Shown: one piece after another, positions 1 to 64,000 of the stretch
How positions within the stretch are numbered: the stretch's first letter is position 1
How the letters are laid out: each line of letters starts with the position of its first letter
Assembly (NCBI GenBank): GCA_002269645.1
Contig: NIVC01001524.1
Coordinates: 1-64,000 of the forward strand
Reading direction: 5' to 3'
From: Macrostomum lignano
Lineage: Eukaryota
DNA length: 64,000 nucleotides
Position numbers and translations under genes: made by a program
Notes under the pieces: generated by a model
What the model was told of the DNA's origin: nothing
Seen by the model: only the letters and a program-made list of their open reading frames with translations
Databases searched by the model: none

Positions 1-398
1 GCTATCTCCTTTATCGATTCGATGTAAAAAGTACAGCGACATTTGACCACAAATTTCTTATCTAAAGTTTGAATTTGTTCTTCCATGTCTCCACATATTC
101 TATTCTTTGTGTGATTAAACTTTTCCATAATTCCAGTGTGGGCGTAGTGCATAGGAATCAAAAAATAAACCTTATCATGAGCTGAAAAGATAGCTGAATG
201 ATGTATACCCCGTTCTTTCGAAGTGTGAATATTTGTCATAAAGTAACCATACTGTGGTAAATCAACAATTTCATCTCTCATGGCATAGCGAAATGGTTTT
301 AACTTGAGATATTTTGCCCAATTTATCAGATCAATATTAGTCGTAGTGTCAGTCCCAAACTTTTGTTTAAATGCATTCCATGTCTCAGCTTCGCTCAT
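1..398 (-). pseudogene. Adenain-like cysteine (maturation) protease, frameshifted, 3' end outside the window
   Basis: Hand translation from ATG at 398: MSEAETW...TNIHTSKERGIHHSAIF...VYF. The motifs FDSY and EQIQTLD..CGQMSLYFL lie in shifted frames, giving the H, D, Q and C catalytic layout. About 4 single-base losses in short runs. Confidence 0.8.
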
Positions 399-407
399 TT
401 TTAACAC

Positions 408-1197
408 TCATATTTGTCGTACGTGTAGATTTATAAATATTTCCTCGCCATCAAAGTCGTATAGAACACCAGACTCATCTTCGATGACAAAGTCGAATGT
501 GCTCAACATGTTTGTAGTTAGTGGTAGGTACACAGGATTTGCAGGCTCTTGAATAATTTTACTTCCCATTGGGACAGAGAACGATGGAATTGAAAGAAGT
601 ATTTGCTTATCAATTAAATGATTTCCATTGGCTGGATCAGTGATAAAACCCCCTTTGATATTGAGACAACGAACCATGATCGCACTTCTAGCTCCGTCTA
701 TCCGAGCTGGATTTGGAGCTCTCTCAAATGGTTTCAAATACACTTCCGAATTGAATCCCAACAGTCTTCTAAAGTTATTGGAATGTGCATCCCTGAAATC
801 AACTTGATACTCTGTGGCTAACCGTAACTCAACCCTACGCGTGTCTAGGCTTGCACTGAAAACAATAGCCCCCTCTTTCCAATCATTTGCAGCTGTTAGC
901 AATCTTTGAATCTCGCTTGACAGACTTTTAACTTCCCAAGATCCTGCTTGAATCTTTATTTTTCCATGTTCTACCACTATCCCTCGAGTATCGCAACTCA
1001 TTATTGCCTCCTTCAATATTGTTAATAGCATCAAAGACTGCAAACTTTTTTATACCAGCTTCGTATTCTCGATCTTCATACAAATTTATCGGAGTGCCTA
1101 GAGTTTGTCGAAATGGGTTTTTAATTGAAAAGAAGTCAAATGTGCGTTGAAACTTTTTACTCAAGAGGATGTTGACTTTTTCTATTTCTTTTTCCAT
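408..1197 (-). CDS. Minor capsid (penton-like) protein, one frameshift near 960-964
   Basis: ORF 928..1197 (…NNELRYSRDSGRTWK) joins ORF 408..1043 (IKIQAGSWEV…FRRLLGF…EPANPVYLPL…DFDGEEIFINLH) across an A-run. The joined product resembles Polinton minor capsid proteins. Confidence 0.78.
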
Positions 1198-1216
1198 TTT
1201 TAAGCAAGTAATTCTA

Positions 1217-1928
1217 CTAGCTCTTTATCAACATTGTTATGTCCTCTGCTTTTGCGGCTAGTAATGTCAACACTCTTTCACTGAGTCCAGATCCCGGTTT
1301 TACTCGATATCCTGGTGGATTATCTTTCAATATCCTTACTGCTTGCTTATAATTCCCACTTGATTTGGCCGCTGGATTTTTACAGTGTTCAATGAGGTTA
1401 ACATAATCCTGCAATGTTTGCATCTTGAATTGCTTCAGCTCTTCACCATTTTCAGTTACTTTAGGCATTTTGAACAACTCTTCAAGATCTTCAGAAAATG
1501 GCATTCGGAATTCGTTGACAATGATGTCCGACCTTGTTCATGGAATTCAACCTCTATTACAGATGATCCAAATATATATCCAGCATCAGTTTTTTGAATC
1601 CGTATACTAGGCGCTGGTCTTTGAGTTATTGGAATCTTTCCAATTTCTTCAATTATTTTGTCAAATACTTCCAGAGGTTCAAATCGTCCTTTTGGTGTAC
1701 TTAATTGCGGAACTGGAACTTTTTGATTCTGAAGTTTATCAACAAGGTTGGCATTGAAATCAATAAATTCATCAGCTTTTCTGTGACAGGTTTTTGAGCT
1801 AATGGAGCCACTCTTGCATATAAACTCTCTTCTCCAATTTTCAAATAGCGTTGAGCATCATTTCTGGATTTGTACGTTTCTCGCTGCTTTGCTAAATTAA
1901 TGAGTTCTCTTATATATTCATTAGTCAT
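1217..1928 (-). CDS. Polinton hypothetical protein (about 237 aa) split by two frameshifts (near 1783 and 1528)
   Basis: ORFs 1701..1928 and 1217..1504 are bridged by an open third frame (ADEFIDFNANLVDKLQ…GYIFGSSVIEVEF). Its start overlaps the ATPase stop. Confidence 0.55.
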
Positions 1929-1930
1929 TT

Positions 1931-2704
1931 TTACAATGGGATTTTAGTTAGAACATCCTTATACAAATCTTGCTCATCCTCATCAGCTCTTGTATTTATA
2001 TAGATATAGCCATACTTCTTTTTCCAAGCCTCTCTACATTTAGCCTTGAATATAGCGGGTTCATAATTCGTTTCTACATTTCTAGCAATGTGATTTAAGT
2101 TTGTATCTTTTTGTTTAAAGATTATGTAACATGTCGTATTCTCCCTGACAGTATTGCGATCTAGTTTGGTAAAATTTTGAGCTAGATAAAAACCACAACA
2201 GTTTCCATGCCTGCCTCTCTGAAACAGACTTTCCTGAAATTTTTGATTAGCCTCTCCCAAAACATCGTCCAATATCACACATGTCTTTAGTCCATTATGA
2301 AAAATTTCTTCATTTGGAGTATGGGAAAGAGTGACAGGAATTTTCTCTATTACTTCTGAATTTTCTGATGTGCTTTGCACTCGACCAGGGTTGGCTGCCT
2401 CTCGACAAATATGTCTAATATCTTCAGGAGATGCATCCTCACTCACCTGGTAGACATGATAGAGTGAGTTGATAAGAGAAGGTGGGAGACCATTTTCAAA
2501 GCCATATTTTAGAAACTGATACTCTGGATCCATTTGAGATGCTCTGGGAACATATAAAACTAACTCATTAAAGTCAACTAGTTTTTCAGGACTTGTAAGA
2601 ATATGGAATAGTAAATATGTTTTACCCGTATTTGTAGCGCCGATAATACAACATAAAAGAGGATTAGGGAAAATAGGATCATGCTGAAATTTTACTTTGG
2701 GCAT
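1931..2704 (-). CDS. A32-like DNA packaging ATPase
   Basis: Walker A GATNTGKT, Walker B VILDD, and the RGRH…FYLAQ motif typical of FtsK-HerA/A32 ATPases. Confidence 0.92.
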   Translation of the reverse strand: MPKVKFQHDPIFPNPLLCCIIGATNTGKTYLLFHILTSPEKLVDFNELVLYVPRASQMDPEYQFLKYGFENGLPPSLINSLYHVYQVSEDASPEDIRHICREAANPGRVQSTSENSEVIEKIPVTLSHTPNEEIFHNGLKTCVILDDVLGEANQKFQESLFQRGRHGNCCGFYLAQNFTKLDRNTVRENTTCYIIFKQKDTNLNHIARNVETNYEPAIFKAKCREAWKKKYGYIYINTRADEDEQDLYKDVLTKIPL

Positions 2705-2725
2705 TTAAAAAAAGAAAAAATGACC

Positions 2726-4090
2726 TTATTCGACGCGGGTCATTTGATATTCACTGGTAACTTTTATTACATTCTTTGTTTGTTCAAGAATTAGTGCAAA
2801 AGCAGTCAGCTCAACATTTGTTGACTTCTTGATAAATAATTGAATATTCACTCCACTCTTGACCAGAAACTCATCTTGAGCTGTTAGATCAAAGCAAAAG
2901 ATTGGATAGATGGTTAGAAAGTCTTGTTTATTGAATGGAGGAGTTACACCGAAACGGCTGCAGATGTCTTCGTACATTTCATACGCTCTGTGAATGTCTT
3001 GAGCTACTGGATCAATTTCAACATAATCATTCGGATACATCACCTGATTTAATCTGACTTGAAGCTGGGTTATTTTCACTGCATTTGCTCCAGTTTTGTA
3101 AGACACATACTTGTGATCATTAACTATATATGATGGGTTGTTTACGTCATATTTGAAAGCTACAAAGATTGCAAGTGGCATATTGGAGATGTTGGCTATG
3201 TTCCATGTATATGGACTTCCTTGAATGAGTTGTGGTGGAACCGTTACCCTCTCTGGAAATGATACTGTAATGTCCTTGTTGAGTGATTTTAGAAAAGCTG
3301 CTTCAGCACTGGGTGACAAAGTAATAGCAGGGATCCAAATCTCAAAGCTATTAATAGTTAACTTAGCTTCCGTCCCGGCAGCTCCAAAGAAAATTTCAGC
3401 ATCGTTAGTCTTTCTTGTCCATGTGAATTTATATTTAATTCCTTTGCTAATCTTCTGCCAATCAAGGAACCCAATGAGAGGTGTTAATGATAGTTTGATT
3501 GTTCCACCTCTGTTTGGAGCATTAGTGACATTGTTATAATTTTCAAGCCTCCTAATGTATCCAGTATTCGAATCCTTCTTATTGAGTCTATTTTTCATAG
3601 CGATTGCTGCAGTTCTCACAGCTTCAGCATCTGCGTTGTTTGCTAGAGGTATATCAGAAACAGTCCCAGCATCTCCAGTGTCTGGAATCCATCCGTATGC
3701 TTCTCCAACTTCATTCATTAATTTTGAGTACATTACGGACTTTAAGATTGTGTCATACTCTCCAGGATCATTATAGACTTTCTTTGTTCCTCCAATGTCA
3801 ACTATGAGTTGAGAGAAAAGTCTCATAGGCCAATTATGTTCTAGAGTAATGTTCGTATTCAAGTCGGTGTTATCTCGTTGTGTTATTGAGTATTTTATAC
3901 AACCGAATGCCTCTGACATGAGAATGTATGACTCTGTTGAATTGACTTCATGAACTATTTGACCTCCTGCAACATTGAGATTATTAGTGCTACCTGGAGT
4001 TGGAGAAATCTTAATATAGTCTTCTTTCTTTTTGAAAAAGCTAAAAGTTTTGTCCTCATATATGCTCAGTATATCCTTTTTGTTCTCCAT
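2726..4090 (-). CDS. Major capsid protein (double jelly-roll, inferred)
   Basis: Intact 454-aa ORF beside the ATPase. It has beta-rich segments (SQLIVDIGG, QLQVRLNQVMYP) and the C-terminal YPIFCFDL motif seen in Polinton MCPs. Confidence 0.85.
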   Translation of the reverse strand: MENKKDILSIYEDKTFSFFKKKEDYIKISPTPGSTNNLNVAGGQIVHEVNSTESYILMSEAFGCIKYSITQRDNTDLNTNITLEHNWPMRLFSQLIVDIGGTKKVYNDPGEYDTILKSVMYSKLMNEVGEAYGWIPDTGDAGTVSDIPLANNADAEAVRTAAIAMKNRLNKKDSNTGYIRRLENYNNVTNAPNRGGTIKLSLTPLIGFLDWQKISKGIKYKFTWTRKTNDAEIFFGAAGTEAKLTINSFEIWIPAITLSPSAEAAFLKSLNKDITVSFPERVTVPPQLIQGSPYTWNIANISNMPLAIFVAFKYDVNNPSYIVNDHKYVSYKTGANAVKITQLQVRLNQVMYPNDYVEIDPVAQDIHRAYEMYEDICSRFGVTPPFNKQDFLTIYPIFCFDLTAQDEFLVKSGVNIQLFIKKSTNVELTAFALILEQTKNVIKVTSEYQMTRVE

Positions 4091-4110
4091 TTTTATAAGA
4101 GAAATTTCAA

Positions 4111-4563
4111 CTAAGCTTCATGAGGTCTAAGAATTATCCCATTACCCTGTTTCTCCTTTTCAACTTTAAACGTCTTTAGCAGCCACTTGACTGCTTCGCT
4201 GGGTACTTGTTCGACTCTTTTAGCCGCATCAACTAATACTCCACTCCCTTGAGCCTTTTTCAACTCTTCTAGTTTTTGCCGTTCAATGCTTTCTATTGTC
4301 TTATTATGTTTAGCATTGTTGGCTGTATTAACACTTTTTGCAATCATTGTACCAACTCCTGAGGCTGCTCCGATACCACCCAAAATTGCTGGTAGTAAGC
4401 CTAATAGAGGAATTATTCCACCTTCATGTTCTTTCTGTTTCTCTTGCAATTCTCGAATCTTCTCTTTAGAAAGATATTGCTTTTGCTTATTTACAGTAAC
4501 ATATCTTGGTTTTCCCTCTCGAACATATCGATTGAGTCTTGCTTCAGTGTTTTTCTCGCTCAT
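4111..4563 (-). CDS. Small basic virion/core protein with EGG-IIPLL hydrophobic segment
   Basis: 150 aa, Lys-rich, with HEGGIIPLLGLLPAILGGIG. Similar G/G-hydrophobic motifs occur in Polinton/adintovirus core proteins. Confidence 0.6.
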   Translation of the reverse strand: MSEKNTEARLNRYVREGKPRYVTVNKQKQYLSKEKIRELQEKQKEHEGGIIPLLGLLPAILGGIGAASGVGTMIAKSVNTANNAKHNKTIESIERQKLEELKKAQGSGVLVDAAKRVEQVPSEAVKWLLKTFKVEKEKQGNGIILRPHEA

Positions 4564-4571
4564 TTTTAAGG

Positions 4572-4994
4572 TCAGAATTTCTTCAAACCATTGCCTTGTC
4601 TCAAAGACACTTGAGACTGTTCTGCTGTTCCTAGAGCCTTTTTAACAATATCTTGAATAGCCTTATTTGATTGAGAAGCTATCTGTTGCTCTTCTTCCAT
4701 TCTTTTCTTTGCTTCTTTATCTCTACGTTTCTTTTTAATATATTCCAGTTCCTCACCTGCTTTAGACATGTCACTGTATGATTTCTTCGCATCGAATATG
4801 TTCTTCGCTGTGGTAGCTGTTTTACCTATTGCATCAGCTCCACTCACAATTTTACTTCCATGATTTGATAAAAAGTTTGTGACACCACTGATCATATCAC
4901 CAATTCCTTCACCCTCTTTATCAGCTAGTAGTTGTGAATCAGACGTTTCAATCTGACCTTTCGCCCGTTTGCAGTTTGTTCGATAGGCGCTCAT
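4572..4994 (-). CDS. Small virion protein with amphipathic helix (GEGIGDMISGVTNFLSNHG)
   Basis: The likely start is the ATG at 4994, preceded by the element's TAAAA motif. The ORF-track start at 5072 lies inside the integrase. Confidence 0.55.
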   Translation of the reverse strand: MSAYRTNCKRAKGQIETSDSQLLADKEGEGIGDMISGVTNFLSNHGSKIVSGADAIGKTATTAKNIFDAKKSYSDMSKAGEELEYIKKKRRDKEAKKRMEEEQQIASQSNKAIQDIVKKALGTAEQSQVSLRQGNGLKKF

Positions 4995-7186
4995 TTTTAG
5001 TTGAAAAATTTGCTGGTAGAAGCTGGGATTTGTAAAATGATCCAATGATTTCTTCTCCATTCTCATCCTCAATAATGTAGGTTATGGGATTGGAGTAAAC
5101 TATTTTCTTTATCCTAAACACTTCTGAAATTTTCCAATATCCTCTTCGACCCTTTTCAAAGTGCTCCTTATATCTATAGATATGAACTTTGTCACCTACT
5201 TTGAAGTTTGGTTTCTCATTTGAATACTCGAAAGTTGGCTTTGGTACTCGCTCAGGATGTTTAGATGCTTCTGAAGGAGTTATCAGAATCTCAGAATGGA
5301 TTGTGTTGTTGTATTTTTCAACAATAGCTGGCAATGTGTGGAGCCACTTCTGATTACCCTGTAGATCAAATTCAAACCAGAGTTTATTTGTGAGAGTACG
5401 ATTGAACCTCTCAATCATTGCATTCTTGGACTCGCCATAAATTGAAAACATCTTGTTTATATATTCACCCTTTTCATCCTTCTTTCTAATGTTGTCTTTT
5501 GAAAACGAATATAGCTTGTACATATGCTGATTATAAAACTCCTTGCCTTCATCTACACAAAGTCTCTCTGATCGTCTTCCTGATTCCTTAAATACTTTTT
5601 GGAAAGCTTCTGCAACTTCCGCTCCCGTCTTTGTTTTCAAAGGAACTGCCCAGGCGTAACGTGTAAAACCATCTATGATAGTGAGAGCATATTTGTAACC
5701 TCTTTCAGGAGGAAGGATAATGATATCTGCATGCCAAATTGTGTCTTTTGCATAGTGAATCATTTTTCTAAATACTCTTGGCTTTCGATATTCTTTATGC
5801 AATTTTACTGCATCTTCATAGCTAAGACCCTTACCATAAATTGTTAGACAGTCAATACAATTGTTGGGGTTGTGAGTATGAATGCCTAATCCAAACCGAA
5901 CTTTAGCCTTGATAATACGCTTTACTAGATTTCGAATGAGTCTCTCTTTCACAGACAAGTCACTGGTTGGAATAGCATCTAAATCAGCTATCATTTTTTC
6001 ATCAGCTATATGCTTCTTTGCTAGAGCTTCCTCTGGATTTGAAGAAGTGTTTTCAGCATCTCTATAGTTTTTGTCATGATAGTAAGCAGTCCAATCGATT
6101 GGGTTAATTGGTAGACTGTCATACCGAGGCCGGTCTGTAATTGGATTGAGTCTCTTGTCTAAATTTGTACCCGGCAGTTGTTCCTCAATCTTTCGAAAGA
6201 GGCTGGACTTTATCTTAAGGCTTCATCAGGATTGACCAGATCCTTCAGCCCCACCCCCATTAAGTCTCTGAACCTTCTCCATATCCTTGTCAACTTCGTT
6301 CGGACTTAGGAGCTTGGCTGCGGATTTCCACCATGTCCTCAAGCTTGTTACCATCGAACCATAGGTTCGCGGACGAAGTCCGATTGGGAACAGGAATTAC
6401 CTGTGTTCCTTCAGAAGATTTCTCAACTGAAGTGGTACTTGAGGCTGTTATTGACGTACTAGAATCGGACGGAGTTCCCGCAATTTGAAGGTGTCGCCAA
6501 TCACTAAGCACTTGTTTAATGTTGGTTATAATGTTTTTGTATTGATCACCATAAAGAAATTTCAATGCAAATTCTCCTGTTATAAGGGTGATTCCATTGT
6601 CTAGTAAAATATTCTTAGGTTCCTTTGTAGTTTTATTGATGCATACATAATACAACTGATAGATGGGATAAGAATTTTTATAGTCTAATAGTTTCTGATA
6701 ATTCCTTTCACGACTTGATGAACTGTCCGTGTTATCAGAAGATTTAAGCTCTAATGCAATCTTTCGCTCAACGTGAACCAGGTCAATCTTTTTTACCTTC
6801 TCGAATCCAAAATAATTTTCTGCTAATATTTCATATAGTCTGCCTAGTCTCATTTGAATAACTTTAATCTTGTGTGAAATTATTAACTCTTCTTGGAAAA
6901 GATCATGAAGAATTTGATCATGCCCAACCTTATCATCAATTGGTTTCAGAAGAATTTCTCGAATTGTTTGCTCCATTTTTACTATAGAAACTTTAACAAG
7001 TGCTTATTTGATGACTAGCAAGGACATTGACTTCCTCACTCAGGCCACTACGTAACCTGCAAAAGAATACCCTGGAATATGAAGTTCTCCTGGGTATTTT
7101 CCAGTGGCGAAGATGGGTGGTAGTTTTGTTATAGCTGACTGAATATCTAAAGCATTTCCTAGAAATAATGGTTTACTGAAGGCCAT
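4948..7186 (-). CDS. Spliced PLA2-like domain + rve (DDE) integrase, exons 7055..7186 and 4948..6174 (452 aa)
   Basis: Exon 1 ends ELHIPGYSFAG and exon 2 starts PGTNLDKRL…INPIDWTAYYHDKNY, giving the parvovirus-type PLA2 Ca loop and HD motif. It continues in frame into WHAD…IDGFTRY…DEGKEF…IERFNRTL integrase motifs. Confidence 0.9.
6175..7054 (-). ncRNA. Group I self-splicing intron (IC1-like core), 880 nt
   Basis: The 5' exon ends in U and the intron ends in G. P1 CAGGU/GCCUG with a U.G pair; P AAUUGCGGGAA (6475-6485); Q AAUCCGCAGC (6317-6326); R GUUCAGAGACUUAA (6260-6273); S AAGAUAAAGUCC (6205-6216); P3 CACCUUCA/UGGGGGUG; P7 GACUU/AAGUC; P8 and P9 hairpins. Removal restores the reading frame. 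Confidence 0.92.
6290..6976 (-). CDS. Intron-encoded PD-(D/E)xK nuclease (putative homing or restriction-like endonuclease)
   Basis: The ORF starts between P1 and P3. Motifs are QMRLGRLYE…IDL…ELKSSDNTDSSSS. The C-terminal roughly 65 codons read through the ribozyme core. Confidence 0.75.
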   Translation of the reverse strand: MEQTIREILLKPIDDKVGHDQILHDLFQEELIISHKIKVIQMRLGRLYEILAENYFGFEKVKKIDLVHVERKIALELKSSDNTDSSSSRERNYQKLLDYKNSYPIYQLYYVCINKTTKEPKNILLDNGITLITGEFALKFLYGDQYKNIITNIKQVLSDWRHLQIAGTPSDSSTSITASSTTSVEKSSEGTQVIPVPNRTSSANLWFDGNKLEDMVEIRSQAPKSERS

Positions 7187-7615
7187 TTTATATATATAAA
7201 ATTTACTATCGTTGAATTGGATGACACTTTCATATTGTATATACCTGAAATTGCATTAAATTGACCCGAGGATCCAACCTTTCTCATGGTTTTAGAGCTG
7301 GAATCGTGAAAATTGCACTTTTTAAAAAAAAATAGAAAATCACAAAAAATCGCTGTTTTCAGACCATTTTCACCTGTTTTTAGTCATTTTTCAGTTATTT
7401 TTAGTGATTTTCAAAATGAGTGAGGGCATGAGGGCGAGGGCACCCCCCCTTTTTAAAAGTATAAAAAATCCGGAAATTCTGTCTTCTGAGAAATATACCA
7501 CAGGCCAATGCCCCCCACATGCCCTCACCCTCAACACCCTCAGTCACAGATATATGTATATTTATATATTTTTTTATATTTATCACACACACACTTGAAT
7601 CCATGACCACCTGGT

Positions 7616-7714
7616 AGTAGTAGTATGTTATAAGGGGCTGAGTCATCCAGCGAGCTGGCGCGTAATGCGCCCGAGCGATAAGTGTGGCGCAGCCCCTTAT
7701 AACATACTACTACT
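7616..7714. repeat. Terminal inverted repeat/hairpin at the Polinton end
   Basis: Perfect 25-bp arms AGTAGTAGTATGTTATAAGGGGCTG (7616-7640) and its reverse complement (7690-7714) around a 49-nt GC-rich loop. Confidence 0.9.
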
Positions 7715-8499
7715 GAGATTGAGGTCTCTCGCTGCTCTATATCTGTACTCAATCTATACTCCAGGCCTCGAAGTGGATTTGGGAGTTTTCCCAACTTCCC
7801 CCACCCTGAGGGCTCATAAAATCGCATTTTTGATTTACATCTCAACTGACCACTGTTGGCGCGTCAATTCGAATGAGGTTTTTGCTGAATGACGGAATTT
7901 CAGATGAAGTGAATGACGGAATTTCAGAGTAAACGATGAATTTTCGGATGTAAAAGTCCAAATTCCAAACAATAAATTTATTAGCTCGGACGCATGTTAA
8001 TGTCGGCGATCCTCATACAAAATTGTAAGAATAGCAATATTTCATTCTTTTACAATTATTTTCATGTCAGAAGATCATCCAACCGTTTAAATACTTCAGC
8101 TGTTTTTTGTAATTAATATCATAAATCGTTTTTGCAAGACTTATCTATATAAATAGTCAGTAGTATGTTTACGTACTACTTAATAGTAGAAAGTGCGTTG
8201 CATTTCCATCTACTTTTATATTGCCAAGAAAAGTGGTTATGTAAATGTAAAAAAGTCGTTTTAAGTTTTCATTCTATACACCTTTACTTTTTGAGTGGTT
8301 TTAAGAGATATTTAATGATTTCTACAGCAAGAATGACTGCGCCACTGATAAACAAATAAATTGATAATAGAAAGACCTGACAAAATAATGTCAATATTTT
8401 AAATCCGTCATTGACTTTGGTAAAGTTTTCCTGTTCATAAAAAAGTTAACCTTCAGGACATTCAGGTCTAGTGGACTTTCACAAAATTCTAAACCATTA

Positions 8500-10150
8500 A
8501 TGCCTTCAGTGTCTTCAGGACCTTCAGTATCTTCAAAACCTTCAGTATCTTCAGGACCTTCAGTGTCTTCAGGACCTTCAGTGTCCTTCAGGACCTTCAG
8601 TGTCTTCAGGACCTTCAGTATCTTCAGGACATTCAGTATCTTCAGGACCTTCAGTATCTTCAGGACCTTCAGTATCTTCAAAACCTTCAGTATCTTCAGG
8701 ACCTTCAGTGTCTTCAGGACCTTCAGTGTCTTCAAAACCTTCAATATCTTCAGGACCTTCAGTATCTTCAGGAACTTCAGTATCTTCAGTACCTTCAGTA
8801 TCTTCAGGACATTCAGTATCTTCAGGATCTTCAGTATCTTCAGGACCTTCAGTATCTTCAGGACCTTCAGTATCTTCAGGACCTTCAGTATCTTCAGGAC
8901 CTTCAGTATCTTCAAAACCTTCAGTATCTTTAGGACATTTAGTGTCTTCAGGACCTTCAGTGTCTTCAGGACCTTCAGTATCTTCAGGACCTTCAGTATC
9001 TTCAGTACCTTCAGTATCTTCAGGACCTTCAGTGTCTTCAGTACCTTCAGTATCTTCAGGACCTTCAGTATCTTCAAAACCTTCAGTATCTTCAGGACCT
9101 TCAGTATCTTAAAAACCTTCATTATCTTCAGACCCTTCAGTATCTTCAGGACCTTCAGTATCTTCAGGACCTTCAGTGTCTTCAGGACCTTCAGTATCTT
9201 CAGGACATTCAGTATCTTCAGGACCTTCAGTGTCTTCGACCTTCAGTATCTTCAGGACCTTCAGTATCTTCAGGACCTTCAGTATCTTCAGGACCTTCAG
9301 TATCTTCAGGACCTTCAGTATCTTCAGGACCTTCAGTGTCTTCGACCTTCAGTATCTTCAAGACCTTCAGTGTCTTCAGGACCTTCAGTGTCTTCAGGAC
9401 CTTCAGTATCTTCAGGACCTTCAGTGTCTTCAGGACTTTCAGTGTCTTCAAAACCTTCAGTATCTTCAGGACCTTCAGTGTCCTTCAGGACCTTCAGTAT
9501 CTTCAGGACCTTCAGTATCTTCAGGACCTTCAGTATCTTCAGGACCTTCAGTATCTTCAGGACCTTCAGTATCTTCAGGACCTTCAGTATCTTCAGGACC
9601 TTCAGTATCTTCAGGACATTCAGTATCTTCAGGACCTTCAGTATCTTCAAAACCTTCAGTGTCTTCAGGACCTTCAGTGTCTTCAAAACCTTCAATATCT
9701 TCAGGACCTTCAGTATCTTCAGGACCTTCAGTATCTTCAGTACCTTCAGTATCTTCAGGACATTCAGTATCTTCAGGACATTCAGTATCTTCAGGACCTT
9801 CAGTATCTTCAGGACCTTCAGTATCTTCAGGACCTTCAGTATCTTCACGACCTTCAGTATCTTCAGGACCTTCAGTATCTTCAGGACCTTCAGTATCTTC
9901 AAGACCTTCAGTATCTTCAGGACCTTCAGTATCTTCAGGGACCTTCATTAACTTCAGGACCTTCAGTATCTTCAGGGACCTTCATTAACTTCAGGACCTT
10001 CATTAACTTCATGACCTTCAGTATCTTCAGGGACGTTCAGTATCTTCAGGGACCTTCATTAACTTCAGGACCTTCAGTATCTTCAGGACCTTCATTAACT
10101 TCAGGACCTTCAGTATCTACAGGGACCTTCATTAACTTCAGGACCTCAGT
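8500..10150. repeat. 18-bp minisatellite (TTCAGGACCTTCAGTATC)n
   Basis: Direct tandem repeats built from two 9-nt halves. Confidence 0.95.
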
Positions 10151-10852
10151 ACCATGAAACTAGTCCATCTACTGTTTATTCCAATAAAGAATTATTTGTT
10201 CAAATGAAACTTTCCACTCCACACCTGCACACACAGGCATAGCAGCTGGCCTCAACACTAAGTTTAGACCTCATTCTTAAGATCAGAAGCCAAAAAGAGG
10301 GCAAAATAAGGAAGAAAAAGCCCACACTTGCGGGTTGACCAGAAGTCAGAAAAGATAGAGAGAGAGAGAGGAAAAGAGAGCGAGACAGGGTAGATGAGAA
10401 ACGAACGCTTCATTTTTGAGCTCTCCCTAAATATCCCTAGGGAGCTGGGCTTGGAGAAGTCTCCACAGTCCGTCCTGTCAGTGCTAGAGGGAGGGGGACA
10501 GTCAAGTGGAATAGGGCCTCCAAAATTGCTTATCTACCACTGGACCTGCCAGGGGGGGGGTGAGTCCTATGGGACTGCAGTTGCAGCACACCAGCTCAGA
10601 AATTATTTTCCTATCATATTGACCTCCTCGGCTTGCTGCGCCTCCAACTGACCGAGCCGTCTTCTGAAAGCTTTCATAAGAAATTTCTGCCTCTGTTTTT
10701 TGCGCGCAGTCTTTATCTTTCTGCTTTCTGTAGAGGGCAAATCGATTGTCTGCTTCCGACATTTTGCCATTTTTATGGCTTTCCGCATTAATCGCATTTC
10801 GTTTGCGTTGCTAAGAACCAAAATTTGTATCTGAACCATCTTTTACGCGACA

Positions 10853-13800
10853 CCCTCTCTCTGTCTCCCTCTCTCTGTCTCCCTCTCTCTGTCTCCCTCT
10901 CTCTGTCTCCCTCTCTCTGTCTCCCTCTCTCTCTGTCTCCCTCTCTCTGTCTCCCTCTCTCTGTCTCCCTCTCTCTGTCTCCCTCTCTCTCTGTCTCCCT
11001 CTCTCTGTCTCCCTCTCTCTGTCTCCCTCTCTCTGTCTCCCTCTCTCTCTGTCACCCTATCTTTGTTTCCCTCTCTCTGTCTCCCTCTCTCTGTCTCCCT
11101 CTCTCTGTCACCCTATCTTTGTTTCCCTCTCTCTGTCTCCCTCTCTCTCTGTCTCCCTCTCTCTGTCTCCCTCTCTCTGTCTCCCTCTCTCTGTCTCCCT
11201 CTCTCTGTCTCCCTCTCACTGTCTCCCTCTCTATTTCCTTCTAACTGTCTCCCTCTCTCTGTCTCCCTCTCACTGTCTCCCTCTCACTGTCTCCCTCTAA
11301 CTGTCTCCCTCTCACTGTCTCCCTCTAACTGTCTCCCTCTCTCTGTCTCCCTCTAACTGTCTCCCTCTCACTGTCTCCCTCTCTCTATTTCCTTCTAACT
11401 GTCTCCCTCTCTCTGTCTCCCTCTCACTGTCTCCCTCTCACTGCCTCCCTCTAACTGTCTCCCTCTCTCTGTCTCCCTCTCTCTGTCTCCCTCTCATTGT
11501 CTCCCTCTCACTGTCGTCCTCTCACTGTCTCCCTCTCACTGTCTCCCTCTAACTGTCTCCCTCTCACTGTCTCCCTCTAACTGTCTCCCTCTCACTGTCT
11601 CCCTCTCACTGTCTCCCTCTCACTGTCTCCCTCTCACTGTCTCCCTCTAACTGTCGCCCCTCACTGTCTCCCTCTCACTGTCTCCCTCTCACTGTCTCCC
11701 TCTCACTGTCTCCCTCTAACTGTCGCCCTTCACTGTCTCCCTCTCACTGTCTCCCTCTCACTGTCTCCCTATAACTGTCGCCCCTCACTGTCTCCCTCTC
11801 ACTTTCTCCCTCTCACTGTCTCCCTCTCACTGTCTCCCTCTCACTGTCTCCCTCTCACTGTCTCCCTCTCACTGTCTCCCTCTCACTGTCTCCCTCTCAC
11901 TGTCTCCCTCTCACTGTCTCCCTCTCACTGTCTCCCTCTCACTGTCTCCCTCTCACTGTCTCCCTCTCACTGTCTCCCTCTCACTGTCTCCCTCTCACTG
12001 TCTCCCTCTCACTGTCTCCCTCTCACTTTCTCCCTCTCACTGTCTCCCTCTCACTGTCTCCCTCTCTCTGTCTCCCTCTCTCTGTTTCCTTCTAACTGTC
12101 TCCCTCTCTCTGTCTCCCTCTCTCTGTTTCCTTCTAACTGTCTCCCTCTCTCTGTCTCCCTCTCACTCTGTCTCCCTCTCAACCTGTCTTCCTCTCACCC
12201 TGTCTCCCTCTCACCCTGTCTCCTTCTCGCTGTCTCCCTCTCACTGTCTCGCTCTCACTGTCTCCCTCTCTCTGCCTCCCTCTCTCTGCCTCCCTCTCAC
12301 TGTCTCCCTCTCTCTGTTTCCTTCTAACTGTCTCCCTCTCACTGTCTCCCTCTCACTGTCTTCCTCTCTCTGTCTCCCTCTCACTGTCGCCCTCTCTCTG
12401 TCTCCCTCTCACTGTCTCCGTCTCACTGTCTCCCTCTCTCTGTCTCCCTCGCTCTGTCTCCCTCTCTCTGTCTCCCTCTAACTGTCTCCCTCTCACTGTC
12501 TCCCTCTAACTGTCGCCCTCTCACTGTCTCCCTCTAACTGTCTCCCTCTCTCTGTCTCCCTCTCTCTGTCTCCCTCTCTCTGTCTCCCTCTCTCTCTGTC
12601 TTCCTCGCTCTGTCTCCCTCTCTCTGTCTCCCTCTCTCCCTGTCTCCCTCTCTCTGTCTCCCACTCAATGTCTCCCTCTCTCTGTCTCCCTCTCTCTCTG
12701 TCTTCCTCTCACTGTCGCCCTCTCACTGTCGCCCTCTCACTGTCTTCCTCTCTCTGTCTCCCTCTCTCTGTCTCCCTCTCTCTGTCTCCCTCTCCATGTC
12801 TCCCTCTCACTGTCTCCCTCTCACTGTCTCCCTCTCACTGTCTCCCTCTCTCTCTTTCTCCCTCTCACTGTCTCCCTCTCACTGTCTCCCTCTCACTGTC
12901 GCCCTCTCACTGTCGCCTTCTCACTGTCGCCCTCTCACTCTGTCTCCCTCTCACCCTGTCTTCCTCTCACCCTGTCTCCCTCTCACCCTGTCTCCCTCTC
13001 ACTGTCTCCCTCTCACTGTCGCCTTCTCACTGTCTCCCTCGCTCTGTCTCCCTCTCTCTGTCTCCCTCTCTCTGTCTCCCTCTCTCTGTCTCCCTCTCTC
13101 TCTGTCTCCCTCTCTCTGTCTCCCTCTCTCTGTCTCCCTCTCTCTGTCTCCCTCTCTCTGTCTCCCTCTCTCTGTCTTCCTCTCACTCTGTCTCCCTCTC
13201 ACCCTGTCTTCCTCTCACCCTGTCTCCCTCTCACTGTCGCCCTCTCACTGTCTCCTTCTAACTGTCTCCCTCTCACTGTCTCCCTCTAACTGTCGCCCCT
13301 CACTGTCTCCCTCTCACTGTCTCCCTCTCACTGTCTTCCTCTCACTGTCGCCTTCTCACTGTCTCCCTCTCTCTGTCTCCCTCTCTCTGTCTCCCTCTTT
13401 CTCTGTCTCCCTCTCTCTGTCTCCCTCTCTCTGTCTCCCTCTCTCTGTCTTCCTCTCACTGTCGCCCTCTCACTGTCGCCCTCTCACTGTCGCCCTCTCA
13501 CTGTCTTCCTCTCTCTGTCTCCCTCTCTCTGTCTCCCTCTCTCTGTCTCCCTCTCTCTGTCTCCCTCTCTCTGTCTCCCTCTCTCTCTGTCTCCCTCTCT
13601 CTGTCTCCCTCTCTCTGTCTCCCTCTCTCTGTCTCCCTCTCTCTGTCTCCCTCTCACTGTCTCCCTCTCACTGTCTCCCTCTCACTGTCTCCCTCTCACT
13701 GTCTCCCTCTCACTGTCTCCCTCTCACTGTCTCCCTCTCACTGTCGCCTTCTCACTGTCTCTCTCTCACTGTCTCCCTCTCACTGTCTCCCTCTCACTGT

Positions 13801-16800
13801 CTCCCTCTCACTTTCTCCCTCTCACTGTCTCCCTCTCACTGTCTCCCTCTCTCTGTCTCCCTCTCTCTGTTTCCTTCTAACTGTCTCCCTCTCTCTGTCT
13901 CCCTCTCTCTGTTTCCTTCTAACTGTCTCCCTCTCTCTGTCTCCCTCTCACTCTGTCTCCCTCTCACCCTGTCTTCCTCTCACCCTGTCTCCCTCTCACC
14001 CTGTCTCCTTCTCGCTGTCTCCCTCTCACTGTCTCCCTCTCTCTGCCTCCCTCTCTCTGCCTCCCTCTCACTGTCTCCCTCTCTCTGTTTCCTTCTAACT
14101 GTCTCCCTCTCACTGTCTCCCTCTCACTGTCTTCCTCTCTCTGTCTCCCTCTCACTGTCGCCCTCTCTCTGTCTCCCTCTCACTGTCTCCGTCTCACTGT
14201 CTCCCTCTCTCTGTCTCCCTCTCTCTGTCTCCCTTTAACTGTCTCCCTCTAACTGTCTCCCTCTCACTGTCTCCCTCTAACTGTCGCCCTCTCACTGTCT
14301 CCCTCTCTCTGTCTTCCTCTCACTCTGTCTCCCTCTCACCCTGTCTTCCTCTCACCCTGTCTCCCTCTCACTGTCGCCCTCTCACTGTCTCCTTCTAACT
14401 GTCTCCCTCTCACTGTCTCCCTCTAACTGTCGCCCCTCACTGTCTCCCTCTCACTGTCTCCCTCTCACTGTCTTCCTCTCACTGTCGCCTTCTCACTGTC
14501 TCCCTCTCTCTGTCTCCCTCTCTCTGTCTCCCTCTTTCTCTGTCTCCCTCGCTCTGTCTCCCTCTCTCTGTCTCCCTCTCTCTGTCTTCCTCTCACTGTC
14601 GCCCTCTCACTGTCGCCCTCTCACTGTCGCCCTCTCACTGTCTTCCTCTCTCTGTCTCCCTCTCTCTGTCTCCCTCTCTCTGTCTCCCTCTCTCTGTCTC
14701 CCTCTCTCTGTCTCCCTCTCTCTGTCTCCCTCTCTCTGTCTCCCTCTCACTGTCTCCCTCTCACTGTCTCCCTCTCACTGTCTCCCTCTCACTGTCTCCC
14801 TCTCACTGTCTCCCTCTCACTGTCTCCCTCTCACTGTCTCCCTCTCACTGTCTCCCTCTAACTGTCGCCCCTCACTGTCTCCCTCTCACTGTCTCCCTCT
14901 CACTGTCTTCCTCTCACTGTCGCCTTCTCACTGTCTCCCTCTCTCTGTCTCCCTCTCTCTGTCTCCCTCTTTCTCTGTCTCCCTCGCTCTGTCTCCCTCT
15001 CTCTGTCTCCCTCTCTCTGTCTTCCTCTCACTGTCGCCCTCTCACTGTCGCCCTCTCACTGTCGCCCTCTCACTGTCTTCCTCTCTCTGTCTCCCTCTCT
15101 CTGTCTCCCTCTCTCTGTCTCCCTCTCTCTGTCTCCCTCTCTCTGTCTCCCTCTCTCTGTCTCCCTCTCTCTGTCTCCCTCTCACTGTCTCCCTCTCACT
15201 GTCTCCCTCTCACTGTCTCCCTCTCACTGTCTCCCTCTCACTGTCTCCCTCTCACTGTCTCCCTCTCACTGTCTCCCTCTCACTGTCTCCCTCTCACTGT
15301 CTCTCTCTCACTGTCTCCCTCTCACTGTCTCCCTCTCACTGTCTCCCTCTCACTTTCTCCCTCTCACTGTCTCCCTCTCACTGTCTCCCTCTCTCTGTCT
15401 CCCTCTCTCTGTTTCCTTCTAACTGTCTCCCTCTCTCTGTCTCCCTCTCTCTGTTTCCTTCTAACTGTCTCCCTCTCTCTGTCTCCCTCTCACTCTGTCT
15501 CCCTCTCACCCTGTCTTCCTCTCACCCTGTCTCCCTCTCACCCTGTCTCCTTCTCGCTGTCTCCCTCTCACTGTCTCCCTCTCACTGTCTCCCTCTCTCT
15601 GCCTCCCTCTCTCTGCCTCCCTCTCACTGTCTCCCTCTCTCTGTTTCCTTCTAACTGTCTCCCTCTCACTGTCTCCCTCTCACTGTCTTCCTCTCTCTGT
15701 CTCCCTCTCACTGTCGCCCTCTCTCTGTCTCCCTCTCACTGTCTCCGTCTCACTGTCTCCCTCTCTCTGTCTCCCTCTCTCTGTCTCCCTTTAACTGTCT
15801 CCCTCTAACTGTCTCCCTCTCACTGTCTCCCTCTAACTGTCGCCCTCTCACTGTCTCCCTCTAACTGTCTCCTTCTCTCTGTCTCCCTCTCAATGTCGCC
15901 CTCTCACGGTCTCCCTCTCACTGTCTCCCTCTCTCTGTCTCCCTCTGTCTGTCTCCCTCTCTCTGTCTCCCTCTCTCTCTGTCTTCCTCGCTCTGTCTCC
16001 CTCTCTCTGTCTCCCTCTCTCCCTGTCTCCCTCTCTCTGTCTCCCTCTCAATGTCTCCCTCTCTCTGTCTCCCTCTCTCTCTGTCTTCCTCTCACTGTCG
16101 CCCTCTCACTGTCGCCCTCTCACTGTCTTCCTCTCACTGTCTCCCTCTCACTGTCTCCCTCTCTCTCTTTCTCCCTCTCACTGTCGCCCTCTCACTGTCG
16201 CCTTCTCACTGTCGCCCTCTCACTCTGTCTCCCTCTCACCCTGTCTTCCTCTCACCCTGTCTCCCTCTCACCCTGTCTCCCTCTCACTGTCTCCCTCTCA
16301 CTGTCGCCTTCTCACTGTCTCCCTCGCTCTGTCTCCCTCTCTCTGTCTCCCTCTCTCTGTCTCCCTCTCTCTGTCTCCCTCTCTCTCTCTGTCTCCCTCT
16401 CTCTGTCTCCCTCTCTCTGTCTCCCTCTCTCTGTCTCCCTCTCTCTGTCTCCCTCTCTCTGTCTCCCTCTCTCTGTCTTCCTCTCACTCTGTCTCCCTCT
16501 CACCCTGTCTTCCTCTCACCCTGTCTCCCTCTCACTGTCGCCCTCTCACTGTCTCCTTCTAACTGTCTCCCTCTCACTGTCTCCCTCTAACTGTCGCCCC
16601 TCACTGTCTCCCTCTCACTGTCTCCCTCTCACTGTCTTCCTCTCACTGTCGCCTTCTCACTGTCTCCCTCTCTCTGTCTCCCTCTCTCTGTCTCCCTCTC
16701 TCTGTCTCCCTCTTTCTCTGTCTCCCTCGCTCTGTCTCCCTCTCTCTGTCTCCCTCTCTCTGTCTTCCTCTCACTGTCGCCCTCTCACTGTCGCCTTCTC

Positions 16801-18650
16801 ACTGTCGCCCTCTCACTCTGTCTCCCTCTCACCCTGTCTTCCTCTCACCCTGTCTCCCTCTCACCCTGTCTCCCTCTCACCCTGTCTCCCTCTCACTGTC
16901 TCCCTCTCACTGTCGCCTTCTCACTGTCTCCCTCGCTCTGTCTCCCTCTCTCTGTCTCCCTCTCTCTGTCTCCCTCTCTCTGTCTCCCTCTCTCTCTCTG
17001 TCTCCCTCTCTCTGTCTCCCTCTCTCTGTCTCCCTCTCTATGTTTCCCTCTCTCTGTCTCCCTCTCTCTGTCTTCCTCTCACTCTGTCTCCCTCTCACCC
17101 TGTCTTCCTCTCACCCTGTCTCCCTCTCACTGTCGCCCTCTCACTGTCTCCTTCTAACTGTCTCCCTCTCACTGTCTCCCTCTAACTGTCGCCCCTCACT
17201 GTCTCCCTCTCACTGTCTCCCTCTCACTGTCTCCCTCTCACTGTCTCCCTCTCTCTGTCTCCCTCTCTCTGTCTCCCTCTCTCTGTCTCCCTCTCTCTGT
17301 CTCCCTCTTTCTCTGTCTCCCTCGCTCTGTCTCCCTCTCTCTGTCTCCCTCTCTCTGTCTTCCTCTCACTGTCGCCCTCTCACTGTCACCCTCTCACTGT
17401 CGCCCTCTCACTGTCTTCCTCTCTCTGTCTCCCTCTCTCTGTCTCCCTCTCTCTGTCTCCCTCTCTCTGTCTCCCTCTCTCTGTCTCCCTCTCTCTCTGT
17501 CTCCCTCTCTCTGTCTCCCTCTCTCTGTCTCCCTCTCTCTGTCTCCCTCTCTCTGTCTCCCTCTCTCTGTCTCCCTCTCTCTGTCTCCCTCTCTCTGTTT
17601 CCTTCTAACTGTCTCCCTCTCTCTGTCTCCCTCTCACTCTGTCTCCCTCTCACCCTGTCTTCCTCTCACCCTGTCTCCCTCTCACTGTCGCCCTCTCACT
17701 GTCTCCTTCTCACTGTCTCCCTCTCTCTGTCTCCCTCTAACTGTCGCCCCTCACTGTCTCCCTCTCACTGTCTCCCTCTCACTGTCTCCCTCTCACTGTC
17801 GCCTTCTCACTGTCTCCCTCTCTCTGTCTCCCTCTCTCTGTCTCCCTCTTTCTCTGTCTCCCTCGCTCTGTCTCCCTCTCTCTGTCTCCCTCTCTCTGTC
17901 TCCCTCTCAATGTCGCCCTTTCACTGTCTCCCTATCACTGTCTCCCTCTCTCTGTCTTCCTCTCTCTGTCTTCCTCTCACTGTCGCCCTCTCACTGTCGC
18001 CCTCTCACTGTCTTCCTCTCTCTGTCTCCCTCTCTCTGTCTCCCTCTCTCTGTCTCCCTCTCTCTGTCTCCCTCTCTCTTTCTCCCTCTCTCTCTGTCTC
18101 CCTCTCTCTGTCTCCCTCTCACTGTCTCCCTCTCACTGTCTCCCTCTCACTGTCGCCTTCTCACTGTCGCCCTCTCACTGTCTCCTTCTAACTGTCTCCC
18201 TCTCTCTGTCTCCCTCTCACTCTGTCTCCCTCTCACCCTGTCTTCCTCTCACCCTGTCTCCCTCTCACTGTCGCGCTCTCACTGTCTCCTTCTAACTGTC
18301 TCCCTCTCACTGTCTCCCTCTAACTGTCGCCCCTCACTGTCTCCCTCTCACTGTCTCCCTCTCACTGTCTCCCTCTCACTGTCGCCTTCTCTCTGTCTCC
18401 CTCTCTCTGTCTCCCTCTCTCTGTCTCCCTCTCTCTGTCTCCCTTTCACCCTGTCTCCCTCTCACTGTCTCCCTCTCACTGTCTCCCTCTCACTGTCGCC
18501 TTCTCACTGTCGCCCTCTCACTCTGTCTCCCTCTCACCCTGTCTCTCTCTCTCTGTCTCCCTCTCCCTGTCTCCCTCTCACTGTCGCCCTCTAACTGTCT
18601 CACTCTCCCTCTCATTGTTTCTGCTTCTGCATCCCCCTCACTGTCTCTCT
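10853..18650. repeat. About 7.8-kb pyrimidine-rich 12-bp satellite (CTGTCTCCCTCT/…CA variants)
   Basis: Continuous CT-rich tandem units with variant blocks. Confidence 0.95.
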
Positions 18651-18940
18651 GCCTGATTTTTAACCAATTGGAATTAGACTAAAATGCATTACATGAAACC
18701 GAGCTTGCAGTCTTACTGTATGTCAATAATTACTAAAATTAGTTAGGAAATTCACCAAATAAACACACGAGGGCCTCACCAATTTGCACTGCAAAACATT
18801 GTAGAAAACTTCCATTATTCCGACTTGAAAATCGAGATCAATCTTGAGAAAGATTCGCTTCAAGCTTAGATTCCAGCAAATCTATATAGTATGAACAAGT
18901 TTTATATTCCCGCCTAATACGTCAAAAGAAGAGTTTTGTG

Positions 18941-18943
<3 letters not shown>

Positions 18944-18981
<38 letters not shown>
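18944..18981. repeat. (CAG)n microsatellite
   Basis: About 12 CAG units. Confidence 0.9.
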
Positions 18982-18982
<1 letters not shown>

Positions 18983-19419
18983 GCAATGTCTGTCTAATAT
19001 TATAACGGTGGATACGCAGCTCGAGGTTTGGGGTGGCTGCCAGGCTGGACGGCCAGGGTTTCCTGGGGTTCCACAGAGTTGAACGTTGAACGCTATAAAC
19101 CCCCGAAATCCTGCTGCGTTCACCCCCATTGGTTGGCACAGCATCCCCCCCCCCTCATGCACAGTCCCTGTTCATCAGCAACGGCTATACCGAGCTGAAT
19201 TTATCGACTTGTTTATACACGAACTGTAAACTGAAACGTCAGGGAGCTCTAAACATATCTTGGAATTTTAGGGTATCTGGTTTGGAAACCGATTGTTGAT
19301 AATAGTTAGTCAACCGGTTGTGGATTACGCATTTGTTCAAGAACTCTATTGATTATTGATTTACACCTGCCCCAATTCGGGCCAGATGTGCAACCGACAG
19401 CTCAGCCGCAGCCATTGCG

Positions 19420-19612
19420 CGGCGCATCTGAAGGCTGAGTACGGCTGTTCAGTCCAAGGACTGGGGGGTCGCCACACACAGCCTCAATTACCACCAGCTA
19501 ATGCTGGCACCCATTTTACAGCTGGGTGAACTGAAGCAATGCAGAGATAATTGTCAAGTGCTCAAGGACACAAATTGTTCCAGTGAGCTAGGGAATCGAA
19601 CTCCCGACCTTC
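19420..19612 (-). mobile_element. tRNA-derived CORE-type SINE fragment
   Basis: Minus strand has a B-box GGAGTTCGATTCCC followed by GTGTCCTTGAGCA…CTTCAGTTCACCCAGCTGTAAAATGGG, which resembles the CORE domain. The start boundary is approximate. Confidence 0.55.
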
Positions 19613-20074
19613 AAGTTTCAATGTGTTTTTTTTCATGAAATCTACAACAAAAGTCTTGGTCAATTGCTGGGTCCAGTCGGTCGGCGACTGAACACCGATG
19701 CCCCTGATCAGCCACTCCAGAAACTGGCCCTTGCTTCTTGTGGTAGAAATGGAAATATAAAGAGAAAAAATAGAGAGAGCAGTTATAGGGTAGGAAAGAG
19801 CAACTAACGACTGTAGTTGCTGGTCTGTATTTCACATTAGCATAGCAAAGCATAGCACTTAACACGCCTGCCTCTTAGAGGCATTCGTTGCTTAGCGAGG
19901 CGCGAAAGCACAAGCTTTGGTCTGTTGTGCATTTTGCCTTAGTTGCTAGAAACTGTGCGCCTGTTGCATATACACTGCTAGTGCACTCGCTAAATGCCGT
20001 TGCTTGACTGCACCGCGACCGTTACTAAGACTGACAGATTTTTGAAACCATAGCGAACCTTCATTTATTTGAAA

Positions 20075-21380
20075 ATTGGCGCCTCAATACATCTGGAAAT
20101 TGGCATCTCAATATATCTGAAATTTGGAGCCTCAATATATCTGAAAATTGGCGCCTCAATCTTTTAGAGAATTGGCGCCTCAATCTTTTAGAGAATTGGC
20201 GCCTCAATACATCTGGAAATCGGCCCCTCAGTACCTCTGGAAATTGGCGTCTCAATATATTTCAAAATTGGAGCCTCAATATATCTGAAAATTGGCGCCT
20301 CAATCTTTTAGAGAATTGGCGCCTCAATCTTTTAGAGAATTGGCGCCTCAATCTTTTAGAGAATTGGCGCCTCAATACATCTGGAAATCGGCCCCTCAGT
20401 ACCTCTGGAAATTGGCGCCTCAATATATTTCAAAATTGGAGCCTCAATATATCTGAAAATTGGCGCCTCAATCTTTTAGAGAATTGGCGCCTCAATCTTT
20501 TAGAGAATTGGCGCCTCAATACATCTGGAAATCGGCCCCTCAGTACCTCTGGAAATTGGCGCCTCAATATATTTCAAAATTGGAGCCTCAATATATCTGA
20601 AAATTGGCGCCTCAATCTTTTTGGAAATTGGCGCCTCAATATATCTGGAAATTGTCGCCTCAATACCTCTGGAAATTGGCGCCTCAATATATCTGAAAAT
20701 TGGCGCCTCAATCTTTCTGGAAATTGGCGCCTCAATCTTTCTGGAAATTGGCGCCTCAATACTTCTGGAAATTGGCGCCTCAATACTTCTGAAAATTGGC
20801 GCCTCAATATATCTGAAAATTGGAGCCTCAATATATCTGAAAATTGGCGCCTTAATCTTTTAGAGAATTGGCGCCTCAATCTTTTAGAGAATTGGCGCCT
20901 CATCTGGAAATCGGCCCCTCAGTACCTCTGGAAATTGGCGCCTCAATATATTTCAAAATTGGCGCCTCAATATATCTGAAAATTGGCGCCTCAATCTTTC
21001 TGGAAATTGGCGCCTCAATATATCTGAAAATTGGCGCCTCAATCTTTCTGGAAATTGGCGCCTCAATCTTTCTGGAAATTGGCGCCTCAATATATCTGAA
21101 AATTGGCGCCTCAATATTTCTGGAAATTGGCGCCTCAACCTTTCTGGAGATTGGCGCCTCAATCTTTCTGGAAATTGGCGCCTCAATACCTCTGGAAATT
21201 GGCGCCTCAATACATCTGGAAATTGGCGCCTCAATATCTTTCAAAATTGGCGCCTCAATATATCTGAAAATTGGAGCCTCAATCTTTTAGAGAATTGGCG
21301 CCTTAATCTTTTAGAGAATTGGCGCCTCAATCTTTTAGAGAATTGGCGCCTCAATATGTTTGAGAATTAGCGCCTTAATA
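20075..21380. repeat. 24-bp minisatellite with ATTGGCGCCTCAAT core
   Basis: Direct tandem repeats. Confidence 0.93.
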
Positions 21381-21749
21381 TGTTTAAATAGTCTCCTCAA
21401 CAATTACGAATTAATTTAGCATTGAGCGTTATGTTCATATTGACTTCACAAGCACACAAAGAGGTACCACAAAATCCAAGTTTTACGTAAAGTCAAATCT
21501 TGAATGATCTGCTTGGAACAGCTTGGTGGAAGTGGGGCTTTAACTGGCGTAAACAAAAGTGGAAACTTGATATAAACACCCAGCAGCATTTGCATAGAGA
21601 CATATACAATGCAGTTCTTCTTTGTTAGGAAATTTATGCATTTTCGTCTGGTCAAAATGGACTGTCGAAGTTAAAGGGAAATCATCGAGCTAACAGTGGT
21701 TAGTGAAGTTTTGGCACCGCGAAAAATTGGTGTATAAATGTTAATGCAA

Positions 21750-22335
21750 ACTCTAAAAAGTGGCGCCAAACAGATTCTGAACTCTAAAAGTGGCACCAAA
21801 CAGAGTCTGAACTCTAAAAGTGGTACCAAACAGATTCTGAACTCTAAAAGTGGCGCCGAACAGTTTCTAATTTTTTAAAAGTGGCGCCGAACAGTTTCTA
21901 ATTTTTTAAAAGTGGCGCCGAACAGTTTCTAATTTTTTAAAAGTGGCGCCGAACAGTTTCTAATTTTTTTAAAATGGGCGCTAAACAGATTCTAAACTCT
22001 AAAACGTGGCGCTAAACAGATTCTAAAGTATAAAACGTGGCGCTAAACAGATTCTAAACTCTAAAACGTGGCGCTAAACAGATTCTAAACTATAAAACGT
22101 GGCGCTAAACAGATTCTAAACTATAAAACGTGGCGCTAAACAGATTCTAAACTATAAAACGTGGCGCTAAACAGATTCTAAACTATAAAATGTGGCGCTA
22201 AACAGATTCTAAACTATAAAATGTGGCGCTAAACAGATTCTGAACTCTAAAACGAGGCGCTAAACAGATTCTAAACTCTAAAACGTGGCGCTAAACAGAT
22301 TCTAAACTCTAAAACGTGGCGCTAAACAGATTCTT
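21750..22335. repeat. 30-31-bp minisatellite (AAAACGTGGCGCTAAACAGATTCTAAACTAT)
   Basis: Direct tandem repeats. Confidence 0.9.
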
Positions 22336-23192
22336 AACTAAATAACTCCCTGGTATTCTTCCCTATAAATTTGTGCTCAATTTAGTCCGCCAACAAGGGG
22401 TTCCCAGAAAGGTTATTTAGTAAGAAGTTGTACACGCATTTTATTGACCTAAAACGCCATGTGGGATTTTTTTCGTTGCGAGGTTGTTAACGAAATCTGT
22501 TCCCTCTAACATTCCCCGTAGCTCTTTAGAGGCAACTCGCGCTCAAAAAGTGGAACAACTTTTTCCCTTTTTTGCGGACTTCGTCTCTTTTTCAGAGTTT
22601 TATTATCCCAAAAATTGAAGGGAAGATTGGCTAAACGGTTTCAGATAGTTAATGGTGAAATTAGCTCCGGAAGTGTCCAGCTATCGTCAGTAAGCACCCA
22701 ACGTCACGGCAGAGTGCTGATCGAACAACCCATTTTATAATTGTTGTATTCCGCCATCATTTCTCATCGGTTGACTTTTTTCGTTGGGGGGGGGGGTTCC
22801 GATGGGGCTAGTTGGGTGAAATTCGAGTTGGAAACTCGATGGAACTTTGACATTACGGGATCGAGAGCCCTCCAAGTTTGAGCGAGCGGAAACTGCCCAG
22901 AAACACAGTCAAAAAGTCGAACAGTCGAATCTAATATCGAATTTCAACTCGGAACCAAATTGTTCGCATAACCGAGGACCAGTTTTTGTAGAACTAATTC
23001 ACTCTGCTTATAGGAAATTGACACTTCAGTAAATGTAATCGGGCATAAAGTGTACAATATTTACAATACACTTACAAAGTATTTATGTAAGTCAATATGC
23101 GCAATATTTATAACTGCGCAAAATTAATAAATTTATGCATTTATTTATGGTGGGGTAGTTAAGCTAATAAGCTAATATTGGCAATGATTCTA

Positions 23193-23693
23193 ATCAGTCA
23201 GTCAGTCAGTCAGTCAGTCAGTCAGTGAGTCAGTGAGTCAGTTAGTCAGTCAGTCAGTCAGTCAGTCAGTCAGTCAGTCAGTCAGTCAGTCAGTCAGTCA
23301 GTCAGTCAGTCAATCAGTCAGTCAGTCAGTCAGTCAGTCAGTCAGTCAGTCAGTCAGTCAGTCAGTCAGTCAGTCAGTCAATCAGTCAGTCAGTCAGTCA
23401 GTCAGCCAGCCAGTCAGCCAGTCAGTCAGTCAGTCAGGCAGTCAGTCAGTCAGTCAGTCAGTCAGTCAGTCAGTCAGTCAGTCAGTCAGTCAGTCAGTCA
23501 GTCAGTCAGTCAGTCAGTCAGTCAGTCAGTCAGTCAGTCAGTCAGTCAGTCAGTCAGTCAGTCAGTCAGTCAGTCAATCAGTCAGTCAGTCAGTCAGTCA
23601 GTCAGTCAGTCAGTCAGTCAGTCAGTCAGCCAGTCAGTCAGTCAGTCAGTCAGTCAGTCAGTCAGTCAGTCAGTCAGTCAGTGTGTCAGTCAG
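23193..23693. repeat. (GTCA)n microsatellite
   Basis: About 500 bp of tetranucleotide repeat. Confidence 0.97.
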
Positions 23694-24687
23694 GGTCACT
23701 TGATAGTTGGGTCTCCAGATACTGAGTGCTCAATGCCTTTAAAAGAGTACCATAAGGTATCCAGACAGTAAGTGCTTATGGTTCACAAATAGTGCTCAAT
23801 CTCTAAAATGTAACATTTGTAGCTAATCGTTATAATATAGTCCATAGAGTAAGCTTGAGTTCACTAAAGACTTCTTACTTGAGTTCTTTAGAGAGAGTGC
23901 CCTACATAGGTCACTTAAAAATTTAGTCAAATCAGTTTTTTTTTCAAAATCGGCAGTTCATTAAAACAAAAAATGAACCTGACCATATACGAGGTAGAAA
24001 TTGGAATTGTGAAAGGGTTAATCAGTCTGATATTCAAGCAAATTATCTGGGTTGGGGTTGTTACCATGGTACCGGGTGACTGTACTACAGACTCCATCGC
24101 AATGCCACCCATCGCCCTGCATCGCCAGGCCAGGGGTGAACACAGCGCTGAATAAGCATCAACCGTCAATTTTCTCTCTGCGCAAATTCCCGGAAACTTT
24201 TCCTACGTACACAGAATGATGACGCATCCCGGGAAGCTGTTCAGGATGATTCAGCAGCCAAATTGAATTCTGCAGAAGACAGAAACTGGGAAGGCTTACC
24301 TCAGCGATCAAAGCCATGTTCGATGCGAATTTGCTGCACAGAAATGCAAAAAAGTGTTGACGGGCAGAAAAAGCTGGTTTCAGTGCGCCAAGTCGCATCC
24401 CGGAGATACACCTGGAGTTCTATTTATCCTTCACTTCACGGTATGCATGTTCTGAGCTCAGCTTAGCGTGAAACGCATAAATCTAATTAATAATTAATGA
24501 GGAGAAGGCGCCCCCAAACCTGCAGCCAGAAGTTGCCCCCTCCAGGAGATTAACTTAGGCGAAGTGGCTTCGTGACATTTTTAAGGAGTCTGGGGCCCCG
24601 CATTATGACTGCATAATTTATTTGGAGCCAGCCTGTGACTGATCTTGGATTTGCCCTTGAGTGGCACTGCCTGATAACTCGGCGCGG

Positions 24688-25408
<721 letters not shown>

Positions 25409-25702
25409 GCTTCGCTCGCTCTTTCTCGCTATCTACTATCTATAGCCAGGACCTGCACCGGAGCGGTTACGAAAATTAGATTTCTCGGTAGTTGCACGTA
25501 CTCTTTTGCACTACTTGAGTAGTCTGATTTTCGTTCGGCATGGCTGGTTCCAGCAGGTAGTTCCTCTGGATAAAAGCGCTTACCGCGCCCATTGGCTTTC
25601 CAGCTGCCTTAATCGTTTCCGGTGATCTTGTGTGCGTGCTTTCAGCTTGACTGGCTGCGGCAAGCAACGCTTCTCGCTTCGCTCGCTCTTTCTCGCTATC
25701 TA

Positions 25703-25746
<44 letters not shown>

Positions 25747-26156
25747 ATATCTGTATATCCACCAGAAAGCAGAGTTTATCTTCGTTGAATTATTATGTCA
25801 GTTATACCCTAGCAATATTTTAGCCTATAAAACTACTTTTAGTAGCGGGTATTCAAACTTTCACATTTATTCCAGTTCAAGCTTAAAGATTCGTAGAAGT
25901 TGGAAGAGTGATGAGTGATGCTCCGGCACACAGGAAAGTCAAACAGATTGGAAAGAGGCCCTGACAGACAGGTGTGCTGATGAGCGGCCATCATGATTAG
26001 GCAGAGGCTTTATTTCAAGTTACCAAAGCCCAATAGTTCATCAGCTTACTAAAACTCTTTAACTTTCGTTGCTTATGCAAATCAGCCAAGAGTTATTCCC
26101 TCGCACTCCCAATGATCGGTCTGCATTGTGGCTCACATATACTAACTTGGTGACTC

Positions 26157-27845
26157 AGACTCAGTGACTGAAGGATCAGTGAAGAGGCAGACTCAATGAC
26201 TGAAGGATCAGTGAAGAGGCAGACTCAATGACTGAAGCATCAGTGAAGAGGGAGACTCAATGACTGAAGATTCAGTGAAGAGGCAGACTCAAGGACTGAA
26301 GGATCAGTGAAGAGGCAGACTCAAGGACTGAAGGACCAGTGAAGAGGCAGACTCAAGGACTGAAGGATCAGTGAAGAGGCAGACTCAATGACTGAAGGAT
26401 CAGTGAAGAGGCAGACTCAAGGACTGAAGGATCAGTGAAGAGGCAGACTCAAGGACTGAAGGACCAGTGAAGAGGCAGACTAAAGGACTGAAGGATCAGT
26501 GAAGAGGCAGACTCAATGACTGAAGGATCAGTGAAGAGGCAGACTCAAGGACTGAAGATTCAGTGAAGAGGCAGACTCAATGACTGAAGGATCAGTGAAG
26601 AGGCAGACTCAGGGACTGAAGGATCAGTGAAGAGGCAGACTCAGGGACTGAAGGATCAGTGAAGAGGCAGACTCAAGGACTGAAGGACCAGTGAAGAGGC
26701 AGACTCAATGACTGAAGGACCAGTGAAGAGGCAGACTCAAGGACTGAAGGATCAGTGAAGAGGCAGACTCAAGGACTGAAGGATCAGTGAAGAGGCAGAC
26801 TCAAGGACTGAAGGATCAGTGAAGAGGCAGACTCAAGGACTGAAGGACCAGTGAAGAGGCAGACTCAGGGACTGAAGGATCAGTGAAGAGGCAGACTCAG
26901 GGACTGAAGGATCAGTGAAGAGGCAGACTCAATGACTGAAGGATCAGTGAAGAGGCAGACTCAATGACTGAAGGATCAGTGAAGAGGCAGACTCAATGAC
27001 TGAAGGATCAGTGAAGAGGCAGACTCAATGACTGAAGGATCAGTGAAGAGGGAGACTCAATGACTGAAGATTCAGTGAAGAGGCAGACTCAAGGACTGAA
27101 GGATCAGTGAAGAGGCAGACTCAAGGACTGAAGGACCAGTGAAGAGGCAGACTCAAGGACTGAAGGATCAGTGAAGAGGCAGACTCAATGACTGAAGGAT
27201 CAGTGAAGAGGCAGACTCAAGGACTGAAGGATCAGTGAAGAGGCAGACTCAAGGACTGAAGGACCAGTGAAGAGGCAGACTAAAGGACTGAAGGATCAGT
27301 GAAGAGGCAGACTCAATGACTGAAGGATCAGTGAAGAGGCAGACTCAAGGACTGAAGATTCAGTGAAGAGGCAGACTCAATGACTGAAGGATCAGTGAAG
27401 AGGCAGACTCAGGGACTGAAGGATCAGTGAAGAGGCAGACTCAGGGACTGAAGGATCAGTGAAGAGGCAGACTCAAGGACTGAAGGACCAGTGAAGAGGC
27501 AGACTCAATGACTGAAGGACCAGTGAAGAGGCAGACTCAAGGACTGAAGGACCAGTGAAGAGGCAGACTCAAGGACTGAAGGACCAGTGAAGAGGCAGAC
27601 TCAAGGACTGAAGGATCAGTGAAGAGGCAGACTCAATGACTGAAGGATCAGTGAAGAGGCAGACTCAATGACTGAAGGATCAGTGAAGAGGCAGACTCAA
27701 TGACTGAAGGATCAGTGAAGAGGCAGACTCAAGGACTGAAGGACCAGTGAAGAGGCAGACTCAAGGACTGAAGGACCAGTGAAGAGGCAGACTCAAGGAC
27801 TGAAGAATCAGTGAAGAGGCAGACTCAAGGACTGAAGGATCCGTG
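26157..27845. repeat. 32-bp minisatellite (GAGGCAGACTCAAGGACTGAAGGATCAGTGAA)n
   Basis: About 52 head-to-tail units with no spacers. Confidence 0.95.
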
Positions 27846-28502
27846 AGGTGCATACTTAAAGCTACTTAAGAAATCGATAATCAATTGCTTACCCCTTCAG
27901 CACTGCTGAGGTCCTCGAGGCCTCTCAGTAGCATTTCACCTGCCGGAAGCTCCTCGGTTTCCTGCTGCAAGTCCTTGGCAACTGCAGATAGCTGACTGTC
28001 GGTGTCTCCGCTCTGATGACTATTGACAAACAGCAGAGGTTGCAGAGGCGGTCGTATCCACGATTGCACAGTAGAAATTACAGGCACTGTAGTTATTAGA
28101 GCGTTGCTGTCAGCAGAAGATTGTGAACTAGTTGTGCAGCGATGGGTTTCCTGCAAAGAAGACGAAAAGATGGGAATTTCTATATATTGTAAAAATAACC
28201 AAAAAGCTCTCGAATTTGATTGGATTCTTGAGAAAGGATGTGGAGCTCCTATTATAAAGATGGACAAAAGTCTTTTGTTTCGAAACTCTCTCTACCTCAA
28301 CTATTCGAATGACCTGACGCCATAGCAACTAACTGAGGCAATTAGTTCGAGAGGAAGACGGCTTTGTTACAATGAGATGCCTCACTTGAGTCACTACAGT
28401 AGCTGATGAGCTCGTTCAGTTAGGTGAAAGTTCAGTGAGACAGTTTCGATGTACTTTTAATTTGGGGAGCCATTTCTAAGAAAAAGCCACTTTAAATTTG
28501 AT

Positions 28503-29470
28503 AGTGCCATTTTCATCTTGATGGTGCCATTTTTATCTTGATGGTGCCATTTTTATCTTGATGGTGTCATTTTCATCTTGATGGTGTCATTTTCATCTTG
28601 ATGATGCCATTTATTGGATGGTGCCATTTTCATTTGGATGGTGCCATTTTTATTTGGAAAATGCCATTTTCACATTGAAGGTGCCATTTTCATCTTGATG
28701 GTGCCATTTTCATCTTGATGGTGTTATTTTCATCTTGATGATGCCATTTTTTGGATGGTGCCATTTTCATTTGGATGGTGCCATTTTTATTTGGATAATG
28801 CCATTTTCACATTGAAGGTGCCATTTTCATCTTGAAGGTGCCATTTTCATCTTGAAGGTGCCATTTTTATCTTGATTGTGCCATTTTCATCTTGATGGTG
28901 TCATTTTCATCTTGATGGTGTCATTTTCATCTTGATGGTGTCATTTTCATCTTGATGATGCCATTTTTTTGGATGGTGCCATTTTCATTTGGATGGTGCC
29001 ATTTTTATTTGGATAATGCCATTTTCACATTGAAGGTGCCATTTTCATCTTGATGGTGCCATTTTCATCTTGATGGTGTTATTTTCATCTTGATGATGCC
29101 ATTTTTTGGATGGTGCCATTTTCATTTGGATGGTGCCATTTTTTTTTGGATAATGCCATTTTCACATTGAAGGTGCCATTTTCATCTTGAAGGTGCCATT
29201 TTCATCTTGAAGGTGCCATTTTTATCTTGATTGTGCCATTTTCATCTTGATGGTGTCATTTTCATCTTGATGGTGTCATTTTCATCTTGATGGTGTCATT
29301 TTCATCTTGATGATGCCATTTTTTTGGATGGTGCCATTTTCATTTGGATGGTGCCATTTTTATTTGGATAATGCCATTTTCACATTGAAGGTGCCATTTT
29401 CATCTTGATGGTGCCATTTTTTCATTTAAATGGTGCCATTTTTATTTGGATGGTGCCATTTTCATCTTGA
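28503..29470. repeat. About 20-bp minisatellite (GGTGCCATTTTCATCTTGAT)n
   Basis: Direct tandem repeats. Confidence 0.93.
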
Positions 29471-30124
29471 TGGTTCCGCTTTCATCTTCTTGGTAAAATC
29501 TAACTTTGACTTATTATTTTTACCCAAAAAAGAATACGCATAATTGCTCACCTGTAAATTATTGCTAGAAAAGTCACGAAGGCCTTTGCCAGAGCTTTCG
29601 GAGCCTGCTGTCAACGGTTCATTGGGTTCGACCACGCCAATGTCACTCGAAGTTGTTTTAACTTGACATGACATAAAGTCTGACATGACAGCTTGGAAAT
29701 CCTCCTGCACTTGGGTTTCTGCGGGGAGATGTGTGTGAGTGTGTGTATCTGTGCTTTAATTTGAATCGAGAACTATGGATATATCGATTAATCACTAAGC
29801 AGAGAGATGTACCTCAGCTCTCAACTCTCGTGACTCAACGACTGATCTCGTTTAGTTGTCATGCAGCCCTGTGCTACTCTATTATATGTATAAGAAATCA
29901 ATTCTGATCCCGCCTAGGGGGAGTTCATTGCGGTTTTTTGTAATGATGGGCCAAGCCAAGATTGGGTTCAGAGGATGAACAGAGAAATAGGGGAAGAAAT
30001 GGGAAGAAAAGGAAAGGTGGAGTCATTGCTAGGTGATAGGAGATAAAGTATGGAAGTTCGTAAGGAGTCTAGGGACTGATGGATGTGATGGGTCGGGTTT
30101 GACCGTTTGGACCGATAAAGTGGC

Positions 30125-30797
30125 ATTCTAGGGTGAGATTCTCATAGATTGTAGCAGTCTAGTATGAGATTCTCAAAGATTGGAGCATTCTAGGGTGAGA
30201 TTCTCATAGATTGTAGCAGTCTAGTATGAGATTCTCAAATATTGGAGCAGTCTAGGGTGAGATTCTCATAGATTGGAGCATTCAAGGGTGAGATTCTCAT
30301 AGATTGTAGCATTCTAGGGTGAGATTCTCATAGATTGTAGCAGTCTAGTATGAGATTCTCAAAGATTGGAGCAGTCTAGGGTGAGATTCTCATAGATTGT
30401 AGCAATCTAGTATGAGATTCTCAAAGATTAGAGCAGTCTAGGGTGAGATTCTCATAGATTGTAGCATTCTAGGGTGAGATTCTCATAGATTGTTGCAGTC
30501 TAGTATGAGATTCTCAAAGATTGGAGCAGTCTAGGGTGAGATTCTCATAGATTGTAGCATTCTAGGGTGAGATTATCATAGATTGTAGCAGTCTAGGATG
30601 AGATTCTCAAAGATTGGAGCAGTCTAGGGTGAGATTATCATAGATTGTAGCAGTCTAGGGTAAGATTCTCATAGATTGTAGCATTCTGGGGTGAGATTCT
30701 CATATATTGGAGCAGTCTAGGGTGAGATTCTCATAGATTGTAGCATTCTGGGTGAGATTCTCATATATTGGAGCAGTATAGGGTGAGATTCTCATTG
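30125..30797. repeat. 31-bp minisatellite with alternating A/B variants and a TGAGATTCTCA near-palindrome
   Basis: Direct tandem repeats. Confidence 0.9.
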
Positions 30798-31304
30798 CTA
30801 ATCGTTTTGAGAGCAGAATCTGTCTTTCAGAATCTGTCTGATATTCAGACTCATTAATTATTGAAATAAAAGCAGGATTTTCACATACACTACAGCTGTG
30901 TAATATGAGCAAAGCTAAGCTAATAAGCATCTTCACTTCTTCAACGGAATAGCATGCACTCCCTCAGGATGACCAAATTCTCAGGTTGCTTCGATTCCTG
31001 GGTAGCTCTTTTTTAAAGTCGCTTACAACCCCAAACTCTATCTCGACAACAAATTTTCTTTTGTTAAAGCTCGGTGCTCAATTAAACTAATACTAAACTA
31101 TGGATGAACTACAGGTATAAGATAATTAAATGGGATTATTATAAAATTATCGATTAATCTGATCTAATCACTTTTGCCAGCTTGTGATAGGGAAATAGAG
31201 GAATTTTTTCTAAGACAAAAACGAAGAGTACATAATTGAGAAGCTGAATTGTTATTTTGTACGCCGAGGATGAGATTTTGATGCGATGAAATGGGACTTG
31301 ACGC

Positions 31305-33560
31305 ACTGAGACGAGATTTGAGGCACTGAGGTGGGATTTTGAGGCACTGAGATGGGATTTGAAGCACTGAGATGGGATTTGAGGCACTGAGATGGGATTT
31401 GAAGCACTGAGATGGGATTTGAGGCACTGAGATCGGATTTGAAGCACTGAGATGGGATTTGAAGCACTGAGGTGGGATTTTGAGGCTCTGAGACGAGATT
31501 TGAGGCACTGAGGTGGGATTTTGAGGCACTGAGACGAGATTTGAGGCACTGAGGTGGGATTTTGAGGCACTGAGATGGGATTTGAGGCACTGAGGTGGGA
31601 TTTGAGGCACTGAGATGGGTTTTGAGGCACTGAGATGGAATTTGAGGCACTGAGATGGGATTTGAGGCACTGAGATGGGATTTGAGGCACTGAGGTGGGA
31701 TTTGAGGCACTGAGGTGGGATTCTGAGGCTCTGAGACGAGATTTGAGGCACTGAGGTTGGATTTTGAGGCACTGAGACGAGATTTGAGGCACTGAGGTGG
31801 GATTTTGAGGCACTGAGATGGGATTTGAGGCACTGAGGTGGGATTTGAGGCACTGAGGTGGGATTTTGAGGCTCTGAGACGAGATTTTAAGGCACTGAGA
31901 TGGAATTTGAGGCACTGAGATGAGATTTGAGGCACTGAGATGGATTTGAAGCACTGAGGTGGGATTTTGAGGCACTGAGGTTGGATTTTGAGGCTCTGAG
32001 ACGAGATTTGAGGCACTGAGGTGGGATTTTGAGGCTCTGAGACGAGATTTTAAGGCACTGAGATGGAATTTGAGGCACTGAGATGGGATTTGAGGCACTG
32101 AGATGGATTTGAAGCACTGAGGTGGGATTTTGAGGCTCTGAGGTTGGATTTTGAGGCTCTGAGACGAGATTTGAGGCACTGAGGTGGAATTTTGAGGCAC
32201 TGAGACGAGATTTGAGGCACTGAGATGGGATTTGAAGCACTGAGGTGGGATTTTGCGGCTCTGAGACGAGATTTTAAGGCACTGAGATGGAATTTGAGGC
32301 ACTGAGATGGGATTTGAGGCACTGAGATGGGATTTGAGGCACTGAGATGGGATTTGAGGCACTGAGATGGGATTTGAAGCACTGAGATGGGATTTGAGGC
32401 ACTGAGGTGGGATTTTGCGGCTCTGAGACGAGATTTTAAGGCACTGAGATGGAATTTGAGGCACTGAGATGGGATTTGAGGCACTGAGATGGGATTTGAG
32501 GCACTGAGATGGGATTTGAGGCACTGAGGTGGGATTTGAGGCACTGAGATGGGATTTGAGGCACTGAGGTGGGATTTGAAGCACTGAGATGGGATTTGAG
32601 GCACTGAGGTGGGATTTTGAGGCACTGAGATGGGTTTTGAGGCACTGAGATGGAATTTGAGGCACTGAGGTGGGATTTTGAGGCTCTGAGACGAGATTTG
32701 AGGCACAGAGACGAGATTTGAGGCACTGAGGTGGGATTTTGAGGCACTGAGATGGGATTTGAAGCACTGAGATGGGATTTGAGGCACTGAGATGGGATTT
32801 GAGGCACTGAGGTGGGATTTGAGGCACTGAGGTGGGATTTTGAGGCTCTGAGACGAGATTTTAAGGCACTGAGATGGAATTTGAGGCACTGAGATGGGAT
32901 TTGAGGCACTGAGATGGATTTGAAGCACTGAGGTGGGATTTTGAGGCACTGAGGTTGGATTTTGAGGCTCTGAGACGAGATTTGAGGCACTGAGGTGGGA
33001 TTTTAAGGCTCTGAGACGAGATTTTAAGGCACTGAGATGGAATTTGAGGCACTGAGATGGGATTTGAGGCACTGAGACGAGATTTGAGGCACTGAGGTGG
33101 GATTTTGAGGCACAGAGACGAGATTTGAGGCACTGAGGTGGGATTTTGAGGCACTGAGATGGGATTTGAAGCACTGAGATGGGATTTGAGGCACTGAGAT
33201 GGGATTTGAGGCACTGAGATGGGATTTGAGGCACTGAGGTGGGATTTTGAGGCTCTGAGACGAGATTTGAGGCACTGAGGTGGGATTTTGAGGCACTGAG
33301 ACGAGATTTTAAGGCACTGAGATGGAATTTGAGGCACTGAGATGGGATTTGAAGCACTGAGATGGGATTTGAGGCACTGAGGTGGGATTTGAAGCACTGA
33401 GATGGGATTTAAGGCACTGAGGTGGGATTTTGAGGCACTGAGATGGGATTTGAGGCACTGAGATGGGATTTGAGGCACTGAGGTGGGATTTGAAGCACTG
33501 AGATGGGATTTGCGGCATTGAGGTGGGATTCGAGGCACTGAGATTGGATTTGAGGCACTG
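31305..33560. repeat. 20-21-bp minisatellite (GAGGCACTGAGATGGGATTT)n
   Basis: Direct tandem repeats. Confidence 0.95.
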
Positions 33561-33639
33561 GGATTGAATTGTGAGTACTTATAATTGATTTGACACATTG
33601 GGATGAAATTTAAGGCACCGAGATGGGATTCAAGACATT

Positions 33640-36600
33640 GAGAATCAATGGCACCAATATCAGAACAAGATGGCGCCAATATCAGAATCAGATGGCGTCA
33701 AAATCAGAACCAGATAGCGCCAATATCAGAATCAAATGGCGCCAATATCAGAATCAAATGGCACCAATATCAGAATCGAATGGCACCAATATCAGAATCA
33801 AATGGCGCCAATATCAGAACCAGATGGCGCCAATATCAGAATCAAATGGCACCAATATCAGAATCAAATGGCACCAATATCAGAATCGAATGGCGCCAAT
33901 ATCAGAACCAGATGGCGCCAATATCAGAACCAAATGGCGCCAATATCAGAACCAAATGGCGCCAATATCAGAACCAAATGGCGCCAATATCAGAATCAAA
34001 TGGCACCAATATCAGAACCAAATGCCGCCAATATCAGAATCAAATGGCACCAATATCAGAATCAAATGGCACCAATATCAGAATCAGATGGCGCCAACCA
34101 ATATCAGAACCAGATGGCGCCAATATCAGAATCAAATGGTGCCAATATCAGAATCAAATGGTGCCAATATCAGAACCAAATGGCACCAATATCAGAATCA
34201 AATGGCACCAATATCAGAATCGAATGGCACCAATATCAGAATCAAATGGCACCAATATCAGAACCAAATGGCGCCAATATCAGAACCAAATGGCGCCAAT
34301 ATCAGAACCAAATGGCGCCAATATCAGAATCAAATGGCGCCAATATCAGAATCAAATGGCGCCAATATCAGAACCAGATGGCGCCAATATCAGAATCAAA
34401 TGGTGCCAATATCAGAACCAAATGGCACCAATATCAGAATCAAATGGCACCAATATCAGAATCGAATGGCACCAATATCAGAATCAAATGGCGCCAATAT
34501 CAGAACCAAATGGCGCAAATATCAGAATCAAATGGCACCAATATCAGAATCGAATGGCACCAATATCAGAATCAAATGGCGCCAATATCAGAACCAGATG
34601 GCGCCAATATCAGAATCAAATGGCACCAATATCAGAATCAAATGGCACCAATATCAGAATCAAATGGTGCCAATATCAGAACCAAATGGCGCCAATATCA
34701 GAATTAAATGGCGCCAATATCAGAATCAAATGGCGCCAATATCAGAACCAGATGGCGCCAATATCAGAATCAAATGGCGCCAATATCAGAACCAAATGGC
34801 ACCAATATCAGAATCAAATGGCACCAATATCAGAATCAAATGGCGCCAATATCAGAACCAAATGGCGCAAATATCAGAATCAAATGGCACCAATATCAGA
34901 ATCGAATGGCACCAATATCAGAATCAAATGCCGCCAATATCAGAACCAGATGGCGCCAATATCAGAATCAAATGGCACCAATATCAGAATCAAATGGCAC
35001 CAATATCAGAATCAAATGGTGCCAATATCAGAACCAAATGGCGCCAATATCAGAACCAAATGGCGCCAATATCAGAACCAAATGGCGCCAATATCAGAAT
35101 CAAATGGCACCAATATCAGAATCAAATGGCACCAATATCAGAATCAGATGGCGCCAACCAATATCAGAACCAGATGGCGCCAATATCAGAATCAAATGGC
35201 GCCAATATCAGAATCAAATGGCGCCAATATCAGAACCAGATGGCGCCAATATCAGAATCAAATGGTGCCAATATCAGAACCAAATGGCACCAATATCAGA
35301 ATCAAATGGCACCAATATCAGAATCGAATGGCACCAATATCAGAATCAAATGGCACCAATATCAGAACCAAATGGCGCCAATATCAGAACCAAATGGCGC
35401 CAATATCAGAATCAAATGGCGCCAATATCAGAATCAAATGGCGCCAATATCAGAATCAAATGGCGCCAATATCAGAACCAGATGGCGCCAATATCAGAAT
35501 CAAATGGTGCCAATATCAGAACCAAATGGCACCAATATCAGAATCAAATGGCACCAATATCAGAATCGAATGGCACCAAAATCAGAATCAAATGGCGCCA
35601 ATATCAGAACCAAATGGCGCAAATATCAGAATCAAATGGCACCAATATCAGAATCGAATGTCACCAATATCAGAATCAAATGGCGCCAATATCAGAACCA
35701 GATGGCGCCAATATCAGAATCAAATGGCACCAATATCAGAATCAAATGGCACCAATATCAGAATCAAATGGTGCCAATATTAGAACCAAATGGCGCCAAT
35801 ATCAGAACCAAATGGCGCCAATATCAGAACCAAATGGCGCCAATATCAGAATCAAATGGCACCAATATCAGAATCAAATGGCACCAATATCAGAATCAGA
35901 TGGCGCCAACCAATATCAGAACCAGATGGCGCCAATATCAGAATCAAATGGCACCAATATCAGAATCAAATGGCGCCAATATCAGAACCAGATGGCGCCA
36001 ATATCAGAATCAAATGGTGCCAATATCAGAACCAAATGGCACCAATATCAGAATCAAATGGCACCAATATCAGAATCGAATGGCACCAATATCAGAATCA
36101 AATGGCACCAATATCAGAACCAAATGGCGCCAATATCAGAACCAAATGGCGCCAATATCAGAATCAAATGGCGCCAATATCAGAATCAAATGGCGCCAAT
36201 ATCAGAATCAAATGGCGCCAATATCAGAACCAGATGGCGCCAATATCAGAATCAAATGGTGCCAATATCAGAACCAAATGGCACCAATATCAGAATCAAA
36301 TGGCACCAATATCAGAATCGAATGGCACCAAAATCAGAATCAAATGGCGCCAATATCAGAACCAAATGGCGCAAATATCAGAATCAAATGGCACCAATAT
36401 CAGAATCGAATGGCACCAATATCAGAATCAAATGGCGCCAATATCAGAACCAGATGGCGCCAATATCAGAATCAAATGGCACCAATATCAGAATCAAATG
36501 GCACCAATATCAGAATCAAATGGTGCCAATATTAGAACCAAATGGCGCCAATATCAGAACCAAATGGCGCCAATATCAGAACCAAATGGCGCCAATATCA

Positions 36601-38160
36601 GAATCAAATGGCACCAATATCAGAATCAAATGGCACCAATATCAGAATCAGATGGCGCCAACCAATATCAGAACCAGATGGCGCCAATATCAGAATCAGA
36701 TGGCGCCAATATCAGAATCAGATGGCGCCAATATCAGAACCAAATGGCGCCAATATCAGAACCAAATGGCGCCAATATCAGAGTCAGATGGCGCCAACCA
36801 ATATCAGAACCAGATGGCGCCAATATCAGAATCAGATGGCGCCAATATCAGAATCAGATGGCGCCAATATCAGAACCAAATGGCGCCAATATCAGAATCA
36901 AATGGCGCCAATATCAGAACCAGATGGCGCCAATATCAGAATCAAATGGCGCCAATATCAGAACCAAATGGCGCAAATATCAGAATCAAATGGCACCAAT
37001 ATCAGAATCGAATGGCACCAATATCAGAATCAAATGGCGCCAATATCAGAACCAGATGGTTCCATTATCAGAATCAAATGGTGCCAATATCAGAACCAAA
37101 TGGCGCCAATATCAGAACCAAATGGCGCCAATATCAGAATCAAATGGCACCAATATCAGAATCAGATGGCGCCAACCAATATCAGAACCAGATGGCGCCA
37201 ATATCAGAATCAAATGGCGCCAATATCAGAATCAAATGGCGCCAATATCAGAACCAGATGGCGCCAATATCAGAATCAAATGGTGCCAATATCAGAACCA
37301 AATGGCACCAATATCAGAATCAAATGGCACCAATATCAGAATCGAATGGCACCAATATCAGAATCAAATGGCACCAATATCAGAACCAAATGGCGCCAAT
37401 ATCAGAACCAAATGGCGCCAATATCAGAACCAAATGGCGCCAATATCAGAATCAAATGGCGCCAATATCAGAATCAAATGGCGCCAATATCAGAACCAGA
37501 TGGCGCCAATATCAGAATCAAATGGTGCCAATATCAGAACCAAATGGCACCAATATCAGAATCAAATGGCACCAATATCAGAATCGAATGGCACCAAAAT
37601 CAGAATCAAATGGCGCCAATATCAGAACCAAATGGCGCAAATATCAGAATCAAATGGCACCAATATCAGAATCGAATGGCACCAATATCAGAATCAAATG
37701 GCGCCAATATCAGAACCAGATGGCGCCAATATCAGAATCAAATGGCACCAATATCAGAATCAAATGGCACCAATATCAGAATCAAATGGTGCCAATATCA
37801 GAACCAAATGGCGCCAATATCAGAACCAAATGGCGCCAATATCAGAACCAAATGGCGCCAATATCAGAATCAAATGGCACCAATATCAGAATCAAATGGC
37901 ACCAATATCAGAATCAGATGGCGCCAACCAATATCAGAACCAGATGGCGCCAATATCAGAATCAGATGGCGCCAATATCAGAATCAGATGGCGCCAATAT
38001 CAGAACCAAATGGCGCCAATATCAGAACCAAATGGCGCCAATATCAGAGTCAGATGGCGCCAACCAATATCAGAACCAGATGGCGCCAATATCAGAATCA
38101 GATGGCGCCAATATCAGAATCAGATGGCGCCAATATCAGAATCAGATGGCGCCAATGGCT
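33640..38160. repeat. 22-bp minisatellite (ATGGCGCCAATATCAGAATCAA)n, about 4.5 kb
   Basis: About 200 tandem units. The long ORFs here are repeat artefacts. Confidence 0.96.
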
Positions 38161-38649
38161 TTGCTTACCTTTTACCTCTTTCCGAGCCAAATTGAAATCT
38201 CCTGAAGTGATAAATTGGTGCACAAATGTCAAATCATTTCTTCAACTCGCTAATTCAGTTCCAAGAAACCGTCTGCAACCCAGTCTGTGCACAAAGCTTC
38301 ATAATCCTAGTTAATGAGTTTTTATTCTGTAAGCAAACCTGCCGTCTCATTGGCTGAGGCGATCTGTCCCTGGTGTCTGGTGGAACGAAATTCAGAGAGA
38401 TTATAAAAATTTCTGCGAAAGGGGAAGACTGGGGGGTCAGTCCCTCAGTGGCTGCAATTCATATAAATTTATTGACCATGGATGTCTAATATGACAAATC
38501 TGGATTGGGAAAGTCCCTCTGGGAATGAGACTGATGACATGGCTACATGTACCAGCGATTCGTCCTGCAATTTCTATAAATGATATGATTGTTTTGAATA
38601 TAGACATTAATGGTAATTCAACTATCCATTTTAGCGCCATTGTAGTGTC

Positions 38650-39770
38650 ATATTTTGGCGCTATTTAGCTTCATATTTTGGCGCTATTTAGCTTCATATT
38701 TTGGCGCTATTTAGCTTCATATTTTGGCGCTATTTAACTTTATGATTTGGCGCGATTAAGCTTTTAGGCTTTAAGCGCCATTTAGATCTATTTTTGGCGT
38801 TATTTAAATCTTATAGCGCCTTTCAGATCTCTTTTTAGCGCCACTTTGATCTCCATTTTAGCGCTGTTTAGATCTCTTTTTTAGCGCCATTTAGATCTCT
38901 TTTTAGCGCTATTTAGATCTATATTTTAGCGCCATTTAGATCTATACTTTAGCGCTATTTAGATCTATATTTTAGCGCTATTTAGATCTATATTTTAGCG
39001 CCATTTAGATCTATATTTTAGCGCCATTTAGATCTATATTTTAGCGCCATTTAGATCTCTATTTTAGCGTTATTATGATCTCTTTTTAGCGCCATTTAAA
39101 TGTACATTTTAGCGCCATTTAGATCTATATTTTAGCACCATTTAGATCTCTATTTTAGCGCCATTTAGATCTCTATTTTAGCGCCATTTAGATCTCTATT
39201 TTAGCGCCATTTAGATCTCTATTTTAACGCTGTTTAAATGTATATTTTAGCGCTATTTAGATTTATATTTTAGCGCCATTTAGATCTCTATTTTAGCGCC
39301 ATTTAGATCTATATTTTAGCTCCATTTAGATATCTTTTTAGCGCCATTTAGATCTCTATTTTAGCGCTATTTAGATTTCTATTTTAGCGCCATTTAGATC
39401 TCTATTTTAGCGCCATTTAGATCTATATTTTAGCTCCATTTAGATATCTTTTTAGCGCCATTTAGATCTCTATTTTAGCGCTATTTAGATTTCTATTTTA
39501 GCGCCATTTAGATCTCTATTTTAGCGCTATTTAGATTTCTATTTTAGCGCCATTTAGATCTCTATTTTAGCGCCATTTAGATCTCTATTTTAGCGCCATT
39601 TGGATATCTTTTTAGCGCCATTTAGATCTGTATTTTAGCGCCATTTAGATCTCTATTTTAGCGCCATTTAGATCTATATTTTAGCACTATTTAGATCTCT
39701 ATTTTAGCGCCATTTAGATTTCTATTTTAGCGCTATTTAGATCTCTATTTTAGCGCCATTTACTTTTATA
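38650..39770. repeat. 23-bp minisatellite (TTTTAGCGCCATTTAGATCTCTA)n
   Basis: Direct tandem repeats. Confidence 0.92.
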
Positions 39771-40461
39771 TTTAAGCGCTAAATTATGTCTTCATCCGGA
39801 TCAATTTAGTGCCAATTAATTTTCTCATTTTCGCGGCTATTCAACACAATGTCAGACTGATTTCAACAATTCGAATACAAAAATAACGCCAGACTCCAAT
39901 ACTGCATCCCTTTCCATGCGATCCAATGCGCCTTACTGAGCGCTTATTGAAGCCAGCTGAAATTAAATTTGAAGAACCCCCCCCCCTAGCCTCACGTACG
40001 CTTGCGAACAATAGCAGAGACTCAGAGAGAGAGGGGAGCGGGTATAGGGGAGAAGTTGGACCATATTATGATTATTACTATTTTCCCACTGCGCGAAAAA
40101 GTTTTACGAAGGATATAAACTTCATGGGGCATGAGGGTCTGCATCTAGCTTAGCAATTGATACTTTGTGCATAGCTGGGGCTGAAGTACTGACGGAATGG
40201 GCTTTATTCCCACTGCACGGCTGAGGGTGGCTGCGGGAGGTGGGGTCGCCTGGCCACCCTGCGCCCTGACTCCTCATGACACTTGACTTGCCCGTCTGCT
40301 CACTGCTGCGGCCTGCCATGGGAAACACTGAATTGCTAGGCAGTTGGCTTTGGAAGAGTTGGATAGGGGAGAGACAAAATACAACTGCTATATCGGACTG
40401 GTCAGTCAGGAGTGCAGTGAGGATAGATCTAGTAGTTGTGACAGAATATGCATAAATGCGT

Positions 40462-41110
<649 letters not shown>

Positions 41111-41129
41111 TTTCATTTCATAAAAATGA

Positions 41130-41800
41130 ATATTGAAATTCCTGATGTTCGCCTGCAGCAGGTGCTGAGCAACGGTAACGGTGACTTCTAGTGGTCCTTG
41201 GGCGCACTGCTGAAAAAGTGGGCGATCGCTGGGTCTGTGGTCTTCGACCACGTACTCTGGGTCATCTACCTGCGGAAAACAGCTGGAGAATAGTAGATTT
41301 AGCGAGTCTTCGGCGCTGGCAGTGTAGTTACCATCCGGATGCAGAACCGAAAGAGCGTGTCGTGCCTGAGGGACCTGACCAGCCTAATCGTGGGGTGCTG
41401 CCCCTCAAGGTTGGTGCAGTAGGCCTTCCAGATGGTCTTCTTAGCCCTTCGGATGCTACTTTTGTACGCCCAGTTCTCCGAGTCCTCTAGGGCGTTCGAG
41501 CCGTTCGCAAGGCGTTACAGCCGGCGGGTGTTTTTCTTCATGCGAATGAGCTCATAACTGCACCATGAGAAAGAGTATTTTCTTCCTATAATTCAATTTC
41601 AGGAGCGTTAGCGCGTGTGGCGGTGTTCTCGATCGATCAGGATCTCAACGAGGGAATTGTATCGCGCTGCTCGATGTTAGCGAGGTTCTCGCCAGAGTCA
41701 GGTAGATTGGCTTCGGTTAAGCACGTCTCTTCAGGTTGAGGCGACAGGGTTGCATCGGAGCGGATGGGAATATTATCCCTAACCAGTCAGTTGCGAACCG
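41130..41800 (-). mobile_element. Degenerate non-LTR retrotransposon (LINE ORF2 endonuclease-RT linker) fragment
   Basis: Broken minus-strand frames read FSWCSYELIRMKKNTRRL…[21 protein letters not shown]…[24 protein letters not shown], typical of R1/LOA/I-group ORF2. Confidence 0.6.
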
Positions 41801-43394
41801 GGTTCAATAACCTCAGTTTTTTTCTCTAGCATTCTTACAATGCATTTCAAGTCGAAAAGTCTGCTTGACCCTTGCAAAAAAACATGTTTTTAGGAAATAT
41901 TATATAATTAACTAATTATACAACTTACTCTACTTGAAGTAGTTTTGAGCCAATAGACTCCTTAGAAAGGCTTTATATGTGAGGCGTAAATTTGTTCTGA
42001 TAGAATAATGATAACTATTATTCGGAGATGGCTCTGAACAGTGACATAACAGTTCTTTTTTACCACCTTTCACACTAACCTAGCAATTCTTGCCTAAAAC
42101 CTTTTTCTGTTTTGAAAAAAATATGACTATATTTTTCTGGTCTACCATTTTAACAAAATCTAACAAGAAAAAAACAAAAAAATAGCAAAACTTAACAAAA
42201 CAATTCTACAAATCATAGGAACAAAACCCAGCCTCAAATTAAGTACATCGTAGTTTCACTTACTATGCAATAATTAGCCTTAAAATGTGACTAAATTTTA
42301 GTAGTATCTGTCACATGTATATCTCATACATATTTTCGGTAAAACTTGTCGAAAACCAATGCTGTCCGTATGAATTTCAAGTTAAGTAAAGCTGGAAAAC
42401 TTTATGGGTAATTTTCATTGTGTGTGCCGACTAAAACAGCCCCTACTGATGTGCTATCGGGCTTCATGAAAGGTTGAACTCGGCATAAGAGGTTCCTCCG
42501 TTGAGTCGTCGCCAGCTCTGCTCAACGGATCTTCAACGTCGTCATCATCTGCAAGTGGAAATCAGCGATTTCAAGTGGAAATCTCTCTTTATAAGAGAGC
42601 ACTCTAAGATCTATCAGATCGGCATATTAACGCACGTGATTGCAAACCTACCGATTTCAGATTCGGCTTGTAAATGGCAGTTGAACAAAGGAGCAGCGCG
42701 AGAAGCCCAAGCTGCATCAGCGAGCTTCGGTTTGACATCACAAGGCGGTAGTTCGATGCAAGTTTGCACAAAGTTTTGGACCTGTGTTGTGAGGAGGTAA
42801 AGTGACAAGGATTTACATGCCGATGGTGCGATATCGGTAAAATAATGTCCTGAAATGAGCAGTTTCAAAGGTACCTGGTTCTTCAAAAGCAAACGCTCAC
42901 TTAACTTCTCAAGACACGTATAATATGCTTAATTCACCTCAAGAAAAATTTCTCAAAACTCAATACACGAGCGTACTATTTTTCGAAGAATGAGAAATTT
43001 CTTTCTGGGAAGTCTTCAAATTTAAAGATTTATTTTAAAAGTTTTTAAATTAATCTTTCCTAAAAAAATTTCAGCGCATTCACAAACGCTTGAATTAGCA
43101 TTTTGATAAAAAGAAAACGAATTCTGTTTTACTCTTCTGGTTGAAGACTAAATAATATAGAAAAAAATTCGATTCCATAGGTTTTTCAATTAAAACAAAG
43201 TCCAAGTATTATATTTTTCCTTTTCTGCAAAATATCAGACGTGACGCAATTCAAAACGTAGTTTTGTTTTTACAAACAATTGGTGCTCATAAATACTTAA
43301 ATAAGTTTTAAATTATAATTACCTGCATGCACTCATGACAGACACCCTCTGAAACTCCTGTACACATGATGCTTCTTTCGTGTCCAATTTACAA

Positions 43395-43885
43395 GTGACT
43401 CATGGTTTGTGATCGGTGAGGTGCACAAGTGTCTCATGGTTGGTGATCGGTAAGAGGAACAAGTGACTCATGGTTGGTGATCAGTGAGAGGCACGAGTGA
43501 CCCATGGTTGGTGATCGGTGAGAGGCACAAGTGACTCATGGTTGGTGATCAGTGAGAGGCACGAGTGACCCATGGTTGGTGATCGGTGAGAGGCACAAGT
43601 GACTCATGGTTGGTGATCGGTGAGAGGCACAAGTGACCCATGGTTGGTGATCGGTGAGAGGCACAAGTGACTCATGGTTGGTGATCGGTGAGGTGCACAA
43701 GTGACCCATGGTTGGTGATCGGTGAGAGGCACAAGTGACTCATGGTTGGTGATCGGTGAGATGCACAAGTGACCCATGGTTGGTGATCGGTGAGAGGCAC
43801 AAGTGACTCATGGTTGGTGATCGGTGAGAGCAGAGGCACAAGTGACTCATGGCACAAGTGACTCATGGCACAAGTGACTCATGGC
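43395..43885. repeat. 34-bp minisatellite (GAGAGGCACAAGTGACTCATGGTTGGTGATCGGT)n
   Basis: About 13 tandem units. Confidence 0.92.
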
Positions 43886-44664
43886 ACAAGTGACCCTCCC
43901 CAACGAGGATTATTGCATGCATACTATAGTTTATTACTGCTATAGTTGGCTTCGAGTTTCTCGTCACACTGACTCACAAAACCTGCAAAACTTCTTGCGA
44001 ATAACAAGCTACATGAATTAGCTAGCAGCAAATTAGAATTGAGTCGGGACAGCCCATGCCTCCTTAACTACTATGTGATTTTTCGCTGTCCGAATTTTAT
44101 ATATCGTACACCTCGTACGCATCAGAGACTGAAAGACATCCCAGGCTGCCTTGGGCTGTTTTGAAGTTCTTTACCCTAGACAACAGTCGCAGCGACGCAT
44201 CCCATACAAGCTACTCATAAATTTGTCCTGACATCAGACGAATACAACAACTGTGAAAGGAAAATTCACAAGAAGAAATTGAGTTAAACAAAAATATAAC
44301 AGACTTTATAAACATGGCTTAAACAGAGCAACAAAATTTTAAAGCCCCGGTATTCAACCATTAAAATTCAGTCTGGGTACCTTCTTTGAGATTGAATAGA
44401 TTTCAATAGATAAATTGAACTATAGTCCTGACGATGTCCATAGTAGACGAAATGCAAAAAATGAAGTAAAATGAAATAAGATAAAAAATAATAGATCAGT
44501 AGTACATAGTACAATGTTGATTCTTTATTTCGTGTATTTAATTTTGATTAAGCGAGCTAATTTACCGGAATTTCATCATAAAAATCATTGACTGATTTAA
44601 CATATGTTAGTGAAAACGTGATAAAATATCGTTAAGGCTTATAGTCTGGGAAGCATTCTACACT

Positions 44665-45170
<506 letters not shown>

Positions 45171-45630
45171 ACAGAGACTTAATGTATATGTTTTAGTATA
45201 GCGATAAACAGATGTATATAGGAACTAAGGAGTGAAAAATTTCAGCTTCAGTCATTGCTACTCATAGTAGAGTAATTGACAACCCAAAACATAAAAAACA
45301 GTCAGCCGATCAACAAGATTTACTGCGGCCGGAGTGATTGTTTTGCACATTCATTACGTCATCTTTGTACGTCATTTCAGTGACTATGCTTTTGTCAATA
45401 GATGCTGTGTACATTGCTCGCCCACTGAATCGGATACAGCTGCACATCTTTGATGTACACCTCTAACCTTTTTGAAAAACCCGTGCGATTTCTATCAGTA
45501 AGAAGCCGCACATACAAAGTGGTCTCAAATATCAAAAGCATCGAGCAGAAGTAAGTTTTAAATCTCTCCTAATCAAACCCAGCAGAGACAAAGTGAATCG
45601 TCACGTGCTAGTGTAGTAAATTTTCTCTGA

Positions 45631-46860
45631 ATGACAGATAAGTACTTTCCTATTGGTCCCATACTCAGCAGTCAGTTATGCTTTACCAATCACGTAGAAA
45701 GTGCATCGTCTGCGCGGCAGCAACAGTCTGCACCGAAAGCAGTAAATGAAGGCAACAGCGAAGCCTTCACCAGCAGTCTGTGGTCAAGCCAGCCCCTAAT
45801 CAATCACAGTCTCTGGTCGAAAGCAACGCCTCCAGCGAGAGCGAAAGACCGTACAGAGGAAGGCACTAACGGCTCGAGCAGAGCAAAAGCATCCCGAGTA
45901 GCAACAAGAAATTGGCCCAGCAAAGCAGCAAACGCAGCTAGCAAACAATCAGAGAACAGCTCAGCAAGCCCATCCAGCATGGAGTCTTCCACGCGCACTG
46001 AAGTTGACCAGCAACAGCCGCTTGCTTTGTCTCCGCTGGAGTCCAAGTCGGAGCAGCTCGCCCGTCGTCGGTTCGCCGACAGCCTCCGACGTCTGGTGAA
46101 CAGCGCCGGCGGCGCGTCGAACTTTCTGAACCTCCTGCTGACGGAAAAACTCGAGCCCGGCGGCGCCTCCACCGACCAGTCGTCCATCGGACTTGGCGAT
46201 CGCCGCGAGGCCATCGAGGAGGCCAACGAAGCTTCGCCTGTCGAGGCTCTGCAGCGATGCTCAACCATCCTGAGCCGCATGCCGGAGGCTCAGCGAGCTC
46301 TGCGACAGCTGTACAGTCAGGCTGCCGCAGATTGCATCGCCCTGTCTGCCAGCGCGCCTTCGCTGCAGGTTGAAGCGGATCACGTAGTCTGGCTGCAGTT
46401 CCGTCGAGTGCTCGAGTCCAACGCCACCGTCAATTTAGGCGTCCGCAACTTCGTTTCCAGCGTCCGCTCTGGCGAGTGCGTCCTGTTCCACCGGGACACG
46501 GACGAGGACACGATCGTGGAGAGCCTCTTCCCGGACTACAAGTACCTCATCGTGAGCCGAGGCGCCGAGCAGACCGCCTTGATGCTGCCCGAGCTATTCG
46601 AAGTCCGGAGCAAAACTTCGGAGCGAATCAACCATTTCCACAAGACTGCCGGCAGTGACGACTGCAAGGTGGTAGAAGTTGACGCACCGAAAGTCGAAGT
46701 GCGCAAGGAACTCCGCGACTTGGAGGCTCGCAAGCTGCACATCGTCACTAAGGACCTGATCGACGAACTGTACGAGTTCTACCGTCAGGAGATGTTGAGC
46801 GGAGTTCGCGCCACCACCGGGACAGCTCACGTGCCCAACTATGACGATAGTCAAGAATAA
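45631..46860 (+). CDS. Hypothetical protein (409 aa; the true start may be the ATG near 45979)
   Basis: Non-repetitive GC-rich ORF whose 3' two-thirds has coding-like codon usage. An AATAAA overlaps the stop. No family recognised. Confidence 0.65.
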   Translation: MTDKYFPIGPILSSQLCFTNHVESASSARQQQSAPKAVNEGNSEAFTSSLWSSQPLINHSLWSKATPPARAKDRTEEGTNGSSRAKASRVATRNWPSKAANAASKQSENSSASPSSMESSTRTEVDQQQPLALSPLESKSEQLARRRFADSLRRLVNSAGGASNFLNLLLTEKLEPGGASTDQSSIGLGDRREAIEEANEASPVEALQRCSTILSRMPEAQRALRQLYSQAAADCIALSASAPSLQVEADHVVWLQFRRVLESNATVNLGVRNFVSSVRSGECVLFHRDTDEDTIVESLFPDYKYLIVSRGAEQTALMLPELFEVRSKTSERINHFHKTAGSDDCKVVEVDAPKVEVRKELRDLEARKLHIVTKDLIDELYEFYRQEMLSGVRATTGTAHVPNYDDSQE

Positions 46861-49359
46861 ATGCGACCAAAAAGCTTGTAAATCTGCGCTGGGGTTTTAA
46901 AAAGACCAAACTTTTTATTTTACATTCCCAGCCTGTCGGAGATTTAAATCAGATTCCATGCATTATCTGCGTCAATCCACAAGCTTCGCTACCCGCCTTC
47001 TCCTGCAGGGGTTTGCCGAGCTGTCTTTCGCTTTCGTTGTTGTCCTTTTTTCTCTCAATTAATTTTAATACACCGACAGTACACACAGACCGGCCAAGTG
47101 TCTCTAATTTAATAACTAACGGCGACACTCAACTGCGTGTGTGCAAGCAACAGGGAGATGGTGCTTCACTTTTATTGTGACTTTTTTCTTTATTGTTGCG
47201 GTAGCGAAGTGTTCAATGTTGAAGTTTTAATTTGTAGGATAAGATTTAGAATAACCATAAGCATATTGTACTACTGTGAAACAACAATGTAACAGGTCGT
47301 TTATCGGTAGTCTCTGAAGGCCTCTCACGCCAACTACCTTACACGCCTGCTACCACCCTGCCACGACAGACAGAAGCTTCGAAGAACTGAGACAAGTCCT
47401 TTTCTTAGGTTTGAGCTCAAACTTTACTAAACTCGGCAGTGGAGAGCCTGGGCTCTTCCAGTTGCATTTTGTATTTATAACGCTCGGCATTGTGCTCGGG
47501 GGCAGTGTTGGGGTGGTGGCGTGATATTTTTCCGCCCCACCCATCTATCTGCTTTTTTGCGTACTCGTCGTTAGCTAGTTAGATATATTAACACAGAGAG
47601 GGCACGCATGGTCTGCGTGGCTGTTTTAGTGCAGGCAAGTGGGTGGGTCTAACATTAAATATCTATGATAAGTTTGTCGTATGAAATATGGTCTCTCAAC
47701 TGAGGAGCTATATGTTAAAACTGAAACACGTCTCGTACGAGATTTGTTAATTCACAAAAATATTGAGTTGCTTTTGAACCGGAATAAATCAGTTCTTTCA
47801 ACTGTTTCAAGGTGTAGAACTGCTGCCATTTGGATGTTGTACAATATGAGAATATTCCGCACCGTTATCGAATACTGTCGATCTGTAAACTTACGTGCTA
47901 AAAATATACACATTTGTTACGCTGCTATACATGTAGGTGTTATGTGGCGTAAGCCCCAGAATTTACCATAGACTACGGAAAATTCGAGGCCAAATTTTAT
48001 TGATTGAGCCTGCAAAATCGAAGGCAAACAAATCGATGTCAACGTTTTTTAAAAAAATTAATGCCCTTAAGGAGGGCCGTTTCTTTTATGTAGCGCTAAC
48101 TGCATGCATTTTCAATTCAGTTTTTTTCAACCTGTTTCATTTAACTGCCTTAGCTTTCTTATAATAAAAAACGATTGCAGACTTGCGAGGCATTCATACA
48201 AAGTAAAAAAGAAAAGCTGAAATCAGAAAAGGGAGCCACTACAGAAAGACAGAGAAAAACAATTAAGCGCGGGACACAAGCCCCCCCCCAAAAAAAAATG
48301 AAGCTCAAGACGACTGATACGAGCGCATTTCGGCAAACGTTCTACACTGCAACGTGCCGTCTTAGCTTCAGAAAATCTCGTTTTATGCTTGAAGAATAGA
48401 AGTATGCTACTCTTAAATTTATTCTATTCAACGTTTAGAATAAAAACGTTTTAACTCAATTGCACCTCTCTTTGAGGTTCGTTACTTAGGCTCGGGTTGG
48501 CGGTCTGGGCTCAAAGCTAAAATAGTTAAAATATGTGTGCCGATTTCTCAGACTGAAGGCTATTGTCTGTAGTCTGCACCGTTTCTTTTCTAGACGTTGT
48601 ATCAAGAGTCTGTTGCATTGCATTTTATCGCACAATTGTTAAGAGCCAGCGGGCCATCTTAGCAATCCTTTCAACGTGGCTACTAGAAAAACAAAAAACA
48701 AAATTTGATGCTATACTTGAAACGCAAGTTTACTTGCTTACTTAGGAGTCTGCTGATGCAAAGTTTTTTCGTATCTATGTGTGTTCTTAAGCACCTGTCC
48801 CCCTTATTTCATCTCCTGTCCCATTATTTCAGCCCTGCCCCCCCCCCTATACCAGGTTTTATTTTCCTGCTTATCTTCTGCTCACATGACAGAAAGACTT
48901 TCAAACACTCTGGCCTCCAAAGGCCTTATTATGAGTGCGAGGCTCACATCTGAGAAATAGCCGTACAAGGGTCGTGCGTTTTAAATTCAACGAGACCGCA
49001 TAGACACAATGCAGAGCAGTTGAAAAAGTTTGAGTGGGGCAGGGTTAGCGCTCACGCCGTTTCTCTCGGTGTGGTTGCTAGGCAACCATCAACACCCCCA
49101 AGGCATTTGCTGCGAGCCCTCTGTGCCACGCGCTCGCAGGCTGTCGGCCCGGCCCTCAAAACTCAGCTTTGCCATTGTTTCCTGGGCCTTGAGACCGGCC
49201 TGGCTTGGCAGGGCAACCCTGTGGTCATGACGAGCAGAGGTCGCCGTTTTTCTGCTGCGCTCTATAGGCACTTTTCCAGTGCTTACACCTACTTTTCAGC
49301 GCCTGTCCCCCCTATTTCAGCACCTGTCCCCCTATTTAAACACCTGTCCCCCCTATTTA

Positions 49360-49719
49360 TTTTTTTTTATTAGAGGCAGGGGGGTTGTGTGCACCCTGGC
49401 GCACTTTAAGCGACATAGGCACACAACCGGCGAGAGGCATTACTGCCCATTCCGCCGACTTCCCTGAGCAGGCATACAAGCGCGCGGATACGTTACGCAG
49501 GCACACACTCACACAGGAGTGTACAGCGGCCCTAACTTTATCAATTGTTAGGCATGTACACTTCACTGCGCCTTGGGGGGTTGGCTCTCAAGGCCGTTAA
49601 TTGCACAAGCGAGCCAAGCCGAAATTCCAATTCAGCCCCAAATTAATGTGGCTGCACTTGGAATCGAGCCTGGGTCGCGGCACACCAGAGCAGCTGCGCT
49701 ACCGCTGGGCTACGGCCCC
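49360..49719 (-). mobile_element. Full-length tRNA-derived SINE (about 360 bp) inserted in a 22-bp minisatellite
   Basis: 5' GGGGCCGTAGCCCAGCGGTAG (A-box) and GGCTCGATTCC (B-box), then a unique body ending in an AATAAAAAAAA tail. Flanked on both sides by CCCCTATTT(C/A)AGCACCTGT units. Confidence 0.75.
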
Positions 49720-49721
49720 CC

Positions 49722-49912
49722 TTCCCCCCTATTTAAGCACCTGTCCCCTTATTTCAGCACCTGTCCCCCTATTTCAGCACCTGTCCCCCTATTTCAGCAC
49801 CTGTCCCCCTATTTCAGCACCTGTCCCCCTATTTCAGCACCTGTACCCCCTATTCAAGCACCTGTCCCCCTATTTAAGCACCTGTACCCCCTATTTAAGC
49901 ACCTGTCCCCCA
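49722..49912. repeat. 22-bp minisatellite (CCCCCTATTTCAGCACCTGTCC-like); also at about 48790-48850 and 49290-49358
   Basis: Direct tandem repeats. Confidence 0.85.
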
Positions 49913-51334
49913 ATCAAAGATGGTATATATCTCTTTATCAATCATCATAATACATGTAAGCCAGTTCACCGGGGAAACGTCCTTTAGCAATGAGCAGTAG
50001 CTTTAAAGATGTGTCTAGTATATAATCTATAATCTTACTCGTTTGCAAGCTGGTCTCAACCGCCAAGACTTGGGAACCTCACCTGTGGGCACACGTTCAA
50101 ATGAGTTCTGTATAACTATGAATACAGTGCTAGAATTGTCTATTTTATATAGCAGCCGAACTACATCGCTCTGCAGCAACAGTATACTTGCCGGTTTTGA
50201 GTCCTTAGTTGCTGTAGAATTTGTCTTTGCTATCAGCTGTCAAAACTATCTGATGAGAAGCCGCTCCTCATCGCTGAGCTCATGAAATTTTAGGAATCGA
50301 AAACTCAGAAAAGTTGGCCGGCTACAAGCGTACCCCGCATCTGCAGAAGTAACTACGCAAACAACCTATTGTAGATTGGCAGTCTCGGCTGGTGTTCTAG
50401 GTTTATTGATTTTTCAATTTTGTAGTAAGGGGTTTAAAGCACAGGCTCTAGCCGGGAGTGGGGTGGTAAGAGTGCATAATATGATGTGGACGATCTAAAA
50501 ATCAGGATGAAACATGTACGAAAGGTGTCGTCAAGCGTCGGGGCAGGTGTAGAGACGAACAAAACTAAACTAAAAAATATAAAAATCATTTAGTAGTTCA
50601 ATAGTGACAATGAGTGGTACGATAGGCGATCGTGAGTATAAGTAATAATAGAATAAGACATACAAAAAATATTACAAAACTTTTACTCTTATGACTAATT
50701 ACCTTTATCCCTACACCTATTGGCAAGTGCGACTAATCACACAAAAGCCTTGCAAGCGCATTTCAGAAAAAAAAATTATCAGCTGAGTGATGTTCATACA
50801 TATTGCGATTTTTTAAAGTCGTCGTAAAAAAGATTTTATTACGAGTATAACCAAGGTCACTAAAAAACTTACGTCGATCTCGAAGTTTCACATGCTCGCA
50901 AATGTTGCTGTAGTAAGCCAGGGTGAGCAGCTCCTCCAAGTCCGGATGCTCTACTCAGCGGAAAGCGGAGTTTTCCAAGCCTCAAATGAGATTTCATTTT
51001 TTCTTCACTAAATGTTCATGAGGAAGCTGTCAAGCTGGCAGTCGCTGCATAGCAAGATTTTTCGGCAAGTCGGCAACACGGAAAAACGTCGGCAGAACTT
51101 TATACAAAAGGCAGAGTCAATGAGCGCTTCAACTAAAAAGTACATGTGCAATGTAATGTAAAATCATAGAGCAGATAATGAAAGAAACTCAACGGAAAAA
51201 TTTGAAAAATTACGCACTCAAACGAATTCAACAAGAAAATCAAGGAAACCCAAATATAAAAGTACACATGCAGTTATTTGGTCCGAAATTTAAGTCCAGC
51301 AAAACTCAAAAACCTTACCAACAAAGTACTCAAG

Positions 51335-54300
51335 TCAACTCAGTCTCATTCGACTGAGCTTGGCGTGAGTCCAGCTGTCTCTCTGCTTCACTGCAGTTTC
51401 CATGACAACAAGGCGCCCCAAGTCGGCCCCGTCTCGCCGCAGCCTCGCCCTCGCCCACAGCCTCCGCTCCTCATCTTCCCTGCTGCGGTGAGCGCCAAAG
51501 TCGCTGCCGCTGCAGTTCGAAACTCGCCACCGCTTCTGCCTGACCCAGCTGATCATCTCCTCGTCCTGCGACTCCATGGCGACGCGTCTCTCTTTCTCGA
51601 TCATCTCCATCTGCTGCAGGCTGAGGTCCACGTGCTCGCGGAAGTCGCTGTAGTGAGCCAGAGTGAGCAGCTCCTCCAAGTCCGGGTCCTCTTGCAGCTG
51701 AGTCTTCCAAGCATCGAAAGAGATTTCATTTTCGGGTGTTCGATCGCGGAGCAGCTCAGCTTGGAGACTCCAACTCAGGCAGCGGAAGTTCACGTACAGG
51801 TGTGAGGACCGAGGCTGCGACAGTCTGGCAATGAACAGAGTCTGCGTGAACTCGGGAAGAAAAGGAAAGCGAGGCCGAGTGTCGCACGGAAAGCAGAACC
51901 TCCACGCCCAGTCCAAGTCGTCGGGGACCTCCCAATCTTCCAGCCGACTGGTTGTAAAGCATTCCGGCGTCCAGGCAGGCTGAGCAGAGTGATTGTAGAG
52001 CTTCTTCAGTGGTGCCTCGGCCTCCTCAACCTCTCCGAACTTTAAGTGCGCCATGACATTGAGACAGAGTGCGGCAGTCTTGCACCACTGCAGTCGGTCT
52101 AAAAGTTGCAGCTCATTCATTAGGGAGGCCTTGCCTGTTTTTGCTGACGTCAGCTTCTGCTCATTCATTAGGGAGGCCTTGCCTGTTTTTGCTGACGTCA
52201 GCTTCTGCTCATTCATTAGGGAGGCCTTGCCTGTTTTTGCTGACGTCAGCTTCTGCTCATTCATTAGGGAGGCCTTGCCTGTTTTTGCTGACGTCAGCTT
52301 CTGCAGGCACTGGTAAATTACACAGTAGGCATCTCCAAAATGCAGGTATTGGTTTTTGCGTCTCGGTCTCACTTCGCTCACTCTACTTGGTGATGCCAAC
52401 GGCAGTAGAGCAAAAGGGTGGAAGAAGAAGTTCTGTGACTGCAGTGGTCTCAAGTACTCTTTCAGTAAACTCGCCATTTCTCCAATGTTTCTTCGCACTT
52501 CGATTAATCGGTCTCGAACCCTCGTCTTGGTACACGCGAAGTCGCCGCCGATTCCAGCGTTCTTAAAGTAGAGCGGAGCGTCCGACATGAAGAAGTGCGG
52601 CATGCACTCGTCGGGCGAGCTGCTTGAGTCAATGAAGCTCAACATCATTTCGAGAGCCTCTTTCACAAGAGAAATCAGCTTTTCCGGCTGCCAAGCGGGA
52701 TAAAAATCTTCGGTTCCGTGCTTCTCGAGCATGAAGAAGAGCAGAGTCTTTGCGTGGTAAGTTTTGAGTCCAGGTGTTTTCAGCGTGACGGGTAAGTATT
52801 TTTTGAAGATAAATTTGATTACTGTAAAGAGTTGACCCTGAACGTCAGAGAGGCTTCTCATGATTTGCTTTTCGTGTAAGCTGAAGCTCACCCTGAGCTC
52901 GTTTTGTGTTAGCTTTGTAGGTCGGGTTGCTCTCACCAGATGCACTTTTGGCGGTTTAGTGATGAGTTTAACCCTTTCAGGATCTGTGCAAAAGTCGCTG
53001 CAGCACTGAAAGGCACGGCACAGGTCCAGTCTGGGTCTCACGCCGCTTGCAGGAGTTGACAGGGCAGGCTGGCTGCCTAAAATATTAATAATTGGTTGCA
53101 GATTTTATTGTTATTTATCATTGTAGATGCGTTTTTCACACCTTTACTATTGTATTATACTTGATTTCTAATTGGTTTCTTGATTTTATGTACAAGATCA
53201 CAATAGTATAATCGGTGTGATTTATTAATGATGCAATGGGTTCTAGATAAAAAGTTTCCTTTTTTAACAATATTTCAATTTTGATTTTGCCGCGGTCGGA
53301 AATCGGAAAGACATTTGCTACAGTGTTGGAATAGATATAAGTACTAGCTTAGGTGTCTTGACGTGGAGGCTATTGACAAAACTTATTACTAAAAGTCGTA
53401 ACAATTTTTGCGTACCACAACTCTCGGGAATATTAACATGACCTTCTGCCACCATCTGCTGATCAGCCTGTGCACAATCTCCTGTCTGGGAGCACCCGCC
53501 CTGGAGATGAAACTTCTGCAGAGCAACAACAACCGTCCAGTCGATGTCTGAGTCATCCGCCGTTCTGCCGTTCACTTGAACCAGACTGTTGGCCCAGCCC
53601 TCTGCGTAGCTGCCCGTCAGCCAACTGTCGTCACGGACCAGCCAACTGTCGTCACGGACCACTTCGATGGGGATTCTCTGCAGGCAGTCGGCCATCACCT
53701 TCTGGCACTTGGCTCTGTCGCGGGTGAATCCTGCCGAGTTGAACAGCTCGTGCAACTCCGTGCTTAGCGGCTCGTCCTGTGCGCGATTTTCGTTCCTAAA
53801 ATGCGTAAATAGTTGAATACGTACTTGCAGGAAAAATCAGTTATTAACTTGTGGATAGTTGATCAATATCTTACCTTAAGTAAAAAGAATCAAGTAGTCG
53901 AAGCAGCTCTGAGTGTCCGTTCTGCTCCGCCAACTGCACGCATGTCAAACCCCGATCGTCTTGGTGACTCGCATCCGCTCCATTGTCTATCAGACTCTTT
54001 GCAGCTCGCACGTGACCCGCTTCGCATGCTCGAGTCAGAGCCGTCCGACCGTGACTGTCTTGGACTTGCACGGATGCACCGAGCTCCACAAGCTTCTCGA
54101 TGAGCTCGTGGTGACCTGCATCAGCTGCCAACATGAGAGCAGTGGCTCCTTTGCTGTCTGGCAGGTCAAGAACATCTCTGGTGAGCTGACGCAAAATAGC
54201 GAAGGCCAAGGATACATGTTCCCTTGAAATCGATCGTAGAAGTCTCAACTTTTCTGCCGGCTGTATGGTTGACAATGTTTTGTTCAGAATAGAGTTTTCA

Positions 54301-56483
54301 TTCTTCAGTGCCATCATAGAGAAGAATTGAAGCAACGGCGGAAACTGGAGCCACTGCGGTTCAATATCAAAGCGTTCTACGACGTTTTCGTGTCCGAAAG
54401 ACGCTCCGGCGAGGGCGCATTGACGGTGGCACTCAGTTCTCTGTTCTGTATCGCGAATCTTCCGCAACGAGGACATCATGGCATCAGCTTTGCCGCATCG
54501 TGCTGCAGACTCAGCAGCCCTGCTGTAGTAGAGATCCTTCAGACCTTCATCTTTCAGATCATCGACTTCTTTTGACATAGCATCGAACACATCAGTTTTA
54601 CCGCCACTTTGTGAGGACTCCGCTGCCTTCATGCAGCACTCCAGCCTGACGGATGGCTCTTCAGCCGACTGAACCAGAAAATTCACCACCTCGGTGTGGC
54701 CGTTGAAAGCCGCTGGCTCAACTGCAGTCAAGCAGCACTTGTCTCGCACTTGCTTTTCTGAGACTGTCTCAATGATAAACTTCACGAATTCAAAGTAGCC
54801 GTTTTTGGCAGCCGGTCTGACTGCTACTAATCTGCCTTTATCTTTAATAGATTGTGGAAATTCCATCCGAAATAAAGACTTCGCAACTTCGAGCTTCAGA
54901 TTGTTGGCAGCTGACTCCACTGATCGCAGATAGCTCTGATTTTTAATGCTTGAATCATTGATGCTGTTAACAAAGTCTTTCGTCTTTTCCAAGTTGCCAC
55001 TCCAAGCAGCAGATTCTGCAGCAGACGCGTAGCACTCGTCCTTTTGGCCCTGGTTGCTGATAGACTCAGCTAGAAACTTCACGACATCCCATTTTTGCGA
55101 ATCCGAAGCGGATTTTGCAGATTTCTTGCAGCATTGATTTTTTACAGTTTTGTCAACCATTTCTTGAACCAGATAGGTCACCAACTCAAGATGACCGTTC
55201 TTTGCTGCAGGCGGAGTGGCCCTGCTGCAGCACTGATCTTTTAGAGTCTTGTCAACCATTTCTTGAACCAGATAGGTCACCACCTCAAGATGACCGTTCT
55301 TTGCTGCAGGCGGAGTGGCCCTGCTGCAGCACTGGTCTTTTAGAGTCTTGTCAACCATTTCTTGAACCAGATAGGTCACCACCTCAAGATGACCGTTCTT
55401 TGCTGCAGGCGGAGTGGCCCTGCTGCAGCACTGGTCTTTCAAATTTTCTGCAACGGAGTCTACCAGAAACTTTGTGATCAAAAGTTGACGATTCTTTGCG
55501 GACGCCTTGACTGCCTTAAGGCAGCACTTGTCTCTTAGTTTCTGGTCTTTGATGGCTTCAATAGCATGTTTTGCCACTTCAAAGTGACCGTAGCTGGATG
55601 CAACTTCAGCTACTTTTATTGAGCATTCATACTTAAATCTTGTGCTTTTGCAGCCATGCAACACGGACTTCACTAGCTCAAAGTGTCCATTTCTAGCAGC
55701 AGATTCGGCAGAAATCATGCACAGTGCACGTTTCTCGCTTTCATTTTCTAATTTATTGAGCAACGCTTCGACAAGTTGGGCGTAGCCTTTGGCACCGATA
55801 TGCCTTGCTGCGACTGCCACTGATAGGCGTTGATCTGCTTCGTGCTGTGCCAAGACATCACTGCACTGCTCTCTCACTTCTGGTTCAGCGGCCTCTTTCG
55901 ATAGCAGCTCTAGTGTCTCCAACAATGCTTTTTCTGCAACTTGTTTCTCTTGATTACTTGTTGCAGTTCCAGCTGCCTCCATGCTAAACTGTTGCTTCAA
56001 CTCCTCGTCTGAGCTCAGTTCAACAAAAAAATTTCGGACATGTAAATCCTGGCTGTCTGCAGCAGCGTTAGCGAATCTGCGGCAGCACTGGTCTTTCAAG
56101 CTTTGGTTACCTATGGCTTTTGTAAGAATTTGCACAACATTCCAAGAGCGCCATATTTGGGCAGATTCTGCCATCTCACTGCACCAATTGTCCTTCCGCT
56201 CGCTGTCTCCCATGCTGTTTATGAATGATTCGAGTTTTTCCATTTGTTTGAACTTCATTGCGTGAATGGCAGCAGTTATGCAGCTCTGGTTCCTGACATC
56301 TTCATCGCCAATACAGCTCATCAAATACTCCACAATTTCCCATTTCTGCTTTTGCACAGCAAGCAAAGTTCCATCCTCACATAACTGGTTTTTTGCGTTC
56401 GGGTCACGTGTCTGCTCTACTAAAGCTTTTAACTTCTCTTGATCGCCAACCTTTACAACATCTTTTAGGCTGCTTTGACTCAT
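51335..56483 (-). CDS. Ankyrin-repeat + Mab21/cGAS-like nucleotidyltransferase (cGLR), exons 53875..56483, 53416..53795, 51335..53076 (1576 aa)
   Basis: Canonical GT..AG introns (53796-53874 and 53077-53415) join the three ORFs in frame. ANK motifs (GATALMLAADAGHHELIEKLVELGA), NTase GSYAEG…DSDID, a third Asp in RLDLC, and Mab21 C-lobe motifs (SFSLHEK, KTYHAKTLLF, PHFF) are present. Confidence 0.85.
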
Positions 56484-56710
56484 GCCGAACAGATTTTGGT
56501 GCGGCTGGATGGCGTCAAAAGCAAGCCGATGTAGCTGGTACTGAAATCTCCCTGTCGTCTAGCGCAGAATATGAGCGAAGTAGCTTGGCTAAAATTGAAT
56601 GCAGTAAAAGTATATTATATGCAATGCATTAAAATTCAGCAATATTTCAGTTGTTGGCAGGTAAACTAATGCAGGTACTAAGGCACTACGATACTAAGAG
56701 ACTGAGGCAG

Positions 56711-56897
<187 letters not shown>

Positions 56898-57271
56898 AAG
56901 TGACGGTTCGTTGGTTTGTTAGCTGGGCAACTGTGTGGGGTTTGTTACTTAACTCTATTCAATTAAACTTTACTTAGTCAACTTGCCCTTGCGATCAGCG
57001 TGTTCTATGTACTCTGTAAACCAATGCGTACTATATGCAATTCAGCGTTCATCATTGCGCTAGCTTTGCCTCGCCCCTTAAGTCTCTTCACTTACTCAGC
57101 CATTCAGTGCATCAGTGTAATTAAATATTCACAATATTTAACCTATTGCTCTCGATCTGTGTCTCGTCAAGTAACTTAGACTATTCTACTACAAATATAT
57201 CGCAATAATTTACACTCGTTTAAACAACATTCGGTTCCTGGCCTTCGCGGCACGTCAGTGTAGTAATATAT

Positions 57272-57369
57272 TAATATAGTTAGGCTGTTGAGGGCAGAAA
57301 TGAGCTAAACAGACGAGGCGCGCCGAGGCTGATTAGCTCATTTCTGCCCTCAACAGCCTAACTATATTA
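57272..57369. repeat. 37-bp perfect inverted repeat with GC-rich loop (CGAGGCGCGCCGAGG)
   Basis: Arms 57272-57308 and 57333-57369. Confidence 0.9.
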
Positions 57370-57372
57370 GTA

Positions 57373-57596
57373 CACCTTTTCACGTTCAATTTTGAACAAA
57401 GTCCAGTTCTAAAAAAACTAGCGGAAATTCAATTCAGACAATTCAGACTGGGGACAATTTTGTCTATGGCTAAACCTCGCTTCCGTAGCAGAATGTTTTG
57501 AACTGGGGTTTGTTGCCCCAGTCTGAATTGTCTGAATTGAATTTCCGCTAGTTTTTTTAGAACTGGACTTTGTTCAAAATTGAACGTGAAAAGGTG
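57373..57596. mobile_element. Tc1/mariner-type MITE, 81-bp perfect TIRs, TA target duplication
   Basis: Arms 57373-57453 and 57516-57596, with TA at 57371-57372 and 57597-57598. Confidence 0.8.
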
Positions 57597-58652
57597 TATT
57601 GTAGCCAATCTAAGCCTGCCAACGCAGCGGGCGAGAAATACCATTTCACGCCCGCTGAATCCATTCTATGGTCAAATTCCACTTGAAGTAAGCTATTGGC
57701 TTCATTTCTCGCCCGCTTCTTCTTGACTTGTCTATGGCCTAAGCACTCGAGACCTGTCATATATTAAGTCATGTTGAAGTCATGTTAGAAAGAAAAATCC
57801 ATCGTGTTTTTATTCCTTTACTGTTTGTTGAATATGCTGCGTTATTCTTCAATACGCGAAGACGAAATTAGTGGATTGAGCTCAGATTAGCTCGATTTCA
57901 TCACGCATCTCGATCCTCAGGACCATGTCGACAGAATCAATCAATGGACAGGGCTGACGGATGAGCAAGAGAGGCTAATTGATGAGGAACTACGCAATCC
58001 TACACCGGAAGATCACGTTGGAAACCTGTTTCGTGAATTGACACACTATTAGTCGTCGACTGGTGTTCCAGGCCGGTCTGAAACAAGCTTTACCGGATCG
58101 AACAGGTCGGTTGTATCGACTGGAGACGTAATCGAGAGATCGGCTACCGACTGCTCGGCTACCAACTACTCTATTGCAGTCGGTAGTTCCCAGAGTGCAA
58201 GCTCACTGTTTGGAAATTGCAAGTTTGAAAATTGTACGTTTAACTTTAATCAATCAAACTAAGGTCAGGAGGTATTCCGCGTGAGAAATCTAAGACTGTC
58301 AATGGACTATATATCTAATGTTTATCTCATGTTAATGTTAATATCTCATGTTAATGCAAAAATTAGCTCAAAATATACACATAGTTTCTTTGTGCCCACT
58401 CGGGGCCATAGACAACTTTTGCTGGCGGGCAGACATCGTTGCTTTCACCCTCGTTTCGGCAGGCTTAGGACTGCTACAATTCATCTTGTATGGCAAATAC
58501 TCGTAGGTTATTCTTTCAATGTAACCAGATATGTCAGCGTTTAGGTTAAATTTTTTCCATAGAAATTTTAATTGAATTAATAGCTATTCTGTGAGCACCA
58601 ATATAAATGTAGTAGGAAAACCTCTGCAATCTTAAACAGCACACCAAAAGCC

Positions 58653-58776
58653 GGTTCACGTTACCGCCATTAGCCCCGCGGGTCTAAGATTGCTCTAATC
58701 AGTTTTGAAATGTATCCGAAGTGACTGCACATTGATTTGAGCAATATTGGAACCGCTAATGGCGGTAATGTAAACC
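58653..58776. mobile_element. Small MITE-like element with 22-bp imperfect TIRs
   Basis: GGTTCACGTTACCGCCATTAGC … GCTAATGGCGGTAATGTAAACC (20/22 match). Confidence 0.5.
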
Positions 58777-61244
58777 TGACTTGATGAAAAACTGAAAGTA
58801 GGGCAGCTACTGAGTATAAAGTACACGAAATCAGCCTTGTTCTGGTTCTGGTATTTTTTTTAAAACAGCGAGAAAAGCCGAAAGTTTTTTCAGTTTAACT
58901 AGCAACAATGCAATGCAAAACTTACCGAAGTCAAAGCAAAATGTCGAATAAAGTTTCCAGCAAATATTCAATGTTAATTGAAATCATCAAATTTTATTAT
59001 AACAGCGAAGGTAGCATTGAGTGTGCAGCTTATTGCAAACATACGCAAGTAGCTTTGTCTAAATAGGGAGGGCTTTTCTGCCCTGGCTTTACCGCTCAAG
59101 CTGAGAACAATAGCAAGTCGGATTGCTCATGCACTACAGGTGCCAGCGTTAAGATACTGGAATCTGCTTGGTTAGGGTTCGGTGCATCATAGGTAGCATC
59201 TTCTAAATTTTGAGCACCGCTTGTTATTGAAATCTGTACGTAGCTCGTACGATTTATGTTTCAGAGCCTCGGTCAAGTTAAACCCCTTAAGCGGAGGGGT
59301 AGGTCTATGGATGCAGCACAATGCAACAGAATAACAAGCCGGCGAGGATAGGCAGCCACAACCCTCAAAGCACGCCTCCCTTGCGTGCTCTGTCTCATTC
59401 TTCTATAAAAAAGGCTGCCCTCACGACAGTCACTGCACTGGCATACGCTGACTGCTTAAAGAAAGAAAATTTTCTCACTTTTCAAAAGGTAGATTTGGAG
59501 TATCTTTTATTAAAGCAAAGACAAATATATAAAAAGGCAACCAAAAGGTAAGACGTTGAGAAAAATGGGAATCATGCAATCGTTGCGTGCGTTTGTTCAT
59601 GCGATAATCTGTAGTGACCTTCGCGAACTTTCTTTAGCGTATGAATAATAGAAATTTCCCGATATGGTAATATTAAATATTCTACGCTTTCCTGAAATTT
59701 CCATCAAGTTCACAATATTACTTCTACACCGTTTATGCATAGTTAATTATTAATTTACATGAATTCTTGTACTGTAACACTTAGTCACTATTTGAGCAAT
59801 ACGTACATACAACTTAGTTTTGTTATAACGATGCACGTTTTTCCAGAACTTTCCGGAAACCCCAATTTCATCTATAAATACACGAAACCAGAAATGCAAT
59901 TATTTTAAGTCCTTTTCAATCACTCGATTGACTCAAATAAACAGAGCATTCAACTGCTAAAGTCTTTACAAATCTACCGTAGTAATCTACGGGAATCTGC
60001 TACAACCCCAAGTAACCGAGGATATTTTATGGTTAAATAATTATTTAGGATATGCTGCAAGTAATTTTAGGTTGCTGTTTAAGTTAATCGTTGTCGATTA
60101 CGTTAAGATTCAATGCTGCTGAAAATTTCAATTTGCTAGATCAAACTTTTGTTCTCAAACTTTCAAGCAAATTAACTACTACTTAAATTTGTTCCAGAAT
60201 TTTTAATCGAATAAAACTAAACTAACCCAACTAACTAAACTATACTAACTAACTAAATTCACCCGCAAAAATACAATTGTAACCTTATGCCACATGCTAA
60301 AAGTAATAATTAAAAGCGAGTCTCTGAAATAAAAAGTGATAAGTTTGCCCGCAATAACTTCAACATGTCCATGGTCGGATGCTTTTCTTACTTGTTCTGT
60401 ATATCAGCATACTTTTGAGTACAAAATGGACGTCGGTTTTATTTGATTGTTAATTTAGGCCTTAAAAATCCAATGGAAGATTGCGTCTAATCCAAAGAGA
60501 ACTGTACAGTCTCCCCCCGAAGGGGGGGGGGCAAATTCGCTAGTCCTATACACTAAATCTCTAATCTATGTCTGTCTGTCCGAGTAAAACGCTCTGCAGA
60601 CTGTAATTCTTGACCAATTTTGATCGCGTTTTCACCAAAAAATTGCAATTCAGCCAAGGATTGTATGGTTAAAATTTCTTTTATCTGCTTCAATTCTAAA
60701 GGTCTTAAATATTCAAAAAACTGTAATTTCCTAAATAACTAGTGTATTTTTCTTGCAGTGAGAGCTCGAAAAAATAATACGTCTATGGCCATAGACTAAA
60801 CTTTAACTTCTTGAGCTGATGCTACGAGCTATAAATAATTAAATATTCGAAAGCTTCAGTATATGCACGAGGGAGATAAAAATATATTAAATTAATTTTC
60901 ATTCATTTGTAGCTTGTGCCTGGACTAATCGAATATTTTTGATTAATAGCTACTAAAACTTTTTATTAATTAGCAATAATTAGCTTCGACTATTAGTTAT
61001 CCCATCAATTGTCATTGCCTAGGCCTTTAAAATCGCTAAAATGCAGACCATGCAAAATCTTCGTTGCATTGACGTGGAAAAGACTGCCAATATCTATCGA
61101 AAATTGACTATACAAATTCTAATAAATATGTAAGAGGATTGCAAATAAAATTTAAACTGCAAGTTGCAAACATTTTAAATGGTTTTGATTATTGAGAAGC
61201 ATATGGCGATTAGTGGCCCTGATTGTGCAAAACAGTGCTGGTGA

Positions 61245-61470
61245 GCCATTGCTAAACTGGTGGTGAACGATTGTTAAACTGGTTGTGAAAAAATTGCTAA
61301 ACTGCTGGTGAACCATAGCTAAACTGCTGGTGAAGCATTGCTAAACTGCTGGTGAAGCATTGCTAAACTGCTTGTGAACGAATTGCTAAACTGCTGGTGA
61401 ACCATTGCTAAACTGCTGGTGAACCATTGCTAAACTGCTGGTAAACAAATGTCTAAAGTGGTGGTGAACC
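61245..61470. repeat. About 23-bp minisatellite (CATTGCTAAACTGCTGGTGAA core); second copy at about 62135-62245
   Basis: Direct tandem repeats with a duplicated upstream flank. Confidence 0.8.
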
Positions 61471-62379
61471 ATTGTATGGTTAACGAAATGCTACTTTTAA
61501 AGAGAAGTGCAAGTGCAAGTTAAGTGCAAGTTGTTGCGGGGATTACTGTGGACTGCTATGTGAATTATTTTAGTTTGCTGAAGGGACAATTCTAGGCCGC
61601 TGAGGGTATAGATGCTTAATGTTATTGAAAGTTGTAGAATGCAAAGTGGATAAATGCCGACTGCTAAAAGATGACTTCAGTCTGTTTTGCGGGATTATAT
61701 GGAGGGATGATTTCAGGTTGTTTTATGGATAGCTGGCGATTTCTGGGGGAGGGGGGTTAACTTCAAACTGCTGAAGTTACTAAACTTCTTGAATAGTAGA
61801 AGGTTCATTTCGACCATCTGTCAATAGGCACAATAGCCGCAGTAAGCAGGCAGTAACAGGCATAGACTGAAGGTCGGCAGTTCGAGCCTGGATTGAAGCA
61901 GCGAATTTATTTATGTGACCTGTGACAATATTTACTGTTTCCTATCTTTAAATTTAAAGATACTTTTGCTGGGGTTGCGTTAATCTTCTAGAGCAGTGCT
62001 ACTCTGATTTAAGTGCTAATTTGCAGGATGTATTACGAATCTGGGTAGCAGCACTAATCGGGGAGAGCAGTGCTAATCTGACGTACAATAAAGTAATAAA
62101 TATGTAATAGGATTGCAAATCAATTTCAAATGGAACCATTGCTAAACTGCTGGTGAAGCATTGCTAACCTGCTGGCGAAGCATTGCTAAACTGCTGGTGA
62201 AGCATTACGAAACTGCTGGTGAAGCATTGCTAAACTGCTGGTAAACAATTTCTAAGGTTATTAATTTTTTAATAAAAACTTATTTTAAAGAGAAGAAAAC
62301 TCAACGCAAGAAAAAGCGAAAAATAATCACCATGTCAACCATAAGAGAAGCAGCCTGTCGAGCATAAAATAATCATTGG

Positions 62380-63210
62380 GAATTACTAAGATGTCAAGGC
62401 TGGTATGGGAAATTGCTTTGATGTCAAGACTCACGGGAGAATTTCTGAGATGTCAAGACTTACTGAGGGACTTGCTGAGATGTCAAGGCTTATTGGGCTG
62501 GGAGAATTGCGCAGATGCCTAGACTCGAGTTAAATTACTGCGATGTCAAGGCTTACTGAGGAAATTTCTGAGATGTCAAAGCTTACTGGAGGAATTGCTG
62601 AGATGTCAAGGCTCGAGTTTAACTGCTGCGATGTCAAGGCTTACTGGGGGAATTTATGAGATGTCAAAGCTCAAGTATAATTGCTGCAATGTCAAGGCTT
62701 ACTGGGGGGAATTTCTGAAATGTCAAGGCTTACTGGGGGAATTGCTGAGATGTCAAGGCTTAAGCATAATTGCTGCGTTGTCAAAGCTTACTGGAGGAAT
62801 TTCTGAGATGTCAAGGCTTACTGGGGGGAATTGCTGAGTTGTCAAGGCTTACTGGGGGAATTGTTGAGATGTCAAGGCTTACTGGGGGAATTACTGAGAT
62901 GCCGAGGCTTACTAGGGGGAATTGCTGAGATGTCAAGGCTAACTGGGGGAATTGCTGAGATGTCAAGGCTAACTGGGGGAATTGCTGAGATGTCAAGGCT
63001 TACTGGGGGAATTGCTGAGATGTCAAGGCTTACTGGGGGAATTACTGAGATTGCGAGGCTTACTGGGGGGGGATTTGCTGAGATGACAAGGTTTACTGCG
63101 GGAAATTGCTGAGATGTCAAGGCTTACTGGGGGAATTATGAGATGTCAAGGCTTACTGGGGGAATTATGAGATATCAAGACTTACTGGGGGAATTATGAG
63201 ATGTCAAGGC
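62380..63210. repeat. About 30-bp degenerate minisatellite (GGGAATTGCTGAGATGTCAAGGCTTACTGG)
   Basis: Direct tandem repeats, more homogeneous toward the 3' end. Confidence 0.88.
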
Positions 63211-64000
63211 TCATGGGGGATGGCTTAATTGTTGAGGGAGGGGGTAGATTTCTGGGTGATTGTCAGATAGTCAAGTAGTACGGCTTAAGTAGCTTATTTA
63301 ATTCAGATAATGAAAAAAGTATATGTAAGTGATGCTAATTTCTGCTAAAAGGAAATACCAGCGTATTTATTAAAGGTTTGATTCTAATAAAGAGGGGTCT
63401 AAGGCCGTCAGGGATTGGCATATTGAGCTCCTGCGGACCAGAATATAACTAGGCCAATGACAATACGCACTAAGAGTTTTTGATTGAAAGGATAAGCACT
63501 ATTTGCTAATTGAGAAAGGGAAACACAAGCGCTAAACTGCTAAAAAGCCACCCTGAGGGGGGCTAAATGGCTAGTCCAAATATACTGAATCTCTAAGGTT
63601 TGTATGCTTGAATGAATGCTTGTTAACGCACTATAGAGATTGCAATTTTTGACCAATTTTGATCGCGTTTTTGCCAAAAGATTCAAAATTGTCTTTCAAA
63701 ATTCTTTGCACCATCTATATACTAAATATGGTATTTTGTACTAAAATCTCTGAGTAGCTAAATAAATTTATTTTAAAATAATTTTTAGTTTCTTTACACC
63801 GATGGCGTCAAGGGAACGCGATTTTCAAGTCGTTTTGGAACCCGAGTTCGAAGAAATACTGAAAAAAGCAACAAATGACGGCGATCTACAAAGCGTTGAC
63901 CATAAGATAGAAGAAATACGAGACGTAAAAAAGAGGGATGTGATATGCAGGACTGCAGCTTTACATTCATCAAGTGCAGATTTTTCTTCGCCGATGGCGT

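What the first reader, a model, noticed from the sequence alone, without database searches (positions are those of the whole stretch)
6175..7054. Group I self-splicing intron inside a Polinton/adintovirus gene in an animal genome
Seen in the sequence: removing 6175-7054 fuses ELHIPGYSFAG to PGTNLDKRL in frame. The exon ends in U, the intron ends in G, P1 has the splice-site U.G pair, and P/Q/R/S, P3, P4, P7, P8, P9 and a long P5abc-like extension (CCUCAAG/CUUGAGG, UACCA/UGGUA) are all present. Established knowledge: group I introns occur in protist, fungal and algal rDNA, organelles, bacteria, phages and giant viruses, and in animals mainly in mitochondria of non-bilaterians. Inference: a ribozyme intron in an animal-integrated Polinton protein gene is, to my knowledge, unusual. 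It implies acquisition from a microbial or viral source and splicing-dependent integrase expression.
Basis: partly seen in the sequence, partly recalled or inferred. Interest (0 to 1): 0.95.

Follow-up and report, generated by a model that had tools for sequence, protein, structure and literature searches.

The report
Self-splicing intron in animal endogenous virus
A virus-like transposon sitting in many copies in an animal's chromosomes carries a self-splicing RNA intron with a restriction-enzyme-like gene inside it, and the intron interrupts the one place where the element would otherwise still spell that kind of enzyme's cut site.

Summary
The intron is real. Window 7054-6175 (minus strand) matches Rfam group I RF00028 at 88.9 bits. 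Its core covaries (10 of 30 pairs change on both sides), and intron-less copies in the same genome fix the insertion point between the Gly and Pro codons of the PLA2 calcium loop of a Polinton PLA2-integrase gene. Intron-bearing copies share contigs with Wnt genes, and 13 of 13 checked have different flanks, so this is integrated animal DNA. It is an Eco47II/EcoO109I/AvaII-like nuclease; the characterised relatives cut GG-N-CC-type sites. The elements contain no GGNCC (0 vs 7.0 expected in 12.6 kb; control viruses and host DNA are normal). A Gly-Pro pair always spells GGNCC, and the intron breaks exactly that site. Best reading: a short-site nuclease used for homing and competition, with self-protection by site loss plus the intron. 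A second family has a nuclease-free intron at the same site, mostly ending in A (73 vs 24 G). Splicing and cleavage are not shown, and the integrase may not need splicing. Ten literature searches found such introns only in protist Polinton-like viruses.

The parts
7616..7714 (-). Left end of the Polinton: AGTAGT-type terminus that folds back as a ~100-nt hairpin; host DNA (tandem repeats) lies beyond
   Evidence: Same terminus with a different host flank in 13 of 13 copies checked; fold; host repeats
7055..7186 (-). Exon 1 (44 codons) of the PLA2-integrase gene, ending at the Gly codon of the YxGPG calcium loop; last base is the splice-site U
   Evidence: intact homologous domain matches PF08398 at 4e-09 in an intron-less copy
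6175..7054 (-). Group I intron, 880 nt
   Evidence: Rfam RF00028 88.9 bits; boundaries from intron-less copies
7041..7059 (-). P1 / internal guide sequence, U7055.G7045 wobble at the 5' splice site
6995..7006 (-). 5' arm of a 12-bp perfect helix (partner 6516-6505) that, with a proximal helix, closes the loop holding the nuclease domain; P2.1-like position (label inferred)
   Evidence: sequence; duplex; family B has a short hairpin here
6290..6976 (-). Intron-encoded ORF, 228 aa: PD-(D/E)xK nuclease domain (codons 1-160, 6976-6497) plus a disordered tail read through the ribozyme core
   Evidence: PF09553 RE_Eco47II E 1.2e-05, 25.5 bits vs cut-off 25.9; 14 of 14 homologues hit it; model pLDDT <50 for 165-228; EcoO109I Z 9.5 and Foldseek E 1.1e-04
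6183..6493 (-). Ribozyme core: P3 (6493-6487), P4 (6483-6478), P5abc-like arm, P6, P7 (6268-6262 with 6210-6205; G-site pair G6266-C6206), P8, P9 (6202-6183)
6175..6175 (-). Terminal (omega) G
   Evidence: G in all 28 other family-A copies printed
4948..6174 (-). Exon 2 (408 codons): rest of PLA2 domain and rve integrase; in-frame ATG at 5994 upstream of the integrase core
   Evidence: PF08398 E 0.0012, PF00665 E 5.9e-10
2726..4090 (-). Double jelly-roll major capsid protein of the element
   Evidence: PF21738 E 1.9e-13
1931..2704 (-). Packaging ATPase of the element
   Evidence: PF04665 E 1.9e-06
1..7714 (-). Part of the Polinton held in the window (the contig starts inside it); contains no GGNCC
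   Evidence: 0 observed vs 8.4 expected, most depleted of 32 palindromes; pPolB motifs in a 98.5%-identical copy

Best explanation
This is a mobile group I intron in an endogenous Polinton-type virus of an animal. SHOWN: the RNA has a complete, covarying group I core; it sits between the Gly and Pro codons of the PLA2 calcium loop; it encodes a PD-(D/E)xK nuclease of the EcoO109I/AvaII/Eco47II clade under purifying selection; the element stretches examined lack GGNCC; in intron-less copies the Gly-Pro pair is a GGNCC site. INFERRED: the intron excises itself by the two-step guanosine pathway and so restores the PLA2 domain. The nuclease is a short-site cutter (GGWCC, possibly GGNCC). No methyltransferase was recognised among the ORFs scanned, so the element protects itself by losing the site everywhere it can and by letting the intron split the site at the conserved Gly-Pro. 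The site is then unique in intron-less relatives, so a 5-bp restriction-type enzyme acts as a homing endonuclease on sister elements (cut, repair from the intron-bearing copy) and as a weapon against co-resident DNA that keeps the site. The nuclease is probably made from unspliced or excised RNA only during active replication, since constitutive expression would cut host chromosomes.
For: Rfam 88.9 bits. Covariation incl. three adjacent P7 pairs swapped between families. Insertion point fixed by intron-less copies and the same site used in a metagenomic element. Nuclease: Pfam; EcoO109I is the only one of 48,161 chains at Z>=8 and top in Foldseek; AvaII is the only PDB sequence hit, weak at E 0.12, and aligns its N170/S171 outer-G:C-reading residues with this protein's DS/NSSS motif (my count; roles from PMC7337904). 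AvaII cuts G^GWCC and EcoO109I RG^GNCCY. dN/dS 0.021/0.111, 0.063/0.212, 0.035/0.195, 0.286/2.145. GGNCC: family A 0 vs 7.0 in 12,626 nt, P 0.0009, rank 1 of 16; family B 0 vs 3.7 and 0 vs 2.3; controls 29 vs 29.1, 11 vs 8.3, host 28 vs 26.3; GGWCC is the most depleted of all 5-mers. Of 20 near-identical intron-less junctions read, 17 use GGC-Pro (not GGWCC), 3 read Gly-Gln, and 0 have the allele that flanks the intron: the pattern expected if the sensitive allele was converted or lost.
Against: No spliced junction was seen in the four runs laid (contigs only, RNA status guessed, so uninformative). No cleavage data exist. The Pfam score is just under cut-off and identity to the solved enzymes is 13-14%, so specificity is extrapolated. 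A family-B copy with an HNH-like gene instead of this nuclease also lacks GGNCC (0 vs 2.3-3.9), and an intron-less family-A copy lacks it outside the loop, so the purge follows the lineage rather than each copy's nuclease. Only two control viruses were available. If the site is GGWCC, a synonymous escape exists and the intron is not needed for immunity. One intron-less family-B copy keeps GGTCC (L088). No clear P10 was found. Only part of each element was scanned for a methyltransferase. Exon 2 is fully open in 10 of 28 intron-bearing copies.
Confidence: 0.62

Rival explanations
1. Ordinary homing intron: the nuclease has a long recognition site centred on the insertion point (as recalled for the PD-(D/E)xK homing enzyme I-Ssp6803I), and the GGNCC loss comes from another enzyme, such as one from a helper giant virus.
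For: A long site would spare the host genome. The purge is also present in copies that lack this nuclease. The nuclease family has 296 representatives, mostly without an intron-core tail, so other carriers exist.
Against: The domain is only about 160 aa and its nearest solved relatives are 5-7-bp cutters of the very motif that is lost. The elements themselves carry the gene, inside the intron in family A and beside it in 3 of 8 family-B copies.
Confidence: 0.17
2. Passenger or fossil: the intron was functional in an earlier host or only inside a helper-virus factory. In the animal it is copied but not spliced, and the integrase is made from the downstream ATG.
For: In-frame ATG at 5994 with the A-rich context of other starts. 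73 of 97 family-B 3' ends matched end in A instead of G. No spliced joint. A metagenomic element has the same intron and site.
Against: Compensatory changes separate families A and B within this genome. Twelve copies are 99.4-100% identical across the intron, and 13 of 13 checked have distinct flanks, i.e. recent spread. The PLA2 HD motif and reading frame are kept. The G-site pair is invariant in 14 of 14 cores.
Confidence: 0.14
3. The insert is removed by the spliceosome at nearby GT-AG sites and the group I fold is incidental.
For: Animal host. Frame-preserving GT/GC-AG pairs exist within 30-60 nt of the ends (32 listed).
Against: The true ends are UA...UG. None of the 32 pairs uses the boundaries set by intron-less copies, and I saw no clear pyrimidine tract before the acceptors. 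Covariation is at the ribozyme helices.
Confidence: 0.03
4. The contigs are contamination from a protist and its Polinton-like virus.
For: Known PLV group I introns are in protists (PMC12220804); close relatives occur in metagenomes.
Against: Intron-bearing copies share contigs with Wnt genes (C67, C952, C506), occur on contigs over 1 Mb, and have distinct flanks.
Confidence: 0.02

Closest known systems
Group I introns in protist Polinton-like viruses (Rhodomonas, Paulinella, Desmodesmus; PMC12220804, passages read)
   Same: RF00028 introns inside genes of endogenous PLVs in a eukaryotic nuclear genome.
   Different: Reported as restricted to a few protist groups, 309-376 bp, in a ~50-aa gene upstream of MCP, with no nuclease annotated. 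Here the host is an animal, the gene is PLA2-integrase, and a nuclease is encoded.
Nuclear IC1/IE group I introns with homing endonuclease genes (PMC3679873, passages read)
   Same: Core with an elaborate P4-P6 scaffold; nuclease gene inserted in a peripheral loop.
   Different: Stated to be exclusive to rRNA genes of eukaryotic microorganisms, with the gene in P1, P2, P6, P8 or P9. Here it is a protein gene of an integrated virus, and the ORF reads through the catalytic core.
Phage PhiPA3 intron endonuclease gp210, interference competition (PMC11620839, abstract and passages read)
   Same: Intron-encoded nuclease that targets the intron-less conserved site in competing viruses.
   Different: A nicking homing endonuclease in a bacterial virus, shown by experiment. 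Here a restriction-type fold with genome-wide loss of a short site, in an animal element, by inference only.
Type II restriction endonucleases EcoO109I (RG^GNCCY), AvaII (G^GWCC) (PMC7337904, passages read) and Pfam RE_Eco47II (GGNCC specificity recalled)
   Same: Fold, catalytic D...ExK and the N/D-S-S-S base-reading motif.
   Different: Much shorter (about 160 aa), 13-14% identity, no methyltransferase recognised nearby, housed in or beside an intron.
Adintovirus / Polinton elements with PLA2X (PMC8502044, passages read)
   Same: pPolB, rve integrase, double jelly-roll capsid, A32 ATPase, parvovirus-type PLA2.
   Different: PLA2 is fused to the integrase here (common among homologues) and is split by a group I intron; the word 'intron' occurs once in that paper's main text, for another virus group.
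Collaborative homing by free-standing endonucleases next to ORF-less introns (described in PMC11296320, passages read)
   Same: Family B has a free-standing nuclease gene directly upstream of the intron-bearing gene.
   Different: The tree nests family B's free gene among intron-embedded ones, which suggests exit from the intron rather than the step before entry; direction not tested with a clade test.

Membership tests
Group I intron | Covariance-model match to RF00028 above gathering score | tested here: met
   88.9 bits vs 50; 28 hits genome-wide; family B 59.7-65.3 bits in 7 of 8 loci, the eighth being intron-less
Group I intron | U.G pair at the 5' splice site in P1 | tested here: met
   12 of 12 distinct 5' ends
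Group I intron | P3/P4/P6/P7 core with the P7 G-C guanosine site, supported by covariation | tested here: met
   10 of 30 pairs with double changes; G-site pair 14 of 14
Group I intron | Terminal omega G | tested here: met
   G at 6175 and in 28 of 28 other family-A copies; family B ends in A in 73 of 97 matches
Group I intron | P10 pairing with the 3' exon | tested here: inconclusive
   No clear in-register P10; third base of the Pro codon varies
Group I intron | Guanosine-dependent self-splicing | not testable with these tools
   No assay; uninformative
Subgroup IC1 | Best score against subgroup-specific models; P5abc, P2.1, P9 extensions | not testable with these tools
   No subgroup models on hand. 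A P5abc-like arm and a P2.1-like helix are seen; no P9.1/P9.2. The IC1 likeness is recalled.
Homing endonuclease (intron-encoded) | ORF inside the intron; intron-plus and intron-minus alleles; insertion disrupts the target | tested here: met
   insertion splits the GGNCC of Gly-Pro (target identity inferred)
Homing endonuclease (intron-encoded) | Cleaves the intron-less allele and drives conversion; long recognition site | not testable with these tools
   No assay; motif loss suggests a short site instead
Eco47II / EcoO109I / AvaII-type PD-(D/E)xK endonuclease | Profile and fold match with catalytic D...ExK | tested here: met
   PF09553 E 1.2e-05, 0.4 bit under cut-off; Z 9.5, rmsd 4.5 over 164 residues; D65, E76, K78 nearly invariant in 40 sequences
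Type II restriction-modification system | Cognate methyltransferase | tested here: inconclusive
   None recognised among the element ORFs scanned; no element was scanned end to end
Polinton / adintovirus | pPolB, rve integrase, DJR capsid, packaging ATPase | tested here: met
   (polymerase motifs A, B, C read by eye in a 98.5%-identical copy; Pfam gave only its HNH domain); family B pPolB about 10-11 kb from the intron
Polinton / adintovirus | Terminal inverted repeats and 6-bp target duplication | tested here: inconclusive
   One terminus with distinct flanks in 13 of 13; the other end was not fetched

The most novel reading that the evidence does not exclude
An animal Polinton runs 'restriction without modification'. 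It encodes a 5-bp restriction-type nuclease, has erased the site from its genome, and uses a self-splicing ribozyme to hide the one site that protein function pins down (Gly-Pro of PLA2). That turns a restriction enzyme into a homing endonuclease and anti-competitor weapon, and makes these the first group I ribozymes working from bilaterian nuclear chromosomes, including a large family that splices with a terminal A.
Probability: 0.4. Interest if true: 0.93.

Novelty: new variant of a known kind. Interest (0 to 1): 0.85.

Why it matters
Reviews state that nuclear group I introns are confined to rDNA of microbial eukaryotes (PMC3679873) and that group I introns are absent from animals apart from non-bilaterian lineages and a few sharks (PMC10964413). 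More than 120 copies in an animal's chromosomes (lower bound; the assembly appears to hold duplicate haplotypes) would change that statement. They also offer a natural test of whether group I ribozymes can work in animal cells, which matters for RNA circularisation and trans-splicing tools. The nuclease-site-intron match gives a concrete, testable route from restriction enzyme to homing endonuclease. It hints that animal Polintons, whose virions have not been observed, still compete as replicating viruses. The natural G/A terminal polymorphism with an unchanged G site is a ready-made series for 3' splice-site chemistry.

Tried and rejected
RNA evidence: no holder on record as RNA was listed. 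Four runs laid (4 of 24 listed; contigs, RNA guessed) showed only the intron-less DNA allele's joint and contigs crossing both splice sites unspliced; this says nothing for or against splicing. Nuclease relatives in IMG/VR: none confirmed; the broad alignment was too diverse to scan with, so GGNCC loss could not be tested on distant carriers. An intron-specific 21-mer gave 0 hits in IMG/VR and 1 in 185,579 prokaryote genomes, with no RNA family there, about chance level. No match of nuclease or core in 50,697 phage records. BFVD fold search: nothing at E<=0.001. Gly-Pro dipeptide avoidance in integrase homologues is not specific (close 7 vs 51.9, far 8 vs 29.2; related sequences), so it was dropped. 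L092 and L093 are mostly host DNA beyond the element and were not used whole as element tests (6 vs 8.7 and 9 vs 10.4). The genome-wide Rfam search scored only 28 candidates and missed family B. Three of 20 short junction regions were not parsed by the script. A poxvirus-type late promoter was considered from the A-rich starts; only 1 TAAAATG in the element and no support in the paper checked, so it is not claimed. Earlier findings of the scan: none. Yamada 1994 was not held.

Full report
Observation. The stretch 7054..6175 on the minus strand is 880 nt, follows an exon-terminal U and ends in G. Rfam RF00028 matches 6567-6184 at 88.9 bits, the only family hit in the window. P1 puts the last exon U against a G in 12 of 12 distinct 5' ends. 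On 14 distinct cores, 99.8% of 420 cells pair and 10 of 30 pairs change on both sides, including three adjacent P7 pairs; 0 of 500 shuffles reach this, and slid controls pair 36-51%. The rows fall into about three related groups, so this counts few independent events. No clear P10 was found.

Host gene and element. The interrupted gene is a parvovirus-type PLA2 domain fused to an rve integrase. The break lies between Gly and Pro of the YxGPG loop. Neighbours are a double jelly-roll capsid gene and an A32 ATPase. A copy 98.5% identical over 5.9 kb continues into an ORF with polymerase motifs A, B and C, read by eye, and an HNH domain. The element begins at 7714 with an AGTAGT terminus; 13 of 13 copies checked have this end with different flanks. 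The integrase core lies downstream of an in-frame ATG at 5994, so PLA2, not necessarily the integrase, depends on splicing.

The host is an animal. The 764-Mb assembly has 86 Wnt matches and 3 MyoD-type basic-domain matches (that the latter marks bilaterians is recalled). Contigs C67, C952 and C506 carry both Wnt and an intron-bearing element. Repeated near-identical Wnt hits suggest duplicate haplotypes, so copy counts overstate loci.

Copies. Family A: 43 DNA matches, 28 of them spanning nearly the whole query, intron identity 79-100%, and 28 Rfam hits. Of 22 near-identical intron-less candidates fetched, 20 junctions were read: 17 have Thr-Gly(GGC)-Pro, 3 have Gly-Gln, and none has the codons that flank the intron. 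Family B (about 58% PLA2 identity): 7 of 8 loci fetched have an ORF-less intron of about 300-335 nt at the same site (59.7-65.3 bits) and one is intron-less. A 3'-end pattern finds 73 copies ending in A and 24 ending in G, with 0 for the reversed control. A JGI metagenome contig has the same intron, site and nuclease.

The nuclease. The intron holds a 228-codon ORF (6976-6290). Codons 1-160 sit in a loop closed by a perfect 12-bp helix; the rest reads through P3 to P6 and is predicted disordered. It matches PF09553 RE_Eco47II at E 1.2e-05, just under cut-off, as do 14 of 14 aligned homologues at E<=0.1. Ten of the 13 closest homologues end in tails that translate the ribozyme core. The model's best match among 48,161 chains is EcoO109I (Z 9.5, rmsd 4.5, 164 residues; next 6.2), and Foldseek agrees. 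The only PDB sequence hit is AvaII, weak at E 0.12. AvaII cuts G^GWCC, EcoO109I cuts RG^GNCCY, and AvaII N170/S171 select the outer G:C pair (PMC7337904); these residues align with the conserved NSSS motif here. The ORF is whole in 10 of 28 other copies, with 4 more at 211-250 codons. dN is below dS in all 6 comparisons that could be computed, of 8 tried. In family B a nuclease gene stands free just upstream of the PLA2 gene: the same nuclease in 3 of 8 loci (64-66% identical) and an HNH-like one, judged by eye and without a Pfam match, in 5 of 8. The tree nests the free form among intron-embedded forms (supports 95/91 and 88/80).

Site loss. GGNCC occurs 0 times in window 1-7714 against 8.4 expected, the most depleted of 32 palindromes. 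With a stricter null: family A 0 vs 7.0 in 12,626 nt (P 0.0009), family B 0 vs 3.7 and 0 vs 2.3; two nuclease-free Polinton-like contigs 29 vs 29.1 and 11 vs 8.3; host DNA 28 vs 26.3. GGWCC ranks first among all 5-mers (0 vs 7.7) and GGSCC fifth (0 vs 4.2). Any Gly-Pro codon pair spells GGNCC. The element's seven ORFs checked contain no Gly-Pro, and in intron-less copies the PLA2 loop is such a site. Against a tight link: copies without this nuclease are purged too, and only two controls were available.

Mechanism. Shown: structure, insertion site, nuclease family, selection, site loss. Inferred: self-splicing restores PLA2; the nuclease cuts GGWCC or GGNCC; site loss plus the intron protects the element; the now unique site makes a short-site enzyme a homing enzyme on sister elements and a weapon against other DNA. 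Translation through the core and ribozyme folding should exclude each other, which may limit expression. How the host genome is spared is open; expression only during replication, perhaps outside the nucleus with a helper virus, is a guess. Rivals are a long-site homing enzyme with the purge caused by another enzyme (0.17), an unspliced passenger (0.14), spliceosomal removal (0.03) and contamination (0.02).

RNA data. No run was on record as RNA. Four contig sets showed only the intron-less allele's joint. This is not evidence either way.

Literature. Ten full-text searches found no report of a group I intron in an animal Polinton, or of an Eco47II-type intron nuclease. The library lacks most subscription journals. 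Passages read: PMC12220804 (group I introns in PLVs of a few protist groups; its supplementary tables S11-S12 were not read and may bear on this), 10.1101/2023.08.22.554363 (speculates that a Polinton HNH came from a group I intron), PMC11296320, 10.64898/2026.10.13.758929, PMC8502044, PMC10964413, PMC3679873, PMC11620839, PMC7253447, PMC12768974, PMC11131425 (coral polintoviruses; 'intron' 0 times in the main text), PMC7337904. First quarter of PMC11835236. Yamada 1994 on chlorovirus introns was seen only as a reference entry. The Coxiella intron with a terminal A, I-Ssp6803I and the Eco47II site are recalled.

Verdict. A real group I intron and a new variant of a known kind. It is new in host (animal chromosomes) and in the pairing of a restriction-type nuclease with genome-wide loss of its likely site. 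Splicing and cleavage still need one experiment each.

Noticed in passing
G000 family B, e.g. L082:901-1202, L085, L087, L089: Group I introns ending in A rather than G in 73 of 97 pattern matches, with the P7 G-site pair unchanged and three other P7 pairs swapped; by inspection, in-frame removal needs the cut after that A.
   Followed up: partly
L082-L089, upstream of the PLA2 gene: The slot before the PLA2 gene holds either the Eco47II-like nuclease or an HNH-like zinc-finger nuclease, overlapping or abutting the PLA2 start: an exchangeable nuclease cassette.
   Followed up: partly
window about 6380-6352 and equivalent loops in L018, L023, L027, L084, L086, L089: Short (15-40 nt) hairpin-like insertions of related sequence appear and disappear in P5, P5a and P6 loops, and one similar unit lies between genes in L082/L083: possibly a tiny mobile palindrome.
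   Followed up: no
window 7616-7714: The element's first ~100 nt form a near-perfect fold-back with AGTAGT at both ends.
   Followed up: partly
P0191, P0198, P0202, P0208, P0223, P0227, P0238; L070-L072: Intron-less PLA2-integrase relatives in which the loop's Gly-Pro is replaced (Gly-Ala, Gly-Leu, Gly-Thr, Gly-Gln); possible escape from a GGNCC cutter.
   Followed up: no
cluster of P0005 (30 members) and P0189 (34 members): Another set of intron-nuclease copies on ENA contigs up to 65 kb suggests a second host with many integrated copies; DNA could not be fetched.
   Followed up: no
L057 (G000:C1874): A remnant with exon 1 and only the 5' ~45 nt of a divergent intron lies about 700 nt upstream of an intron-less PLA2 gene; similar duplicated gene starts occur in L023-L025.
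   Followed up: no
window 408-1224 (minus): The ORF that is 272 codons in L090 is in two frames in this copy, so this copy has at least one broken gene or an assembly error.
   Followed up: no
window 51335-56483 (minus): Host Mab-21/cGAS-like domain ORF (PF20266) next to an ankyrin-repeat ORF; possibly one cGAS-like receptor gene.
   Followed up: no
window 8500-44000: Dense run of unrelated tandem arrays (periods 4-32 nt, up to 7.7 kb); the long ORFs there are repeat artefacts.
   Followed up: no
L099:505-3015 (minus): Family A polymerase carries an endonuclease VII/HNH domain, as described for pPolB2 of nematode and oomycete Polintons.
   Followed up: partly
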